Source: Escherichia coli (GTDB taxonomy: Bacteria; Pseudomonadota; Gammaproteobacteria; Enterobacterales; Enterobacteriaceae). Taken from it: DNA of 64,000 nucleotides. Position 1 is the stretch's first letter. The number at the start of each line of letters is the position of its first letter. The notes under the pieces are model-generated. The model saw only the letters and a program-made list of their open reading frames with translations. It did no database searches and was not told the origin of the DNA. Both the position numbers and the translations under genes were made by a program. The stretch lies in assembly GCF_003334385.1 (NCBI RefSeq), contig NZ_QOWN01000015.1. The stretch is one strand, 5' to 3'. Shown piece by piece: positions 1 through 64,000 of the stretch.

Positions 1-734
1 ACCAGTTCTGGCACTATATCAGCAATGCTGTGCAGGGGGATTTTGGCCTGTCGATGGTGTCGCGTCGTCCGGTTGCCGATGAGATTGCCAGCCGCTTTAT
101 GCCAACGCTGTGGCTGACCATAACCAGTATGGTCTGGGCGGTTATATTTGGTATGGCGGCGGGAATTATCGCCGCCGTCTGGCGTAACCGTTGGCCGGAT
201 CGATTGAGTATGACCATTGCGGTGTCGGGGATCTCGTTTCCGGCATTTGCTCTGGGGATGCTTTTAATTCAGGTATTCTCCGTTGAACTGGGCTGGCTGC
301 CTACCGTGGGAGCAGACAGTTGGCAGCACTACATTTTACCCTCCCTGACGCTCGGCGCGGCAGTGGCCGCCGTGATGGCGCGCTTTACCCGCGCGTCGTT
401 TGTCGATGTTTTAAGCGAAGATTATATGCGTACCGCGAGGGCGAAAGGGGTGAGCGAAACCTGGGTTGTCCTCAAACACGGGCTACGTAACGCGATGATC
501 CCGGTAGTGACCATGATGGGCTTACAGTTTGGCTTTTTGCTCGGTGGTTCCATCGTTGTGGAGAAAGTTTTCAACTGGCCGGGACTTGGACGCTTACTCG
601 TTGACTCCGTAGAAATGCGTGATTACCCGGTGATTCAGGCGGAAATTCTGCTTTTCTCGCTGGAATTTATTCTTATCAACTTAGTGGTGGATGTGCTTTA
701 CGCCGCCATTAACCCGGCTATCAGGTACAAGTAA
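1..734 (+). CDS. gsiC: Glutathione ABC transporter permease GsiC, 5'-truncated by window edge
   Basis: Frame of ORF 30..734 is open back to position 3 with no stop; translation is DppB/OppB-like permease; followed 2 nt later by gsiD. Confidence 0.9.
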
Positions 735-736
735 GG

Positions 737-1648
737 ATGCGACTATTTAACTGGCGACGTCAGGCGGTGTTAAACGCCATGCCACTGGTCAAACCTGACC
801 AGGTACGTACACCGTGGCATGAATTCTGGCGACGATTTCGCCGTCAGCATATGGCGATGACCGCCGCATTATTCGTTATTTTATTGATTGTGGTGGCCAT
901 TTTTGCACGCTGGATCGCTCCCTATGACGCCGAAAATTATTTTGATTATGACAATCTGAATAACGGACCTTCTTTGCAGCACTGGTTTGGCGTCGATTCA
1001 CTGGGGCGTGACATTTTCAGCCGTGTCCTGGTTGGTGCGCAAATCTCGCTGGCGGCGGGCGTGTTTGCCGTGTTTATCGGTGCGGCGATCGGGACGTTGC
1101 TGGGCTTGCTCGCTGGATATTATGAAGGCTGGTGGGATCGGCTGATCATGCGCATTTGCGATGTGCTGTTTGCCTTCCCGGGTATTTTACTGGCGATCGC
1201 TGTTGTTGCGGTGTTGGGAAGCGGCATTGCTAACGTGATTATTGCAGTCGCCATTTTTTCCATCCCCGCGTTTGCCCGCCTGGTGCGCGGCAACACGCTG
1301 GTGTTGAAACAGCAAACCTTTATTGAGTCAGCACGCAGTATTGGTGCCAGCGATATGACCGTTTTGTTGCGTCATATCCTGCCTGGGACCGTCTCTTCTA
1401 TCGTGGTGTTTTTCACCATGCGCATTGGTACCTCGATTATCTCTGCCGCCAGCCTCTCATTTCTCGGCCTCGGTGCGCAGCCGCCGACACCAGAGTGGGG
1501 AGCAATGCTCAATGAGGCTCGAGCGGATATGGTTATCGCGCCGCATGTCGCTGTTTTTCCGGCCCTGGCTATTTTTCTGACCGTACTGGCGTTCAATTTG
1601 TTGGGCGATGGTTTACGCGATGCGCTGGATCCGAAAATTAAAGGATAG
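737..1648 (+). CDS. gsiD: Glutathione ABC transporter permease GsiD
   Basis: ORF track 303 aa, DppC-like permease; length matches GsiD. Confidence 0.93.
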
Positions 1649-1825
1649 TTACGTTTGAATATTGCTTGAAAGGGTAATCACCTCACAGGAAATTATTGCC
1701 CTAAGCAAGTGTTGTAACTTTCTGCTGATTTTGTAGAATCGGGTAATTTGGTTAAAAAGCCGCAGCAAGGGACAATTTTTGCAGCGGCACAGCGTTCAGA
1801 TAGTTATTTTGTTAAATGTATTAAC

Positions 1826-4174
1826 ATGCTGAGTTTATACGAAAAGATAAAGATAAGGCTGATAATTTTATTTTTATTGGCAGCACTGTCATTTATTGGT
1901 CTTTTTTTCATCATTAACTATCAACTGGTATCGGAGCGCGCGGTAAAACGTGCCGATAGCCGCTTTGAACTTATTCAGAAAAACGTTGGCTATTTCTTTA
2001 AAGATATTGAACGTTCGGCCCTGACATTAAAGGACTCACTGTATTTATTAAAAAATACAGAGGAGATTCAACGCGCCGTGATTCTTAAAATGGAAATGAT
2101 GCCATTTTTAGACTCGGTGGGACTGGTACTTGATGATAATAAATATTATCTTTTTTCGCGGAGGGCGAATGATAAAATCGTTGTTTATCATCAGGAACAA
2201 GTAAATGGACCGCTTGTCGACGAGTCAGGGCGGGTTATTTTTGCCGATTTTAACCCATCGAAACGACCGTGGTCGGTGGCTTCAGATGACTCTAACAACA
2301 GCTGGAATCCGGCATACAATTGCTTTGATCGTCCGGGTAAAAAATGTATCTCTTTTACGCTACACATCAACGGCAAAGATCACGATTTGTTAGCGGTGGA
2401 TAAAATTCATGTCGATTTAAACTGGCGATATCTGAACGAGTATCTTGATCAAATCAGCGCTAATGATGAAGTTCTATTTTTGAAACAAGGCCATGAGATC
2501 ATTGCCAAGAATCAACTCGCTCGTGAAAAACTGATTATTTATAATAGCGAAGGTAATTATAATATTATTGATTCTGTCGATACTGAATATATCGAAAAAA
2601 CATCAGCGGTGCCAAACAACGCATTATTCGAAATCTATTTTTATTATCCTGGCGGTAATTTATTGAACGCATCAGATAAACTTTTTTATCTGCCGTTTGC
2701 GTTCATTATTATCGTATTGCTGGTGGTTTATTTAATGACCACTCGTGTGTTCCGTCGGCAATTTTCTGAAATGACAGAGCTGGTTAATACGCTGGCGTTT
2801 TTGCCTGACTCAACGGATCAAATCGAGGCTCTGAAAATTCGTGAAGGCGATGCGAAAGAGATTATCAGCATCAAAAATTCGATCGCGGAAATGAAAGATG
2901 CCGAAATTGAACGGTCAAATAAATTGCTCTCACTGATCTCTTACGATCAGGAAAGTGGTTTTATTAAAAATATGGCGATTATTGAGTCTAACAATAATCA
3001 GTATCTGGCTGTGGGGATCATCAAACTGTGTGGTCTGGAAGCCGTGGAAGCGGTGTTTGGTGTTGATGAGCGCAATAAAATCGTCAGGAAATTGTCTCAG
3101 CGAATTGCCGAGAAATATGCGCAATGCTGCGATATCGTGACATTCAATGCCGATCTCTATTTACTTCTGTGTCGGGAAAATGTACAGACATTTACCCGTA
3201 AAATAGCGATGGTAAACGATTTTGACAGCAGCTTTGGCTACCGCAATCTGCGCATCCATAAGTCTGCCATTTGTGAACCTTTGCAGGGGGAAAACGCCTG
3301 GAGTTACGCAGAAAAACTGAAACTGGCGATTTCCAGTATCCGTGACCATATGTTCTCAGAGTTTATTTTCTGTGATGACGCGAAACTCAACGAAATAGAA
3401 GAGAATATCTGGATTGCGCGTAATATTCGCCATGCAATGGAAATTGGCGAACTATTCCTCGTCTATCAACCGATCGTTGATATTAACACCCGCGCCATTC
3501 TGGGCGCGGAGGCGTTGTGCCGTTGGGTGTCTGCGGAGCGGGGGATCATTTCACCGCTGAAGTTCATTACCATTGCTGAAGATATCGGGTTTATCAATGA
3601 GCTGGGTTATCAGATTATTAAAACGGCAATGGGTGAATTCAGACATTTTAGTCAGCGTGCGTCGCTGAAGGATGATTTCTTACTGCATATTAATGTTTCG
3701 CCCTGGCAGTTAAACGAACCACACTTTCATGAGCGTTTTACCACCATCATGAAAGAAAATGGCCTGAAGGCGAACAGCCTCTGTGTTGAGATCACTGAAA
3801 CCGTGATCGAGCGAATTAATGAACATTTTTATCTCAATATTGAACAACTGCGTAAACAAGGGGTACGGATATCGATTGATGACTTTGGCACCGGTTTGTC
3901 AAACCTGAAACGTTTTTATGAAATTAATCCAGACAGCATAAAGGTGGACTCGCAATTCACCGGCGATATTTTCGGTACTGCGGGAAAAATTGTGCGCATT
4001 ATTTTCGACCTGGCACGCTATAACCGGATCCCGGTGATTGCGGAAGGCGTAGAGAGCGAAGACGTTGCGCGCGAATTAATCAAATTAGGATGTGTTCAGG
4101 CTCAGGGGTATCTGTACCAGAAACCCATGCCATTCTCCGCCTGGGATAAAAGTGGAAAATTAGTAAAAGAGTAG
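1826..4174 (+). CDS. pdeI: c-di-GMP phosphodiesterase PdeI (YliE), EAL domain with N-terminal membrane/periplasmic region
   Basis: ORF 1748..4174 trimmed to ATG at 1826 (782 aa); C-terminal EAL domain with intact EAL motif (GAEALCRW). Confidence 0.88.
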
Positions 4175-4181
4175 TTTACGT

Positions 4182-5510
4182 ATGTCCAGAATCAATAAGT
4201 TCGTACTTACAGTCAGTCTGCTGATTTTTATCATGATTTCAGCAGTTGCCTGCGGGATCTACACTCAAATGGTAAAGGAACGGGTGTATAGCCTGAAACA
4301 GTCCGTTATTGATACTGCTTTTGCGGTGGCAAATATTGCTGAATATCGGCGTAGCGTGGCAATTGATCTTATCAACACGCTAAATCCCACGGAGGAACAG
4401 CTGTTGGTTGGTTTGCGCACAGCTTACGCCGACTCGGTTTCCCCCTCTTATTTGTACGATGTCGGTCCTTATCTGATTTCCAGTGACGAATGTATTCAGG
4501 TAAAGGAGTTCGAGAAAAATTATTGTGCAGATATTATGCAGGTTGTGAAGTATCGACATGTCAAAAATACAGGGTTTATCTCTTTTGACGGTAAAACCTT
4601 CGTCTATTACCTCTATCCGGTAACTCACAATCGTAGTCTGATATTTTTGCTTGGTCTGGAGCGTTTTTCTTTACTGTCAAAATCGCTGGCGATGGACAGC
4701 GAGAACCTGATGTTCTCTCTATTTAAGAACGGTAAACCGGTGACCGGTGATGAATATAATGCTAAAAACGCCATCTTCACCGTTTCGGAAGCGATGGAGC
4801 ACTTCGCCTATTTGCCGACCGGATTGTATGTATTTGCGTATAAAAAAGATGTTTATTTGCGGGTTTGTACATTGATTATTTTCTTTGCCGCATTGGTGGC
4901 AGTGATATCGGGTGCCAGTTGCCTCTATCTGGTACGCAGAGTGATTAATCGTGGTATTGTGGAGAAAGAAGCCATCATTAATAACCATTTTGAACGCGTA
5001 CTGGATGGCGGGCTTTTCTTTTCGGCTGCCGATGTCAAAAAACTCTACAGTATGTATAACTCGGCGTTCCTGGACGACCTGACCAAAGCAATGGGCAGAA
5101 AATCCTTTGACGAAGATTTAAAAGCGCTGCCGGAAAAAGGCGGTTATTTGTGCCTGTTTGACGTCGATAAATTCAAAAACATTAACGACACCTTCGGTCA
5201 TTTGCTGGGCGATGAAGTGTTGATGAAAGTGGTGAAAATCCTTAAATCACAGATCCCGGTAGATAAAGGTAAAGTCTACCGCTTCGGCGGTGACGAATTT
5301 GCGGTGATTTATACGGGTGGAACGCTGGAAGAGTTGCTATCGATTCTAAAAGAAATCGTTCATTTCCAGGTGGGAAGCATTAATTTAAGTACCAGTATCG
5401 GTGTAGCACATTCAAATGAATGTCCTACCGTCGAACGCTTGAAAATGCTGGCGGATGAGCGGCTGTATAAGAGTAAGAAAAACGGCAGGGCACAGATTAG
5501 CTGGCAGTAA
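4182..5510 (+). CDS. dgcI: Diguanylate cyclase DgcI (YliF), GGDEF domain
   Basis: ORF 442 aa; canonical GGDEF motif (RFGGDEF); starts 8 nt after pdeI stop. Confidence 0.92.
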
Positions 5511-5556
5511 TCATTATTCGCAGGCCGGACAAATGATTTTGCCCGGCCTGAATTAA

Positions 5557-6882
5557 TTAAACCCGGCTACCCCACAAATCGTACTCATCGGCGTGCTCGA
5601 CTTTCACACGCAGGATATCACCCGGCTTAACGTTGGTTTCACCATTGAGATAAACCGCGCCGTCGATTTCCGGTGCATCTGCCATGCTGCGACCAATCGC
5701 GCCTTCTTCGTCCACTTCGTCGATAATCACCAGAATTTCACGGCCCACTTTCTCTTGCAGGCGCTCGGCGGAAATCTGCTGCTGCAGCTGCATGAAACGG
5801 TTCCAGCGTTCTTCTTTAACTTCTTCCGGAACCTGGTCAGGCAGGGCATTGGCGTCTGCACCTTCAACCGGGCTGTATTTAAAGCAGCCAACGCGATCCA
5901 GACGCGCTTCTTTCAGGAAGTCGAGTAGCATCTGGAAATCTTCTTCTGTCTCGCCAGGGAAGCCGACAATAAAGGTTGAGCGTAGGGTCAGTTCCGGGCA
6001 GATTTCGCGCCACTGTTTGATGCGCGCCAGTTGGCGATCTACAGAACCCGGACGCTTCATCAGTTTGAGAATGCGCGGGCTGGCGTGCTGCAACGGAATG
6101 TCCAGATACGGCAGGATTTTGCCTTCTGCCATCAGTGGGATGACGTCGTCCACATGCGGATAAGGGTAAACGTAGTGCAGACGTGTCCAGATCCCCAGTT
6201 TCGATAACTGTTCGCACAGGCTGACCATGCTGGTTTTTACCGGCTCGCCGTTGTGGAAGCCAGTACGATGTTTAACATCAACGCCATAGGCGGAAGTATC
6301 CTGCGAGATCACCAGAATCTCTTTAACGCCCGCATCTACCAGACGTTTCGCTTCACTTAACACTTCGCCAATCGGACGGCTCACCAGGTCGCCGCGCATA
6401 GACGGAATAATGCAGAAGGTGCAGCGGTGATTACAGCCTTCAGAAATTTTCAGATAGGCATAATGACGCGGCGTCAGTTTCACACCTTGTTCTGGCACCA
6501 GGCTCAGGAATGGGTTGTGTTTCGGTTTTGGCACGTAGTGATGAACGTGCTCCAGAACCTGCTCATAGCTATGAGGCCCGGTGATTTCCAGCACTTTCGG
6601 GTGGACTTCGCGGATCTGATCTTCTTTTGCCCCCAGACAACCGGTCACAATAACCTTGCCGTTTTCATTCAACGCTTCACCAATGGCTTCCAGTGATTCT
6701 TGTACCGCGCTGTCAATAAAGCCGCAGGTGTTGACGATCACCATGTCCGCATCGTCATAGCTCGGTACCACGTCATAACCTTCAGTGCGGAGTTCGGTGA
6801 GAATACGCTCTGAATCAACAAGGTTTTTCGGACAGCCAAGGGAAACAAAGCCGATTTTCGGCTGGGGAGTTACTTTGCTCAT
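5557..6882 (-). CDS. rimO: Ribosomal protein S12 methylthiotransferase RimO
   Basis: ORF 441 aa; radical-SAM CxxxCxxC motif (CNHRCTFC), MiaB-like. Confidence 0.95.
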
Positions 6883-7094
6883 AGCTTAAAAAATATTCAG
6901 TTACAGGAAAGGTCAGGGCAGGGATTCTACAGAGTTCTGGATAAAATTTGTATCGCAATCTCATTCGCTGGCGGAGGCGAAGGAAATGTAAATTTTGTTA
7001 ATTCGGCGTGAAGAATTGATCCTGGACAGCATTTTGCTCAAAAAATAGCCATACTATTTAATTGCAACAAGGCAGGGAAGAGGAGGATCGAAGT

Positions 7095-7478
7095 ATGTTC
7101 GTTGACAGACAGCGAATCGATCTGCTGAACCGGTTGATCGACGCACGCGTTGACCTCGCCGCATACGTGCAACTGAGGAAGGCAAAAGGATACATGTCCG
7201 TCAGCGAAAGCAATCATCTACGAGATAACTTTTTTAAACTGAATCGCGAACTGCACGATAAATCGCTGCGGTTGAATCTTCATCTGGATCAGGAAGAGTG
7301 GAGTGCTCTTCATCATGCTGAAGAAGCATTAGCGACAGCCGCAGTATGTTTGATGAGTGGGCACCATGATTGCCCGACTGTTATTACCGTCAACGCCGAT
7401 AAGCTTGAAAATTGTCTGATGAGCTTAACGCTGAGTATCCAGAGCCTGCAGAAGCACGCCATGCTTGAGAAGGCCTGA
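7095..7478 (+). CDS. bssR: Biofilm regulator BssR
   Basis: ORF 7062..7478 trimmed to ATG 7095 (127 aa); AGGAGG RBS at 7081-7086. Confidence 0.9.
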   Translation: MFVDRQRIDLLNRLIDARVDLAAYVQLRKAKGYMSVSESNHLRDNFFKLNRELHDKSLRLNLHLDQEEWSALHHAEEALATAAVCLMSGHHDCPTVITVNADKLENCLMSLTLSIQSLQKHAMLEKA

Positions 7479-7485
7479 AAACTAA

Positions 7486-7525
7486 GGGGGAGAAAGCGTC
7501 TCCCCCTTCATGTTTAAGTTTTTGT
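7486..7525 (+). terminator. Rho-independent terminator downstream of bssR
   Basis: Perfect 8-bp stem GGGGGAGA/TCTCCCCC with 5-nt loop followed by T-rich tract. Confidence 0.8.
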
Positions 7526-7588
7526 AAAAATGAATTTGTTATCTCCTCCACTGACTACGCTTTAAGCCAGAGTCAATCCGGAGGCGTT

Positions 7589-8704
7589 ATGCATCGACAA
7601 TCCTTTTTCCTTGTGCCCCTTATTTGTCTTTCTTCCGCTCTCTGGGCGGCTCCTGCAACGGTAAATGTCGAAGTACTGCAAGACAAACTCGACCATCCCT
7701 GGGCACTGGCCTTTTTACCCGATAATCACGGTATGTTAATCACTCTGCGCGGCGGCGAGTTGCGTCACTGGCAAGCAGGAAAAGGATTATCTGCGCCGCT
7801 TTCCGGAGTTCCGGACGTTTGGGCGCACGGGCAGGGCGGCCTGCTGGACGTGGTTTTAGCGCCTGATTTTGCTCAGTCTCGCCGCATCTGGTTAAGTTAT
7901 TCCGAAGTTGGCGATGATGGCAAAGCCGGAACTGCTGTGGGTTATGGCCGCTTAAGTGATGATCTCTCAAAAGTGACCGACTTCCGCACCGTCTTTCGCC
8001 AGATGCCAAAACTGTCTACCGGCAACCATTTTGGCGGGCGGCTGGTATTCGACGGTAAAGGTTATCTTTTTATTGCTCTGGGCGAAAACAATCAGCGCCC
8101 GACGGCGCAGGATCTGGATAAATTACAGGGCAAACTGGTGCGTCTGACCGACCAGGGCGAAATCCCGGATGATAATCCTTTTATAAAGGAATCCGGTGCG
8201 CGCGCCGAGATCTGGTCTTATGGCATTCGTAATCCGCAAGGAATGGCGATGAATCCGTGGAGTAATGCACTGTGGCTGAATGAACATGGCCCGCGCGGTG
8301 GTGATGAAATTAATATCCCGCAAAAAGGCAAAAACTACGGCTGGCCGCTGGCAACCTGGGGAATCAACTATTCAGGCTTTAAGATACCGGAAGCGAAAGG
8401 GGAGATCGTCGCCGGGACCGAGCAACCTGTTTTTTACTGGAAAGATTCGCCCGCTGTGAGCGGCATGGCCTTCTATAACAGCGATAAATTCCCCCAGTGG
8501 CAGCAAAAATTATTTATTGGCGCGCTGAAAGATAAAGATGTCATTGTGATGAGCGTCAACGGCGACAAAGTGACAGAAGATGGCCGTATTTTAACGGACA
8601 GAGGGCAGCGAATTCGTGATGTTCGCACTGGACCCGACGGTTATTTATACGTTCTCACCGACGAGTCCAGTGGGGAATTACTTAAAGTTAGCCCACGCAA
8701 TTAG
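7589..8704 (+). CDS. yliI: Soluble aldose sugar dehydrogenase YliI (PQQ-dependent beta-propeller)
   Basis: ORF 371 aa with N-terminal signal peptide; length matches YliI. Confidence 0.9.
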
Positions 8705-9327
8705 CTAACGGGAATCATCACCACTTTGCGCACTGCGGGGCGTTCAGTGAGTTGCTGATACCAGCGTTGCAGATTTGGACGCGGTGTCCAGGTCAGGCCA
8801 ACGTTAAACAAATTGTAGATGAACGGTGCGATAGCGATATCGCCCACACCAAACTCGTCGCCAGAGAACCATTTTACTTTTGCCAGTTCCGCATCGAGCA
8901 GGGCAAACAGGGCGTCGCACTCTTTGCAACTGGCATCAATGGCGGCCTGATCGCGCTCTTCCGGTGGTGTTCTGACTAATCCCATCAGGATCCCGCGATG
9001 AGCATTACTGAGCGTCTGGTTTGCCCAGTCCATCCATTTTTCCGCTTCCGCACGACGTGCCGGTGAGTCGATCCACAGGCGTTTTTGCCCGTACTGTGCC
9101 GCCAGATAGCGGACAATGGCGTTTGATTCCCAAAGAATGAGATCACTTTCGTCGTCACGCAACAACGGCACCAGCCCGTTAGGGTTCATCGCCAGAAAAT
9201 CAGCATCGTGATTTATCCCAAACTCACGGCCCGCGAGAATTTGCTCATAAGGTAGTTCCAGTTCTTCGAGCGTCAGCAATACTTTTTTTACGTTAGTTGA
9301 ATTATTCCGACCCCACAGCGTAATCAT
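8701..9327 (-). CDS. gstB: Glutathione S-transferase GstB
   Basis: ORF 8701..9333 trimmed to ATG (208 aa); GST fold; stop overlaps yliI stop. Confidence 0.9.
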
Positions 9328-9573
9328 ACTCACCCCTTTTCCGACAGGCAGCCACAGGCTGAACAGGACTCCGATGGTGAAGTAAAGTTAACTTTTAAGC
9401 AACAGCTGGCAAAAAAATGACACCAGAAGCAGCGAAGCGGCAGGATATTGCATAAACTTTAAAAACTTTACCAACTTACGGTTTCTTTAAGTTTGTGTGT
9501 GCGTTATTAATCACCAAACTTATCATACGGCGATATAACGTATTTTTTTTGAATGGATACTCGGGTGGCATTT

Positions 9574-10776
9574 ATGACGCAATACTCCTCTCTCCTTCGT
9601 GGTCTTGCAGCGGGTTCTGCATTTTTATTCCTTTTTGCCCCAACGGCATTCGCGGCGGAACAAACCGTTGAAGCGCCGAGCGTGGATGCGCGTGCATGGA
9701 TTTTAATGGATTACGCCAGCGGTAAAGTGCTGGCAGAAGGCAATGCGGATGAGAAACTGGATCCCGCGAGCCTGACTAAAATCATGACCAGCTATGTGGT
9801 TGGGCAGGCGCTTAAGGCCGATAAGATTAAACTCACCGATATGGTGACGGTCGGTAAAGATGCCTGGGCGACGGGAAATCCGGCACTGCGTGGTTCATCG
9901 GTAATGTTCCTCAAACCGGGCGATCAGGTTTCGGTGGCAGACTTGAACAAAGGTGTGATTATCCAGTCCGGTAATGACGCCTGTATTGCGCTGGCTGATT
10001 ACGTTGCCGGGAGCCAGGAGTCATTTATTGGTCTGATGAATGGTTATGCCAAAAAACTGGGTCTGACCAACACTACCTTCCAGACGGTGCACGGCCTGGA
10101 TGCGCCGGGGCAGTTCAGCACCGCGCGCGATATGGCATTGCTGGGTAAAGCATTGATCCACGATGTGCCGGAAGAGTACGCCATTCATAAAGAGAAAGAG
10201 TTCACCTTCAACAAAATTCGTCAGCCTAACCGTAACCGTCTGCTGTGGAGCAGCAATCTGAATGTTGATGGCATGAAGACAGGAACCACGGCAGGCGCGG
10301 GATATAATCTGGTTGCTTCGGCTACCCAGGGCGATATGCGTTTAATCTCCGTAGTGTTGGGGGCGAAAACCGACCGTATCCGTTTTAATGAGTCTGAGAA
10401 ATTATTGACCTGGGGTTTCCGCTTCTTTGAAACCGTGACGCCAATTAAACCTGATGCCACCTTTGTGACTCAGCGCGTCTGGTTTGGTGATAAGAGCGAA
10501 GTGAATCTCGGGGCAGGTGAAGCGGGCTCAGTGACCATACCGCGTGGGCAGCTGAAAAACCTGAAAGCGAGTTATACGTTAACGGAACCGCAGCTTACCG
10601 CACCGCTGAAAAAAGGTCAGGTTGTCGGGACCATTGATTTCCAGCTTAACGGTAAATCCATTGAGCAGCGTCCGCTGATCGTGATGGAAAATGTGGAAGA
10701 GGGCGGATTCTTTGGTCGGGTGTGGGATTTCGTGATGATGAAATTCCATCAGTGGTTCGGCAGCTGGTTCTCTTAA
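9574..10776 (+). CDS. dacC: D-alanyl-D-alanine carboxypeptidase DacC (PBP6)
   Basis: ORF 9553..10776 trimmed to ATG 9574 (400 aa); signal peptide, SxxK motif (SLTK). Confidence 0.92.
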
Positions 10777-10822
10777 TCTTCTGATAACCGGATGGCGCGA
10801 AACGTCATCCGGTTATACGTCA

Positions 10823-11581
10823 TTAATACATCAACTTAATGCGCTGCGTCTGCGCGTACTTCACATACTCATCTTCCGGGCAACAATCGCTCACCACAAT
10901 ATCAAAGCGTTTCAGGTCACCCATGCGCGCCGGACGCACCTTGCCAAATTTACTGTGGTCGACAACCAGCACATGCTTTTGCGCCATCGACATGGCCCAG
11001 TGTTTTACCGGCAACTCTTCAAGATTAAAACAGGTAGCGCCTTTACTGACATGCACGCCCGCCGCAGAATAAAAAGCGATATCCGGGCAAAAATTATTCA
11101 GCGTTTGCTGAAAATCGATGGGTTTGAAAATGGCGTTGCTGGCGTGAAATTCACCACCGCAAAGAAACGCGCGGCAATGGGGTTTCTCTTTCAGCGCCAG
11201 AAAGGTATTTAGCGAATAACAAACGGCGGTAAAAGGGATTTCATTATCAATCGCTTCAATAATCCACGGCGTGGTGGTGCCACAGTCAAAAAAGAGGGTC
11301 TGATCGGGTTCTACCAGCGTCGCAGCCAGTTTTGCCGCCCGGCGTTTTTCTTCCACCAGGCGGGATTTTTGATCGCTTAACAGGTAATGGCTGGCACTGC
11401 GCGGTTCCAGAACAATATAGCCGCCGAGCAAAACGACGGGCGCACTGTGGTTGTTCAGATCGCGACGAATCGTCATCTCCGAAACCCCAAGCAGGGCGGC
11501 GGCGTCTTTAAGATGTAACTTATCGCTGCGTTTTAATTCTTGCAGCAGCTGCCCGATACGCTCTTCGCGACGTGTTTCCAT
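10823..11581 (-). CDS. deoR: Deoxyribose operon repressor DeoR
   Basis: ORF 252 aa; DeoR-family N-terminal HTH. Confidence 0.93.
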   Translation of the reverse strand: METRREERIGQLLQELKRSDKLHLKDAAALLGVSEMTIRRDLNNHSAPVVLLGGYIVLEPRSASHYLLSDQKSRLVEEKRRAAKLAATLVEPDQTLFFDCGTTTPWIIEAIDNEIPFTAVCYSLNTFLALKEKPHCRAFLCGGEFHASNAIFKPIDFQQTLNNFCPDIAFYSAAGVHVSKGATCFNLEELPVKHWAMSMAQKHVLVVDHSKFGKVRPARMGDLKRFDIVVSDCCPEDEYVKYAQTQRIKLMY

Positions 11582-11638
11582 AATCCCTCTGAATAGTTAT
11601 TGAAGCGAGCCGCTCAATACTACACTTTTTAGCAGAGA

Positions 11639-12235
11639 TCAGTCACGCACCCAGCCTTTGCGGATCGGTAATGCAAAACAGACGCGATACCACGATTGCA
11701 GACGTTGATAGAGTTTATGCCCCATCGCTTGCCAGATAATCTGGGCACTAAGGCAGCCAATCATACCTGCCAGCAATCCACCGAGCATATCCAGCGGCCA
11801 GTGGACGCCAAGATAAACGCGCGACCAGGCAATGACGACGGCCAGCACCATTAAAAGTGAGCCGGACCACAGGCGATGCCAGCATAAAAATGCCAGTGCA
11901 AAGGTGAAAATCACCGTACCGTGATCGCTTGGGAATGAGTCATCCGCCGCATGATGCAGGAAGTTATAGCCGATATTTTCGACAAAGGGTCGGTCGTGCG
12001 GAAAAAGATGTCCCATCGTCCAGGACACAAACAGGCTGACCGCCAGCGCGATAGCGATTTTTATCACCAGTTGCCGTTGTGCTGTAAGCCCCCACAACCA
12101 AAGTACCACGGCCAGCAACGGCACCACGGTAATCAAATCTTTAGCAATAAAAATCGCCAACGAGATCATCCACGGAGCCGAGTCTGGCGTCGCGTTAATA
12201 AGAGAGAATAGAGAGAGATTCAAATTTTCCAGCAT
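11639..12235 (-). CDS. ybjG: Undecaprenyl-diphosphate phosphatase YbjG (PAP2 family)
   Basis: ORF 11639..12250 trimmed to ATG (198 aa); PAP2 membrane phosphatase. Confidence 0.88.
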   Translation of the reverse strand: MLENLNLSLFSLINATPDSAPWMISLAIFIAKDLITVVPLLAVVLWLWGLTAQRQLVIKIAIALAVSLFVSWTMGHLFPHDRPFVENIGYNFLHHAADDSFPSDHGTVIFTFALAFLCWHRLWSGSLLMVLAVVIAWSRVYLGVHWPLDMLGGLLAGMIGCLSAQIIWQAMGHKLYQRLQSWYRVCFALPIRKGWVRD

Positions 12236-12519
12236 AACTTCCCGACGCAAAGTGATTAAAAGGGAGCCAATACAGGCAAGTCGTTGAGAATAAAGTGCAG
12301 GTTAAACTGGGTAAAGCGGCATCGTCTTATTTCCCTCAAGCGGCCTGTTTACGGTGGGTGATTGTAACGGGCATAGGTTAAATAAAACTTAAAGAAAGCG
12401 TAGCTATACTCGTAATAATGTAAGAATGTGCTTAACCGTGGTTTCAGCTACAAAATTCGCTTTCTCGTTAGCTGCGCTTTTATTAAACTCTGCGCGATTA
12501 TTATTGGCGAAGAAATTGC

Positions 12520-23837: not shown

Positions 23838-24971
23838 GTGAATGACGCTATCCCTCGCCCGCAGGCGAAAACCCGTAAGGCGCTGACGCCGCTATTAGAA
23901 ATCCGCAACCTGACCAAATCCTACGATGGTCAACATGCGGTGGATGATGTCAGCCTGACCATCTACAAAGGTGAAATCTTCGCGCTGCTGGGCGCATCCG
24001 GCTGTGGCAAGTCCACGCTGCTGCGTATGCTGGCAGGTTTCGAACAACCTTCTGCCGGACAGATAATGCTTGATGGCGTCGATTTGTCACAGGTTCCGCC
24101 TTACCTGCGCCCCATCAATATGATGTTTCAGTCTTACGCGCTGTTTCCGCATATGACCGTGGAACAGAACATCGCTTTTGGCCTGAAACAGGACAAACTA
24201 CCGAAAGCGGAAATTGCCAGCCGGGTCAATGAGATGCTCGGCCTGGTGCATATGCAGGAGTTCGCCAAACGCAAACCGCATCAGCTTTCCGGTGGTCAGC
24301 GACAACGTGTGGCCCTGGCCCGAAGCCTTGCGAAGCGCCCGAAACTATTACTGCTCGATGAGCCGATGGGCGCGCTGGATAAAAAGCTGCGTGACCGGAT
24401 GCAGCTTGAAGTGGTGGATATTCTGGAGCGCGTCGGTGTGACTTGTGTGATGGTCACCCACGATCAGGAAGAGGCGATGACCATGGCGGGGCGCATCGCC
24501 ATTATGAATCGTGGGAAATTTGTCCAGATTGGCGAACCGGAAGAGATCTACGAGCATCCGACTACCCGCTATAGCGCCGAATTTATTGGCTCGGTAAACG
24601 TCTTTGAAGGCGTACTCAAAGAGCGTCAGGAAGATGGCCTGGTGCTTGATTCGCCGGGGCTGGTGCATCCACTGAAAGTCGACGCGGATGCCTCGGTGGT
24701 CGATAACGTGCCGGTACATGTGGCGCTGCGCCCGGAAAAAATCATGCTTTGCGAAGAGCCGCCCGCCAATGGTTGTAACTTCGCGGTGGGGGAGGTGATA
24801 CACATTGCCTATCTCGGCGATCTTTCGGTGTATCACGTTCGTCTGAAAAGTGGGCAGATGATTAGCGCCCAGCTACAAAACGCCCATCGTCATCGTAAAG
24901 GGTTACCGACCTGGGGCGACGAAGTGCGTTTGTGCTGGGAAGTGGACAGCTGTGTGGTGCTGACGGTTTAA
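23838..24971 (+). CDS. potG: Putrescine ABC transporter ATPase PotG
   Basis: ORF 23757..24971 trimmed to GTG 23838 (377 aa); Walker A GASGCGKST, LSGGQ signature. Confidence 0.88.
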   Translation: MNDAIPRPQAKTRKALTPLLEIRNLTKSYDGQHAVDDVSLTIYKGEIFALLGASGCGKSTLLRMLAGFEQPSAGQIMLDGVDLSQVPPYLRPINMMFQSYALFPHMTVEQNIAFGLKQDKLPKAEIASRVNEMLGLVHMQEFAKRKPHQLSGGQRQRVALARSLAKRPKLLLLDEPMGALDKKLRDRMQLEVVDILERVGVTCVMVTHDQEEAMTMAGRIAIMNRGKFVQIGEPEEIYEHPTTRYSAEFIGSVNVFEGVLKERQEDGLVLDSPGLVHPLKVDADASVVDNVPVHVALRPEKIMLCEEPPANGCNFAVGEVIHIAYLGDLSVYHVRLKSGQMISAQLQNAHRHRKGLPTWGDEVRLCWEVDSCVVLTV

Positions 24972-24980
24972 GGAGCAAAG

Positions 24981-25934
24981 ATGAGTACACTTGAACCTGC
25001 TGCCCAGTCGAAACCGCCGGGCGGATTTAAGCTGTGGTTGTCGCAGCTGCAAATGAAGCATGGGCGCAAACTGGTCATTGCGTTGCCATATATCTGGTTG
25101 ATCTTGCTGTTTCTGCTGCCATTTCTGATTGTCTTTAAAATAAGCCTGGCGGAGATGGCGCGCGCTATTCCACCTTATACCGAACTGATGGAGTGGGCTG
25201 ACGGGCAACTGTCCATCACTCTTAATCTCGGTAATTTTCTGCAACTGACCGACGATCCGCTCTATTTCGATGCTTATCTCCAGTCGCTACAGGTGGCTGC
25301 GATTTCGACATTTTGCTGTTTACTGATCGGCTATCCGCTGGCGTGGGCGGTGGCGCACAGTAAGCCTTCGACCCGTAATATTTTATTACTACTGGTGATC
25401 CTGCCGTCGTGGACCTCGTTTCTGATCCGCGTTTATGCCTGGATGGGAATATTAAAAAACAACGGTGTGCTGAATAATTTTCTGCTGTGGCTGGGGGTTA
25501 TCGATCAACCGCTGACCATTCTGCATACCAATCTGGCCGTTTATATCGGCATTGTTTACGCTTACGTGCCGTTTATGGTACTGCCGATTTATACCGCGTT
25601 GATTCGTATTGATTATTCGCTGGTGGAAGCAGCGCTGGATCTCGGTGCACGACCGCTGAAAACGTTCTTTACTGTGATCGTGCCGCTGACTAAAGGTGGG
25701 ATTATTGCCGGATCGATGCTGGTGTTTATCCCGGCTGTGGGCGAGTTTGTGATCCCGGAACTGCTCGGTGGCCCGGACAGCATCATGATCGGGCGCGTGC
25801 TATGGCAAGAGTTTTTCAATAACCGCGACTGGCCGGTGGCCTCGGCGGTAGCGATCATCATGTTGCTGCTGCTAATTGTGCCGATAATGTGGTTCCACAA
25901 ACACCAGCAAAAAAGCGTGGGAGAACACGGATGA
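24981..25934 (+). CDS. potH: Putrescine ABC transporter permease PotH
   Basis: ORF 317 aa. Confidence 0.93.
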   Translation: MSTLEPAAQSKPPGGFKLWLSQLQMKHGRKLVIALPYIWLILLFLLPFLIVFKISLAEMARAIPPYTELMEWADGQLSITLNLGNFLQLTDDPLYFDAYLQSLQVAAISTFCCLLIGYPLAWAVAHSKPSTRNILLLLVILPSWTSFLIRVYAWMGILKNNGVLNNFLLWLGVIDQPLTILHTNLAVYIGIVYAYVPFMVLPIYTALIRIDYSLVEAALDLGARPLKTFFTVIVPLTKGGIIAGSMLVFIPAVGEFVIPELLGGPDSIMIGRVLWQEFFNNRDWPVASAVAIIMLLLLIVPIMWFHKHQQKSVGEHG

Positions 25935-26776
25935 ATAATTTACCGGTAGTTCGTTCGCCCTGGCGGATTGTGATTTTGCTGCTGGGCTTTACCTTTCTCT
26001 ACGCGCCAATGCTGATGCTGGTTATCTATTCGTTTAACAGCTCGAAGCTGGTGACGGTGTGGGCCGGCTGGTCAACGCGCTGGTATGGTGAGTTATTGCG
26101 CGATGACGCGATGATGAGTGCGGTTGGTTTAAGTCTGACAATTGCGGCCTGTGCGGCGACGGCGGCGGCGATCCTCGGAACTATTGCGGCGGTGGTGCTG
26201 GTGCGCTTTGGCAGGTTTCGCGGATCAAATGGCTTTGCCTTTATGATCACCGCGCCGCTGGTAATGCCAGATGTCATCACGGGCTTGTCGCTGTTGTTAT
26301 TATTCGTCGCGCTTGCTCATGCCATTGGCTGGCCTGCGGACCGCGGTATGCTCACCATCTGGCTGGCGCATGTCACTTTTTGTACGGCTTATGTGGCGGT
26401 CGTTATTTCTTCAAGATTGCGGGAACTGGATCGCTCGATAGAAGAAGCAGCGATGGATCTCGGTGCGACGCCGCTGAAAGTGTTTTTCGTCATTACGCTA
26501 CCGATGATCATGCCCGCGATCATTTCTGGCTGGTTACTGGCTTTTACTTTGTCGCTTGATGATCTGGTGATCGCCAGCTTTGTTTCCGGGCCGGGAGCCA
26601 CCACGTTACCGATGCTGGTCTTTTCCAGCGTGCGGATGGGGGTGAATCCGGAAATCAACGCCCTGGCAACATTGATCCTCGGCGCGGTCGGAATTGTCGG
26701 ATTTATCGCCTGGTATCTGATGGCTCGCGCAGAAAAACAGCGGATACGCGACATCCAGCGTGCAAGACGTGGCTGA
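25931..26776 (+). CDS. potI: Putrescine ABC transporter permease PotI
   Basis: ORF 25889..26776 trimmed to ATG 25931 (281 aa); ATGA overlap with potH stop. Confidence 0.92.
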   Translation: MNNLPVVRSPWRIVILLLGFTFLYAPMLMLVIYSFNSSKLVTVWAGWSTRWYGELLRDDAMMSAVGLSLTIAACAATAAAILGTIAAVVLVRFGRFRGSNGFAFMITAPLVMPDVITGLSLLLLFVALAHAIGWPADRGMLTIWLAHVTFCTAYVAVVISSRLRELDRSIEEAAMDLGATPLKVFFVITLPMIMPAIISGWLLAFTLSLDDLVIASFVSGPGATTLPMLVFSSVRMGVNPEINALATLILGAVGIVGFIAWYLMARAEKQRIRDIQRARRG

Positions 26777-26835
26777 AGACACTAAAATTTGCCAACCTGG
26801 CTACATAATGCCGCGCATGTCGCGGCATTGTTTTC

Positions 26836-27324
26836 ATGGAAGACGAAACGTTGGGATTTTTTAAGAAAACATCTTCATCTCATGCTCGCCTGAATGTGCC
26901 TGCGCTGGTGCAGGTGGCGGCGCTCGCCATTATTATGATCCGTGGCCTCGACGTGCTGATGATTTTCAATACGCTGGGCGTGCGCGGTATTGGCGAGTTC
27001 ATTCATCGCAGCGTACAAACCTGGAGTTTAACGCTGGTCTTTTTAAGCAGTCTGGTGCTGGTTTTCATTGAGATCTGGTGTGCGTTTTCACTGGTGAAAG
27101 GGCGTCGCTGGGCGCGCTGGCTATATCTGCTGACACAAATCACCGCCGCAAGTTACTTGTGGGCGGCTTCGCTGGGGTACGGTTATCCGGAGCTGTTCAG
27201 CATTCCCGGTGAATCAAAACGTGAAATCTTCCATAGCCTGATGCTGCAGAAGCTGCCGGATATGCTCATCCTGATGCTGCTGTTCGTTCCCTCGACCAGT
27301 CGGCGGTTCTTCCAGTTGCAATAA
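26836..27324 (+). CDS. ybjO: Inner membrane protein YbjO
   Basis: ORF 162 aa, hydrophobic, length matches. Confidence 0.85.
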   Translation: MEDETLGFFKKTSSSHARLNVPALVQVAALAIIMIRGLDVLMIFNTLGVRGIGEFIHRSVQTWSLTLVFLSSLVLVFIEIWCAFSLVKGRRWARWLYLLTQITAASYLWAASLGYGYPELFSIPGESKREIFHSLMLQKLPDMLILMLLFVPSTSRRFFQLQ

Positions 27325-27364
27325 TGTGTATAATCGTCGCCCCTGATGATGTGAAGGTCAATGT

Positions 27365-28492
27365 ATGCAGTGCGCACTTTACGACGCGGGTCGCTGTCGT
27401 TCCTGTCAGTGGATAATGCAGCCGATTCCAGAGCAACTCTCCGCTAAAACCGCCGATCTTAAAAATCTGCTCGCCGACTTTCCGGTTGAGGAATGGTGCG
27501 CGCCGGTGTCAGGCCCGGAACAAGGGTTTCGTAATAAAGCCAAAATGGTGGTGAGTGGTAGCGTTGAAAAACCACTGCTCGGTATGCTGCATCGCGATGG
27601 CACACCAGAAGACCTTTGTGACTGCCCGCTTTATCCTGCCTCATTTGCGCCCGTTTTTGCGGCGCTAAAACCGTTTATCGCCCGAGCGGGGTTAACGCCC
27701 TACAACGTGGCGCGTAAGCGTGGCGAACTGAAATACATTCTGCTGACTGAAAGCCAGAGTGATGGAGGCATGATGCTGCGCTTTGTACTGCGTTCTGATA
27801 CCAAGCTGGCGCAACTGCGTAAGGCGCTGCCGTGGTTACACGAACAACTACCGCAGCTGAAAGTTATTACCGTCAATATTCAGCCGGTACATATGGCGAT
27901 TATGGAAGGGGAGACGGAGATCTACCTGACCGAACAACAGGCACTGGCGGAGCGTTTTAATGACGTACCGCTGTGGATCCGTCCGCAAAGTTTCTTCCAG
28001 ACTAATCCGGCGGTCGCCAGCCAGTTGTACGCCACCGCGCGCGACTGGGTACGACAGCTGCCGGTTAAACATATGTGGGATCTGTTCTGCGGTGTGGGGG
28101 GCTTTGGTTTACACTGCGCGACGCCTGACATGCAGTTAACCGGGATCGAAATTGCATCAGAGGCCATTGCCTGTGCAAAGCAGTCAGCCGCTGAACTGGG
28201 CTTAACGCGTTTGCAATTTCAGGCGCTGGACTCCACTCAGTTTGCCACCGCTCAGGGGGATGTGCCGGAGCTGGTGCTGGTTAACCCGCCGCGCCGCGGC
28301 ATTGGTAAACCGCTGTGTGATTATCTCTCAACGATGGCACCGCGTTTTATCATCTACTCCAGCTGTAACGCCCAAACTATGGCGAAAGATATCCGCGAAC
28401 TGCCTGGGTTTCGTATTGAACGGGTGCAGCTTTTCGATATGTTCCCGCATACCGCGCACTATGAAGTGCTGACGCTGCTGGTGAAGCAATAA
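27365..28492 (+). CDS. rlmC: 23S rRNA (uracil747-C5)-methyltransferase RlmC (RumB)
   Basis: ORF 375 aa; N-terminal Cys cluster, SAM-dependent MTase. Confidence 0.93.
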
Positions 28493-28542
28493 AAAAGCCG
28501 CATGTGCGGCTTCAGATTGCTGACAAAGTGCGCGTTGTTTAT

Positions 28543-28641
<99 letters not shown>

Positions 28642-28690
28642 ATTTTACCTTTGTCATCAGTCTCAAGCCGCGGTTGCGGCTTTCTGAATC

Positions 28691-29422
28691 TTACTGTGGG
28701 AACCACTGGTCACTGATTTTTTGATAAGTACCGTCAGCTTTAATTGCTGCCAGCGCGTTATTCAGTTTTTCCAGCAGGGCTTTGTTATCCGGACGTACAG
28801 CGATGCCCAGGCCGGTGCCAAAATATTGCGGATCGGTCACTTTCTCAGTAGCAACACCAAGTTGTGGATTGGTTTTCAGCCATTCGTTTACCACCGCTGT
28901 GTCACCAAATACCCCATCAATACGACCATTTTTCAGATCGATAAAGGCATTCTGATAACTGTCATAAGAGACAGTTTTCACTTCCGGGTGCTGATCCTGA
29001 ATATATTTCTGGTGCGTAGTACCGTTTTCCATCCCAATACGTTTGCCTTTCAGATCGGCAAACGTTTTGTAGGTATCTTTTTTGGCAATCACGACGGCTG
29101 AGTTTTCATAGTAGGGCGTGGTAAACGATACCTGTTTGCTACGCTCCGGGGTGATATCCATACCGGAGATTACGGCGTCATATTTTCTGAATTTCAGGGA
29201 CGGGATCAGGCTGTCGAACGCGTGATTAGTAAAAGTACATTCTGCCTGCATTTGTTTGCACAAGGCTTTTGCCAGATCGATATCAAAGCCGACAATCTCA
29301 TTATTAGCACCTATAGATTCAAAGGGTGGATAGGTGGCTGAAACGCCAAAATTGATTTTCTCTGCGGCAGAAGCACCGAAAGTAAAGGAAGCAAGTAAAG
29401 CGGCAAGAACTAACTTTTTCAT
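28691..29422 (-). CDS. artJ: Arginine ABC transporter periplasmic binding protein ArtJ
   Basis: ORF 28691..29473 trimmed to ATG (243 aa); paralogue of ArtI. Confidence 0.92.
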   Translation of the reverse strand: MKKLVLAALLASFTFGASAAEKINFGVSATYPPFESIGANNEIVGFDIDLAKALCKQMQAECTFTNHAFDSLIPSLKFRKYDAVISGMDITPERSKQVSFTTPYYENSAVVIAKKDTYKTFADLKGKRIGMENGTTHQKYIQDQHPEVKTVSYDSYQNAFIDLKNGRIDGVFGDTAVVNEWLKTNPQLGVATEKVTDPQYFGTGLGIAVRPDNKALLEKLNNALAAIKADGTYQKISDQWFPQ

Positions 29423-29532
29423 GATGGAACTCCCGTCTGTCAATCTTATGATTTTTGGCCGTGTCTGCGGCATGGGATAACAATGCCATCAAGTGAATTT
29501 ATATGCAATAAACATGATTAAATAATTTAAAT

Positions 29533-29569
29533 GAAATAAAAAAGACGGACAACTTAGTGGGTTGTCCGT
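29533..29569 (-). terminator. Rho-independent terminator between artM and artJ (end of artPIQM transcript)
   Basis: Perfect 10-bp stem GACGGACAAC/GTTGTCCGTC, 7-nt loop; on minus strand followed by TTTTTTATTT. Confidence 0.8.
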
Positions 29570-29594
29570 CTTCATTATAAGAATTTATGCACTA

Positions 29595-29683
29595 TGTAGG
29601 CCGGATAAGGCGTCCCCGCCGCATCCGGCACAGGCACCGTGCTGATGTCTGATGCGACGCTGGCGCGTCTTATCAGACCTACA
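29595..29683. repeat. REP/BIME element: two REP copies in opposite orientation
   Basis: TGTAGGCCGGATAAGGCGTCCCCGCCGCATCCGGCA at 29595-29630 and GATGCGACGCTGGCGCGTCTTATCAGACCTACA at 29651-29683. Confidence 0.85.
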
Positions 29684-29712
29684 AAACCCCCCGGCGAATG
29701 TACGCAGCCACA

Positions 29713-30381
29713 TTAATTTCGCCGTTCGAATGCCAGCGCTTTGCGCTCGATCAGACGCATCATCAGCGTCAGCAGGCCGTTAACGACCAGGTAAATAATC
29801 CCTGCCGCACCGAACACCATTACATCGTAGGTGCGTCCGTACAACAACTGGCTGTATCCCATCACTTCCATCAGCGTAATGGTGTATGCCAGAGAGGTAC
29901 TTTTGAATACCAGCACCACTTCGTTGGAATAAGAAGAGAGCGAGCGTTTAAAGGCATACGGCAGCAGGATCGCCAGCGTATCTTTTTTGCTCATTCCCAG
30001 GGCGCTACAGGACTGCCACTGACCTTCCGGGATCGCACGAATTGCACCGTAAAACAGCTGCGTGGTATACGCCGCACTATTCAGCGACAACGCAATCAGC
30101 GCACATAACCACGGTTCTGACAACAAATGCCACAGTGCCGGATACTCCTGCAAAGTCGGAAACTGGCCCGGCCCGTAATAAATCAGGAAGATCTGCACCA
30201 GCAGCGGCGTACCGGTAAACAGCGTGATATAACCCCGCACCAGCCACACCAGCACCGGCGTTTTCAGCGTCAGGATGATGGTAAAAATCAATGCCAGAAT
30301 CAGTGCCACAATCAGCGAGGCAACGGTTAGCGTCAGGCTGGTGTGTAGCCCTTTCATCAGTTCGGGTAAATACTCAAACAT
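29713..30381 (-). CDS. artM: Arginine ABC transporter permease ArtM
   Basis: ORF 222 aa. Confidence 0.93.
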   Translation of the reverse strand: MFEYLPELMKGLHTSLTLTVASLIVALILALIFTIILTLKTPVLVWLVRGYITLFTGTPLLVQIFLIYYGPGQFPTLQEYPALWHLLSEPWLCALIALSLNSAAYTTQLFYGAIRAIPEGQWQSCSALGMSKKDTLAILLPYAFKRSLSSYSNEVVLVFKSTSLAYTITLMEVMGYSQLLYGRTYDVMVFGAAGIIYLVVNGLLTLMMRLIERKALAFERRN

Positions 30382-31097
30382 TAGCTGGGCCTCCGCTCAA
30401 AACGTGTCGCGCGCAGGTCAATGCGTTTGAGAATGTACTGACTGAGCAGGGTGATCACCAGGTAAATCGCCGCCGCCACAATGTACCAGGTAAATGGTTC
30501 CTGGGTACGAGTAGCGATGCTTTTTGTTTGCAGCATTAAATCATTCACACTAATCAAACTGACCAGCGCGGTATCTTTCAGCAGCACCAGCCACTGGTTA
30601 CCGAGGCCAGGCAGCGCATGACGCCACATCTGCGGCATCACCAGACGGAAAAAGATAGCCGATTTCGACAGCCCCAGCGCCTGACCAGACTCCCACTGAC
30701 CCACCGGCACCGCTTTCAACGCGCCCCGAAGCGTTTGCGAGGCATAGGCGGCATACAGCAGTGACAGAGCGATGACACCACAAAGGAACGGGCTAACGTC
30801 GAAGTCCTCAATGTCCATCTGCACTGGGATCTGCACGAACCCAAGATTGATAGTGAAGCCATCCGAAAGCGTCAGCAGCAGCTGCGAGGAGCCAAAATAG
30901 ATAAACAGCACCACCAGAATTTCTGGCAGGCCACGCAGAATGGTTACCAGCGCTGAACCTGCCCACGCGACAGGACGCCATTTTGCCGACTCCCATACCG
31001 CAAAGAACATCGCCAGCGCCAGCCCGACAATCAATGCACAAACGGCAAGGCCGACGGTCATCCCGGCGGCGCTTGCTAAAGGAAAAAATTCATTCAT
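30381..31097 (-). CDS. artQ: Arginine ABC transporter permease ArtQ
   Basis: ORF 238 aa; 1-nt overlap with artM. Confidence 0.93.
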
Positions 31098-31103
31098 CAG
31101 GAA

Positions 31104-31835
31104 TTACTTCTGGAACCATTTGTTGTAGATGGTTTCGTAAGTGCCATCTTTCTTCACTTTTTCCAGCGCAGTGTTGAGTTTCTGCTGCAGCTCAGTGTTG
31201 CCCTGACGTACCGCGATGCCGAGGCCAGTGCCGAAGTAATCTTTATCGGTCACTTTGTCGCCCACCGCCGCCAGTTTCGGGTTATCTTTCAGCCACTCAG
31301 TGACCACTGCGGTGTCACCGAAGACGCCGTCGATACGCCCGTTTTGCAGATCCAGTTTTGCGTTCTGGTAGCTGTCATACGGAACGGTAGTGATTTCCGG
31401 GTGCTTATCCATAATGAATTTCTGGTGTGTCGTCCCGTTCTGTACGCCGACTTTTTTGCCTTTCAGCTGATCAACACTGGTGTATTTGCCTTGCTGACCC
31501 ACAAACAGGGCAGAGTTGTCATAGTACGGGGTGGTAAACAGCACCTGCTTTTCACGCTCCGGAGTGATATCCATGCCCGCCATCACGGCTTCTACGCGAC
31601 GGAATTTCAGGCTTGGGATCAGGCTGTCAAACGCCTGGTTAGAGAAAGTGCAGGTTGCATCAATCTCTTTACACAGCGCTTGTGCCAGGTCGACGTCAAA
31701 ACCAACGATCTGGTTGTTTGCATCAATCGATTCAAACGGAGGATAGGAGGCTTCGGTAGCAAAACGAATGGTTTCGGCAGCTGTGGCGGAAAGACTAAAA
31801 CCTGCAATTAACGCGGCAATCAGAACTTTTTTCAT
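31104..31835 (-). CDS. artI: Arginine ABC transporter periplasmic binding protein ArtI
   Basis: ORF 243 aa with signal peptide. Confidence 0.93.
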   Translation of the reverse strand: MKKVLIAALIAGFSLSATAAETIRFATEASYPPFESIDANNQIVGFDVDLAQALCKEIDATCTFSNQAFDSLIPSLKFRRVEAVMAGMDITPEREKQVLFTTPYYDNSALFVGQQGKYTSVDQLKGKKVGVQNGTTHQKFIMDKHPEITTVPYDSYQNAKLDLQNGRIDGVFGDTAVVTEWLKDNPKLAAVGDKVTDKDYFGTGLGIAVRQGNTELQQKLNTALEKVKKDGTYETIYNKWFQK

Positions 31836-31852
31836 TGTTGTTATCCCGAATC

Positions 31853-32581
31853 TTAGTGAGAGAGATAGTTTTTAAATGCTTCGGTTTGCGGCTCGGTAAA
31901 GCAGCTCGCGTCGCCTTGTTCTACGATATGACCATTTTCCATATACACCACTCGGCTGGCGGTTTTACGCGCCACTTCAACTTCGTGGGTGACGATCACC
32001 TGGGTAATATTCGTTTCTGCCAGCTCACGAATGATGCTGACGATTTGTGCCGTAATTTCCGGGTCCAGTGCGGCGGTCGGTTCATCGAACAGCAGTACCT
32101 GCGGTTCCATCATCAACGCACGGGCAATAGCAACACGCTGCTGCTGACCACCAGAAAGATGCAGCGGGTAACGATCGCTATAAGGTTTGAGACGCAGACG
32201 TTCCAGCAGTTTTTCTGCACGGGCCAGCGCCTGATCTTTACTCAACCCCAGTACACGGCAGGGCGCTTCAATCAGGTTTTGCTGCACGGTCAGATGCGGC
32301 CACAGGTTGTATTGCTGAAACACCATGCCAACGTTACGACGCAAATCGCGAATCGCTTTGTCAGAGGGTGTTTTGGTGAAATCGAAATGGTTGCCTACAA
32401 TGTTGAGCGTACCGGAGCGCGGCATCTCAAGCAGATTGAGTACACGCAGCAGCGAGCTTTTACCCGCGCCGCTGGGGCCAAGTAACACCAGCGTTTCGCC
32501 CTGTGGGCAATCCAGCGTGATATCGAACAGCGCCTGATGCGCGCCGTAGAAGCAATTAATGCCGTTTAATTGAATACTCAT
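31853..32581 (-). CDS. artP: Arginine ABC transporter ATPase ArtP
   Basis: ORF 31853..32680 trimmed to ATG (242 aa); Walker [18 protein letters not shown]. Confidence 0.92.
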
Positions 32582-32798
32582 TGACACTCGTATACTGGCA
32601 GTCTGATAGCTATTGAGGTCGAAGATAGTACCTTTGACAGAATAATTATGCAATATTTCTGCTTTAAAAGTTAAAAGCAAAGCGCATTATTCAATAAACA
32701 TAGCACAAAATAACGGGGGCGGTGGTCGGCGAGCATAAATGTCGGCATTCCTCACGAAATGCCGGACAATTTACGGGGTTTATTGGTTGATCAAGGCG

Positions 32799-33314
32799 TT
32801 AGCGATTCTCGATGGACTGACGGAGCGTACCCGCCGTGGCATGAACGCTACCGCCTAAGTAACGCACATCGTCGATGACCCAACACTGGCCTTCCTGAAT
32901 CATTAACACTTCATCCTGCCAACCCTGGTCACCCTGTTTGAGATCCACGCGCAATGGAATGTTACGGGCATCACGATTAGGGATAGTCGATGCACTGGCA
33001 ACGTGGGCGCTATCTGGCAAGGTGGTTCGACTGGAGAATGGATCGTTGGTCAGTAGTTCCCGATGGTTATTATCCCGGGAGGCATCGCTAAGCAGTGTCG
33101 CCAGTTTGTCGCTCAGATAAGGGCGCAAGGCGGTGATGTCGTTGCTGCGGTGCAAAATGCGGTAGTCATAAAATTGCTGGGCCACGTTATCCGGGCCTCC
33201 TTCAACGCAAGGACCACTGCGTGTGCCGTTATCTTTATAAGCTGGAGTGACTGTGGTGCAGGCACTGAGGAGCAGTGCGCAGGGGATAAGCATTGTCAAT
33301 TTGCTGTAGCGCAT
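32799..33314 (-). CDS. ybjP: Putative lipoprotein YbjP
   Basis: ORF 171 aa; lipobox LLSAC near N-terminus. Confidence 0.88.
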   Translation of the reverse strand: MRYSKLTMLIPCALLLSACTTVTPAYKDNGTRSGPCVEGGPDNVAQQFYDYRILHRSNDITALRPYLSDKLATLLSDASRDNNHRELLTNDPFSSRTTLPDSAHVASASTIPNRDARNIPLRVDLKQGDQGWQDEVLMIQEGQCWVIDDVRYLGGSVHATAGTLRQSIENR

Positions 33315-33439
33315 AATGATTTCCTTATAAGCGATCGCTCTGAAAGCGTTCTACGATAATAATGATATCCTTTCAATAATAGCGTATCAGTCTGATAATG
33401 CTTTTGAGATCGAAGGCTTAGCAAACAAGGAGATCGATC

Positions 33440-33763
33440 ATGCAATTTTCTACAACCCCAACTCTGGAAGGCCAGACCATCGTTGAATATTGCGGTGTGG
33501 TGACCGGCGAAGCGATTTTAGGTGCCAATATTTTCCGTGATTTCTTTGCCGGTATCCGCGATATCGTTGGCGGACGTTCCGGTGCGTATGAAAAAGAACT
33601 GCGTAAAGCACGGGAGATCGCCTTTGAGGAATTAGGCTCCCAGGCGCGGGCGCTGGGGGCCGATGCCGTCGTCGGTATTGATATCGACTACGAAACGGTC
33701 GGGCAAAACGGCAGTATGCTGATGGTTAGCGTCAGCGGTACGGCGGTGAAAACGCGTCGATGA
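33440..33763 (+). CDS. ybjQ: UPF0145 family protein YbjQ
   Basis: ORF 107 aa; ATGA overlap with amiD. Confidence 0.88.
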
Positions 33764-34590
33764 GAAGATTCTTCTGGCTGGTCGCTGCCGCTCTGTTATT
33801 GGCAGGGTGTGCAGGCGAAAAAGGCATTGTCGAGAAAGAGGGATATCAGCTTGATACCCGACGCCAGGCGCAGGCGGCGTATCCGCGCATTAAAGTGCTG
33901 GTGATCCACTACACCGCAGATGATTTTGATAGCTCGCTGGCGACACTGACCGATAAGCAGGTCAGCTCGCATTATCTGGTCCCTGCGGTACCACCGCGAT
34001 ACAACGGTAAACCGCGCATCTGGCAACTGGTGCCGGAACAAGAACTGGCCTGGCATGCGGGGATTAGCGCCTGGCGCGGGGCAACGCGCCTTAACGACAC
34101 CTCTATTGGCATTGAGCTGGAAAACCGTGGCTGGCAAAAATCGGCCGGAGTGAAATATTTTGCCCCGTTTGAACCGGCACAGATTCAGGCGCTTATTCCA
34201 CTGGCGAAAGATATTATTGCCCGTTATCACATCAAGCCGGAAAACGTAGTGGCACATGCGGATATCGCACCGCAGCGCAAAGACGATCCGGGGCCATTAT
34301 TTCCCTGGCAGCAACTGGCGCAGCAGGGGATTGGTGCCTGGCCGGATGCGCAGCGGGTTAACTTTTACCTTGCCGGGCGCGCGCCGCACACACCGGTAGA
34401 TACCGCGTCATTGCTGGAGCTTTTGGCGCGCTACGGTTATGACGTTAAACCTGATATGACACCGCGCGAGCAGCGGCGCGTGATTATGGCATTCCAGATG
34501 CATTTCCGCCCGACGTTATATAACGGCGAAGCGGATGCAGAAACTCAGGCGATTGCCGAAGCATTGCTGGAGAAATACGGGCAGGATTAG
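33760..34590 (+). CDS. amiD: N-acetylmuramoyl-L-alanine amidase AmiD (lipoprotein)
   Basis: ORF 276 aa; lipobox LLAGC; amidase_2 domain. Confidence 0.92.
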
Positions 34591-35600
34591 CGCGGCAGTT
34601 TTCCGTGGTCGCGTAGCCAGGCGGCAGTTTTCTCGATACCTTCATCCAGGGTGATGACCGGCTGATAACCTAACTCTTCCTGCGCACGCGTAATATCCAG
34701 CGTAAAGTCAAAATTCAACTTGGAGACGCCGTAGTGGGTCAGCGGCGGCTCTTTTGCTGACTTGCGGCCTAAACGCTCCATGCTGCGGGCGATCATATCC
34801 AGCATCGGGTAGGGGACGGAACGAATACGACAGTCAATATTCAACTCGTCGATCAGCTTCTGCACGATGCTGCGCAGTGTGCGATGCTCGCCGTTGGTGA
34901 TGTTGTACACACGCCCGGAAGGTAGCTTATCGCAGGCTTCCTGGCTTGCCAGCCACATTGCGTGCACGGCATTTTCATAGTAGGTCATATCGACCAGCGC
35001 ACTGCCGCCATGCGGTAACAGAATACTGCCGTAGTGGTGCATCATATGCGCCAGACGGGGAATAAAGACTTTATCGTGCGGTCCGAACAGACTTTGTGGG
35101 CGCAGAATAGTAAAGCGCGTTTGTGGATTCGCCTGCGAAAGCATATTGATCACTTCTTCGCTGGCTGCTTTGCTGCGGGCAAACTCGTTGGCGAAGCGGT
35201 GAGGGCGAAAATCTTCTTTAATATCGCGATGGTGGTGATAATCGAAGTACAGGGAGGGGGAAGAGATATGAATAAAGTTACGCACACCCCAGGCGACAGC
35301 CCATTCACCCAGGCGGCGAGTGGCGCGAACGTTAGCCAGATCGAAAGCCTGTTGTGTCCCCCAGGGTGAGGTAAAGCTGGAGCAGTGCCACAGCGTATCA
35401 ATGCCCGCGAGCATCACTTTAGCTTGTGATGAAACCAGCTCGGTCAGATCCGCCGGAACAAACTCTGCGCCCATTTTTTCCAGCAATTTGCCCATTGCCT
35501 CGTTGCGACCGGTCGCTCGCACGCTGATGCCTTTCTGGCATAAAAACTCTACCGCGTTTCGACCTAAGCCGCTGGTGGCGCCGGTAACCAGTACCTTCAT
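34587..35600 (-). CDS. ybjS: NAD-dependent epimerase/dehydratase family protein YbjS
   Basis: ORF 34587..35663 trimmed to ATG (337 aa); Rossmann GATSGLG motif; stop overlaps amiD stop. Confidence 0.88.
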
Positions 35601-35698
35601 ATCAATCCACTGTTGTTGAGAAAATAACGTGCGCATTCTTCCGTGATTTCCCCCATGATGCAATGGGAAACATGAAAGAATAACGCAGGTTTTGTCGA

Positions 35699-37129
35699 TT
35701 AATCTGTGCTTTGTTCTGCCAGTCTGGCGATTTGTTTTGCCATTCCGCGAAAAATAAACAGATGCGCGGGGATCATCAATAACCAGTAAAACAGCCCCGG
35801 CATACCGTGCGGATGCCAGAAAGCGCGGACATCGATAGTACGATAGTCGCCTTTATCTTCCAGGCTAAAACACAGTCGTCCCAGCCCCGGCGCTTTCATG
35901 CCAAATAACAACGTAAGTTGTTTTTCCGGTTCAACGACAATCACTTTCCAGCTATCCACCGCATCGCCAGTCTGTAAATATTCGCGCTCCGGGCGGCCTT
36001 TCGCCAGCTTATGACCGATCGCGCGGTCCATCAACGCCCGTGTCTGCCACAAAATATTGCCAAAGAAATAACGCTCTTTACCGCCGATTTGGTTCACTAC
36101 CTGCCATAAAGCAGCAAGGCTGGCGGACGTTTTAACGGTAAACCCCGCCTGTTTGGCAAAATAACCGTACTCCGGTCGCCAGCGGGCAAAGGCCTGAGCG
36201 TCGTAGCCCCAGTCGCTGGAGTTGACCAGTTTTTCCTCCTCTTTCAACGTGCTACGTACCGCGTCATCGAAAGCGATCAGCCGTTGTGGGATGAGTGCAC
36301 GTAGCGCGGTATCATCCGCCAGCAGATCGTGTTTCAGCCCCTGAATCAACGCCCTGGCGGTGGTGGGCGGTACGGAAGTAATCACATTGAGAAACCACAC
36401 CGAAATCCAGCGGGTGGGGAGGGGGATGGGGATCAACCAGCGGCGCTTACCGCTCACCGCCATAAAATGTTCAAACTGTTGCTGATAACTGAGCACCTCT
36501 GGTCCGGCGGCTTCGAAGATGCGGTGTTCGCTGGCCGGATGATCTAACAACGCAACCAGATAGTGCAGCAAGTTTTCCAGCGCAATGGGCGTGGTGCGTG
36601 AACGAACCCAGCGCGGAGGCGTTAAGACTGGCAGGTTGTAGACCATATCGCGCATGACTTCGAACGCCGCGGAACCTGCGCCAACGATAATTCCGGCCCG
36701 CAGTTCGGTCACGGGTACATTCGCTTCACGCAGAATGTCCGCCGTAGCCTGACGAGCACGCAGATGATCCGACTGCTCATGTGGCGGGGCCTGCAACGAA
36801 CTAAGAAAGATTAATTGCTTAACTGGTACTTCACGTAGCGCATCGCGGACGTTGAGAGCCACCTGGCGCTCCTGAGCGATAAAATCGCCGCCTTCGCCCA
36901 TGCTGTGCACCAGAAAATAGACCGTATCGATATCCTGCAACAGGGCCGGTAGGTTATCCGGCCAGCTGAGATCGACTTTATGGCAACTGACGTTTGCCAG
37001 TTGCAGCTTTGCAAGCCTGTCGACATGACGTGCCGCCGCCAGGATCTGATGCCCTTGCTGGCTGAGTGTGCGCACCAGATGCTGACCAATGTAGCCACTG
37101 GCACCGAGAACTAAAATGCGTTGCGGCAC
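35699..37129 (-). CDS. ybjT: NAD(P)-binding protein YbjT
   Basis: ORF 35699..37204 trimmed to GTG at 37127-37129 (476 aa) with AAGGAGAG RBS; Rossmann motif GASGYIG. Confidence 0.8.
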
Positions 37130-37139
37130 GTCTCTCTCC

Positions 37140-38141
37140 TTAACGCGCCAGGAATGCACGCCAGTGGGCGGCGACTTCCGCCAGTTGTTCGCGCGAGACG
37201 TCAAGATGCGTCACCAGGCGGACAATCGGCGAGGCGTTAATCAGCACGTTTCTCGCTTTCATGTATTCGCCTAACGCGGCAGCATTTTCTTCCCCGACGC
37301 GAACAAACAGCATATTGGTGTCCTGACGCATCACATCCGCGCCTGCTTCACGCAGCTGCTCCGCCATCCAGGCAGCGTTGTCGTGGTCTTCCTGCAAGCG
37401 CGCAACGTTATTTTTCAGGGCATATATCCCGGCGGCAGCCAGAATGCCGGACTGGCGCATCCCGCCACCTGTCATTTTCCGCCAGCGAATGGCACGTTTA
37501 ATGTAATCACGATTACCGACGAGTAATGAACCGACTGGCGTCCCAAGACCTTTCGACAGGCAAATGGTGAACGAATCACAATATTGCGTGATCTCTTTCA
37601 GTTCGCAGCCGTAAGCCACCACGGCATTAAAGATGCGCGCACCGTCAACATGCAGCGCCAGATTGCGCTCGCGGGTAAATTCCCATGCTTCTTTCAGGTA
37701 TTCCCGCGGCAACACTTTGCCGTTGTGGGTGTTTTCCAGACTGAGTAATTTGGTGCGGGCGAAATGGATATCGTCGGGTTTGATTTTCATCGCCACTTTA
37801 TCCAGCGGTAGCGTGCCGTCGGCAGCCGCGTCTATGGGTTGCGGTTGAATACTGCCCAGCACCGCCGCGCCACCGGCTTCAAACAGATAGTTATGCGCGG
37901 CCTGACCGACAATATACTCTTCGCCGCGTTCGCAGTGACTGAGCAGAGCGACCAGGTTGGCCTGAGTGCCGGTAGGCAGAAAAATGGCGGCTTCTTTACC
38001 GGAAAGCTCTGCTGCGTAGTCCTGCAGAGCATTAACGGTAGGGTCGTCTCCGTAAACGTCGTCCCCAACCGGGGCGGCCATCATCGCTTCGAGCATGGCG
38101 CGGCTTGGTCGGGTAACGGTATCACTGCGTAAATCAATCAT
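37140..38141 (-). CDS. ltaE: Low-specificity L-threonine aldolase LtaE
   Basis: ORF 333 aa, PLP-dependent aldolase. Confidence 0.93.
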
Positions 38142-38177
38142 GGCATGTCCTTATTATGACGGGAAATGCCACCCTTT

Positions 38178-39896
38178 TTACCTTAGCCAGTTTGTTTTCG
38201 CCAGTTCGATCACTTCATCACCGCGTCCGCTGATGATTGCGCGCAGCATATACAGGCTGAAACCTTTGGCCTGTTCGAGTTTGATCTGCGGTGGAATGGC
38301 TAACTCTTCTTTGGCGACCACCACATCCACCAACACCGGACCGTCGATGGAGAAGGCGCGTTGCAGGGCTTCATCAACTTCAGACGCTTTTTCTACACGG
38401 ATACCCGTAATGCCGCACGCTTCGGCAATGCGGGCAAAGTTTGTGTCGTGTAGTTCGGTGCCGTCAGTCAAATAGCCACCAGCTTTCATCTCCATCGCCA
38501 CAAAGCCCAGCACGCTGTTGTTAAAGACGACAATTTTCACTGGCAGTTTCATCTGCACTACTGAGAGGAAATCGCCCATCAACATGCTAAAACCGCCATC
38601 GCCGCACATGGCGACCACCTGACGTTCTGGCTCTGTCGCCTGCGCACCCAGCGCCTGCGGCATGGCGTTAGCCATCGAACCGTGGTTAAACGAACCTAAC
38701 AGGCGACGCTTGCCGTTCATTTTTAGATAACGTGCCGCCCACACCGTTGGCGTACCAACGTCACAGGTGAAAATAGCGTCATCGGCGGCAAAATGACTAA
38801 TTTGCTGCGCCAGATATTGCGGGTGAATGGCTTTCTCGCTCGGTTTAGCTAAATCGTCCAGCCCTTTGCGGGCGTCGCGGTAATCTTCCAGCGCTTTATC
38901 CAGAAACTTGCGATCGGCTTTTTCTTCCACCAATGGAAGCAATGCACGCAGAGTCGACTTGATATCGCCGACCAGTGCCATATCCACCTTGCTGTGAGCG
39001 CCGATGCTGGCTGGGTTGATATCAATCTGAATGATTTTGGCATCGGTCGGGTAGAAGGCGCGGTAGGGAAATTGCGTGCCGAGTAGCACTAACGTGTCGG
39101 CGTTCATCATGGTATGGAAACCTGACGAGAAGCCGATTAACCCGGTCATTCCAACATCATACGGATTATCGTATTCGACATGTTCTTTACCGCGCAGGGC
39201 ATGAACAATAGGCGCTTTAATTTTCCCGGCAAACTCAACTAACTCTTTATGCGCCCCCGCGCAGCCGCTGCCACACATCAGGGCGATATTGCTGGAATAA
39301 CGCAGCAGTTGCGCCAGTTTGCGTAACTCTTCTTCTTCCGGCGTCACGACTGGTTGTGGCGCATGATACCAGTGCATGGTTGCCCCTTCTGGCGCAGGTT
39401 TTAACGCCACGTCGCCTGGTAACACGACAACCGAAACGCCACGGTTAAGCACCGCTTTGCGCATGGCAATCGCCAGTACTTGTGGGATCTGCTCCGGGCT
39501 GGAAACCAGCTCGCAATAGTGACTACATTCGCGGAATAGCTCTTGTGGGTGGGTTTCCTGGAAATAGCCGCTGCCAATTTCGCTGGAGGGAATATGAGCG
39601 GCAATCGCCAGTACCGGAACGTGATTGCGGTGGCAATCGAACAGGCCGTTGATTAAGTGCAGGTTGCCGGGGCCGCACGATCCGGCGCAGACCGCCAGTT
39701 CTCCGCTAAGTTGTGCTTCAGCGCCAGCGGCAAAGGCCGCCACTTCTTCGTGGCGGGTGGACATCCACTCGATGGTGCCCATGCGATTAAGACTGTCACT
39801 AAGACCGTTCAGAGAGTCGCCTGTGACTCCCCAGATGCGTTTCACCCCTGCCGATTCGAGTGTTTTGGCGATATAAGCTGCAACCGTTTGTTTCAT
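38178..39896 (-). CDS. poxB: Pyruvate oxidase (ubiquinone) PoxB
   Basis: ORF 572 aa, ThDP/FAD enzyme. Confidence 0.95.
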
Positions 39897-40028
39897 GGTT
39901 CTCCATCTCCTGAATGTGATAACGGTAACAAGTTTAGTTCATCTGACGGAGGGGGAAGGGATGGGAGAGAAAGGAGGCGCTAACGGTTAAATAGCCCGAT
40001 GAAAGGAATATCATCGGGCATAAGGCGA

Positions 40029-40997
40029 TTATGCGAGAACCAAATCCCCCTGCGGATGGCAGGAGCAGGCCAGTACGTAACCTTCAGCGATTTCGGCGTC
40101 GGTCAGCGTCATTGTGCTGCTCACCGTATATTCACCGGAAACCACTTTTGTCTTACAGCAGCCGCAAACACCCGCACGGCAGGCAGCGACAACCGGAACG
40201 TTATTGCTTTCCAGCGCCTCCAGTAGCGTGGTGCCAACCGGGGCGTAAAATTCTCGTGCCGGTTGCAGTTTGGTGAATTTCAGACCGCTGGTCGCCGCTT
40301 CTGCTACTGGGGTGAAGAATTTCTCTTTAAAGAAACGCGTCACGCCGAGCGCTTTCACTTCCTGCTCTACCCAATCCATATACGGAGCCGGGCCGCAGGT
40401 CATCACGGTACGTGAAGCTAAGTCAGGTACACCTGCCAGCAGTTCGCGAGTGAGACGACCAGCGATAAAGCCTTCGGTAACGTTATTTTCTGCCACCAGC
40501 GTTACCGGATAGTTACGCCACTCATCGGCGAAAATAACATCCTGCGGCGTACGCACGTTGTAGATCACCCGCACATCGGCCTGTGGACGGTTCTTCGCAA
40601 GCCAGCGACGCATCGACATAATCGGCGTGACGCCGCAGCCTGCCGCCAGCAACAGGAATTTATCTTCTGCTTTATCGTCGCAGGTAAATTCCCCCATCGC
40701 GTCCGAAAGCCAGAGATAATCACCGCGTTTTACATCGCGCGTCAGCCACTGGGAGCCGACACCGTCATCAATCCGCCGCACGGTCAGGGTGATATATTCA
40801 CTCACGCCTGGCGTGGAGGAAATGGTGTAAGCACGCAGCGTTTCCGCTGAGTTTCGCACGCTGACCAGTGCATATTGCCCGGCGCGATATGGGTAGTAAT
40901 CGTGGCAAATCAGGGAAATCGTCCACACATCCGGCGTTTCTTGCGTAATGTGATGAACCTGCATCCGCCACGGGCATTGATTCGTTGGCATCGTCAT
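40029..40997 (-). CDS. hcr: NADH oxidoreductase Hcr (partner of hybrid-cluster protein)
   Basis: ORF 40029..41003 trimmed to ATG (322 aa); C-terminal 2Fe-2S ferredoxin Cys motif. Confidence 0.9.
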   Translation of the reverse strand: MTMPTNQCPWRMQVHHITQETPDVWTISLICHDYYPYRAGQYALVSVRNSAETLRAYTISSTPGVSEYITLTVRRIDDGVGSQWLTRDVKRGDYLWLSDAMGEFTCDDKAEDKFLLLAAGCGVTPIMSMRRWLAKNRPQADVRVIYNVRTPQDVIFADEWRNYPVTLVAENNVTEGFIAGRLTRELLAGVPDLASRTVMTCGPAPYMDWVEQEVKALGVTRFFKEKFFTPVAEAATSGLKFTKLQPAREFYAPVGTTLLEALESNNVPVVAACRAGVCGCCKTKVVSGEYTVSSTMTLTDAEIAEGYVLACSCHPQGDLVLA

Positions 40998-41008
40998 CGA
41001 CAAACTCC

Positions 41009-42661
41009 TTACGCGCTCAACAGTTGCTTCATGTCTTCTTCAACAGTGGTGATAGAACGCAGGCCGAATTTCTCGTTCAGCACCGCCAGCAGGTCTGGTG
41101 TCAGGAAACCAGGTGCAGTCGGGCCGGTGACGATATTTTTCACGCCCAGAGAAAGCAGCGTCAGCAGAATGACGATCGCTTTCTGTTCAAACCAGGAGAG
41201 CACCAGCGACAGCGGCAGATCGTTGACACCGCAGCCCAGTTTCTCTGCCAGAGTGACAGCCAGAATAATCGCTGAGTAAGCATCGTTACATTGACCTGCA
41301 TCTACCAGACGCGGCAGACCTTCGATATCGCCAAACTCAAGTTTGTTAAAGCGATATTTACCACAGGCGAGGGTCAGGATCAGGCAGTCATCCGGCACGC
41401 TGGTGGCGAAATCGGTGAAGTAGTGGCGCTCGCCGCGTGCGCCGTCACAGCCACCAAGCAGGAAGATATGACGCAGTTTTTCACGGCTCACCAGATCAAT
41501 CAGCGTATCAGCAGCGCCAAGCAGCGTCTGGCGACCAAAACCCACGGTGATAAGGTGCGGAATTTCGCTGTACGGGAAGCCTGCCATCTGTTGCGCCTGG
41601 GTGATAACCGCAGAGAAATCATCACCGTCCAGATGACGCACGCCAGGCCAGCCAACAATGCTGCGGGTCCAGATACGATCGTCATAAGCGCCTACGGTTG
41701 GGTCGATGATGCAGTTCGAGGTCATCACGATGGGGCCAGGGAAACGAGCGAACTCCACTTGCTGATTCTGCCAGCCGCTGCCGTAGTTACCGACCAGATG
41801 CTTGAATTTACGCAGCTCCGGGTAGCCATGCGCAGGCAGCATTTCGCCGTGGGTGTAGACATTAACGCCCGTGCCTTCGGTCTGTTCCAGCAGGTTGTAG
41901 AGATCTTTGAGATCGTGACCGGAAATCAGAATGCATTTACCCGCCGTCGCTTTGACGTTGACCTGGGTTGGCGTCGGGTGACCGTATTTACCGGTTTCGC
42001 CTGCATCCAGAATGCTCATCACTTTGAAGTTCATCTGGCCGATTTCCATTGAACACTCAAGAAGCGCGTTCATATCGGCAGGCCAGGTCCCCAGCCACGC
42101 CATGATTTTATGGTACTGGGCATAAATATCGTTGTCGTATTGACCGAGAACATGCGCGTGTTCCATATAGGCCGCCGCACCTTTCAGGCCATACAGGCAC
42201 AGCAGACGCAGGCCGAGAATGTTTTCGCCAATCGCCGCTTTATCTTTGTTAGGGGTAAATTCTGCTGCCTGACGTTGCAGCTCGCCGAGATCGTCGCTCA
42301 CCAGTTGCAGGTCAGCCATCGGGTTATCGACGCGCGCGTTGGCATCTACAGCCAGGCATTGCGCTTTCAGCGCCTCGCGCAGGGCAATCGCTTCACGAGC
42401 GTAGCCGACAATACGCGGAGAATCGAAGTTAACGTTGGTCAGGGTTGAGAAAAAGGCACGTGGCGCGAAGCTGTCAACATCGTGGTTGATGATGCCGTAT
42501 TCACGCGCTTTTACCGCCCAGGCAGAAAGCCCTTGCAGCGCCGCGATGAGTAAATCCTGAAGGTCAGAAGTTTCCGCCGTTTTACCACACATCCCCTGCG
42601 CGTATGAGCAGCCGTTTCCTGCCGGAGTACGGATAGTTTGTTCACATTGCACACAAAACAT
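41009..42661 (-). CDS. hcp: Hybrid-cluster protein Hcp
   Basis: ORF 41009..42667 trimmed to ATG (550 aa); N-terminal Cys motif MFCVQCEQT. Confidence 0.93.
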
Positions 42662-42757
42662 GATCACACCTTTTAAAGTTATATTTAATATACATGTTTA
42701 AGGTTAAGACGCTTAACGCGGGGATAAAAGGGATTTTTCATGCAACTTTAAGGGAGA

Positions 42758-42771
42758 TTGATTTAGCGCAA
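42758..42771 (-). promoter_or_regulatory. Candidate FNR-type site upstream of hcp
   Basis: TTGAT-TTAG-CGCAA about 100 nt upstream of hcp ATG; 8/10 match to TTGAT-N4-ATCAA. Confidence 0.35.
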
Positions 42772-42804
42772 TTTTGGCGGCAGGGATCTACCGCCAGAGA
42801 GGTA

Positions 42805-43704
42805 TTACGCAGAGAAAAAGGCGATGAGGATCGGCACTAACAGGCTAAGAATAAAACCGTGAACAATTGCCGCCGGGACCATATCCAGCCCGCCAGTACG
42901 TTGAAGAACGGGCAGGGTGAAATCCATTGATGTGGCACCGCATAAGCCCAGTGCAGTAGAGCGGCTGCGGCGAATCAGCCCAGGGATCAACATAATAGCA
43001 ATCAGTTCACGGGCCAGATCATTAAAAAACGCCGCGCTCCCGATTACCGGACCAAAAGATTCGGTCAATAAAATACCGGAAAGAGAATACCAGCCGAAAC
43101 CGGAGGCCATTGCCAGCGCGGTATTGATGGGGAGATCAAGAATAAAGGCGTTAATTAAACCACCAATTAATGAACTGACAACCACCACCACGGCGACAAT
43201 CATTCCCCGGCGATTAAGGACAATCTGCTTTAAGGTCATGCCATTATTGCGCAACTGAATACCAACGAGGAAAAGTAGCAAAATTAACGTGTATTCACTG
43301 GCTTCGGTCGCGTGTTGTAAGAAAGCCAGTCCACTTAGACCAATGGCAAAACCAATCACTACTACGCCGCACAGTTTTAGCGACTCCAGCGCCATCGCAA
43401 TACGCGACGGGAGTTTTTCTTGCTGATGGTGGTTGCGCCACGGCAGGCCTCGCTCCAGCCACATCAGGGCGGCAATATTACACAGTAAAATAACGGTAAT
43501 ACTGACGGCAGAATAATGCAGAATCGCCAACAGGTTACTGGCGAGGTTATCGAGAAACGCCAGACTGATACCCATAAAAAAGAGAATAAGGTAAACCATC
43601 CAGCTTAATAGCTGATTAATAACTTTTAACGCAGCTTGTTGGCGGAGCGGAATGAGGTAACCCACAATCAGGGGAACCAGAATGATTAACAGCCCAGAAA
43701 ACAT
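42805..43704 (-). CDS. lysO: L-lysine exporter LysO (YbjE)
   Basis: ORF 42805..43752 trimmed to ATG (299 aa); multi-TM. Confidence 0.88.
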   Translation of the reverse strand: MFSGLLIILVPLIVGYLIPLRQQAALKVINQLLSWMVYLILFFMGISLAFLDNLASNLLAILHYSAVSITVILLCNIAALMWLERGLPWRNHHQQEKLPSRIAMALESLKLCGVVVIGFAIGLSGLAFLQHATEASEYTLILLLFLVGIQLRNNGMTLKQIVLNRRGMIVAVVVVVSSLIGGLINAFILDLPINTALAMASGFGWYSLSGILLTESFGPVIGSAAFFNDLARELIAIMLIPGLIRRSRSTALGLCGATSMDFTLPVLQRTGGLDMVPAAIVHGFILSLLVPILIAFFSA

Positions 43705-43916
43705 GAAAACCCAGTCCTTGCAAAGATGAAGTCGAAATGCGCGATGACACACTACTGAAAGCGGAAGGACGAGTAAAGTTGCAATTAAAAGGAAATGTTA
43801 TGCATAAGGAGCAGTAGAGTATTCGTTTTCATTTAAAGATATTCTTGCGCTTTAATTACAAACTGCACCGATGTTGGTGGCGTCAAAATCGCCGAGGCGT
43901 TCCCTGAAGGCCGGGG

Positions 43917-43938
43917 CAGCCCACATGGATGTGGGCTG
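43917..43938. repeat. Perfect palindrome (10-bp arms) in GC-rich lysO-aqpZ intergenic region
   Basis: CAGCCCACAT-GG-ATGTGGGCTG. Confidence 0.9.
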
Positions 43939-44043
43939 AGGGCGCGTTTTACAGGGATGTTACCTCGCGCCCGACCCGGTAGCCGTAAGGGATAAGTCGA
44001 GGGCACCGCGCAGCGGCGATTTTGTTCGCCAGAGCCCGGGGGT

Positions 44044-44075
44044 GCAGGGGGCGGCGGCGATTGGCCGCCCCCTGC
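44044..44075. repeat. Perfect GC-rich palindrome (12-bp arms, 8-nt spacer) in lysO-aqpZ intergenic region
   Basis: GCAGGGGGCGGC-GGCGATTG-GCCGCCCCCTGC. Confidence 0.9.
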
Positions 44076-44158
44076 GCGCTCCTTGCGCCAGTGGCAATAT
44101 GTTGCTTAGCTCATGAAAGGAGCGCAACAAGATGATGAATCAACATATAACAACATCT

Positions 44159-44188
44159 TAAAAAAAGGCCTGACATTACGCCAGGCCT
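44159..44188 (-). terminator. Rho-independent terminator of aqpZ
   Basis: Stem AGGCCTG/CAGGCCT with 9-nt loop; on minus strand followed by TTTTTT. Confidence 0.8.
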
Positions 44189-44198
44189 TCTGCGTTAA

Positions 44199-44894
44199 TT
44201 AATCACGCTTTTCCAGCAGGGGCCGGTAAATCAGACCACCGATAATGCCGCCGACAATTGGCACCACCCAGAAGAACCACAGTTGTTCTAATGCCCAGCC
44301 GCCCTGGAAGATAGCAACCGCGGTGCTGCGCGCCGGGTTAACAGAAGTGTTAGTCACCGGAATACTAATTAAGTGAATCAGGGTTAAGGCCAGACCAATA
44401 GCGATCGGCGCAAAACCTGCCGGCGCGAATTTGTCGGTTGCGCCGTGGATCACCAACAGGAAACCTGCACTCAATACCAGTTCAACTACCAGCGCGGAAA
44501 GCATGGAATAACCGCCTGGTGAATGCTCGCCATAACCGTTAGAAGCAAAACCGCTGGCTGCCGCGTCAAAACCCGTTTTACCACTGGCAATTAAATACAG
44601 CAGCGCCGCTGCAACAATACCGCCGACAACCTGGGCAATTACGTAGCCAACGACTTCTTTTGCCGGAAAACGTCCGCCAGCCCATAAACCAATAGTGACC
44701 GCCGGGTTAAAATGACCACCAGAAATATGACCAACAGCAAAGGCCATCGTCAGAACGGTCAGACCGAACGCCAACGCCACGCCGGCAAAACCAATGCCTA
44801 ATTCCGGGAAGCCTGCGGCCAGTACAGCACTACCACAGCCACCAAAAACAAGCCAGAAAGTACCAAAACATTCAGCTGCTAATTTTCTGAACAT
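44199..44894 (-). CDS. aqpZ: Aquaporin Z
   Basis: ORF 44199..44900 trimmed to ATG (231 aa); MIP-family NPA motifs (HFNPAV, SVNPAR). Confidence 0.95.
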
Positions 44895-45319
44895 ATCCAC
44901 CTCAATTAAAAATTGACCCTGTGAAAAATATGGTCGTTTTATAGGGTCGTCGTAAAAAAGTGACGACGGAAATAATGCGCGGCTATTTTAAAAACGAAGG
45001 CGAGTCATTCACCAGATAAATAAATCCAGTAAATTTGATTTAGGGCAACAGCGGGTTGCCCCATATAGTCATTTGTCTGATTGACAGTGTAGTGCACGCA
45101 AAAGATTTAATCCTTTAGGCGTAATAAAAAATAATTTATCATGCTAATTATTTGATTTTGTTGTTTTTGCAGACTTATCAGCAAGAGGGAGTATAACGCG
45201 ATTATTCGCTCATTTTTCAGACATTTGCCATGCTTAAATGTGATGTCATCACGTATTAGCAAGGCCTTTCCCGTTATACTGCCAGCGTAAAGGATAAGTC
45301 ACATATTTCTGGAGGGGAT

Positions 45320-46978
45320 ATGATTCTTGAGCGCGTTGAAATTGTGGGTTTTCGCGGTATCAACCGTTTGTCGTTGATGCTGGAACAAAACAACGTCCTG
45401 ATTGGGGAGAACGCGTGGGGTAAATCCAGCTTGCTGGACGCCTTAACTCTGCTGCTATCGCCAGAATCAGATCTCTACCATTTTGAGCGCGACGATTTCT
45501 GGTTCCCGCCGGGAGATATCAACGGGCGAGAACATCATCTGCATATTATTTTGACCTTCCGCGAATCGCTGCCAGGCCGACATCGGGTTCGCCGTTATCG
45601 GCCGCTGGAAGCGTGCTGGACGCCATGCACCGATGGCTATCACCGTATTTTTTATCGTCTGGAAGGGGAGAGTGCGGAAGACGGCAGCGTGATGACACTG
45701 CGCAGTTTTCTCGATAAAGACGGACATCCGATTGATGTCGAGGATATTAACGATCAGGCACGCCATCTGGTGCGTTTAATGCCGGTGCTGCGCTTGCGTG
45801 ATGCCCGTTTTATGCGCCGTATTCGTAACGGCACGGTGCCAAATGTCCCTAATGTGGAAGTCACCGCGCGCCAGCTCGATTTCCTCGCCCGTGAGTTATC
45901 CTCACATCCGCAAAATCTCTCTGATGGGCAGATTCGTCAGGGACTTTCCGCAATGGTACAGCTGCTTGAGCATTATTTCTCTGAGCAGGGGGCCGGACAG
46001 GCGCGATATCGTTTAATGCGGCGGCGAGCCAGCAATGAGCAACGAAGCTGGCGCTATCTGGATATCATCAACCGGATGATTGACCGACCTGGTGGGCGCT
46101 CGTATCGGGTTATTTTGCTCGGCCTATTTGCTACTTTGTTGCAGGCAAAAGGCACATTGCGACTGGATAAAGACGCCCGTCCATTGTTGCTGATCGAAGA
46201 TCCAGAAACCCGTTTACACCCCATTATGCTTTCAGTTGCCTGGCATCTGTTGAATCTTCTGCCATTGCAGCGCATTGCCACCACCAACTCGGGTGAGTTG
46301 CTTTCGTTAACGCCGGTAGAGCATGTTTGCCGACTGGTACGTGAGTCCTCGCGCGTTGCCGCCTGGCGTCTGGGGCCGAGTGGCTTGAGTACCGAAGATA
46401 GCCGACGCATATCCTTTCACATTCGTTTTAACCGTCCGTCATCGCTGTTTGCACGCTGCTGGTTGCTGGTGGAAGGGGAAACGGAAACCTGGGTTATCAA
46501 TGAACTGGCGCGTCAGTGCGGACATCATTTTGATGCCGAAGGGATCAAGGTCATTGAGTTTGCCCAGTCCGGGCTAAAGCCACTGGTTAAATTTGCCCGC
46601 CGAATGGGGATTGAATGGCATGTACTGGTCGATGGCGATGAAGCAGGGAAGAAATATGCCGCTACGGTACGCAGCCTGTTGAATAACGATCGGGAAGCCG
46701 AACGAGAACATTTAACGGCGTTACCGGCGCTGGATATGGAACATTTTATGTATCGCCAGGGATTTTCCGATGTGTTCCACCGCATGGCGCAAATCCCGGA
46801 AAATGTACCGATGAATCTACGCAAAATTATCTCGAAAGCGATCCATCGCTCTTCCAAACCCGATCTTGCCATTGAAGTGGCAATGGAGGCAGGACGTCGT
46901 GGTGTGGACTCCGTACCGACGCTGCTGAAAAAAATGTTCTCACGCGTGCTGTGGCTGGCGCGCGGTCGCGCGGATTAA
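45320..46978 (+). CDS. ybjD: OLD-family ATPase-Toprim protein YbjD (predicted ATP-dependent nuclease, function unknown)
   Basis: ORF 552 aa; N-terminal Walker A GENAWGKSS (nt 45404-45430), Walker B-like LLLIEDPE, C-terminal Toprim-like motifs (LLVEGETE, VLVDGDEAG). Confidence 0.9.
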   Translation: MILERVEIVGFRGINRLSLMLEQNNVLIGENAWGKSSLLDALTLLLSPESDLYHFERDDFWFPPGDINGREHHLHIILTFRESLPGRHRVRRYRPLEACWTPCTDGYHRIFYRLEGESAEDGSVMTLRSFLDKDGHPIDVEDINDQARHLVRLMPVLRLRDARFMRRIRNGTVPNVPNVEVTARQLDFLARELSSHPQNLSDGQIRQGLSAMVQLLEHYFSEQGAGQARYRLMRRRASNEQRSWRYLDIINRMIDRPGGRSYRVILLGLFATLLQAKGTLRLDKDARPLLLIEDPETRLHPIMLSVAWHLLNLLPLQRIATTNSGELLSLTPVEHVCRLVRESSRVAAWRLGPSGLSTEDSRRISFHIRFNRPSSLFARCWLLVEGETETWVINELARQCGHHFDAEGIKVIEFAQSGLKPLVKFARRMGIEWHVLVDGDEAGKKYAATVRSLLNNDREAEREHLTALPALDMEHFMYRQGFSDVFHRMAQIPENVPMNLRKIISKAIHRSSKPDLAIEVAMEAGRRGVDSVPTLLKKMFSRVLWLARGRAD

Positions 46979-47967
46979 CCGCGAAACATCGTGGCCATTT
47001 GTGGCTGAATAGCGTCGAGCATCTCATAGCGCCGACGGTATTCAGCCCGTTTTTTACTGGCGATTTCGGCAATCTCTTTTCGTGCTATCTGTGCTGGAAG
47101 GCGGTAATGGCGTTCAGCATCACATACGCCGCCAACCGATTCCCAGAAAGCGTTGTAATCAGCGTGGATCTTGCCTTCTTTATCGCGATAACGCAGGCTG
47201 CGGTAAATATGCGTTTCATTGCTGACGGCAATAATCTGCTCTACCTGCAAACGTTGGGCAAACAGACAGGCCGCTTCCATCACGAGGCGTTTGGGAAATA
47301 GCCCGTGGCAGGCTTTCGTCGCATTCTGGATTTCCTGATGTGGAATTTCCCATTTTGCGCCTTGCAGTCCGCCAATAAACATCGTTCTTTTCCCCTGATA
47401 TTCACACAGGGTAAACGTGATCTCTGCCAGAGGAATACCTTCGCTGTTGCGGAACAGGATTGTGCTGTCACCTTCTTTATCCATTGAGATCATCATGGTC
47501 AGCTCAAGCGTGAACTGCTCGCCGTTTTTGCCTTCCAGCTTCGCCAGTTGCAGCCCGGGGGTATTCAAATATAAGCTGAATTCTTCCGCCGACATACATT
47601 CGCGGAGTAACGCATAATGGTAACGTAACGCCTCCAGCAATTGCTTACGGCTAAGATTCGCCGCAAGGTAAGGGCGATGCAGACGCACAGGCAGTCGCGG
47701 CTGGCGCGTTAACAATACATTGAGATTAGGCCAGTGGGAAAGTTCGTTCATCCACTCAACGCTTAAACGCGGCATAATCAACGAGCGCAGCAAAAATTTC
47801 TGGCGAAAACTACGGCGATGCCAGAATTTACCCGGCCGACACTGTCCACGTGCCAGACTAAGAAAAAGTGACAGGCTGCTGAGAGATTCAGATGGCGTAA
47901 AGGTCCGTTCAGTTAGCTGCGACATATTCATGAAATCAATGGTTATACATGGCGTCGATTTCACCAT
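46975..47967 (-). CDS. ybjX: VirK/DUF535-family protein YbjX
   Basis: ORF 330 aa; length and position match ybjX; stop overlaps ybjD stop. Confidence 0.88.
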   Translation of the reverse strand: MVKSTPCITIDFMNMSQLTERTFTPSESLSSLSLFLSLARGQCRPGKFWHRRSFRQKFLLRSLIMPRLSVEWMNELSHWPNLNVLLTRQPRLPVRLHRPYLAANLSRKQLLEALRYHYALLRECMSAEEFSLYLNTPGLQLAKLEGKNGEQFTLELTMMISMDKEGDSTILFRNSEGIPLAEITFTLCEYQGKRTMFIGGLQGAKWEIPHQEIQNATKACHGLFPKRLVMEAACLFAQRLQVEQIIAVSNETHIYRSLRYRDKEGKIHADYNAFWESVGGVCDAERHYRLPAQIARKEIAEIASKKRAEYRRRYEMLDAIQPQMATMFRG

Positions 47968-48081
47968 TGCGTATCTTAACCAAACATCAATAGTGTGATT
48001 ACTAACGTAAATTTTAGGGTTTTGTTGATATTTCGTTGAAGTTAATGACCCGGATTGGCATATGGAGTATTCAGAAAATTT

Positions 48082-49197
48082 ATGAAAAAGCGGAAAACCG
48101 TGAAGAAGCGTTACGTTATTGCGCTGGTGATAGTCATCGCCGGACTGATTACGTTATGGAGAATTCTTAACGCACCCGTGCCGACTTATCAGACGCTGAT
48201 TGTGCGCCCCGGTGATTTACAGCAAAGCGTGCTGGCGACCGGAAAGCTGGACGCGCTGCGTAAGGTTGATGTGGGCGCGCAGGTCAGCGGTCAGTTGAAA
48301 ACTCTGTCGGTGGCGATTGGCGATAAAGTAAAAAAAGACCAGCTTTTAGGGGTTATTGATCCTGAACAGGCTGAAAACCAGATTAAGGAGGTCGAAGCAA
48401 CGCTGATGGAGCTACGTGCGCAGCGGCAGCAGGCGGAAGCGGAGCTGAAACTGGCGCGGGTGACGTATTCCCGTCAGCAACGTCTGGCACAAACGAAGGC
48501 TGTTTCACAGCAGGATCTCGACACCGCCGCGACGGAGATGGCTGTGAAACAGGCGCAAATTGGCACCATTGACGCGCAAATCAAGCGCAATCAGGCTTCT
48601 CTCGATACGGCTAAAACCAATCTCGATTACACTCGCATCGTTGCCCCGATGGCCGGGGAAGTCACGCAAATCACCACTCTGCAAGGCCAGACGGTGATTG
48701 CCGCACAACAAGCACCGAACATTCTGACGCTGGCAGATATGAGCACCATGCTGGTAAAAGCGCAGGTTTCTGAAGCGGATGTAATCCACCTGAAGCCGGG
48801 GCAAAAAGCCTGGTTTACGGTGCTTGGCGATCCACTGACGCGCTACGAGGGGCAAATCAAGGATGTACTACCGACGCCGGAAAAGGTTAACGACGCTATT
48901 TTCTATTACGCCCGTTTTGAAGTCCCCAACCCCAATGGTTTGCTGCGGCTGGATATGACTGCGCAAGTGCATATTCAGCTCACCGATGTGAAAAATGTGC
49001 TGACGATCCCTCTGTCGGCGTTAGGCGATCCGGTTGGCGATAATCGTTATAAAGTCAAATTGTTGCGTAATGGTGAAACACGCGAGCGTGAAGTGACGAT
49101 TGGCGCACGTAACGATACCGATGTTGAGATTGTCAAAGGGCTTGAAGCGGGCGATGAAGTGGTGATTGGTGAGGCCAAACCAGGAGCTGCACAATGA
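48082..49197 (+). CDS. macA: Macrolide efflux membrane fusion protein MacA
   Basis: ORF 48055..49197 trimmed to ATG 48082 (371 aa). Confidence 0.92.
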
Positions 49198-51140
49198 CGC
49201 CTTTGCTCGAATTAAAGGATATTCGTCGCAGCTATCCTGCCGGTGATGAGCAGGTTGAGGTGCTGAAGGGCATCAGCCTCGATATTTATGCGGGTGAGAT
49301 GGTCGCGATTGTTGGCGCTTCGGGTTCCGGTAAATCGACCCTGATGAATATTCTCGGCTGTCTGGATAAGGCCACCAGCGGCACCTATCGCGTCGCCGGT
49401 CAGGATGTTGCCACGCTGGACGCCGATGCGCTGGCGCAACTGCGCCGCGAGCATTTCGGCTTTATTTTCCAGCGTTACCATTTGCTTTCGCATTTAACCG
49501 CCGAGCAGAACGTTGAAGTACCCGCCGTCTATGCTGGTCTTGAGCGGAAACAGCGACTGCTTCGTGCCCAGGAGTTGCTGCAACGGCTGGGGCTGGAAGA
49601 CCGTACAGAGTATTATCCGGCACAGCTTTCGGGTGGTCAGCAACAGCGCGTCAGCATCGCGCGGGCATTGATGAACGGTGGTCAGGTAATTCTTGCCGAT
49701 GAACCAACCGGCGCACTGGACAGCCATTCTGGCGAAGAGGTGATGGCGATCCTGCATCAGCTGCGCGATCGTGGGCATACGGTGATTATCGTCACCCACG
49801 ATCCGCAGGTCGCTGCTCAGGCCGAGCGGGTGATCGAAATTCGCGACGGCGAAATTGTGCGCAATCCTCCCGCCATTGAAAAAGTGAATGTTACTGGCGG
49901 GACGGAACCTGTTGTCAACACGGTGTCTGGCTGGCGGCAGTTTGTCAGCGGTTTTAACGAGGCGCTGACGATGGCATGGCGGGCGCTGGCAGCGAATAAA
50001 ATGCGTACTTTACTGACCATGCTGGGGATTATTATCGGTATTGCGTCGGTGGTTTCCATTGTCGTGGTGGGTGACGCCGCCAAACAAATGGTGCTGGCGG
50101 ATATTCGTTCTATTGGTACGAATACTATTGATGTCTATCCCGGGAAAGATTTTGGCGATGACGATCCGCAATATCAGCAGGCGCTGAAGTACGACGACTT
50201 AATCGCCATCCAAAAACAACCGTGGGTCGCCTCAGCCACACCTGCCGTCTCGCAAAACCTGCGCCTGCGTTATAACAATGTTGATGTTGCTGCCAGTGCC
50301 AATGGCGTGAGCGGCGATTATTTTAATGTCTATGGCATGACCTTCAGTGAAGGAAACACCTTTAATCAGGAGCAGCTGAACGGTCGTGCGCAGGTCGTGG
50401 TTCTCGACAGTAATACTCGCCGCCAGCTTTTCCCCCATAAAGCAGATGTGGTTGGCGAGGTGATTCTGGTCGGCAATATGCCCGCCAGAGTCATTGGTGT
50501 GGCGGAAGAAAAACAGTCGATGTTTGGTAGCAGTAAAGTGCTGCGTGTCTGGCTACCTTACAGCACGATGTCCGGGCGAGTTATGGGCCAGTCGTGGCTT
50601 AACTCCATTACTGTCAGGGTGAAAGAAGGATTTGACAGCGCCGAGGCGGAACAGCAACTCACGCGTTTACTTTCACTGCGCCACGGAAAGAAGGATTTCT
50701 TTACCTGGAACATGGACGGCGTCTTGAAAACTGTTGAAAAGACCACACGTACTTTACAACTGTTTCTGACGCTGGTGGCGGTGATTTCGCTGGTGGTGGG
50801 CGGTATTGGTGTAATGAATATTATGCTGGTGTCAGTGACCGAGCGGACGCGGGAAATTGGCATTCGCATGGCTGTAGGTGCGCGAGCAAGCGATGTTTTG
50901 CAACAGTTCCTGATCGAAGCCGTACTGGTTTGCCTGGTCGGTGGCGCGTTGGGAATAACACTGTCACTGTTAATTGCTTTCACCTTGCAGCTTTTCTTAC
51001 CCGGCTGGGAGATTGGTTTTTCACCGTTGGCGCTGCTGCTGGCGTTTCTCTGCTCGACGGTCACCGGGATTTTATTTGGCTGGTTACCCGCACGAAATGC
51101 GGCACGACTGGATCCAGTAGATGCTCTGGCACGAGAGTAA
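49194..51140 (+). CDS. macB: Macrolide efflux ABC transporter MacB (ATPase-permease fusion)
   Basis: ORF 648 aa; Walker [18 protein letters not shown]; ATGA overlap with macA. Confidence 0.95.
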
Positions 51141-51212
51141 TTTTTGAGATAAAAATGCCAGCCGATCGGGCTGGCATTTTGCCTTTAGGATGTACACAAT
51201 GAGACAGAAGAG

Positions 51213-51437
51213 CTATGCGACTGCCGCTTCTACTTCGACGGGCACAATAACACTGGCGTGATTGCCTTTTGGCCCCTGGTGGACATCAAACTGAACGGAT
51301 TGTCCAGCTTTTAGCGTTCTGTAACCATCCATCTGAATGGTGGAATAATGAGCGAAAATATCTTCGCCGCCGCCTTCAGGGCAGATGAAACCAAACCCTT
51401 TGGCATTGTTGAACCACTTAACAGTACCCTTTTCCAT
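51213..51437 (-). CDS. cspD: Stationary-phase cold-shock-like protein CspD (replication inhibitor)
   Basis: ORF 51213..51467 trimmed to ATG (74 aa); cold-shock domain motifs KGFGFI and VHF. Confidence 0.93.
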   Translation of the reverse strand: MEKGTVKWFNNAKGFGFICPEGGGEDIFAHYSTIQMDGYRTLKAGQSVQFDVHQGPKGNHASVIVPVEVEAAVA

Positions 51438-51759
51438 GCTTCGACATCCTTCGCAAATCTTATACAAGTAAGATGGAATAAACCGGGGTCAGAGAGGGGG
51501 CTGTTCAAAACCTCGCCAACTCTAGAAATACAATTTAGAGAATTAGGGCGAGCCGTCAAGCATTTGACAGGGGACAAGGGGCAGGTATGAATCAAAAATT
51601 TGAAGCAGTTAACGCTATTGACAGGAATGTGACAGATGTCGCTGATGCCAACGATAGATGATAGTTATCTATCATGTGGAGTAGATTGGTCAGGCAAATA
51701 AGCTCTTGTCAGCGGCAGGGCGTTCTGCCGATAACCGTAACCGAAGATGATAACTGACA

Positions 51760-52080
51760 ATGGGTAAAACGAACGACTGGCTGGACTTTGATCAACTGGC
51801 GGAAGAAAAAGTTCGCGACGCGCTAAAACCGCCATCTATGTATAAAGTGATATTAGTCAATGATGATTACACTCCGATGGAGTTTGTTATTGACGTGTTA
51901 CAAAAATTCTTTTCTTATGATGTAGAACGTGCAACGCAATTGATGCTCGCTGTTCACTACCAGGGGAAGGCCATTTGCGGAGTCTTTACCGCCGAGGTTG
52001 CAGAAACCAAAGTGGCGATGGTGAACAAGTACGCGAGGGAGAATGAGCATCCATTGCTGTGTACGCTAGAAAAAGCCTGA
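51760..52080 (+). CDS. clpS: ClpA adaptor protein ClpS
   Basis: ORF 106 aa. Confidence 0.95.
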
Positions 52081-52110
52081 ATGCAGGCATAAAAATTGGG
52101 GGAGGTGCCT

Positions 52111-54387
52111 ATGCTCAATCAAGAACTGGAACTCAGTTTAAATATGGCTTTCGCCAGAGCGCGCGAGCACCGTCATGAGTTTATGACCGTCGAGCACTTG
52201 TTACTGGCGCTGCTCAGTAACCCATCTGCCCGGGAGGCGCTGGAAGCGTGTTCTGTGGATTTGGTTGCGCTCCGTCAGGAACTGGAAGCCTTTATTGAAC
52301 AAACCACACCCGTTCTGCCTGCCAGTGAAGAGGAGCGCGACACACAGCCGACGCTGAGTTTTCAGCGTGTACTGCAACGTGCGGTCTTCCATGTCCAGTC
52401 CTCCGGTCGCAATGAGGTTACCGGTGCAAACGTTCTGGTCGCTATCTTTAGCGAACAGGAGTCGCAGGCGGCATATCTGTTGCGTAAACATGAAGTCAGC
52501 CGTCTCGATGTGGTGAACTTTATCTCTCATGGCACGCGTAAAGACGAGCCGACACAGTCTTCTGATCCTGGCAGCCAGCCAAACAGCGAAGAACAAGCTG
52601 GTGGGGAGGAACGTATGGAGAATTTCACGACGAACCTGAATCAGCTTGCGCGCGTGGGCGGAATCGACCCACTGATTGGTCGTGAGAAGGAGCTGGAGCG
52701 TGCTATTCAGGTTCTCTGCCGTCGCCGTAAAAACAACCCGCTGCTGGTGGGGGAATCTGGTGTCGGTAAAACCGCGATTGCGGAAGGTCTTGCCTGGCGA
52801 ATTGTTCAGGGCGATGTGCCGGAAGTGATGGCTGACTGTACGATTTACTCTCTCGATATCGGTTCTCTGTTAGCGGGCACAAAATATCGCGGCGACTTTG
52901 AAAAACGTTTTAAAGCGTTGCTCAAGCAGCTGGAGCAGGACACTAACAGCATCCTGTTTATTGATGAGATCCACACCATTATCGGTGCGGGTGCAGCGTC
53001 TGGTGGTCAGGTCGATGCGGCTAACCTAATCAAACCGTTGCTCTCCAGCGGTAAAATTCGTGTAATTGGTTCGACAACCTATCAGGAGTTCAGCAACATT
53101 TTCGAGAAAGACCGTGCTCTGGCGCGTCGCTTCCAGAAAATTGATATTACTGAACCGTCGATCGAAGAAACTGTTCAAATCATCAATGGCCTGAAACCGA
53201 AGTATGAAGCGCACCACGACGTGCGTTATACCGCAAAAGCGGTGCGTGCGGCGGTAGAGCTGGCGGTGAAATACATTAACGATCGTCATCTGCCGGATAA
53301 AGCCATTGATGTTATCGACGAAGCGGGCGCTCGCGCACGCCTGATGCCGGTAAGCAAACGCAAGAAAACCGTTAATGTGGCGGATATTGAGTCCGTGGTG
53401 GCCCGTATTGCACGCATTCCAGAGAAGAGTGTTTCTCAGAGTGATCGTGATACCCTGAAAAACCTCGGCGATCGCTTGAAAATGCTGGTCTTCGGTCAGG
53501 ATAAAGCCATTGAGGCGCTGACTGAAGCCATTAAGATGGCGCGTGCAGGTTTAGGTCACGAACATAAACCGGTTGGTTCGTTCCTGTTTGCCGGCCCTAC
53601 CGGGGTCGGGAAAACAGAGGTGACGGTACAGCTTTCGAAAGCTTTGGGCATTGAGCTTCTGCGCTTTGATATGTCCGAGTATATGGAACGCCATACCGTC
53701 AGCCGTCTTATTGGTGCGCCTCCGGGATACGTTGGTTTTGATCAGGGCGGTTTGCTGACTGATGCGGTCATCAAGCATCCACATGCGGTGCTGCTGCTGG
53801 ACGAAATCGAGAAAGCGCACCCGGACGTGTTCAATATTCTGTTGCAGGTGATGGATAACGGTACGCTGACCGATAACAACGGACGCAAAGCAGACTTCCG
53901 TAACGTGGTGCTGGTGATGACCACCAACGCCGGGGTACGGGAAACTGAGCGCAAATCCATTGGTCTTATCCACCAGGATAACAGCACCGATGCGATGGAA
54001 GAGATCAAGAAGATCTTTACACCGGAATTCCGTAACCGTCTCGACAACATTATCTGGTTTGATCATCTGTCAACCGACGTGATCCATCAGGTGGTGGATA
54101 AATTCATCGTCGAGTTGCAGGTTCAGCTGGATCAGAAAGGTGTTTCTCTGGAAGTGAGCCAGGAAGCGCGTAACTGGCTGGCCGAGAAAGGTTACGACCG
54201 GGCAATGGGCGCTCGTCCGATGGCGCGTGTCATCCAGGACAACCTGAAAAAACCGCTCGCCAACGAACTGCTGTTTGGTTCGCTGGTGGACGGCGGTCAG
54301 GTCACCGTCGCGCTGGATAAAGAGAAAAATGAGCTGACTTACGGATTCCAGAGTGCACAAAAGCACAAGGCGGAAGCAGCGCATTAA
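52111..54387 (+). CDS. clpA: ATP-dependent Clp protease ATP-binding subunit ClpA
   Basis: ORF 52096..54387 trimmed to ATG 52111 (758 aa); two AAA+ modules with Walker A GESGVGKT and GPTGVGKT. Confidence 0.95.
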
Positions 54388-54412
54388 TCTGATTGTTAGG
54401 TAGGTTGGTCAA

Positions 54413-54450
54413 GTCCGTAATCTCGAAAGAGGTTACGGACTTTTTGTTTA
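54413..54450 (+). terminator. Rho-independent terminator of clpSA
   Basis: Stem GTCCGTAA/TTACGGAC followed by TTTTTGTTTA. Confidence 0.8.
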
Positions 54451-54599
54451 TGGGGTGGAGGAGGTTCAGACCCTTTTTTTAATGATGATGGTAAGTTGTT
54501 GATAATTAGTGCTGCGGGAAGGTAAGGATAAAAAAGGGTGCTGCAGGAGAATGGGATGGTTTTGCTTTATTAACAACGGGCTAAACGTGTAGTATTTGA

Positions 54600-54687
54600 G
54601 TTCACTGCCGTACAGGCAGCTTAGAAATTCACAGGTAACATACTCCACCCGCCCACCATGTTCACTGCCGTACAGACAGATAAAATG
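54600..54687 (+). CRISPR. Vestigial type I-F CRISPR array: 2 repeats, 1 spacer of 32 bp, no cas genes
   Basis: Repeat 1 GTTCACTGCCGTACAGGCAGCTTAGAAA (54600-54627) matches the I-F consensus; spacer 54628-54659; repeat 2 (54660-54687) identical in the first 16 nt then degenerate, as expected for a terminal repeat. Confidence 0.85.
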
Positions 54688-54688
54688 C

Positions 54689-54718
54689 GAAAAAAAAGCT
54701 CGCACTTTCGTACGAGCT
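54689..54718 (-). terminator. Rho-independent terminator of serW
   Basis: On minus strand stem AGCTCG/CGAGCT with 10-nt loop followed by TTTTTTTT; abuts the degenerate CRISPR repeat. Confidence 0.75.
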
Positions 54719-54730
54719 CTTCTTTAAATA

Positions 54731-54818
54731 TGGCGGTGAGGGGGGGATTCGAACCCCCGATACGTTGCCGTATACACACTTTCCAGGCGTGCTCCTTCAG
54801 CCACTCGGACACCTCACC
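54731..54818 (-). tRNA. serW: tRNA-Ser (anticodon GGA)
   Basis: Reverse complement reads GGTGAGGTGTCCGAGTGGCTGAAGGAGCACGCCTGGAAAGTG...GGTTCGAATCCCCCCCTCACCGCCA; long variable arm, encoded CCA. Confidence 0.95.
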
Positions 54819-55002
54819 AAATTGTTTTGCTACCAAACCTCATGGGTGGCAACGGGGCGCTACTATAGGGAGTTGGAGTAAAACGGTCAAGAAGAATTTT
54901 AATGATAATTATTGTTTGCTCATACTGTAAACAAGTTGTGCAGTATATCTACATCGAGACAAGTTACGGACTTATACTTCCAAAGTACTTCATACATATC
55001 AC

Positions 55003-55030
55003 AAAATAAAAAGGCCGGTTAAACCGACCT
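55003..55030 (-). terminator. Probable rho-independent terminator of infA
   Basis: On minus strand GGTCGG-TTTAA-CCGGCC hairpin (one G-U pair) followed by TTTTTATTTT. Confidence 0.5.
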
Positions 55031-55071
55031 TTTACTCGTTCTTTCTCTTCGCCCATCAGGCGGTAAAACAA

Positions 55072-55293
<222 letters not shown>

Positions 55294-55574
55294 ATCCTCT
55301 GGGGTATCACTACCGTAATTTGAACCGGCAAGATAATGCCGAAGTTCTGTAAATAAGTAAAGATTTGCGCGCTAAATCGCAACAAACAGGTTCGGCACAT
55401 TACTCCGAAAACACACGGCTAAGCCGCACCAAAAGCGCAACGTATAAGGGAGCGGTGAGATAAACGATGGGCGTTACCTGACGCGAAAAATTCCTTATCG
55501 GCAGCGGGGTAATGAGCGTAACCAACTCTGCGACCGCAATTATAACACTCTGGGGAGAAATGTGCCGAAAACAT

Positions 55575-56279
55575 TCATTCTTGTGGTGAAAACAAGCATC
55601 GTGGTACCCAGAAATTATTCGGCAATCGTCCGAGGCGCATTTGATTGAGATAATTAAGGTAATCCCGGCGGGGAATTTCGCAGGCACCAAGCGATGCTGT
55701 GTGATCGTTAAGGACCTGGCAGTCGATAAGCTTACCGCCATGACCGATAAATTCCTCACAGAATACCAGAAGCGCCGTTTTAGACGCATTTTCCATCCGG
55801 CTGAACATGGACTCGCCACAAAATAGCGTTCCCTGGGCCACGCCGTACATACCGCCGACAAGCTCATCTTCACGCCAGACTTCAATGGAGTGGGCATGGC
55901 CGAGTTCGTGAAGGCGATGGTAGGCTTCGACCACGCCACGCGTGATCCAGGTTCCTTCTTCGCGATCGCTGGCACAGCCTTCAATGACCTGACCAAAAGC
56001 GTAATTCATCGTGACACGATAGGGCGAGCGTTTATGAAATCGCTTCATACTACGGCTGATATGCAGTGATTCTGGCCATAGCACCGCGCGGGGATCGGGC
56101 GACCACCAGAGGATGGGGTCGCCTGGAGAAAACCACGGAAAAATACCACGCTGGTAAGCCATTAACAGGCGCGCAGGGCTAAGATCGCCCCCAAGTGCCA
56201 GCAGGCCGTTAGGCTCACGTAATGCGCCTTCCGGGGAAGGGAAGGCTATTGAATGGCGAGAAAGCTGAACCAGGCGCAT
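55575..56279 (-). CDS. aat: Leucyl/phenylalanyl-tRNA--protein transferase
   Basis: ORF 234 aa. Confidence 0.93.
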
Positions 56280-56320
56280 GACCGCAAAACTCCACGCAAG
56301 TCGGATCGTTCAATAATAGC

Positions 56321-58042
56321 TTACAAACCCTGCTTGAACTGGTAATAACGCCCCTGTCTGGCAAGCAGTTCTGCGTGAGTACCTTGCTCAATAATTTGCC
56401 CGTTGTCCATCACTATTATTTGTTGGAAACGAGAGAGTCCGCGAAGTCGATGGGTGACCATTAACACCGTTTTCTCACGCATCATTTCTGCAAGCAATTC
56501 AAGGATCTGGCTTTCGGTTGTGGCATCTAAGCCTTCGGTAGGTTCATCCAGCAACACCAGTGGCGCATCATGTAACAGCGCACGGGCGATAGCCAGACGG
56601 CGCAGTTCACCACCGGAGAGCTGGCGTCCGCCTTCACCTAACCAACTGTTGAGACCTGCATCCTCGAGCAGCTTTTCCAGGCCAACGCGACGCAAGATCT
56701 CCGACAGAGCCTCATCACTACTGCCAGGCGAGGCGAGTAAAAGATTATCACGCAGCGTGGCGCTAAACAGATGCACTCGCTGAGGAACAACGCTGATGGT
56801 CTGTCGTAGAGCCGCTTCATTCAGGCTGGCTATGGGGCTATCGTTAAGCAAAATCTCGCCCTGTTGCGGGTCCCATGCGCGGGTCAGCAGTTGTAACAGT
56901 GTTGATTTGCCGCATCCGGTTCGCCCGAGAATCGCTATATGTTCCCCGGCGTTTACCTGAAGAGAAATCCCTTTAAGTGCCTGTTGAGATTGCTCCGGAT
57001 AAGTGAACTGAACATCCCGTAACGTCAGCGAAACGCGATCGGCAACACGAGTTTGGGTATCAGGAAAGGTGACCTCCGGTTTTTGATCCGTTAAGTCAGA
57101 GATACGTACGGCAGAGGCAATGACTTGCCCCAGATGCTGAAATGCACCCGTTACTGGTGCCAGTGCTTCAAACGCGGCTAACGCGCAGAAGACAAACAGG
57201 GCAATTAACGCGCCGGGTTGAGCATTGCCGCCAACGCCGCCAGACGCCATCCACAGCATCAGGATCACCGCTAACGCGCCAATGAGCAGCATTATCGCTT
57301 GCGACAATGCGGTCAGTTCAGATTGACGGCGTTGCGCTTCCAGCCATTGAATTTCTGTATTCTCTAGTTGCGTGCGATAACGATCGCTGGCACCAAAAAT
57401 GGTCAGCTCAGCTTGCCCTTGCAGCCAGGCCGTCAGTTGTTGGCGATACTGTCCGCGAAGATGAGTCAGATTTTGCCCGGTGCTTTTTCCCGCACGATAA
57501 AACAGCGGTGGCATCAGGAAAAGCGTCAGTAACATAATGCCGCCCAGCGTAAAGGCGAGGGTGAAATCAAGGAAACTTAACCCGATTGTCACCACCATAA
57601 TCACCACAAAAGCGCCCACCAGCGGCGAGATAACGCGCAGGTAAAGATGATCGAGCGTATCAACATCCGCCACCACGCGATTGAGCAATTCGCCCTGACG
57701 ATAGCGCGCCAGTCCGGCAGGGGAGAGGGGCAGCAATTTGCTGAAGGTGTAAATGCGCAGATGCTGCAACACGCGGAAAGTCGCGTCGTGACTTACCAGA
57801 CGTTCAAAATAGCGCCCGGCAGTACGGGTGATTGCTGCGCCACGCACGCCCGCAGCGGGTAGCATATAGTTGAAGCTGTACAGTCCGGCAACCCCCGCAA
57901 CCGCTGAGGCCGAGAGGAACCAGCCGGAAAGTGTCAACAGACCGATACTGGCGAGCAGCGTCACAATTGCCAGCACAATACCAAGACTTAACATCCATTT
58001 ATGACGTTTATACAGTGCCAGATAGGGTAGCAAAGCGCGCAT
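56321..58042 (-). CDS. cydC: Cysteine/glutathione ABC exporter subunit CydC
   Basis: ORF 573 aa; TMD plus NBD with Walker A GRTGCGKST. Confidence 0.95.
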   Translation of the reverse strand: MRALLPYLALYKRHKWMLSLGIVLAIVTLLASIGLLTLSGWFLSASAVAGVAGLYSFNYMLPAAGVRGAAITRTAGRYFERLVSHDATFRVLQHLRIYTFSKLLPLSPAGLARYRQGELLNRVVADVDTLDHLYLRVISPLVGAFVVIMVVTIGLSFLDFTLAFTLGGIMLLTLFLMPPLFYRAGKSTGQNLTHLRGQYRQQLTAWLQGQAELTIFGASDRYRTQLENTEIQWLEAQRRQSELTALSQAIMLLIGALAVILMLWMASGGVGGNAQPGALIALFVFCALAAFEALAPVTGAFQHLGQVIASAVRISDLTDQKPEVTFPDTQTRVADRVSLTLRDVQFTYPEQSQQALKGISLQVNAGEHIAILGRTGCGKSTLLQLLTRAWDPQQGEILLNDSPIASLNEAALRQTISVVPQRVHLFSATLRDNLLLASPGSSDEALSEILRRVGLEKLLEDAGLNSWLGEGGRQLSGGELRRLAIARALLHDAPLVLLDEPTEGLDATTESQILELLAEMMREKTVLMVTHRLRGLSRFQQIIVMDNGQIIEQGTHAELLARQGRYYQFKQGL

Positions 58043-59809
58043 TTAAATCTCCTCCTGACGATGGGCCAGTAATGTGGCGAATGGGCCACCAGCCACACTT
58101 AATTCCGCGTAACGTCCTTGCTCAATAATCCGGCCATCCTGCATAACCCAAATGACATCCCAGTCAGCAAGATCTTCTAACTGGTGGGTGACCATTAACG
58201 TTGTCTGGCGCAGAGAGGCGGCATTCAGCGCCTCCATTACGCGCTGTTCACTGTGAGCATCAAGGCTGGCAGCGGGTTCATCCAACAGTAATAGCGAACA
58301 GGGATTTAGTAACGCACGGGCCACCGCCACGCGCTGCGCCTGCCCCACGGAAAGGCGGGCAGCCTGGTCGCCAACAGGCGTATCAACGCCTTGTGGGAGG
58401 AGCGGTAGAAACTCGCTGACCCAGGCGTTATCCAGCGCTGCTTGTAATTCTTGTTCGCTGGCATCAGGTCGCGCCAGTAGTACGTTATCCCGCAATGTTG
58501 CTGCCGGTAATTGTGGGTTTTGCCCAACCCAGGAGAGATGTTTACGCCATGATTCTGGTGATAAATCGCGTAATTCTATCCCGTTGATTCGTAGCGATCC
58601 CTGATATGAGAGAAAACCAGAAAGCGCGTTCAGCAGTGAGCTTTTACCTGAACCGCTGCGACCAACCAACACCGCACGTTGGCCTGCTGGCAAAGTAAAG
58701 TTCAGCGGTCCGGCCAGCGTTTTACCTTCCGGCGACGTGATAAACAGCTCCTCGGCCTCAATGGTCACCGGATCGGTCGATGCTAATTCCGCCTCACCAC
58801 GTTGCGGATGGGCGAGCGGGGTTTCCATAAACGTTTTCAGACTGTCAGCTGCGCCAACAGCCTGGGCTTTAGCATGATAAAACGTACCGAGATCGCGTAA
58901 TGGCTGGAAAAACTCTGGCGCAAGGATCAGGGCCAGAAAACCCGCAGCCAGCGTCACACCGGTATCGTAGTGACCAAAATCCAGCTCGCCGAGATAGGAA
59001 AAACCAAAGTAGACCGCCACCAGAGCAATTGACAGCGAGGTAAAAAATTCGAGAATGCCGGAGGATAAAAACGCCAGCCGTAGCACTTCCATTGTCCGTT
59101 GGCGGAAATCTTCCGAAGCAGAACGAATACTTTCAATTTCAGCTTCACCACGACCAAAAATACGCAATGTTTCCATGCCGCGCAGGCGATCGAGGAAATG
59201 CCCACTTAAGCGAGCAAGAGCGAGAAAGTTACGTCGGTTAGCATCGGCAGCCCCCATTCCAACCAGCGCCATAAACAACGGAATTAACGGTGCAGTGCCC
59301 AGCAGAATGAGCGCCGCAGCCCAGTTAGAGGGGAAGATTGCCACCACAATCAGCAACGGCACCGACACTGCCAGCGCCATTTGCGGCAGATAGCGTGCAT
59401 AGTAATCATGCATATCGTCAATTTGCTCGAGTACCAGCGTCGCCCAGCTCCCCGCAGGTTTACCCTGAATCCACGCTGGCCCTGCTTGTTGCAGACGGTC
59501 GAGAACCTGACGGCGGATGGCAAAGCGGATATGCTGCCCGGCGTGATAACCCACCCGTTCGCGTAACCAGACCACCCATGCGCGCAGTACAAAGGTCAGA
59601 ACCAGTAACGTAAAGGGAAGCAGCAGGGCTTCACGGGGAATATTCTCCATAATCATATGTTGCAGAATTCGCGCCATGAACCAGGCCTGGGCAATGATCA
59701 ATATGCCGCTCACAAAGCCCAGCAGACGAGAAATATTCAGCCAACGTTGGGAGATGACGCTTTGCTGTTTTAACCAGCGGGTTAACTCTTTTTGACGAGA
59801 TTTATTCAT
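58043..59809 (-). CDS. cydD: Cysteine/glutathione ABC exporter subunit CydD
   Basis: ORF 588 aa; Walker A GRSGSGKSS; directly abuts cydC. Confidence 0.95.
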   Translation of the reverse strand: MNKSRQKELTRWLKQQSVISQRWLNISRLLGFVSGILIIAQAWFMARILQHMIMENIPREALLLPFTLLVLTFVLRAWVVWLRERVGYHAGQHIRFAIRRQVLDRLQQAGPAWIQGKPAGSWATLVLEQIDDMHDYYARYLPQMALAVSVPLLIVVAIFPSNWAAALILLGTAPLIPLFMALVGMGAADANRRNFLALARLSGHFLDRLRGMETLRIFGRGEAEIESIRSASEDFRQRTMEVLRLAFLSSGILEFFTSLSIALVAVYFGFSYLGELDFGHYDTGVTLAAGFLALILAPEFFQPLRDLGTFYHAKAQAVGAADSLKTFMETPLAHPQRGEAELASTDPVTIEAEELFITSPEGKTLAGPLNFTLPAGQRAVLVGRSGSGKSSLLNALSGFLSYQGSLRINGIELRDLSPESWRKHLSWVGQNPQLPAATLRDNVLLARPDASEQELQAALDNAWVSEFLPLLPQGVDTPVGDQAARLSVGQAQRVAVARALLNPCSLLLLDEPAASLDAHSEQRVMEALNAASLRQTTLMVTHQLEDLADWDVIWVMQDGRIIEQGRYAELSVAGGPFATLLAHRQEEI

Positions 59810-59931
59810 TGCACGCTTAGCAGGTGAGTTATCAGAATTATTTGCAGAGCAATGTTACAACGGGGAAAAAATAAAGGCGACCCATAGTCGCATGGTGTCG
59901 CCTTCTTTACTTTTGTTACTGATTTGTAAAA

Positions 59932-61014
<1,083 letters not shown>

Positions 61015-61441
61015 TCAAATTCTCCCGTCATTATCACCTCTGCTACTTAAATTTCCCGCTTTATAAGCCGATTAAATGATGAATAAACGCCCCTGTTAAT
61101 GAATATCTGGCATGTTGTACTAAAAATCGATGTTTTGCTTTGACAATCCCCTGGTGTTTTGCGAAAACATTCGAGGAAGAAAAAAAACAGTATTCTTATA
61201 TGCGCATAACCATGCATGTAAATACCATGTTTACCGTGCTAGTGAAATCTACGTATGGCGTGGACAGACGCCATTCGTGATGTCGATAGCTGCCACAAGG
61301 CAACGGTCTTCTCACCGTAGACCCAGGCATTGCGCGCCGTGAATCTTCATGATTTCGGTCTATCGTGACGGGTAGCGACTCTGAACAGTGATGTTTCAGG
61401 GTCAGACAGGAGTAGGGAAGGAATACAGAGAGACAATAATA

Positions 61442-61936
61442 ATGGTAGATAGCAAGAAGCGCCCTGGCAAAGATCTCGACCGTATCGATCGTAACATTCT
61501 TAATGAGTTGCAAAAGGATGGGCGTATTTCTAACGTCGAGCTTTCTAAACGTGTGGGACTTTCCCCAACGCCGTGCCTTGAGCGTGTGCGTCGGCTGGAA
61601 AGACAAGGGTTTATTCAGGGCTATACGGCGCTGCTTAACCCCCATTATCTGGATGCATCACTTCTGGTATTCGTTGAGATTACTCTGAATCGTGGCGCAC
61701 CGGATGTGTTTGAACAATTCAATACCGCTGTACAAAAACTTGAAGAAATTCAGGAGTGTCATTTAGTATCCGGTGATTTCGACTACCTGTTGAAAACACG
61801 CGTGCCGGATATGTCAGCCTACCGTAAGTTGCTGGGGGAAACCCTGCTGCGTCTGCCTGGCGTCAATGACACACGGACATACGTTGTTATGGAAGAAGTC
61901 AAGCAGAGTAATCGTCTGGTTATTAAGACGCGCTAA
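61442..61936 (+). CDS. lrp: Leucine-responsive regulatory protein Lrp
   Basis: ORF 61388..61936 trimmed to ATG 61442 (164 aa). Confidence 0.95.
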   Translation: MVDSKKRPGKDLDRIDRNILNELQKDGRISNVELSKRVGLSPTPCLERVRRLERQGFIQGYTALLNPHYLDASLLVFVEITLNRGAPDVFEQFNTAVQKLEEIQECHLVSGDFDYLLKTRVPDMSAYRKLLGETLLRLPGVNDTRTYVVMEEVKQSNRLVIKTR

Positions 61937-61976
61937 CACGGAACAGGTGCAAAATCGGCGTATTTTGATTACACTC

Positions 61977-61992
61977 CTGTTAATCCATACAG
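61977..61992 (+). promoter_or_regulatory. LexA box (SOS operator) in the lrp-ftsK intergenic region
   Basis: CTGT-TAATCCAT-ACAG fits CTGT-N8-ACAG, about 80 nt upstream of ftsK start. Confidence 0.7.
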
Positions 61993-62070
61993 CAACAGTA
62001 CTGGGGTAACCTGGTACTGTTGTCCGTTTTAGCATCGGGCAGGAAAAGCCTGTAACCTGGAGAGCCTTTC

Positions 62071-64000
62071 TTGAGCCAGGAATACACTGAAGACAAAGAA
62101 GTCACATTGACAAAGTTAAGTAGCGGCCGCCGCCTTCTGGAGGCGTTGCTGATCCTTATTGTCCTGTTTGCCGTCTGGTTGATGGCTGCCTTACTAAGCT
62201 TTAACCCTTCGGACCCCAGCTGGTCGCAAACGGCCTGGCATGAACCTATCCATAATTTAGGTGGGATGCCCGGTGCGTGGTTGGCAGATACGCTGTTCTT
62301 TATTTTTGGCGTGATGGCTTACACCATTCCCGTCATTATTGTCGGCGGTTGTTGGTTTGCCTGGCGTCATCAGTCCAGCGACGAATACATTGATTATTTT
62401 GCCGTTTCGCTACGCATCATTGGCGTTTTGGCGCTCATCCTTACCTCCTGTGGTCTGGCGGCAATCAACGCTGACGATATCTGGTATTTTGCCTCCGGTG
62501 GCGTCATTGGCAGCTTACTAAGCACTACGCTACAACCACTGCTACACAGTAGCGGGGGAACTATTGCGCTGCTCTGCGTTTGGGCAGCGGGCCTGACGTT
62601 GTTCACCGGTTGGTCATGGGTGACCATTGCTGAAAAACTCGGCGGCTGGATTTTAAACATTCTCACCTTCGCCAGTAATCGTACCCGTCGCGATGATACC
62701 TGGGTCGATGAAGATGAGTATGAAGACGACGAAGAGTATGAAGATGAAAATCACGGCAAACAGCATGAATCACGCCGTGCCCGTATTCTTCGCGGCGCGC
62801 TAGCGCGTCGTAAACGGTTGGCGGAAAAATTCATTAATCCGATGGGGCGGCAAACAGACGCTGCGTTGTTCTCCGGTAAGCGGATGGATGATGACGAAGA
62901 GATTACCTACACTGCACGCGGTGTGGCTGCCGACCCGGACGACGTCCTATTTTCGGGCAATCGTGCAACGCAGCCAGAATATGACGAATACGATCCATTA
63001 TTAAACGGTGCGCCAATTACCGAACCTGTCGCTGTAGCAGCTGCTGCTACCACGGCGACACAAAGCTGGGCTGCGCCGGTTGAACCTGTGACTCAGACGC
63101 CGCCTGTTGCCTCTGTTGATGTTCCACCTGCGCAACCTACAGTAGCCTGGCAGCCTGTACCGGGTCCACAAACGGGAGAGCCGGTTATTGCTCCTGCACC
63201 GGAAGGTTACCCACAGCAGTCACAATATGCGCAGCCTGCAGTGCAATATAATGAGCCGCTGCAACAACCAGTACAGCCGCAGCAGCCGTATTATGCACCT
63301 GCAGCTGAACAACCTGCGCAACAGCCGTATTATGCCCCTGCGCCAGAACAACCGGTGGCAGGTAACGCCTGGCAAGCCGAAGAGCAGCAATCCACTTTTG
63401 CTCCACAGTCTACATACCAGACTGAGCAAACTTATCAGCAGCCAGCCGCTCAGGAGCCGTTGTACCAACAGCCGCAACCCGTTGAACAGCAGCCTGTTGT
63501 GGAGCCTGAACCCGTTGTAGAAGAGACAAAACCCGCGCGTCCGCCGCTTTACTACTTTGAAGAAGTTGAAGAGAAGCGAGCCCGTGAACGTGAACAACTT
63601 GCGGCCTGGTATCAACCGATTCCAGAACCGGTTAAAGAACCAGAACCGATCAAATCTTCGCTGAAAGCACCTTCTGTTGCAGCAGTACCTCCAGTAGAAG
63701 CCGCTGCCGCTGTTTCCCCGCTGGCATCTGGCGTGAAAAAAGCGACACTGGCGACGGGGGCTGCCGCAACCGTTGCCGCGCCAGTCTTCAGTCTGGCAAA
63801 TAGCGGTGGACCGCGTCCTCAGGTCAAAGAGGGGATTGGTCCGCAGTTGCCACGACCGAAACGTATCCGCGTGCCAACTCGTCGTGAACTGGCGTCTTAC
63901 GGTATTAAGCTGCCCTCACAGCGTGCGGCGGAAGAAAAAGCCCGTGAAGCCCAGCGCAATCAGTACGATTCTGGCGATCAGTACAACGATGATGAAATCG
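62071..64000 (+). CDS. ftsK: DNA translocase FtsK, N-terminal membrane domain and Pro/Gln-rich linker; 3'-truncated by window edge
   Basis: Frame 1 open from TTG at 62071 (GGAG RBS at 62059-62062) to window end; translation (M)SQEYTEDKEVTLTKLSSGRRLLEALLILIV... recognised; absent from ORF track because there is no in-window stop. Confidence 0.9.
   Translation, partial: MSQEYTEDKEVTLTKLSSGRRLLEALLILIVLFAVWLMAALLSFNPSDPSWSQTAWHEPIHNLGGMPGAWLADTLFFIFGVMAYTIPVIIVGGCWFAWRHQSSDEYIDYFAVSLRIIGVLALILTSCGLAAINADDIWYFASGGVIGSLLSTTLQPLLHSSGGTIALLCVWAAGLTLFTGWSWVTIAEKLGGWILNILTFASNRTRRDDTWVDEDEYEDDEEYEDENHGKQHESRRARILRGALARRKRLAEKFINPMGRQTDAALFSGKRMDDDEEITYTARGVAADPDDVLFSGNRATQPEYDEYDPLLNGAPITEPVAVAAAATTATQSWAAPVEPVTQTPPVASVDVPPAQPTVAWQPVPGPQTGEPVIAPAPEGYPQQSQYAQPAVQYNEPLQQPVQPQQPYYAPAAEQPAQQPYYAPAPEQPVAGNAWQAEEQQSTFAPQSTYQTEQTYQQPAAQEPLYQQPQPVEQQPVVEPEPVVEETKPARPPLYYFEEVEEKRAREREQLAAWYQPIPEPVKEPEPIKSSLKAPSVAAVPPVEAAAAVSPLASGVKKATLATGAAATVAAPVFSLANSGGPRPQVKEGIGPQLPRPKRIRVPTRRELASYGIKLPSQRAAEEKAREAQRNQYDSGDQYNDDEI

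Follow-up and report, generated by a model that had tools for sequence, protein, structure and literature searches.

The 64-kb stretch of Escherichia coli DNA analyzed here (the window) carries a short CRISPR array between clpA and infA. Upstream of the array lie clpS (51760-52080) and clpA (52096-54387, plus strand), the latter an ORF listed from a TTG start and matching the NCBIfam ClpA profile NF008263 with 1695.7 bits; because this profile starts at residue 6, the true start of clpA is probably a few codons downstream of the listed TTG. The gene is followed on the plus strand by an intrinsic terminator-like hairpin with a T-run (54411-54442; a 14-bp stem, then TTTGTTT) and by a CRISPR leader of 59.9% AT (54443-54599, plus strand), which is homologous to the CRISPR4.1 leader of strains carrying a type I-F system. 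Past the array, the terminator hairpin of serW (54690-54725, minus strand), with A/T runs on both sides, begins 2 nt after the second repeat and would probably end transcription of the array as well. It is followed by an intact serW encoding tRNA-Ser(GGA) (54731-54818, minus strand; predicted by ARAGORN and scoring 53.8 bits with the Rfam tRNA model), by a 108-bp segment assigned to neither strand (54900-55007), which has no counterpart in strain LF82, where a second leader and the CRISPR4.2 array occupy this place (1659 bp), and by infA (55072-55290, minus strand; TIGR00008, 130.2 bits), the core gene that flanks the locus downstream. The ORFs, the NCBIfam/TIGR profiles and ARAGORN thus bear out the flanks named in the original prediction, clpA upstream and serW and infA downstream.

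A scan of the leader for the sigma-70 consensus returned no match on the plus strand. Two promoter-like sites were observed on the minus strand upstream of serW, one at 54931-54902, the single such site of the AT-rich 108-bp segment, and the other at 54890-54862, which is likely the serW promoter. Sub-threshold Rfam matches to Plastid-psbl-rps4, sX4, MicC, Thr_leader and ar35 were rejected as noise, as they overlap the tRNA or the terminators.

The array consists, on the plus strand, of an exact type I-F repeat whose predicted 5-bp hairpin is intact (repeat 1, 54600-54627, GTTCACTGCCGTACAGGCAGCTTAGAAA), a 32-nt spacer directed against cas1f (54628-54659, TTCACAGGTAACATACTCCACCCGCCCACCAT) and a degenerate terminal repeat (repeat 2, 54660-54687, GTTCACTGCCGTACAGACAGATAAAATG) that is identical to the first at 22 of its 28 positions and differs at positions 17, 21, 23, 25, 27 and 28. 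The sequence of 54600-54687 reads exactly as it had been predicted, with the repeat once intact and once degenerate in its 3' half around a spacer of 32 bp. The assignment of this repeat to the type I-F consensus held as well: with the Rfam family CRISPR-DR4 (RF01317) repeat 1 scored 50.1 bits (E=2.7e-10) against a gathering threshold of 35, and it is identical to the repeats of the LF82 arrays. Repeat 2 scored 20 bits, under the same threshold; the repeat at the trailer end of an array is usually degenerate in its 3' part. In the window the 28-mer of repeat 1 is present in a single copy (none expected, based on 100 shuffles) and its 16-nt 5' core in exactly two copies, 60 bp apart; with up to three mismatches allowed, the only further match to the core was a chance one (13/16) at 33736. 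The element is, then, a pair of direct repeats with a 60-bp period and a unique 32-nt spacer, and the RefSeq annotation lists no feature at its position.

The two repeats differ in their predicted fold. A free energy of -8.6 kcal/mol was obtained for repeat 1 and of -1.4 kcal/mol for repeat 2, the latter no better than shuffled sequences, and this loss of the hairpin is explained by G17A, which turns the C9-G17 pair of the stem into C.A. Cas6f binds the repeat hairpin (PMC3902920), and since the only crRNA of the array takes its 3' hairpin from repeat 2, 3' maturation may be impaired. Judging from the predicted folds, the copy of the array in the window may be partly decayed via this substitution. 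G17A in the terminal repeat and a change at spacer position 6, discussed below, are two derived changes that the original prediction had not weighed.

Type I-F cas genes are missing from the surroundings of the array. No cas1f, cas2-3f, csy1-3 or cas6f lies next to it in the 64-kb window, and tblastn searches with the six I-F Cas proteins of LF82 against the whole window gave no match at E<=1e-3, which extends the earlier statement that no cas genes are located nearby. In E. coli strains possessing the system, the cas genes and arrays were expected in the clpA-infA interval, and this is where they were found in LF82 and ETEC-2264, in the order clpA - leader - CRISPR - cas1f-cas3f-csy1-csy2-csy3-cas6f - serW - leader - CRISPR - infA. 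This corresponds to the complete type I-F locus described for LF82, ED1a and UTI89 as CRISPR4.1 - cas1-cas2/3-csy1-4 - serW - CRISPR4.2 (Almendros et al., 2012; PMC3506596). The window and the LF82 locus have in common the leader, the repeat, the 60-bp period, the orientation and the flanking genes. Positions 54000-54627 of the window are collinear with the 3' end of LF82 clpA, the leader and the first repeat (97.5% identity), 54692-54899 with the serW terminator, serW and the region upstream of serW (95.7%), and 55008-55400 with infA. Between these blocks the two loci differ: the 64 bp of spacer and terminal repeat in the window correspond in position to 9130 bp of LF82 sequence containing an array and six cas genes, and an unrelated 108-bp segment corresponds to the second leader and the 23-repeat CRISPR4.2 of that strain.

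Over the 212 bp between the clpA stop and repeat 1, the window shows 94.3% identity with LF82 and 100% with ETEC-2264. Across strains, the identity of the leader ranges from 88.6 to 100% vs 96-99% for the 3' end of clpA, evidencing no unusual conservation. The leader of the I-F-positive ETEC-2264 (L002 8429-8640) is thus fully identical to that of the cas-less window (54388-54599), and the leaders of other cas-less strains differ by up to 11%; comparison of these sequences hints at a recombinational exchange of the cas module, a breakpoint of which would lie at the first repeat or past it. The terminal repeat of the window ends in ATAAAATG and those of the LF82 arrays in TATTCACA and TCTTCAAA. 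As this tail matches neither LF82 array, and as serW, which is situated between those arrays, has been kept, the orphan locus did not arise from an LF82-like one by simple deletion from repeat to repeat. An origin by recombination between CRISPR4.1 and CRISPR4.2 of such a locus was also considered and rejected, given that the serW-infA segment differs too. Strain A22 (L003 1501-2487) is otherwise I-F-positive and has a cas1f annotated as a frameshifted pseudogene, which suggests that the target of the orphan spacer, an adaptation gene, is decaying in this strain.

The target of the spacer is cas1f. In LF82, 30 of the 32 nt are matched on the antisense strand of this gene (L001 12001-12032), preceded by 5'-CC, the canonical PAM of type I-F systems, and with mismatches at positions 4 and 6; cas1f of A22 is matched at 30/32 as well, again with a CC PAM, and that of ETEC-2264, belonging to a second E. 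coli cas1f allele group (96.2% identical), at 29/32, with a CC PAM and mismatches at positions 4, 6 and 10. By our own estimate, a match with at most two mismatches would arise by chance in the ~17 kb searched with a probability of about 4e-12. A scan of one genome per GTDB species gave just two loci, namely a MAG contig that proved to be E. coli with the same orphan array, and cas1f of strain E69 (CP089930, L013 69-3409), which is matched at 31/32 with a CC PAM and a mismatch at position 6 only. It had been mentioned in the original prediction, as reported for E. coli orphan arrays, that the spacer retained at this locus matches a type I-F cas gene, with the reservation that the spacer of the window could not be confirmed as that one; the alignments to cas1f of LF82, ETEC-2264 and E69 settle this point.

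E69 represents a divergent Escherichia lineage. The 3' end of its clpA and its leader share only 88.4% identity with the window, and between its cas1f and the LF82 gene the identity is 91.9%; a 37-repeat array is present at the same locus, with cas1f adjoining. In the E69 gene the CC is followed by TTCACTGGTAACATACTCCACCCGCCCACCAT, a 32/32 match to the variant of the spacer found in O157:H7, which has T at position 6 (T6). Spacer position 4 corresponds to the third base of a Ser codon in cas1f, where the exchange AGC/AGT is synonymous, and its T variant is present in E69, so that the spacer can be regarded as a faithful copy of a natural cas1f allele; the change at position 6 would replace Ser by Cys in cas1f. 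On these sequences the simplest history would start with a spacer copied out of a cas1f like that of E69, in which position 6 mutated later, within the array. According to the seed rules of type I systems every sixth position is flipped out and unpaired, and the change at position 6 should for this reason be tolerated. Position 4, which lies in the seed, is mismatched to the cas1f alleles that RefSeq E. coli genomes contain, and this would favour priming over direct interference.

A protospacer outside the cas genes was sought among mobile elements and rejected. The search of PLSDB plasmids returned no full match to the spacer, only a partial one (22/25) in a Vitreoscilla cas1f, and the search of phage records no protospacer, only a 17-nt chance match in phage Lw1. 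Plasmids with a close cas1f were likewise absent from PLSDB, the best having 64.6% identity at the amino acid level (Photobacterium) and none being enterobacterial. Since neither a plasmid cas1f nor a phage protospacer was matched, a natural vehicle for a guard to act on is not evident, and the realistic route of entry for a type I-F system is the chromosomal DNA of other Escherichia and not a known plasmid. The LF82 arrays examined hold no copy of the spacer of the window within 6 mismatches. In the searches of E. coli genomes, a match to the spacer or array fell on a plasmid-classed record in one place; the clpA-serW intergenic query gave five plasmid places, one of which, in NZ_OZ547091.1, matches only the 40-bp segment of the serW terminator.

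The distribution of the array was determined in 5426 complete E. coli genomes. The array region was present in some form in 5424 of them and the exact 88-bp array in 1423 (26%), while the spacer was detected at >=95% identity in about 2300, in a search that also returned 30/32 matches annotated as cas1f. Two matches to the spacer were observed in at most 4 genomes. The cas1f gene was found in 241 genomes (~4%), and these show no overlap with the 546 genomes that carry the exact T6 variant of the spacer; because array and cas genes represent two alternatives at a single locus, their mutual exclusivity is partly structural and constitutes weak functional evidence. The B strain NEBExpress (L005) has the same repeat 1, spacer and repeat 2 as the window and K-12 derivatives have at least the same spacer, and the O157:H7-type allele combines the T6 spacer with a terminal repeat in which G17 is kept. 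The MAG contig JADFJT010000085.1 (L012 1260-1400) was binned as 'Proteobacteria bacterium' but belongs to E. coli, with 99.85% identity to the window; the homology stops at the 5' end of serW (window 54818), and only the sequence upstream of serW differs.

Eight other cas-less arrays (L004-L011) were compared with that of the window. All of their 7 distinct spacers match LF82 cas1f, cas3f or csy3 with 1-4 mismatches, the CC PAM being present at 6 of the 7 targets, and a terminal repeat tail ending in CAGATAAAATG is common to 8/8 sampled orphan arrays. Sister arrays with 2-4 spacers are entirely anti-cas, with the additions at the leader end (L004, L010), and such multi-spacer arrays fit primed adaptation in transient encounters with cas genes. 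A comparison of the clpA-infA interval across genomes had been proposed along with the original prediction, as had an alignment of the spacer with I-F cas genes, phages and plasmids; the former, in the shape of the block alignment with LF82, the counts in 5426 genomes and the eight sister arrays, supports an orphan anti-cas locus, and the latter yielded cas1f and no protospacer in PLSDB or among the phages.

Several particulars of the sister loci were also registered. A cas3f-targeting spacer, TCGACGGGGTGCGGTAAAACCTTTGCGAACGC, occupies the leader-proximal position in three of them (L004 821-968, L010 821-1088, and L011 821-908), followed by spacers that differ; in L010 (strain ST69) two copies of it stand in tandem. 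Its sharing suggests either repeated primed acquisition of a hot-spot spacer or recombination between arrays. In O157:H7 F7508 (L006 953-1553) the serW beside the array is truncated, no tRNA is annotated and a gene for a tyrosine integrase follows, suggesting an element integrated at serW. An 'RtT sRNA' element of about 136 bp separates the orphan array from serW in NEBExpress (L005 951-1086) and MS 69-1 (L007 1310-1446) and is absent from the window.

The locus has a published history. Touchon and Rocha (2010; PMC2886076) reported a short array between clpS and aat, beside tRNA-Ser, which they named CRISPR3 and 'anti-CRISPR'; matches of its spacers to Cas1, Cas3 and Csy2 of the Ypest (I-F) subtype were confined to genomes without those genes. 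They noted the conservation of the terminal repeat tail in cas-less strains and, with three arguments against simple loss, argued that the cas-less array is older than the extant cas genes. In later work the locus is referred to as CRISPR-III and its single cassette as CRISPR4.1-2 (Almendros et al., 2014, mBio; PMC3903273). Native orphan arrays are constitutively expressed, interfere with plasmids bearing I-F cas genes and prime the acquisition of more spacers, according to the summary given in PMC8616872 of Almendros et al. (2016, Nat Microbiol 1:16081). It is close to certain that the array of the window is this known orphan type I-F anti-cas array of the E. coli clpA-infA locus. The array is, in consequence, already published; what is mildly new concerns the allele level, namely that the commonest form carries G17A, which breaks the hairpin, and that cas1f of a divergent Escherichia contains an exact protospacer for the T6 variant.

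The identity of the element, the match of its spacer to cas1f with a PAM, its distribution and the anti-cas content of the sister arrays are probably explained, as a whole, by an orphan array that acts as a self-triggered guard and keeps its lineage free of type I-F systems. In such a mechanism the leader would drive transcription of the array, which alone, in a cell without cas genes, would have no effect. Upon entry of an I-F cas operon into the cell, the incoming Cas6f and Csy proteins would load the resident anti-cas1f crRNA and Cas2-3 would then attack the incoming cas1f, while imperfect matches would prime the uptake of additional anti-cas spacers, and the DNA that carries the cas genes would be lost. 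For the class as such a guard function has good support, and we infer transcription, crRNA processing and interference for the allele of the window. A guard of this kind would help to explain that type I-F systems are present in only about 4% of the complete E. coli genomes (241/5426).

The array could instead be the inert, decaying scar of a lineage that lost its I-F cas genes, in which case the present allele would do nothing; we consider this unlikely. The original prediction had seen in the locus the scar left after loss, or non-acquisition, of the cas module, and loss is indeed one of the two histories that have been published. A possible cause for it is offered by the view of Diez-Villasenor et al. 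(2010), as relayed in PMC2886076, that a cas-targeting spacer brings about autoimmunity and selects for deletion of the cas genes. This part of the prediction stands only halfway, since it is faced by the three arguments of Touchon and Rocha against a simple-loss history, by which the cas-less array predates the extant cas genes (PMC2886076). Decay would account for the two derived changes with respect to the T6/G17 allele, at spacer position 6 and in the hairpin of the terminal repeat, but the former sits at a non-pairing position and repeat 1 is perfect. The mismatch in the seed towards the cas1f alleles common in E. coli, the leader with no promoter consensus on its plus strand and with a divergence ordinary for intergenic DNA, and PLSDB without a close plasmid-borne cas1f to guard against are also in agreement with a scar. 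They have to be set against the maintenance of the array in about 2300 genomes, and of the region in some form in 5424/5426, and against the content of the orphan arrays: all of the sampled spacers are anti-cas, the LF82 arrays examined are without the spacer of the window (within 6 mismatches), and the extra anti-cas spacers at the leader end can have been added only if Cas1 and Cas2-3 acted on an array that was anti-cas by then. In addition, interference and priming have been reported for native orphan arrays, as summarized in PMC8616872.

Explanations that dispense with CRISPR function fare worse. That the element is part of the clpA/serW termination region or a small regulatory RNA, its likeness to CRISPR being incidental, is very improbable; the array ends only 2 nt from the serW terminator hairpin and weak Rfam sRNA matches exist on the minus strand (sX4, 27.6 bits vs a gathering threshold of 70, and MicC, 24.8 vs 90), but these scores, far under gathering, are driven by the tRNA and the terminator, the serW terminator functions without an adjoining array in I-F-positive strains, and spacers that vary between lineages and are always anti-cas are not predicted by a role of this sort. 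A chance repetition mistaken for a CRISPR, which two repeats only and the silence of the RefSeq annotation might have suggested, is refuted for practical purposes by the exact I-F repeat above the Rfam gathering threshold, with zero chance matches expected, by a 60-bp period as in genuine arrays, by the homologous leader and by the match to cas1f with its PAM.

Within the guard reading, it can be asked whether the allele of the window, with A at spacer position 6 and at position 17 of the terminal repeat, differs functionally from the ancestral-looking T6/G17 allele. Either G17A would have disabled the guard, leaving these lineages open to type I-F systems, or the crRNA would acquire its 3' end independently of a canonical Cas6f hairpin, with the serW terminator, which starts 2 nt further on, as one conceivable means. 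Such a difference is put forward tentatively, as a doubtful proposal; if true, a hairpin-independent 3' end would represent an unrecognized maturation route for a type I-F guide.

Compared with known systems, the closest parallels outside the chromosomal locus are the mini-arrays and solitary repeat units of phages and plasmids (PMC8616872), in which, as in the window, one spacer lies between a full and a degenerate repeat and Cas proteins are provided in trans. Those mini-arrays reside on mobile elements and target competitors via the Cas proteins of the host, whereas the array of the window is chromosomal and would turn the Cas proteins of an incoming system on the genes of that same system. 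With the orphan anti-cas CRISPR4 array (CRISPR4.1-2) the window shares the position from clpA/clpS to infA/aat by tRNA-Ser, the 28-nt repeat, the modified terminal repeat ending in ATAAAATG, the lack of I-F cas genes and a spacer against cas1 of the I-F (Ypest) subtype, with no substantive difference between them, and is a member of this class. Rather than new biology, the window offers a textbook example of a CRISPR array that persists in the absence of its cas genes and is directed against them.

Follow-up and report, generated by a model that had tools for sequence, protein, structure and literature searches.

The last 2.6 kb of the window (the whole stretch of Escherichia coli DNA that was analysed, 64,000 nucleotides) contain lrp and then the beginning of ftsK, and this end of the window is the trxB-lrp-ftsK region of E. 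coli. Many E. coli chromosomes match a 1021-bp stretch of it (61380-62400) at 100%, and the stretch occurs in every one of the 5,426 complete E. coli genomes. Compared with K-12 MG1655, a 161-nt stretch across the lrp-ftsK spacer has a single difference, a substitution among the first 20 ftsK codons. The sole mismatch thus falls inside the coding sequence, and the lrp-ftsK spacer itself is identical to that of K-12. The 161-nt alignment also gives an exact coordinate conversion, in which the window position equals the K-12 position minus 871,153. The features of the region are collected in Table 1.

Table 1. Features of the lrp-ftsK region, in window coordinates.
Feature	Position	Strand	Basis
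lrp coding sequence, upstream neighbour of ftsK	61442-61936	+	RefSeq annotation mapped to the window
GTGCAA, probable -35 of ftsK P2 (dinH)	61947-61952	+	Conservation; RNA-polymerase-like Reg-Seq footprint at -38..-35
TACACT, probable -10 of ftsK P2 (dinH)	61970-61975	+	Conservation; Reg-Seq positive at -16..-11
LexA (SOS) box, 20-mer TCCTGTTAATCCATACAGCA	61975-61994	.	Sequence, heterology index, published box, Reg-Seq footprint, conservation
ftsK transcription start site, LexA-regulated, published	61985	+	K-12 933,138, Reg-Seq supplementary files 1 and 11
Stem-loop followed by CCGTTTTA, probable lrp intrinsic terminator	61992-62031	+	Fold, covariation, Term-seq 3′ end
GGAG, Shine-Dalgarno of ftsK	62059-62062	+	Sequence; within CCTGGAGAG, conserved in Enterobacterales
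ftsK coding sequence, TTG start, cut by the window end	62071-64000	+	RefSeq start, open frame, conservation

The spacer carries CTGTTAATCCATACAG, a 16-bp palindrome with the core CTGT-N8-ACAG, on the + strand at 61977-61992, exactly where a sequence-only reading of this DNA had placed a LexA box. The distance from the end of the box to the TTG codon of ftsK is 78 nt, in agreement with the "about 80 nt" of that reading, which had also proposed scoring the box by its heterology index. We calculated this index with a Berg-von Hippel matrix re-derived from 17 E. coli SOS boxes (Table 4 of PMC3009722, ftsK excluded); the training set differs from that of Lewis et al. 1994, so the values given here are not theirs. 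The 20-mer 61975-61994 has an index of 9.96 on one strand and 11.4 on the other, or 9.7 with the symmetrised matrix, and is the top scorer among the 127,962 20-mers of the whole window. The leave-one-out index of accepted boxes ranges from 0.4 to 12.8, the accepted weak boxes being those of uvrB (10.1), dinB (11.2), polB (12.4), and dinG (12.8), and the ftsK box falls in this functional range. Judged from its letters, it is a fairly weak LexA box with several mismatches to the consensus TACTGTATATATATACAGTA: TCC replaces TAC on the left, GCA replaces GTA on the right, and the centre contains G+C.

How much can such a score prove? When the 134-nt lrp-ftsK spacer is shuffled, none of 5000 versions scores as well. 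An equally good score occurs in 7% of shuffled 64-kb windows, and a single sequence alone is thus no proof of function. By itself, CTGT-N8-ACAG is not significantly more frequent in the window than by chance: it occurs twice, 0.68 copies being expected, and two or more turn up in 19 of 100 shuffles.

Two other LexA-like matches in the window were considered and rejected. The only other exact CTGT-N8-ACAG, CTGTCATAAGAGACAG at 28959-28974 (+), falls within the coding sequence of artJ and most likely arose by chance; its 20-mer (28957-28976) has an index of 13.6. The second-best index in the window, 12.9, belongs to TATTGTTTGCTCATACTGTA at 54910-54929, which has neither CTG nor CAG and is therefore probably not a LexA site. 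Coordinate mapping alone assigns this 20-mer to the interval from infA to serW, a tRNA-Ser gene.

The box is located at a promoter that has been described in K-12. Of the two ftsK promoters, the first (P1) is located within lrp and is not required; the second, the SOS promoter dinH, is essential (PMC4080785, for dinH citing Dorazi & Dewar 2000). The published start site falls within the LexA box, and TACACT stands 2 nt 5′ of its CTGT. GTGCAA is 17 bp 5′ of TACACT and belongs to an order-wide conserved block, CAGGTGCAAAA (61944-61954). Among the loci listed, TACACT is kept in essentially all of the 54 aligned Enterobacterales loci, one Serratia having TATACT. The arrangement GTGCAA-N17-TACACT probably represents the -35 and -10 hexamers of P2, an assignment drawn from conservation, from the Reg-Seq footprints, and from the start site. 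TACACT occupies -15..-10 relative to the published start site, slightly farther upstream than usual, and this shift means that the start site or the hexamer assignment may be 2-3 nt off. A possible one-base offset in the Reg-Seq coordinates likewise alters the fit of the -39/-38 and -16..-11 signals to the hexamers. As a separate observation, essentially all of the 54 Enterobacterales lrp-ftsK spacers keep CAGGTGCAAAA and TACACT, a stricter conservation than promoter hexamers typically show.

A different promoter, TTGATT (61965-70)-N17-TACAGC (61988-93), was rejected, since its -35 is not conserved and its -10 would fall 3′ of the published start site. A simple promoter and terminator scan of 61300-62300 called neither the P2 promoter nor the hairpin described below. 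Its rules demand stronger hexamers and a longer T-run than are present here, and its result is uninformative either way. Nothing relevant was returned by a literature search for "ftsKp" promoter names.

In Reg-Seq, LexA at ftsK is treated as a gold-standard, experimentally validated, high-evidence site; the start site at 933,138 is "known to be regulated by LexA", and a LexA repressor site was recovered at -8..+4, which in window coordinates is 61977-61989, that is, the box. Base by base, the signal resembles that of a repressor at -8, -6, 0, +1, +2, and +4, and that of RNA polymerase at -38..-35 and -16..-11. A strongly repressor-like value at -39 was also seen and suggests that one up-mutation is possible in the weak -35. 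In a later study the repressor footprint at ftsK was reported to be lost on addition of hydrogen peroxide. The 25-mer ACTCCTGTTAATCCATACAGCAACA is found here exactly as listed for the SOS box of UV-induced ftsK (PMC3009722, Table 4). Expression of ftsK goes up in the SOS response (PMC4080785, citing Wang & Lutkenhaus 1998), and ftsK is included among the genes with a known SOS box (PMC6590174). The earlier suggestion that a LexA operator makes ftsK damage-inducible is well founded, given this published box and footprint and a spacer identical to that of K-12 dinH/P2.

How widely has this box been kept in other phylogenetic lineages? Species-representative genomes were scanned with a degenerate pattern for the Lrp C-terminal peptide TYVVMEEVKQ, an anchor that does not depend on the box. 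This gave 120 lrp loci from Enterobacterales and from other gammaproteobacterial genera (e.g., Vibrio, Shewanella, Aeromonas, Haemophilus), with ftsK directly after lrp in 110 of them. TCCTG(T/G)-N8-ACAG is present at the equivalent position in all 53 free-living Enterobacterales loci, with an index of 6.5-11.7 and a distance to the ftsK start of 54-143 nt across the order; these representatives range from Escherichia to Yersinia, Photorhabdus, Morganella, and Arsenophonus. The box is missing in one of the 54 Enterobacterales loci, that of Pantoea sp. Nvir (L055), a stink-bug symbiont with a reduced genome, where the best index is 19.0. This loss is consistent with a decaying SOS regulon in a symbiont whose genome is reduced. 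The spacer of the same symbiont retains the TTG start and the ribosome-binding site despite the lost box.

Outside Enterobacterales the picture is different. No LexA-like box was found in any of the 47 loci of other genera that have an lrp-ftsK spacer; their best index is 14.6-26.5, no better than in coding controls of the same length, whose mean index is about 20-24. In the Pasteurellaceae loci sampled, ftsK begins at or over the lrp stop codon, and there is no spacer.

Within Enterobacterales the arms CTG and ACAG of the box are fixed, and the central 8 bp and the 3′ flank are variable (TTAATCCA, GAATTCAT, TTTATTCA, GTATCTAT, and others). Fixed arms around a variable centre are the signature of a protein operator and not of an RNA stem. 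CTGG occurs in place of CTGT in some genera. The strength of the box also differs among genera (loci compared with 61975-61994 include L016, L029, L060, L114, L089, and L074): the index is 9.7-11.1 in Escherichia, Citrobacter, and Enterobacter versus 6.5-7.8 in Yersinia, Serratia, Hafnia, Edwardsiella, and Photorhabdus. These differences suggest that the tightness of ftsK repression may be tuned in a lineage-specific manner.

Immediately beside the box lies a hairpin. In both the minimum-free-energy and the centroid fold it has a 14-bp stem (61992-62005 paired with 62010-62023) and a GTAA loop. Among 30 distinct Enterobacterales sequences all ten core pairs show compensatory changes, and 96.6% of cells are paired versus 33-59% with the partner slid; none of 500 shuffles reaches the observed values. 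Term-seq places an RNA 3′ end at K-12 933,176 in two conditions, which is window position 62023, the last base of the stem. The bicyclomycin ratio of this 3′ end is about 1.03 and its Rho flag is "No", so it is not Rho-dependent. The tail that follows the stem in E. coli, CCGUUUUA, has four U only, and the tail is not conserved beyond the Escherichia/Enterobacter group. A scan of 61300-62300 against Rfam (E<=1) gave no match, and the hairpin belongs to no curated RNA family. In the simplest reading, the hairpin either terminates lrp transcription, its most likely role, or protects the 3′ end of lrp. The Term-seq supplement lists another strong RNA 3′ end on the + strand, at K-12 932,430 (window 61277), 5′ of the lrp coding sequence and just past a hairpin GGCGTGGACAGACGCC (about 61255-61277) in the lrp 5′ untranslated region; transcripts may end early or be processed there, within the long lrp leader.

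The hairpin is 7 nt 3′ of the LexA-regulated start site and spans +8..+39 of P2 transcripts. With the start site upstream of it, every SOS-induced ftsK P2 transcript carries the hairpin and must pass it. This arrangement allows a tentative proposal, which we regard as possible but on balance improbable: the hairpin could act as a built-in attenuator or 5′ stabiliser that sets FtsK output from P2, and the 3′ end at 62023 could come partly from an aborted P2 leader of about 39 nt rather than from lrp mRNA ends only. If this were true, then the hairpin would be a second, post-initiation layer of control on ftsK, conserved across Enterobacterales.

The ftsK reading frame begins further downstream. 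The GGAG of the ribosome-binding site is separated from the TTG codon (62071-62073) by 8 nt. An in-frame TAA is located at 62053-62055, 18 nt 5′ of TTG, with no other start codon between them, and the frame is open from TTG to position 64000, the end of the window. RefSeq places the first base of ftsK at the equivalent of 62071 in K-12 and also in a strain whose sequence here matches the window completely. In 53 of the 54 Enterobacterales loci the start codon is TTG, Morganella having ATG, and both TTGAGCCAGGAA and the ribosome-binding site CCTGGAGAG are nearly invariant in these loci. Between the upstream stop and the TTG, 36 of the 54 loci have no further in-frame start candidate. Other in-frame starts on either side of it shift position between genera, and TTG alone has a fixed position; indels that are not multiples of three are found just 5′ of it across Enterobacterales. 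A literature search on the FtsK start found no N-terminal peptide or initiation-profiling data. Annotation and comparison together support TTG at 62071 as the probable start of ftsK, as the sequence-only reading had proposed together with its GGAG. That reading had also noted that ftsK was absent from its track of open reading frames. The frame runs off the end of the window; the program that listed open reading frames here omits those that leave the window, and the first track probably lacked ftsK from the same cause.

We consider it nearly certain that LexA controls the ftsK P2 promoter (dinH) of E. coli through the palindrome at 61977-61992, its operator, and that FtsK is translated from TTG 62071. 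The sequence, the score, the position relative to the published start site, and the conservation come from the present analysis; LexA-dependent repression and damage induction are taken from the literature. Could the palindrome instead be a chance CTGT-N8-ACAG match that LexA does not bind? The frequency of the bare pattern, about as expected, the comparable scores in 7% of shuffled windows, and the other copy in artJ, itself probably a chance match, are what this explanation would lead one to see. It does not account for a box held in position in 53 of 53 free-living Enterobacterales with invariant CTG...ACAG arms and a variable centre, nor for the lack of any spacer shuffle that scores as well. 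The published footprints, moreover, are repressor-like exactly over the box and reportedly lost with hydrogen peroxide, and ftsK is UV/SOS-induced according to the literature. The chance explanation is effectively already refuted, and we give it hardly any credence.

The immediate surroundings of the palindrome raise two other explanations. It is situated in the lrp 3′ UTR, it abuts a conserved terminator-like hairpin, and an RNA 3′ end was mapped 31 nt downstream, and on these grounds it might function at the RNA level, within the lrp terminator or 3′ UTR, or else be the site of a different DNA-binding protein. Its arms are only 4 nt long, however, and are conserved in sequence without compensatory change, whereas the adjoining hairpin covaries in all ten pairs; there is also no Rfam match. 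The conserved letters are precisely the LexA-critical CTG and CAG at LexA spacing, and the footprint behaves like that of a repressor relieved by an SOS-inducing treatment. We judge this explanation very improbable as a whole. The sequence-only reading had further pointed to a CTGT-containing stretch at 61997-62030 as a possible weaker LexA half-site. In this explanation the half-site would cooperate with the main box, and CAGTACTG and TACTGTT do superficially resemble the letters of a LexA half-site. The best index in 61985-62060 is 21.5, however, which is background (the mean of shuffled spacers is 20.95), and Reg-Seq is without repressor-like signal beyond about +5. The CTGT letters are the 3′ arm of the hairpin stem, which changes between genera by compensatory substitutions and ends at the mapped RNA 3′ end. 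This part of the earlier reading has to be abandoned, the chance that a second half-site exists being very slight.

As the LexA operator of P2, the box would reach from just 3′ of the probable -10 hexamer TACACT across the start site. From this position over the start site we infer steric occlusion, in which a bound LexA dimer blocks RNA polymerase or open-complex formation. After DNA damage, RecA-stimulated self-cleavage of LexA would free the promoter, and ftsK transcription would rise. A weak box would give partial repression, which may suit an essential gene that needs basal expression. Translation of FtsK would then begin at TTG 62071, 8 nt past GGAG.

With ftsK under LexA control, the response to DNA damage is tied to chromosome dimer resolution and to the closing of the division septum. 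The connection has been known since the 1990s, and in this respect nothing here is new for E. coli. The comparative additions are modest. Enterobacterales share the operator, TACACT, the TTG start, and the hairpin beside the box as fixed features, and these are absent at the same intergenic position in the sampled Vibrio, Shewanella, Aeromonas, and related loci. Another modest addition is that the SOS-induced transcript has to cross a terminator-like hairpin. The locus may also serve as a positive control, in which a reading of sequence alone picked out a LexA box that is weak but real and a start codon other than ATG.

The closest known system is dinH/ftsK P2 of K-12 with its LexA box TCCTGTTAATCCATACAGCA, and it is the same element: the spacer is 100% identical, and the box, the start site, and the downstream gene are the same (Lewis et al. 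1992/1994, Wang & Lutkenhaus 1998, Dorazi & Dewar 2000, via PMC4080785 and the supplement of PMC7567609). The regulatory region does not differ from K-12 dinH at all; the strain is not K-12, with one substitution early in ftsK, and several other E. coli chromosomes match it at 100%.

Among other SOS genes, polB (dinA), dinG, and dinB likewise have a single CTG(T/G)-N8-(A/C)CAG box at the core promoter, with leave-one-out indices of 11-13 versus 10-11.4 for ftsK. In contrast to these three, the ftsK box serves an essential cell-division gene that needs basal expression and not a dedicated repair gene, and it is placed in the 3′ UTR of the upstream gene, beside the terminator hairpin of that gene. 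The LexA box of sulA (sfiA), TACTGTACATCCATACAGTA, has the same right half ATCCATACAG as that of ftsK, and both boxes tie DNA damage to division. However, the sulA box is strong, with a symmetrised index of 5.8 versus 9.7 for ftsK. Without damage sulA is tightly off, and it encodes a division inhibitor, whereas ftsK is modestly repressed and promotes chromosome clearing and division.

Follow-up and report, generated by a model that had tools for sequence, protein, structure and literature searches.

Introduction

Two lines of earlier work come close to the repeat array described here. In strain typing, the locus ms06 is said to originate from the Shigella/E. coli MLVA panel of Gorge et al. 2008, and the locus CVN001 reportedly belongs to the generic E. 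coli MLVA of Lindstedt 2007. On the side of the protein, the work of Bigot 2004 and Dubarry 2010 on FtsK_L, a PQ-rich unstructured linker of ~640 aa, is said to concern large linker deletions and differences between species rather than within-species steps of 13 aa.

Among 80 E. coli isolates, ms06 was described with a 39-bp unit, amplicons of 301-379 bp, alleles 2, 3 and 4, and a Simpson's diversity of 0.63 (PMC8215070). In Shigella flexneri the same locus is called SF33 and has alleles 2-4 (PMC2806262). It is already in practical use as a PCR size marker for typing strains of E. coli and Shigella. The loci ms07, CVN001 and, in Salmonella, STTR7 and SENTR2 share with ms06 the gene, the linker, the 39-bp length of a Pro/Gln-rich unit and the polymorphism, although ms07/CVN001 differs from ms06 in having more alike units and many more alleles (1-12). 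A further likeness is to contingency loci, in which repeat number also changes within a coding region. As for the linker itself, FtsK_L is, according to reviews, unstructured and PQ-rich, varies among species in length and composition, and is required for full activity and for divisome contacts (PMC5357621; PMC3870252).

Here we describe an array in ftsK within a 64,000-nt stretch of E. coli DNA (the window, meaning the whole stretch analysed). The array is an already known, published strain-typing marker. We hold with high confidence that it is the two-copy allele of the 39-bp coding minisatellite ms06, whose copy number would change rarely, mostly by deletion and probably with near-neutral effect. 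What we add are exact allele counts for 5426 genomes, the detection of a rare allele with one copy, and a reading of the polymorphism as the loss of old, diverged units and not as continuing expansion.

The array in ftsK and its identity with ms06

The coordinates of the array and of the features around it are collected in Table 1. The sequence-only reading had assigned the gene to ftsK, and this was borne out both by the Pfam match and by the K-12 gene: over the 901 nt in which the array lies, the window matches annotated ftsK of K-12 MG1655, and that of many other strains, at 100% identity. In MG1655, RefSeq annotates the gene as 'DNA translocase FtsK', with a CDS start that corresponds to the start in the window, and the full K-12 gene measures 3990 nt (1329 aa). 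The array segment carries the annotation 'ftsK: DNA translocase FtsK' in 5426 of 5426 complete E. coli genomes. Gene order at the K-12 locus (L007) is trxB-lrp-ftsK-lolA-rarA, and in the window lrp likewise lies just upstream. The FtsK_4TM match, obtained with the translation of 62074-63999 as query, covers model positions 2-171 of 171; the array lies between this membrane domain and the DNA-pumping motor, and is thus inside the linker described as FtsK_L. The Pro/Gln-rich linker around the array is presumably disordered, and a PDB sequence search returned no solved structure matching the array segment. In a search of the literature, nothing turned up on the sub-regions FtsK179-331 and FtsK332-641 of Dubarry 2010.

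Table 1. Features of the ftsK region, in window positions
Feature	Position	Strand	Remarks
ftsK coding sequence, 5' part	62071-64000, past window end	+	TTG start, no stop
FtsK_4TM membrane domain (PF13491)	62128-62643	+	Pfam, residues 19-190, E 2.3e-42
ms06 forward primer site	63170-63189	+	AAACGGGAGAGCCGGTTATT; exact match, unique in window
73-aa ORF	63185-63406	-	antisense; spurious
110-aa ORF	63188-63520	+	+2 frame relative to ftsK; spurious
131-aa ORF	63220-63615	-	antisense; spurious
Repeat unit 1	63280-63318	+	CAGCAGCCGTATTATGCACCTGCAGCTGAACAACCTGCG = QQPYYAPAAEQPA; same as U1 of 4-copy alleles
Repeat unit 2	63319-63357	+	CAACAGCCGTATTATGCCCCTGCGCCAGAACAACCGGTG = QQPYYAPAPEQPV; 1 nt from U4 in the 4-copy allele of L001
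ms06 reverse primer site	63451-63470	-	TGTTGGTACAACGGCTCCTG; exact match, unique in window

The array proper occupies 63280-63357 and consists of two in-frame 39-bp units, the first encoding QQPYYAPAAEQPA and the second QQPYYAPAPEQPV, which together form residues 404-429 of FtsK counted in the ftsK frame from the TTG start at 62071. Their 13-aa consensus is QQPYYAPA(A/P)EQP(A/V). Tandem Repeats Finder, with a default threshold of score 50, reports 63278-63353 at period 39 with 1.9 copies, 86% matches and a score of 117, and a second repeat search recovered the same pair of units, at 86% identity. The sequence-only reading had spread tandem repeats over 63150-63650 and quoted two near-repeat strings, which are indeed present (cagccgtattatgcacctgcagc at 63283 and cagccgtattatgcccctgcgcc at 63322) and encode these two units. 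The period-39 repetition is real, but its true extent is 78 bp. The rest of 63150-63650 is low-complexity sequence rich in Pro, Gln, Ala, Glu, Val and Tyr, with only short and weak echoes of the unit.

Both ms06 primers match exactly, and they predict an amplicon of 301 bp with two copies at 63170-63470, which grows by 39 bp with each further copy. The primer sequences were taken from papers that reuse Gorge et al. 2008 (PMC8215070), not from the original. Given that the primers match exactly and that the 39-bp unit, the 301-bp two-copy amplicon and the allele range 2-4 all agree with the published locus, we conclude that the array is ms06. Relative to the published description, our census adds the rare 1-copy allele and the unit-by-unit structure of the alleles.

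The array was also considered as CVN001 of the generic E. coli MLVA, and this was rejected, because the CVN001 primers AACCGGCTGGGGCGAATCC and GGCGGCGGTGTCAGCAAATC flank another 39-bp array further downstream in ftsK. In L007 they map to 4776-4794 and 5201-5220, while the ms06 array lies at 3881-3958. This downstream array (L007 4889-5109) has 5.7 units of the QQPQQPVAPQQQY type in K-12, with 88% matches. The CVN001 primers map about 0.9-1.35 kb past the ms06 array, and the array that they flank lies beyond the window end. Judging from whole-gene lengths, the downstream array is also length-variable among the fetched strains.

Copy number among complete genomes

The sequence-only reading had supposed that linker length may vary between strains, and it does, in 39-bp steps at the array. 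When 40 systematically sampled genomes were compared with the 901-nt segment, the match spanned 901, 940 or 979 nt, each in about one third of the genomes. A protein alignment of six fetched alleles confines the whole-unit differences to the array, where one or two complete 13-aa units are inserted or missing exactly. The changes in copy number are always of whole 13-aa units and always in frame; since each unit comprises exactly 13 codons, the ftsK reading frame is never lost.

For a census of 5426 complete E. coli genomes we used allele-specific queries, each consisting of the array with 150-nt flanks, and set E-value cut-offs between full-length and partial matches; query coverage was unusable for counting alleles because pieces get joined. 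One copy was found in 13 genomes, two copies in 1730, three in 1846 and four in 1826, so that 5415 genomes were classified and 11 were not. Stricter cut-offs had given 1666 genomes for three copies and 1796 for four; the final 1846 and 1826 were obtained with other reference alleles and relaxed cut-offs. All inspected census rows, the weakest included, were single-piece, full-length matches. A synthetic 5-copy query matched 0 of the 5426 genomes, and alleles with at least 6 copies could hide only among the 11 unclassified ones. The three common alleles thus stand at 32, 34 and 34%, which gives a diversity of ~0.67, although RefSeq genome sampling is strongly biased and such frequencies mirror which clones get sequenced.

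In one 1-copy genome that was retrieved, ftsK is annotated and intact, and its array consists of the unit QQPYYAPAPEQPV alone. Copy number differs between related strains, CFT073 and Nissle having 3 copies and ST131 4, and O157:H7 having 2 and O145 4. At the same time, 1669 of the 1730 genomes with two copies share at least 99% identity with K-12, and each copy class is dominated by a few haplotypes. Given that copy number differs within phylogroup-level lineages and yet a few haplotypes dominate each class, the changes appear to be rare events and not the output of a hypermutable tract.

Whole-gene ftsK lengths range from 3951 to 4107 nt among the fetched strains. In one of them, strain A13 (L006), an in-frame 9-bp deletion at about window position 63750 removes 3 residues from KKATLATGAAATV; it is unrelated to the repeat. 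Of the 5430 places matched by the ftsK segment, 8 belong to records that carry a plasmid label, and in a few genomes the segment matches twice; these could be mislabelled replicons or duplications.

Age of the units and direction of change

Comparison of any two units within the 4-copy alleles shows differences at 8-11 of the 39 nt (72-79% DNA identity). Across the six unit pairs of a 4-copy allele there are 35 synonymous and 14 non-synonymous codon differences. Divergence mostly at synonymous sites marks the duplications as old, and the retention of the unit peptide despite it points to some purifying selection, so that the unit may be more than a spacer.

The shorter alleles can be described in terms of the four units (U1 to U4). 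The allele of K-12 and of the window consists of U1, which is identical, and U4, with 1 difference, and is without U2 and U3. The 2-copy allele of STLEFF_29 consists of U1' and a U2/U4 hybrid; since this make-up differs from that of K-12, the second 2-copy allele has an independent origin. In the 3-copy alleles the last unit is a U3/U4 hybrid, while the only unit of the 1-copy allele combines U1 and U4 in a hybrid of the K-12 type. Slippage starting from U1 and U4 would yield only identical copies, and the diverged extra units are therefore not recent expansions. No expansions were found among the alleles inspected. The shorter alleles, that of K-12 among them, look as though they arose by deletion, with hybrid units left behind, and on the evidence of 8 sequenced alleles parsimony favours a 4-unit ancestor from which units were lost.

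The sequence-only reading had called the repeats prone to slippage. Copy number does vary, but with units only 72-79% identical the array is no highly unstable slippage tract, and the variation inspected fits rare deletions of old units. A hypermutable slippage tract or contingency locus was accordingly ruled out as a candidate on three grounds, namely the divergence of 8-11 of 39 nt, the in-frame alleles and the dominance of a few haplotypes in each copy class. Unlike contingency loci, the array shows diverged units, few alleles and no on/off switching.

We propose that misaligned pairing of neighbouring units, by replication slippage or unequal recombination, would rarely change the copy number, and that most such events would be deletions. 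Each event would alter the flexible tether of ~640 residues by 13 aa (~2%), a change that would probably be close to neutral for the function of FtsK. The array would then illustrate how the long disordered linker of an essential division protein tolerates the loss of whole 13-residue modules. The analysis gave no sign that a difference of 13-39 residues in the linker would alter the coupling of septum closure to chromosome clearing by FtsK.

A possible function of the 13-aa unit

The alternative that survives best takes the 13-aa unit to be a functional module, for instance a short binding motif for a divisome partner or a tuner of length, with 2, 3 and 4 copies kept by selection as adaptive states. 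We regard this as unlikely. It would account for a peptide that is conserved while its synonymous sites have diverged, and for three alleles at about one third each with the extremes rare (1 copy) or absent (5 copies); the near-equal frequencies could indeed also reflect selection. Furthermore, parts of the linker have been reported in contact with FtsQ, FtsL, FtsI and FtsZ (PMC5357621). The more specific proposal, in which the number of QQPYYAPAxEQPx modules tunes linker length or contacts with divisome partners and selection holds the copies at 2-4, is more doubtful still; if true, it would explain why the three alleles are about equally frequent and why the unit peptide is conserved.

Several observations weigh against such a module. 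The allele frequencies are subject to the sampling of sequenced clones noted above, and ftsK is intact and annotated in the 13 E. coli genomes that have a single unit. In Salmonella Enteritidis, a two-unit indel swapped between strains in the other, sister ftsK array had no effect in the one phenotype assayed (PMC6137255). The unit, moreover, does not extend to Salmonella or Klebsiella. A protein search with a 221-aa segment of the linker returned no full-length FtsK, only fragments of at most 377 aa, of which many are frameshifted; in the Salmonella and Klebsiella fragments recovered the 13-aa unit is absent and the composition alone is kept, in the form of other P/Q/Y-rich sequence. In the Salmonella fragments the flanks APEGY…QYAQP and RPPLYYFEEVEEKRAREREQLAAWYQPIPEP are retained and an unrelated P/Q/E-rich stretch replaces the units, while the Klebsiella fragments have their own repeats of the AYQPEPAP type at the site of the array. 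A close relative (P0022, P0036) has a single unit, QQPYYASAPEQSV. Since the unit is missing from these Salmonella and Klebsiella sequences, we take it to be specific to Escherichia. An Escherichia-only unit would fit a role in composition and length better than a conserved binding motif, even though E. coli strains do conserve the peptide, and a near-neutral coding minisatellite remains the reading that we prefer.

The island RPPLYYFEEVEEKRAREREQLAAWYQPIPEP, which follows the PQ-rich stretch, is 31 aa long (63538-63630) and near-unchanged in Salmonella, Klebsiella and Raoultella. On either side of it the sequence is not kept in those fragments. The island could be a functional part of the linker that has been conserved.

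Assembly, overlapping frames and composition

That the differences in copy number are assembly artefacts, with repeats collapsed or expanded, appears very improbable. Repeats are known to cause errors in assembly, and many of the fragmentary database proteins from this region carry frameshifts. However, the array measures only 39-156 bp and its units are diverged, which makes it easy to assemble; each common class comprises 1700-1800 complete genomes from many laboratories; and PCR sizing in independent MLVA studies gives the same alleles of 2, 3 and 4 copies.

Long open reading frames overlap the array on both strands (Table 1), as the sequence-only reading had said in calling them spurious and ascribing them to codon bias. 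They are by-products of composition, although the cause lies in amino-acid and base composition and not in codon bias as such. T makes up 17% of the bases over 63148-63648 and seldom occupies the first two codon positions, and it is this low T content that leaves the other frames stop-free. The frame of the 110-aa ORF contains only 1 stop over 500 nt, and over 63148-63648 the +1 and -0 frames have one stop each. One of these ORFs, of 110, 73 or 131 aa, could in principle be a real overlapping gene, but we give this hardly any credence. Comparison of seven alleles yielded 50 polymorphic sites, of which 40 occupy the third position of an ftsK codon, a concentration which shows that ftsK is the frame under selection. 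In addition, no feature but ftsK lies under the match among the RefSeq annotations listed for the 5426 genomes, and database proteins that resemble the +2 frame are FtsK fragments made chimeric by frameshifts.

These chimeras (P0027, P0029, P0038 and P0047) open with FtsK-frame sequence and then switch to the +2 frame, which is free of stops (RQNNRWQVTPGKPKSSNPLLLHSLHTRLSKLIS); frameshift errors in assembly are their probable source. For annotation, the stop-free frames explain odd 'hypothetical proteins' that arise from frameshifted reads of the region.

The weakest alternative, that there is no true repeat and the likeness of the units arose by chance from the Pro/Gln/Ala-rich composition of the linker (Q 30, P 26 and A 17 among 126 residues around the array), can point to the low-complexity surroundings and their several short, weak echoes, but deserves practically no weight against 0 of 2000 codon shuffles reaching the observed tandem score (18, with a shuffled maximum of 12) and a series of alleles with 1-4 whole units at exactly this site. 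The shuffles, 2000 each, were run on the entire linker part of the gene and separately on its PQ-rich core; as they never reach the observed score, the array is real and no by-product of composition.

Two further elements were seen in and near the 5' part of ftsK. Directly after the membrane domain, at 62707-62754, there is an acidic near-repeat, DEDEYEDDEEYEDE, with a 9/18-bp period and a Tandem Repeats Finder score of 37, which is unchanged across seven aligned alleles. In the lrp-ftsK intergenic region, at 61977-61992, the sequence CTGTTAATCCATACAG forms a LexA-box-like site of the form CTGT-N8-ACAG; ftsK has an SOS-inducible promoter upstream (dinH), and this site probably belongs to it.
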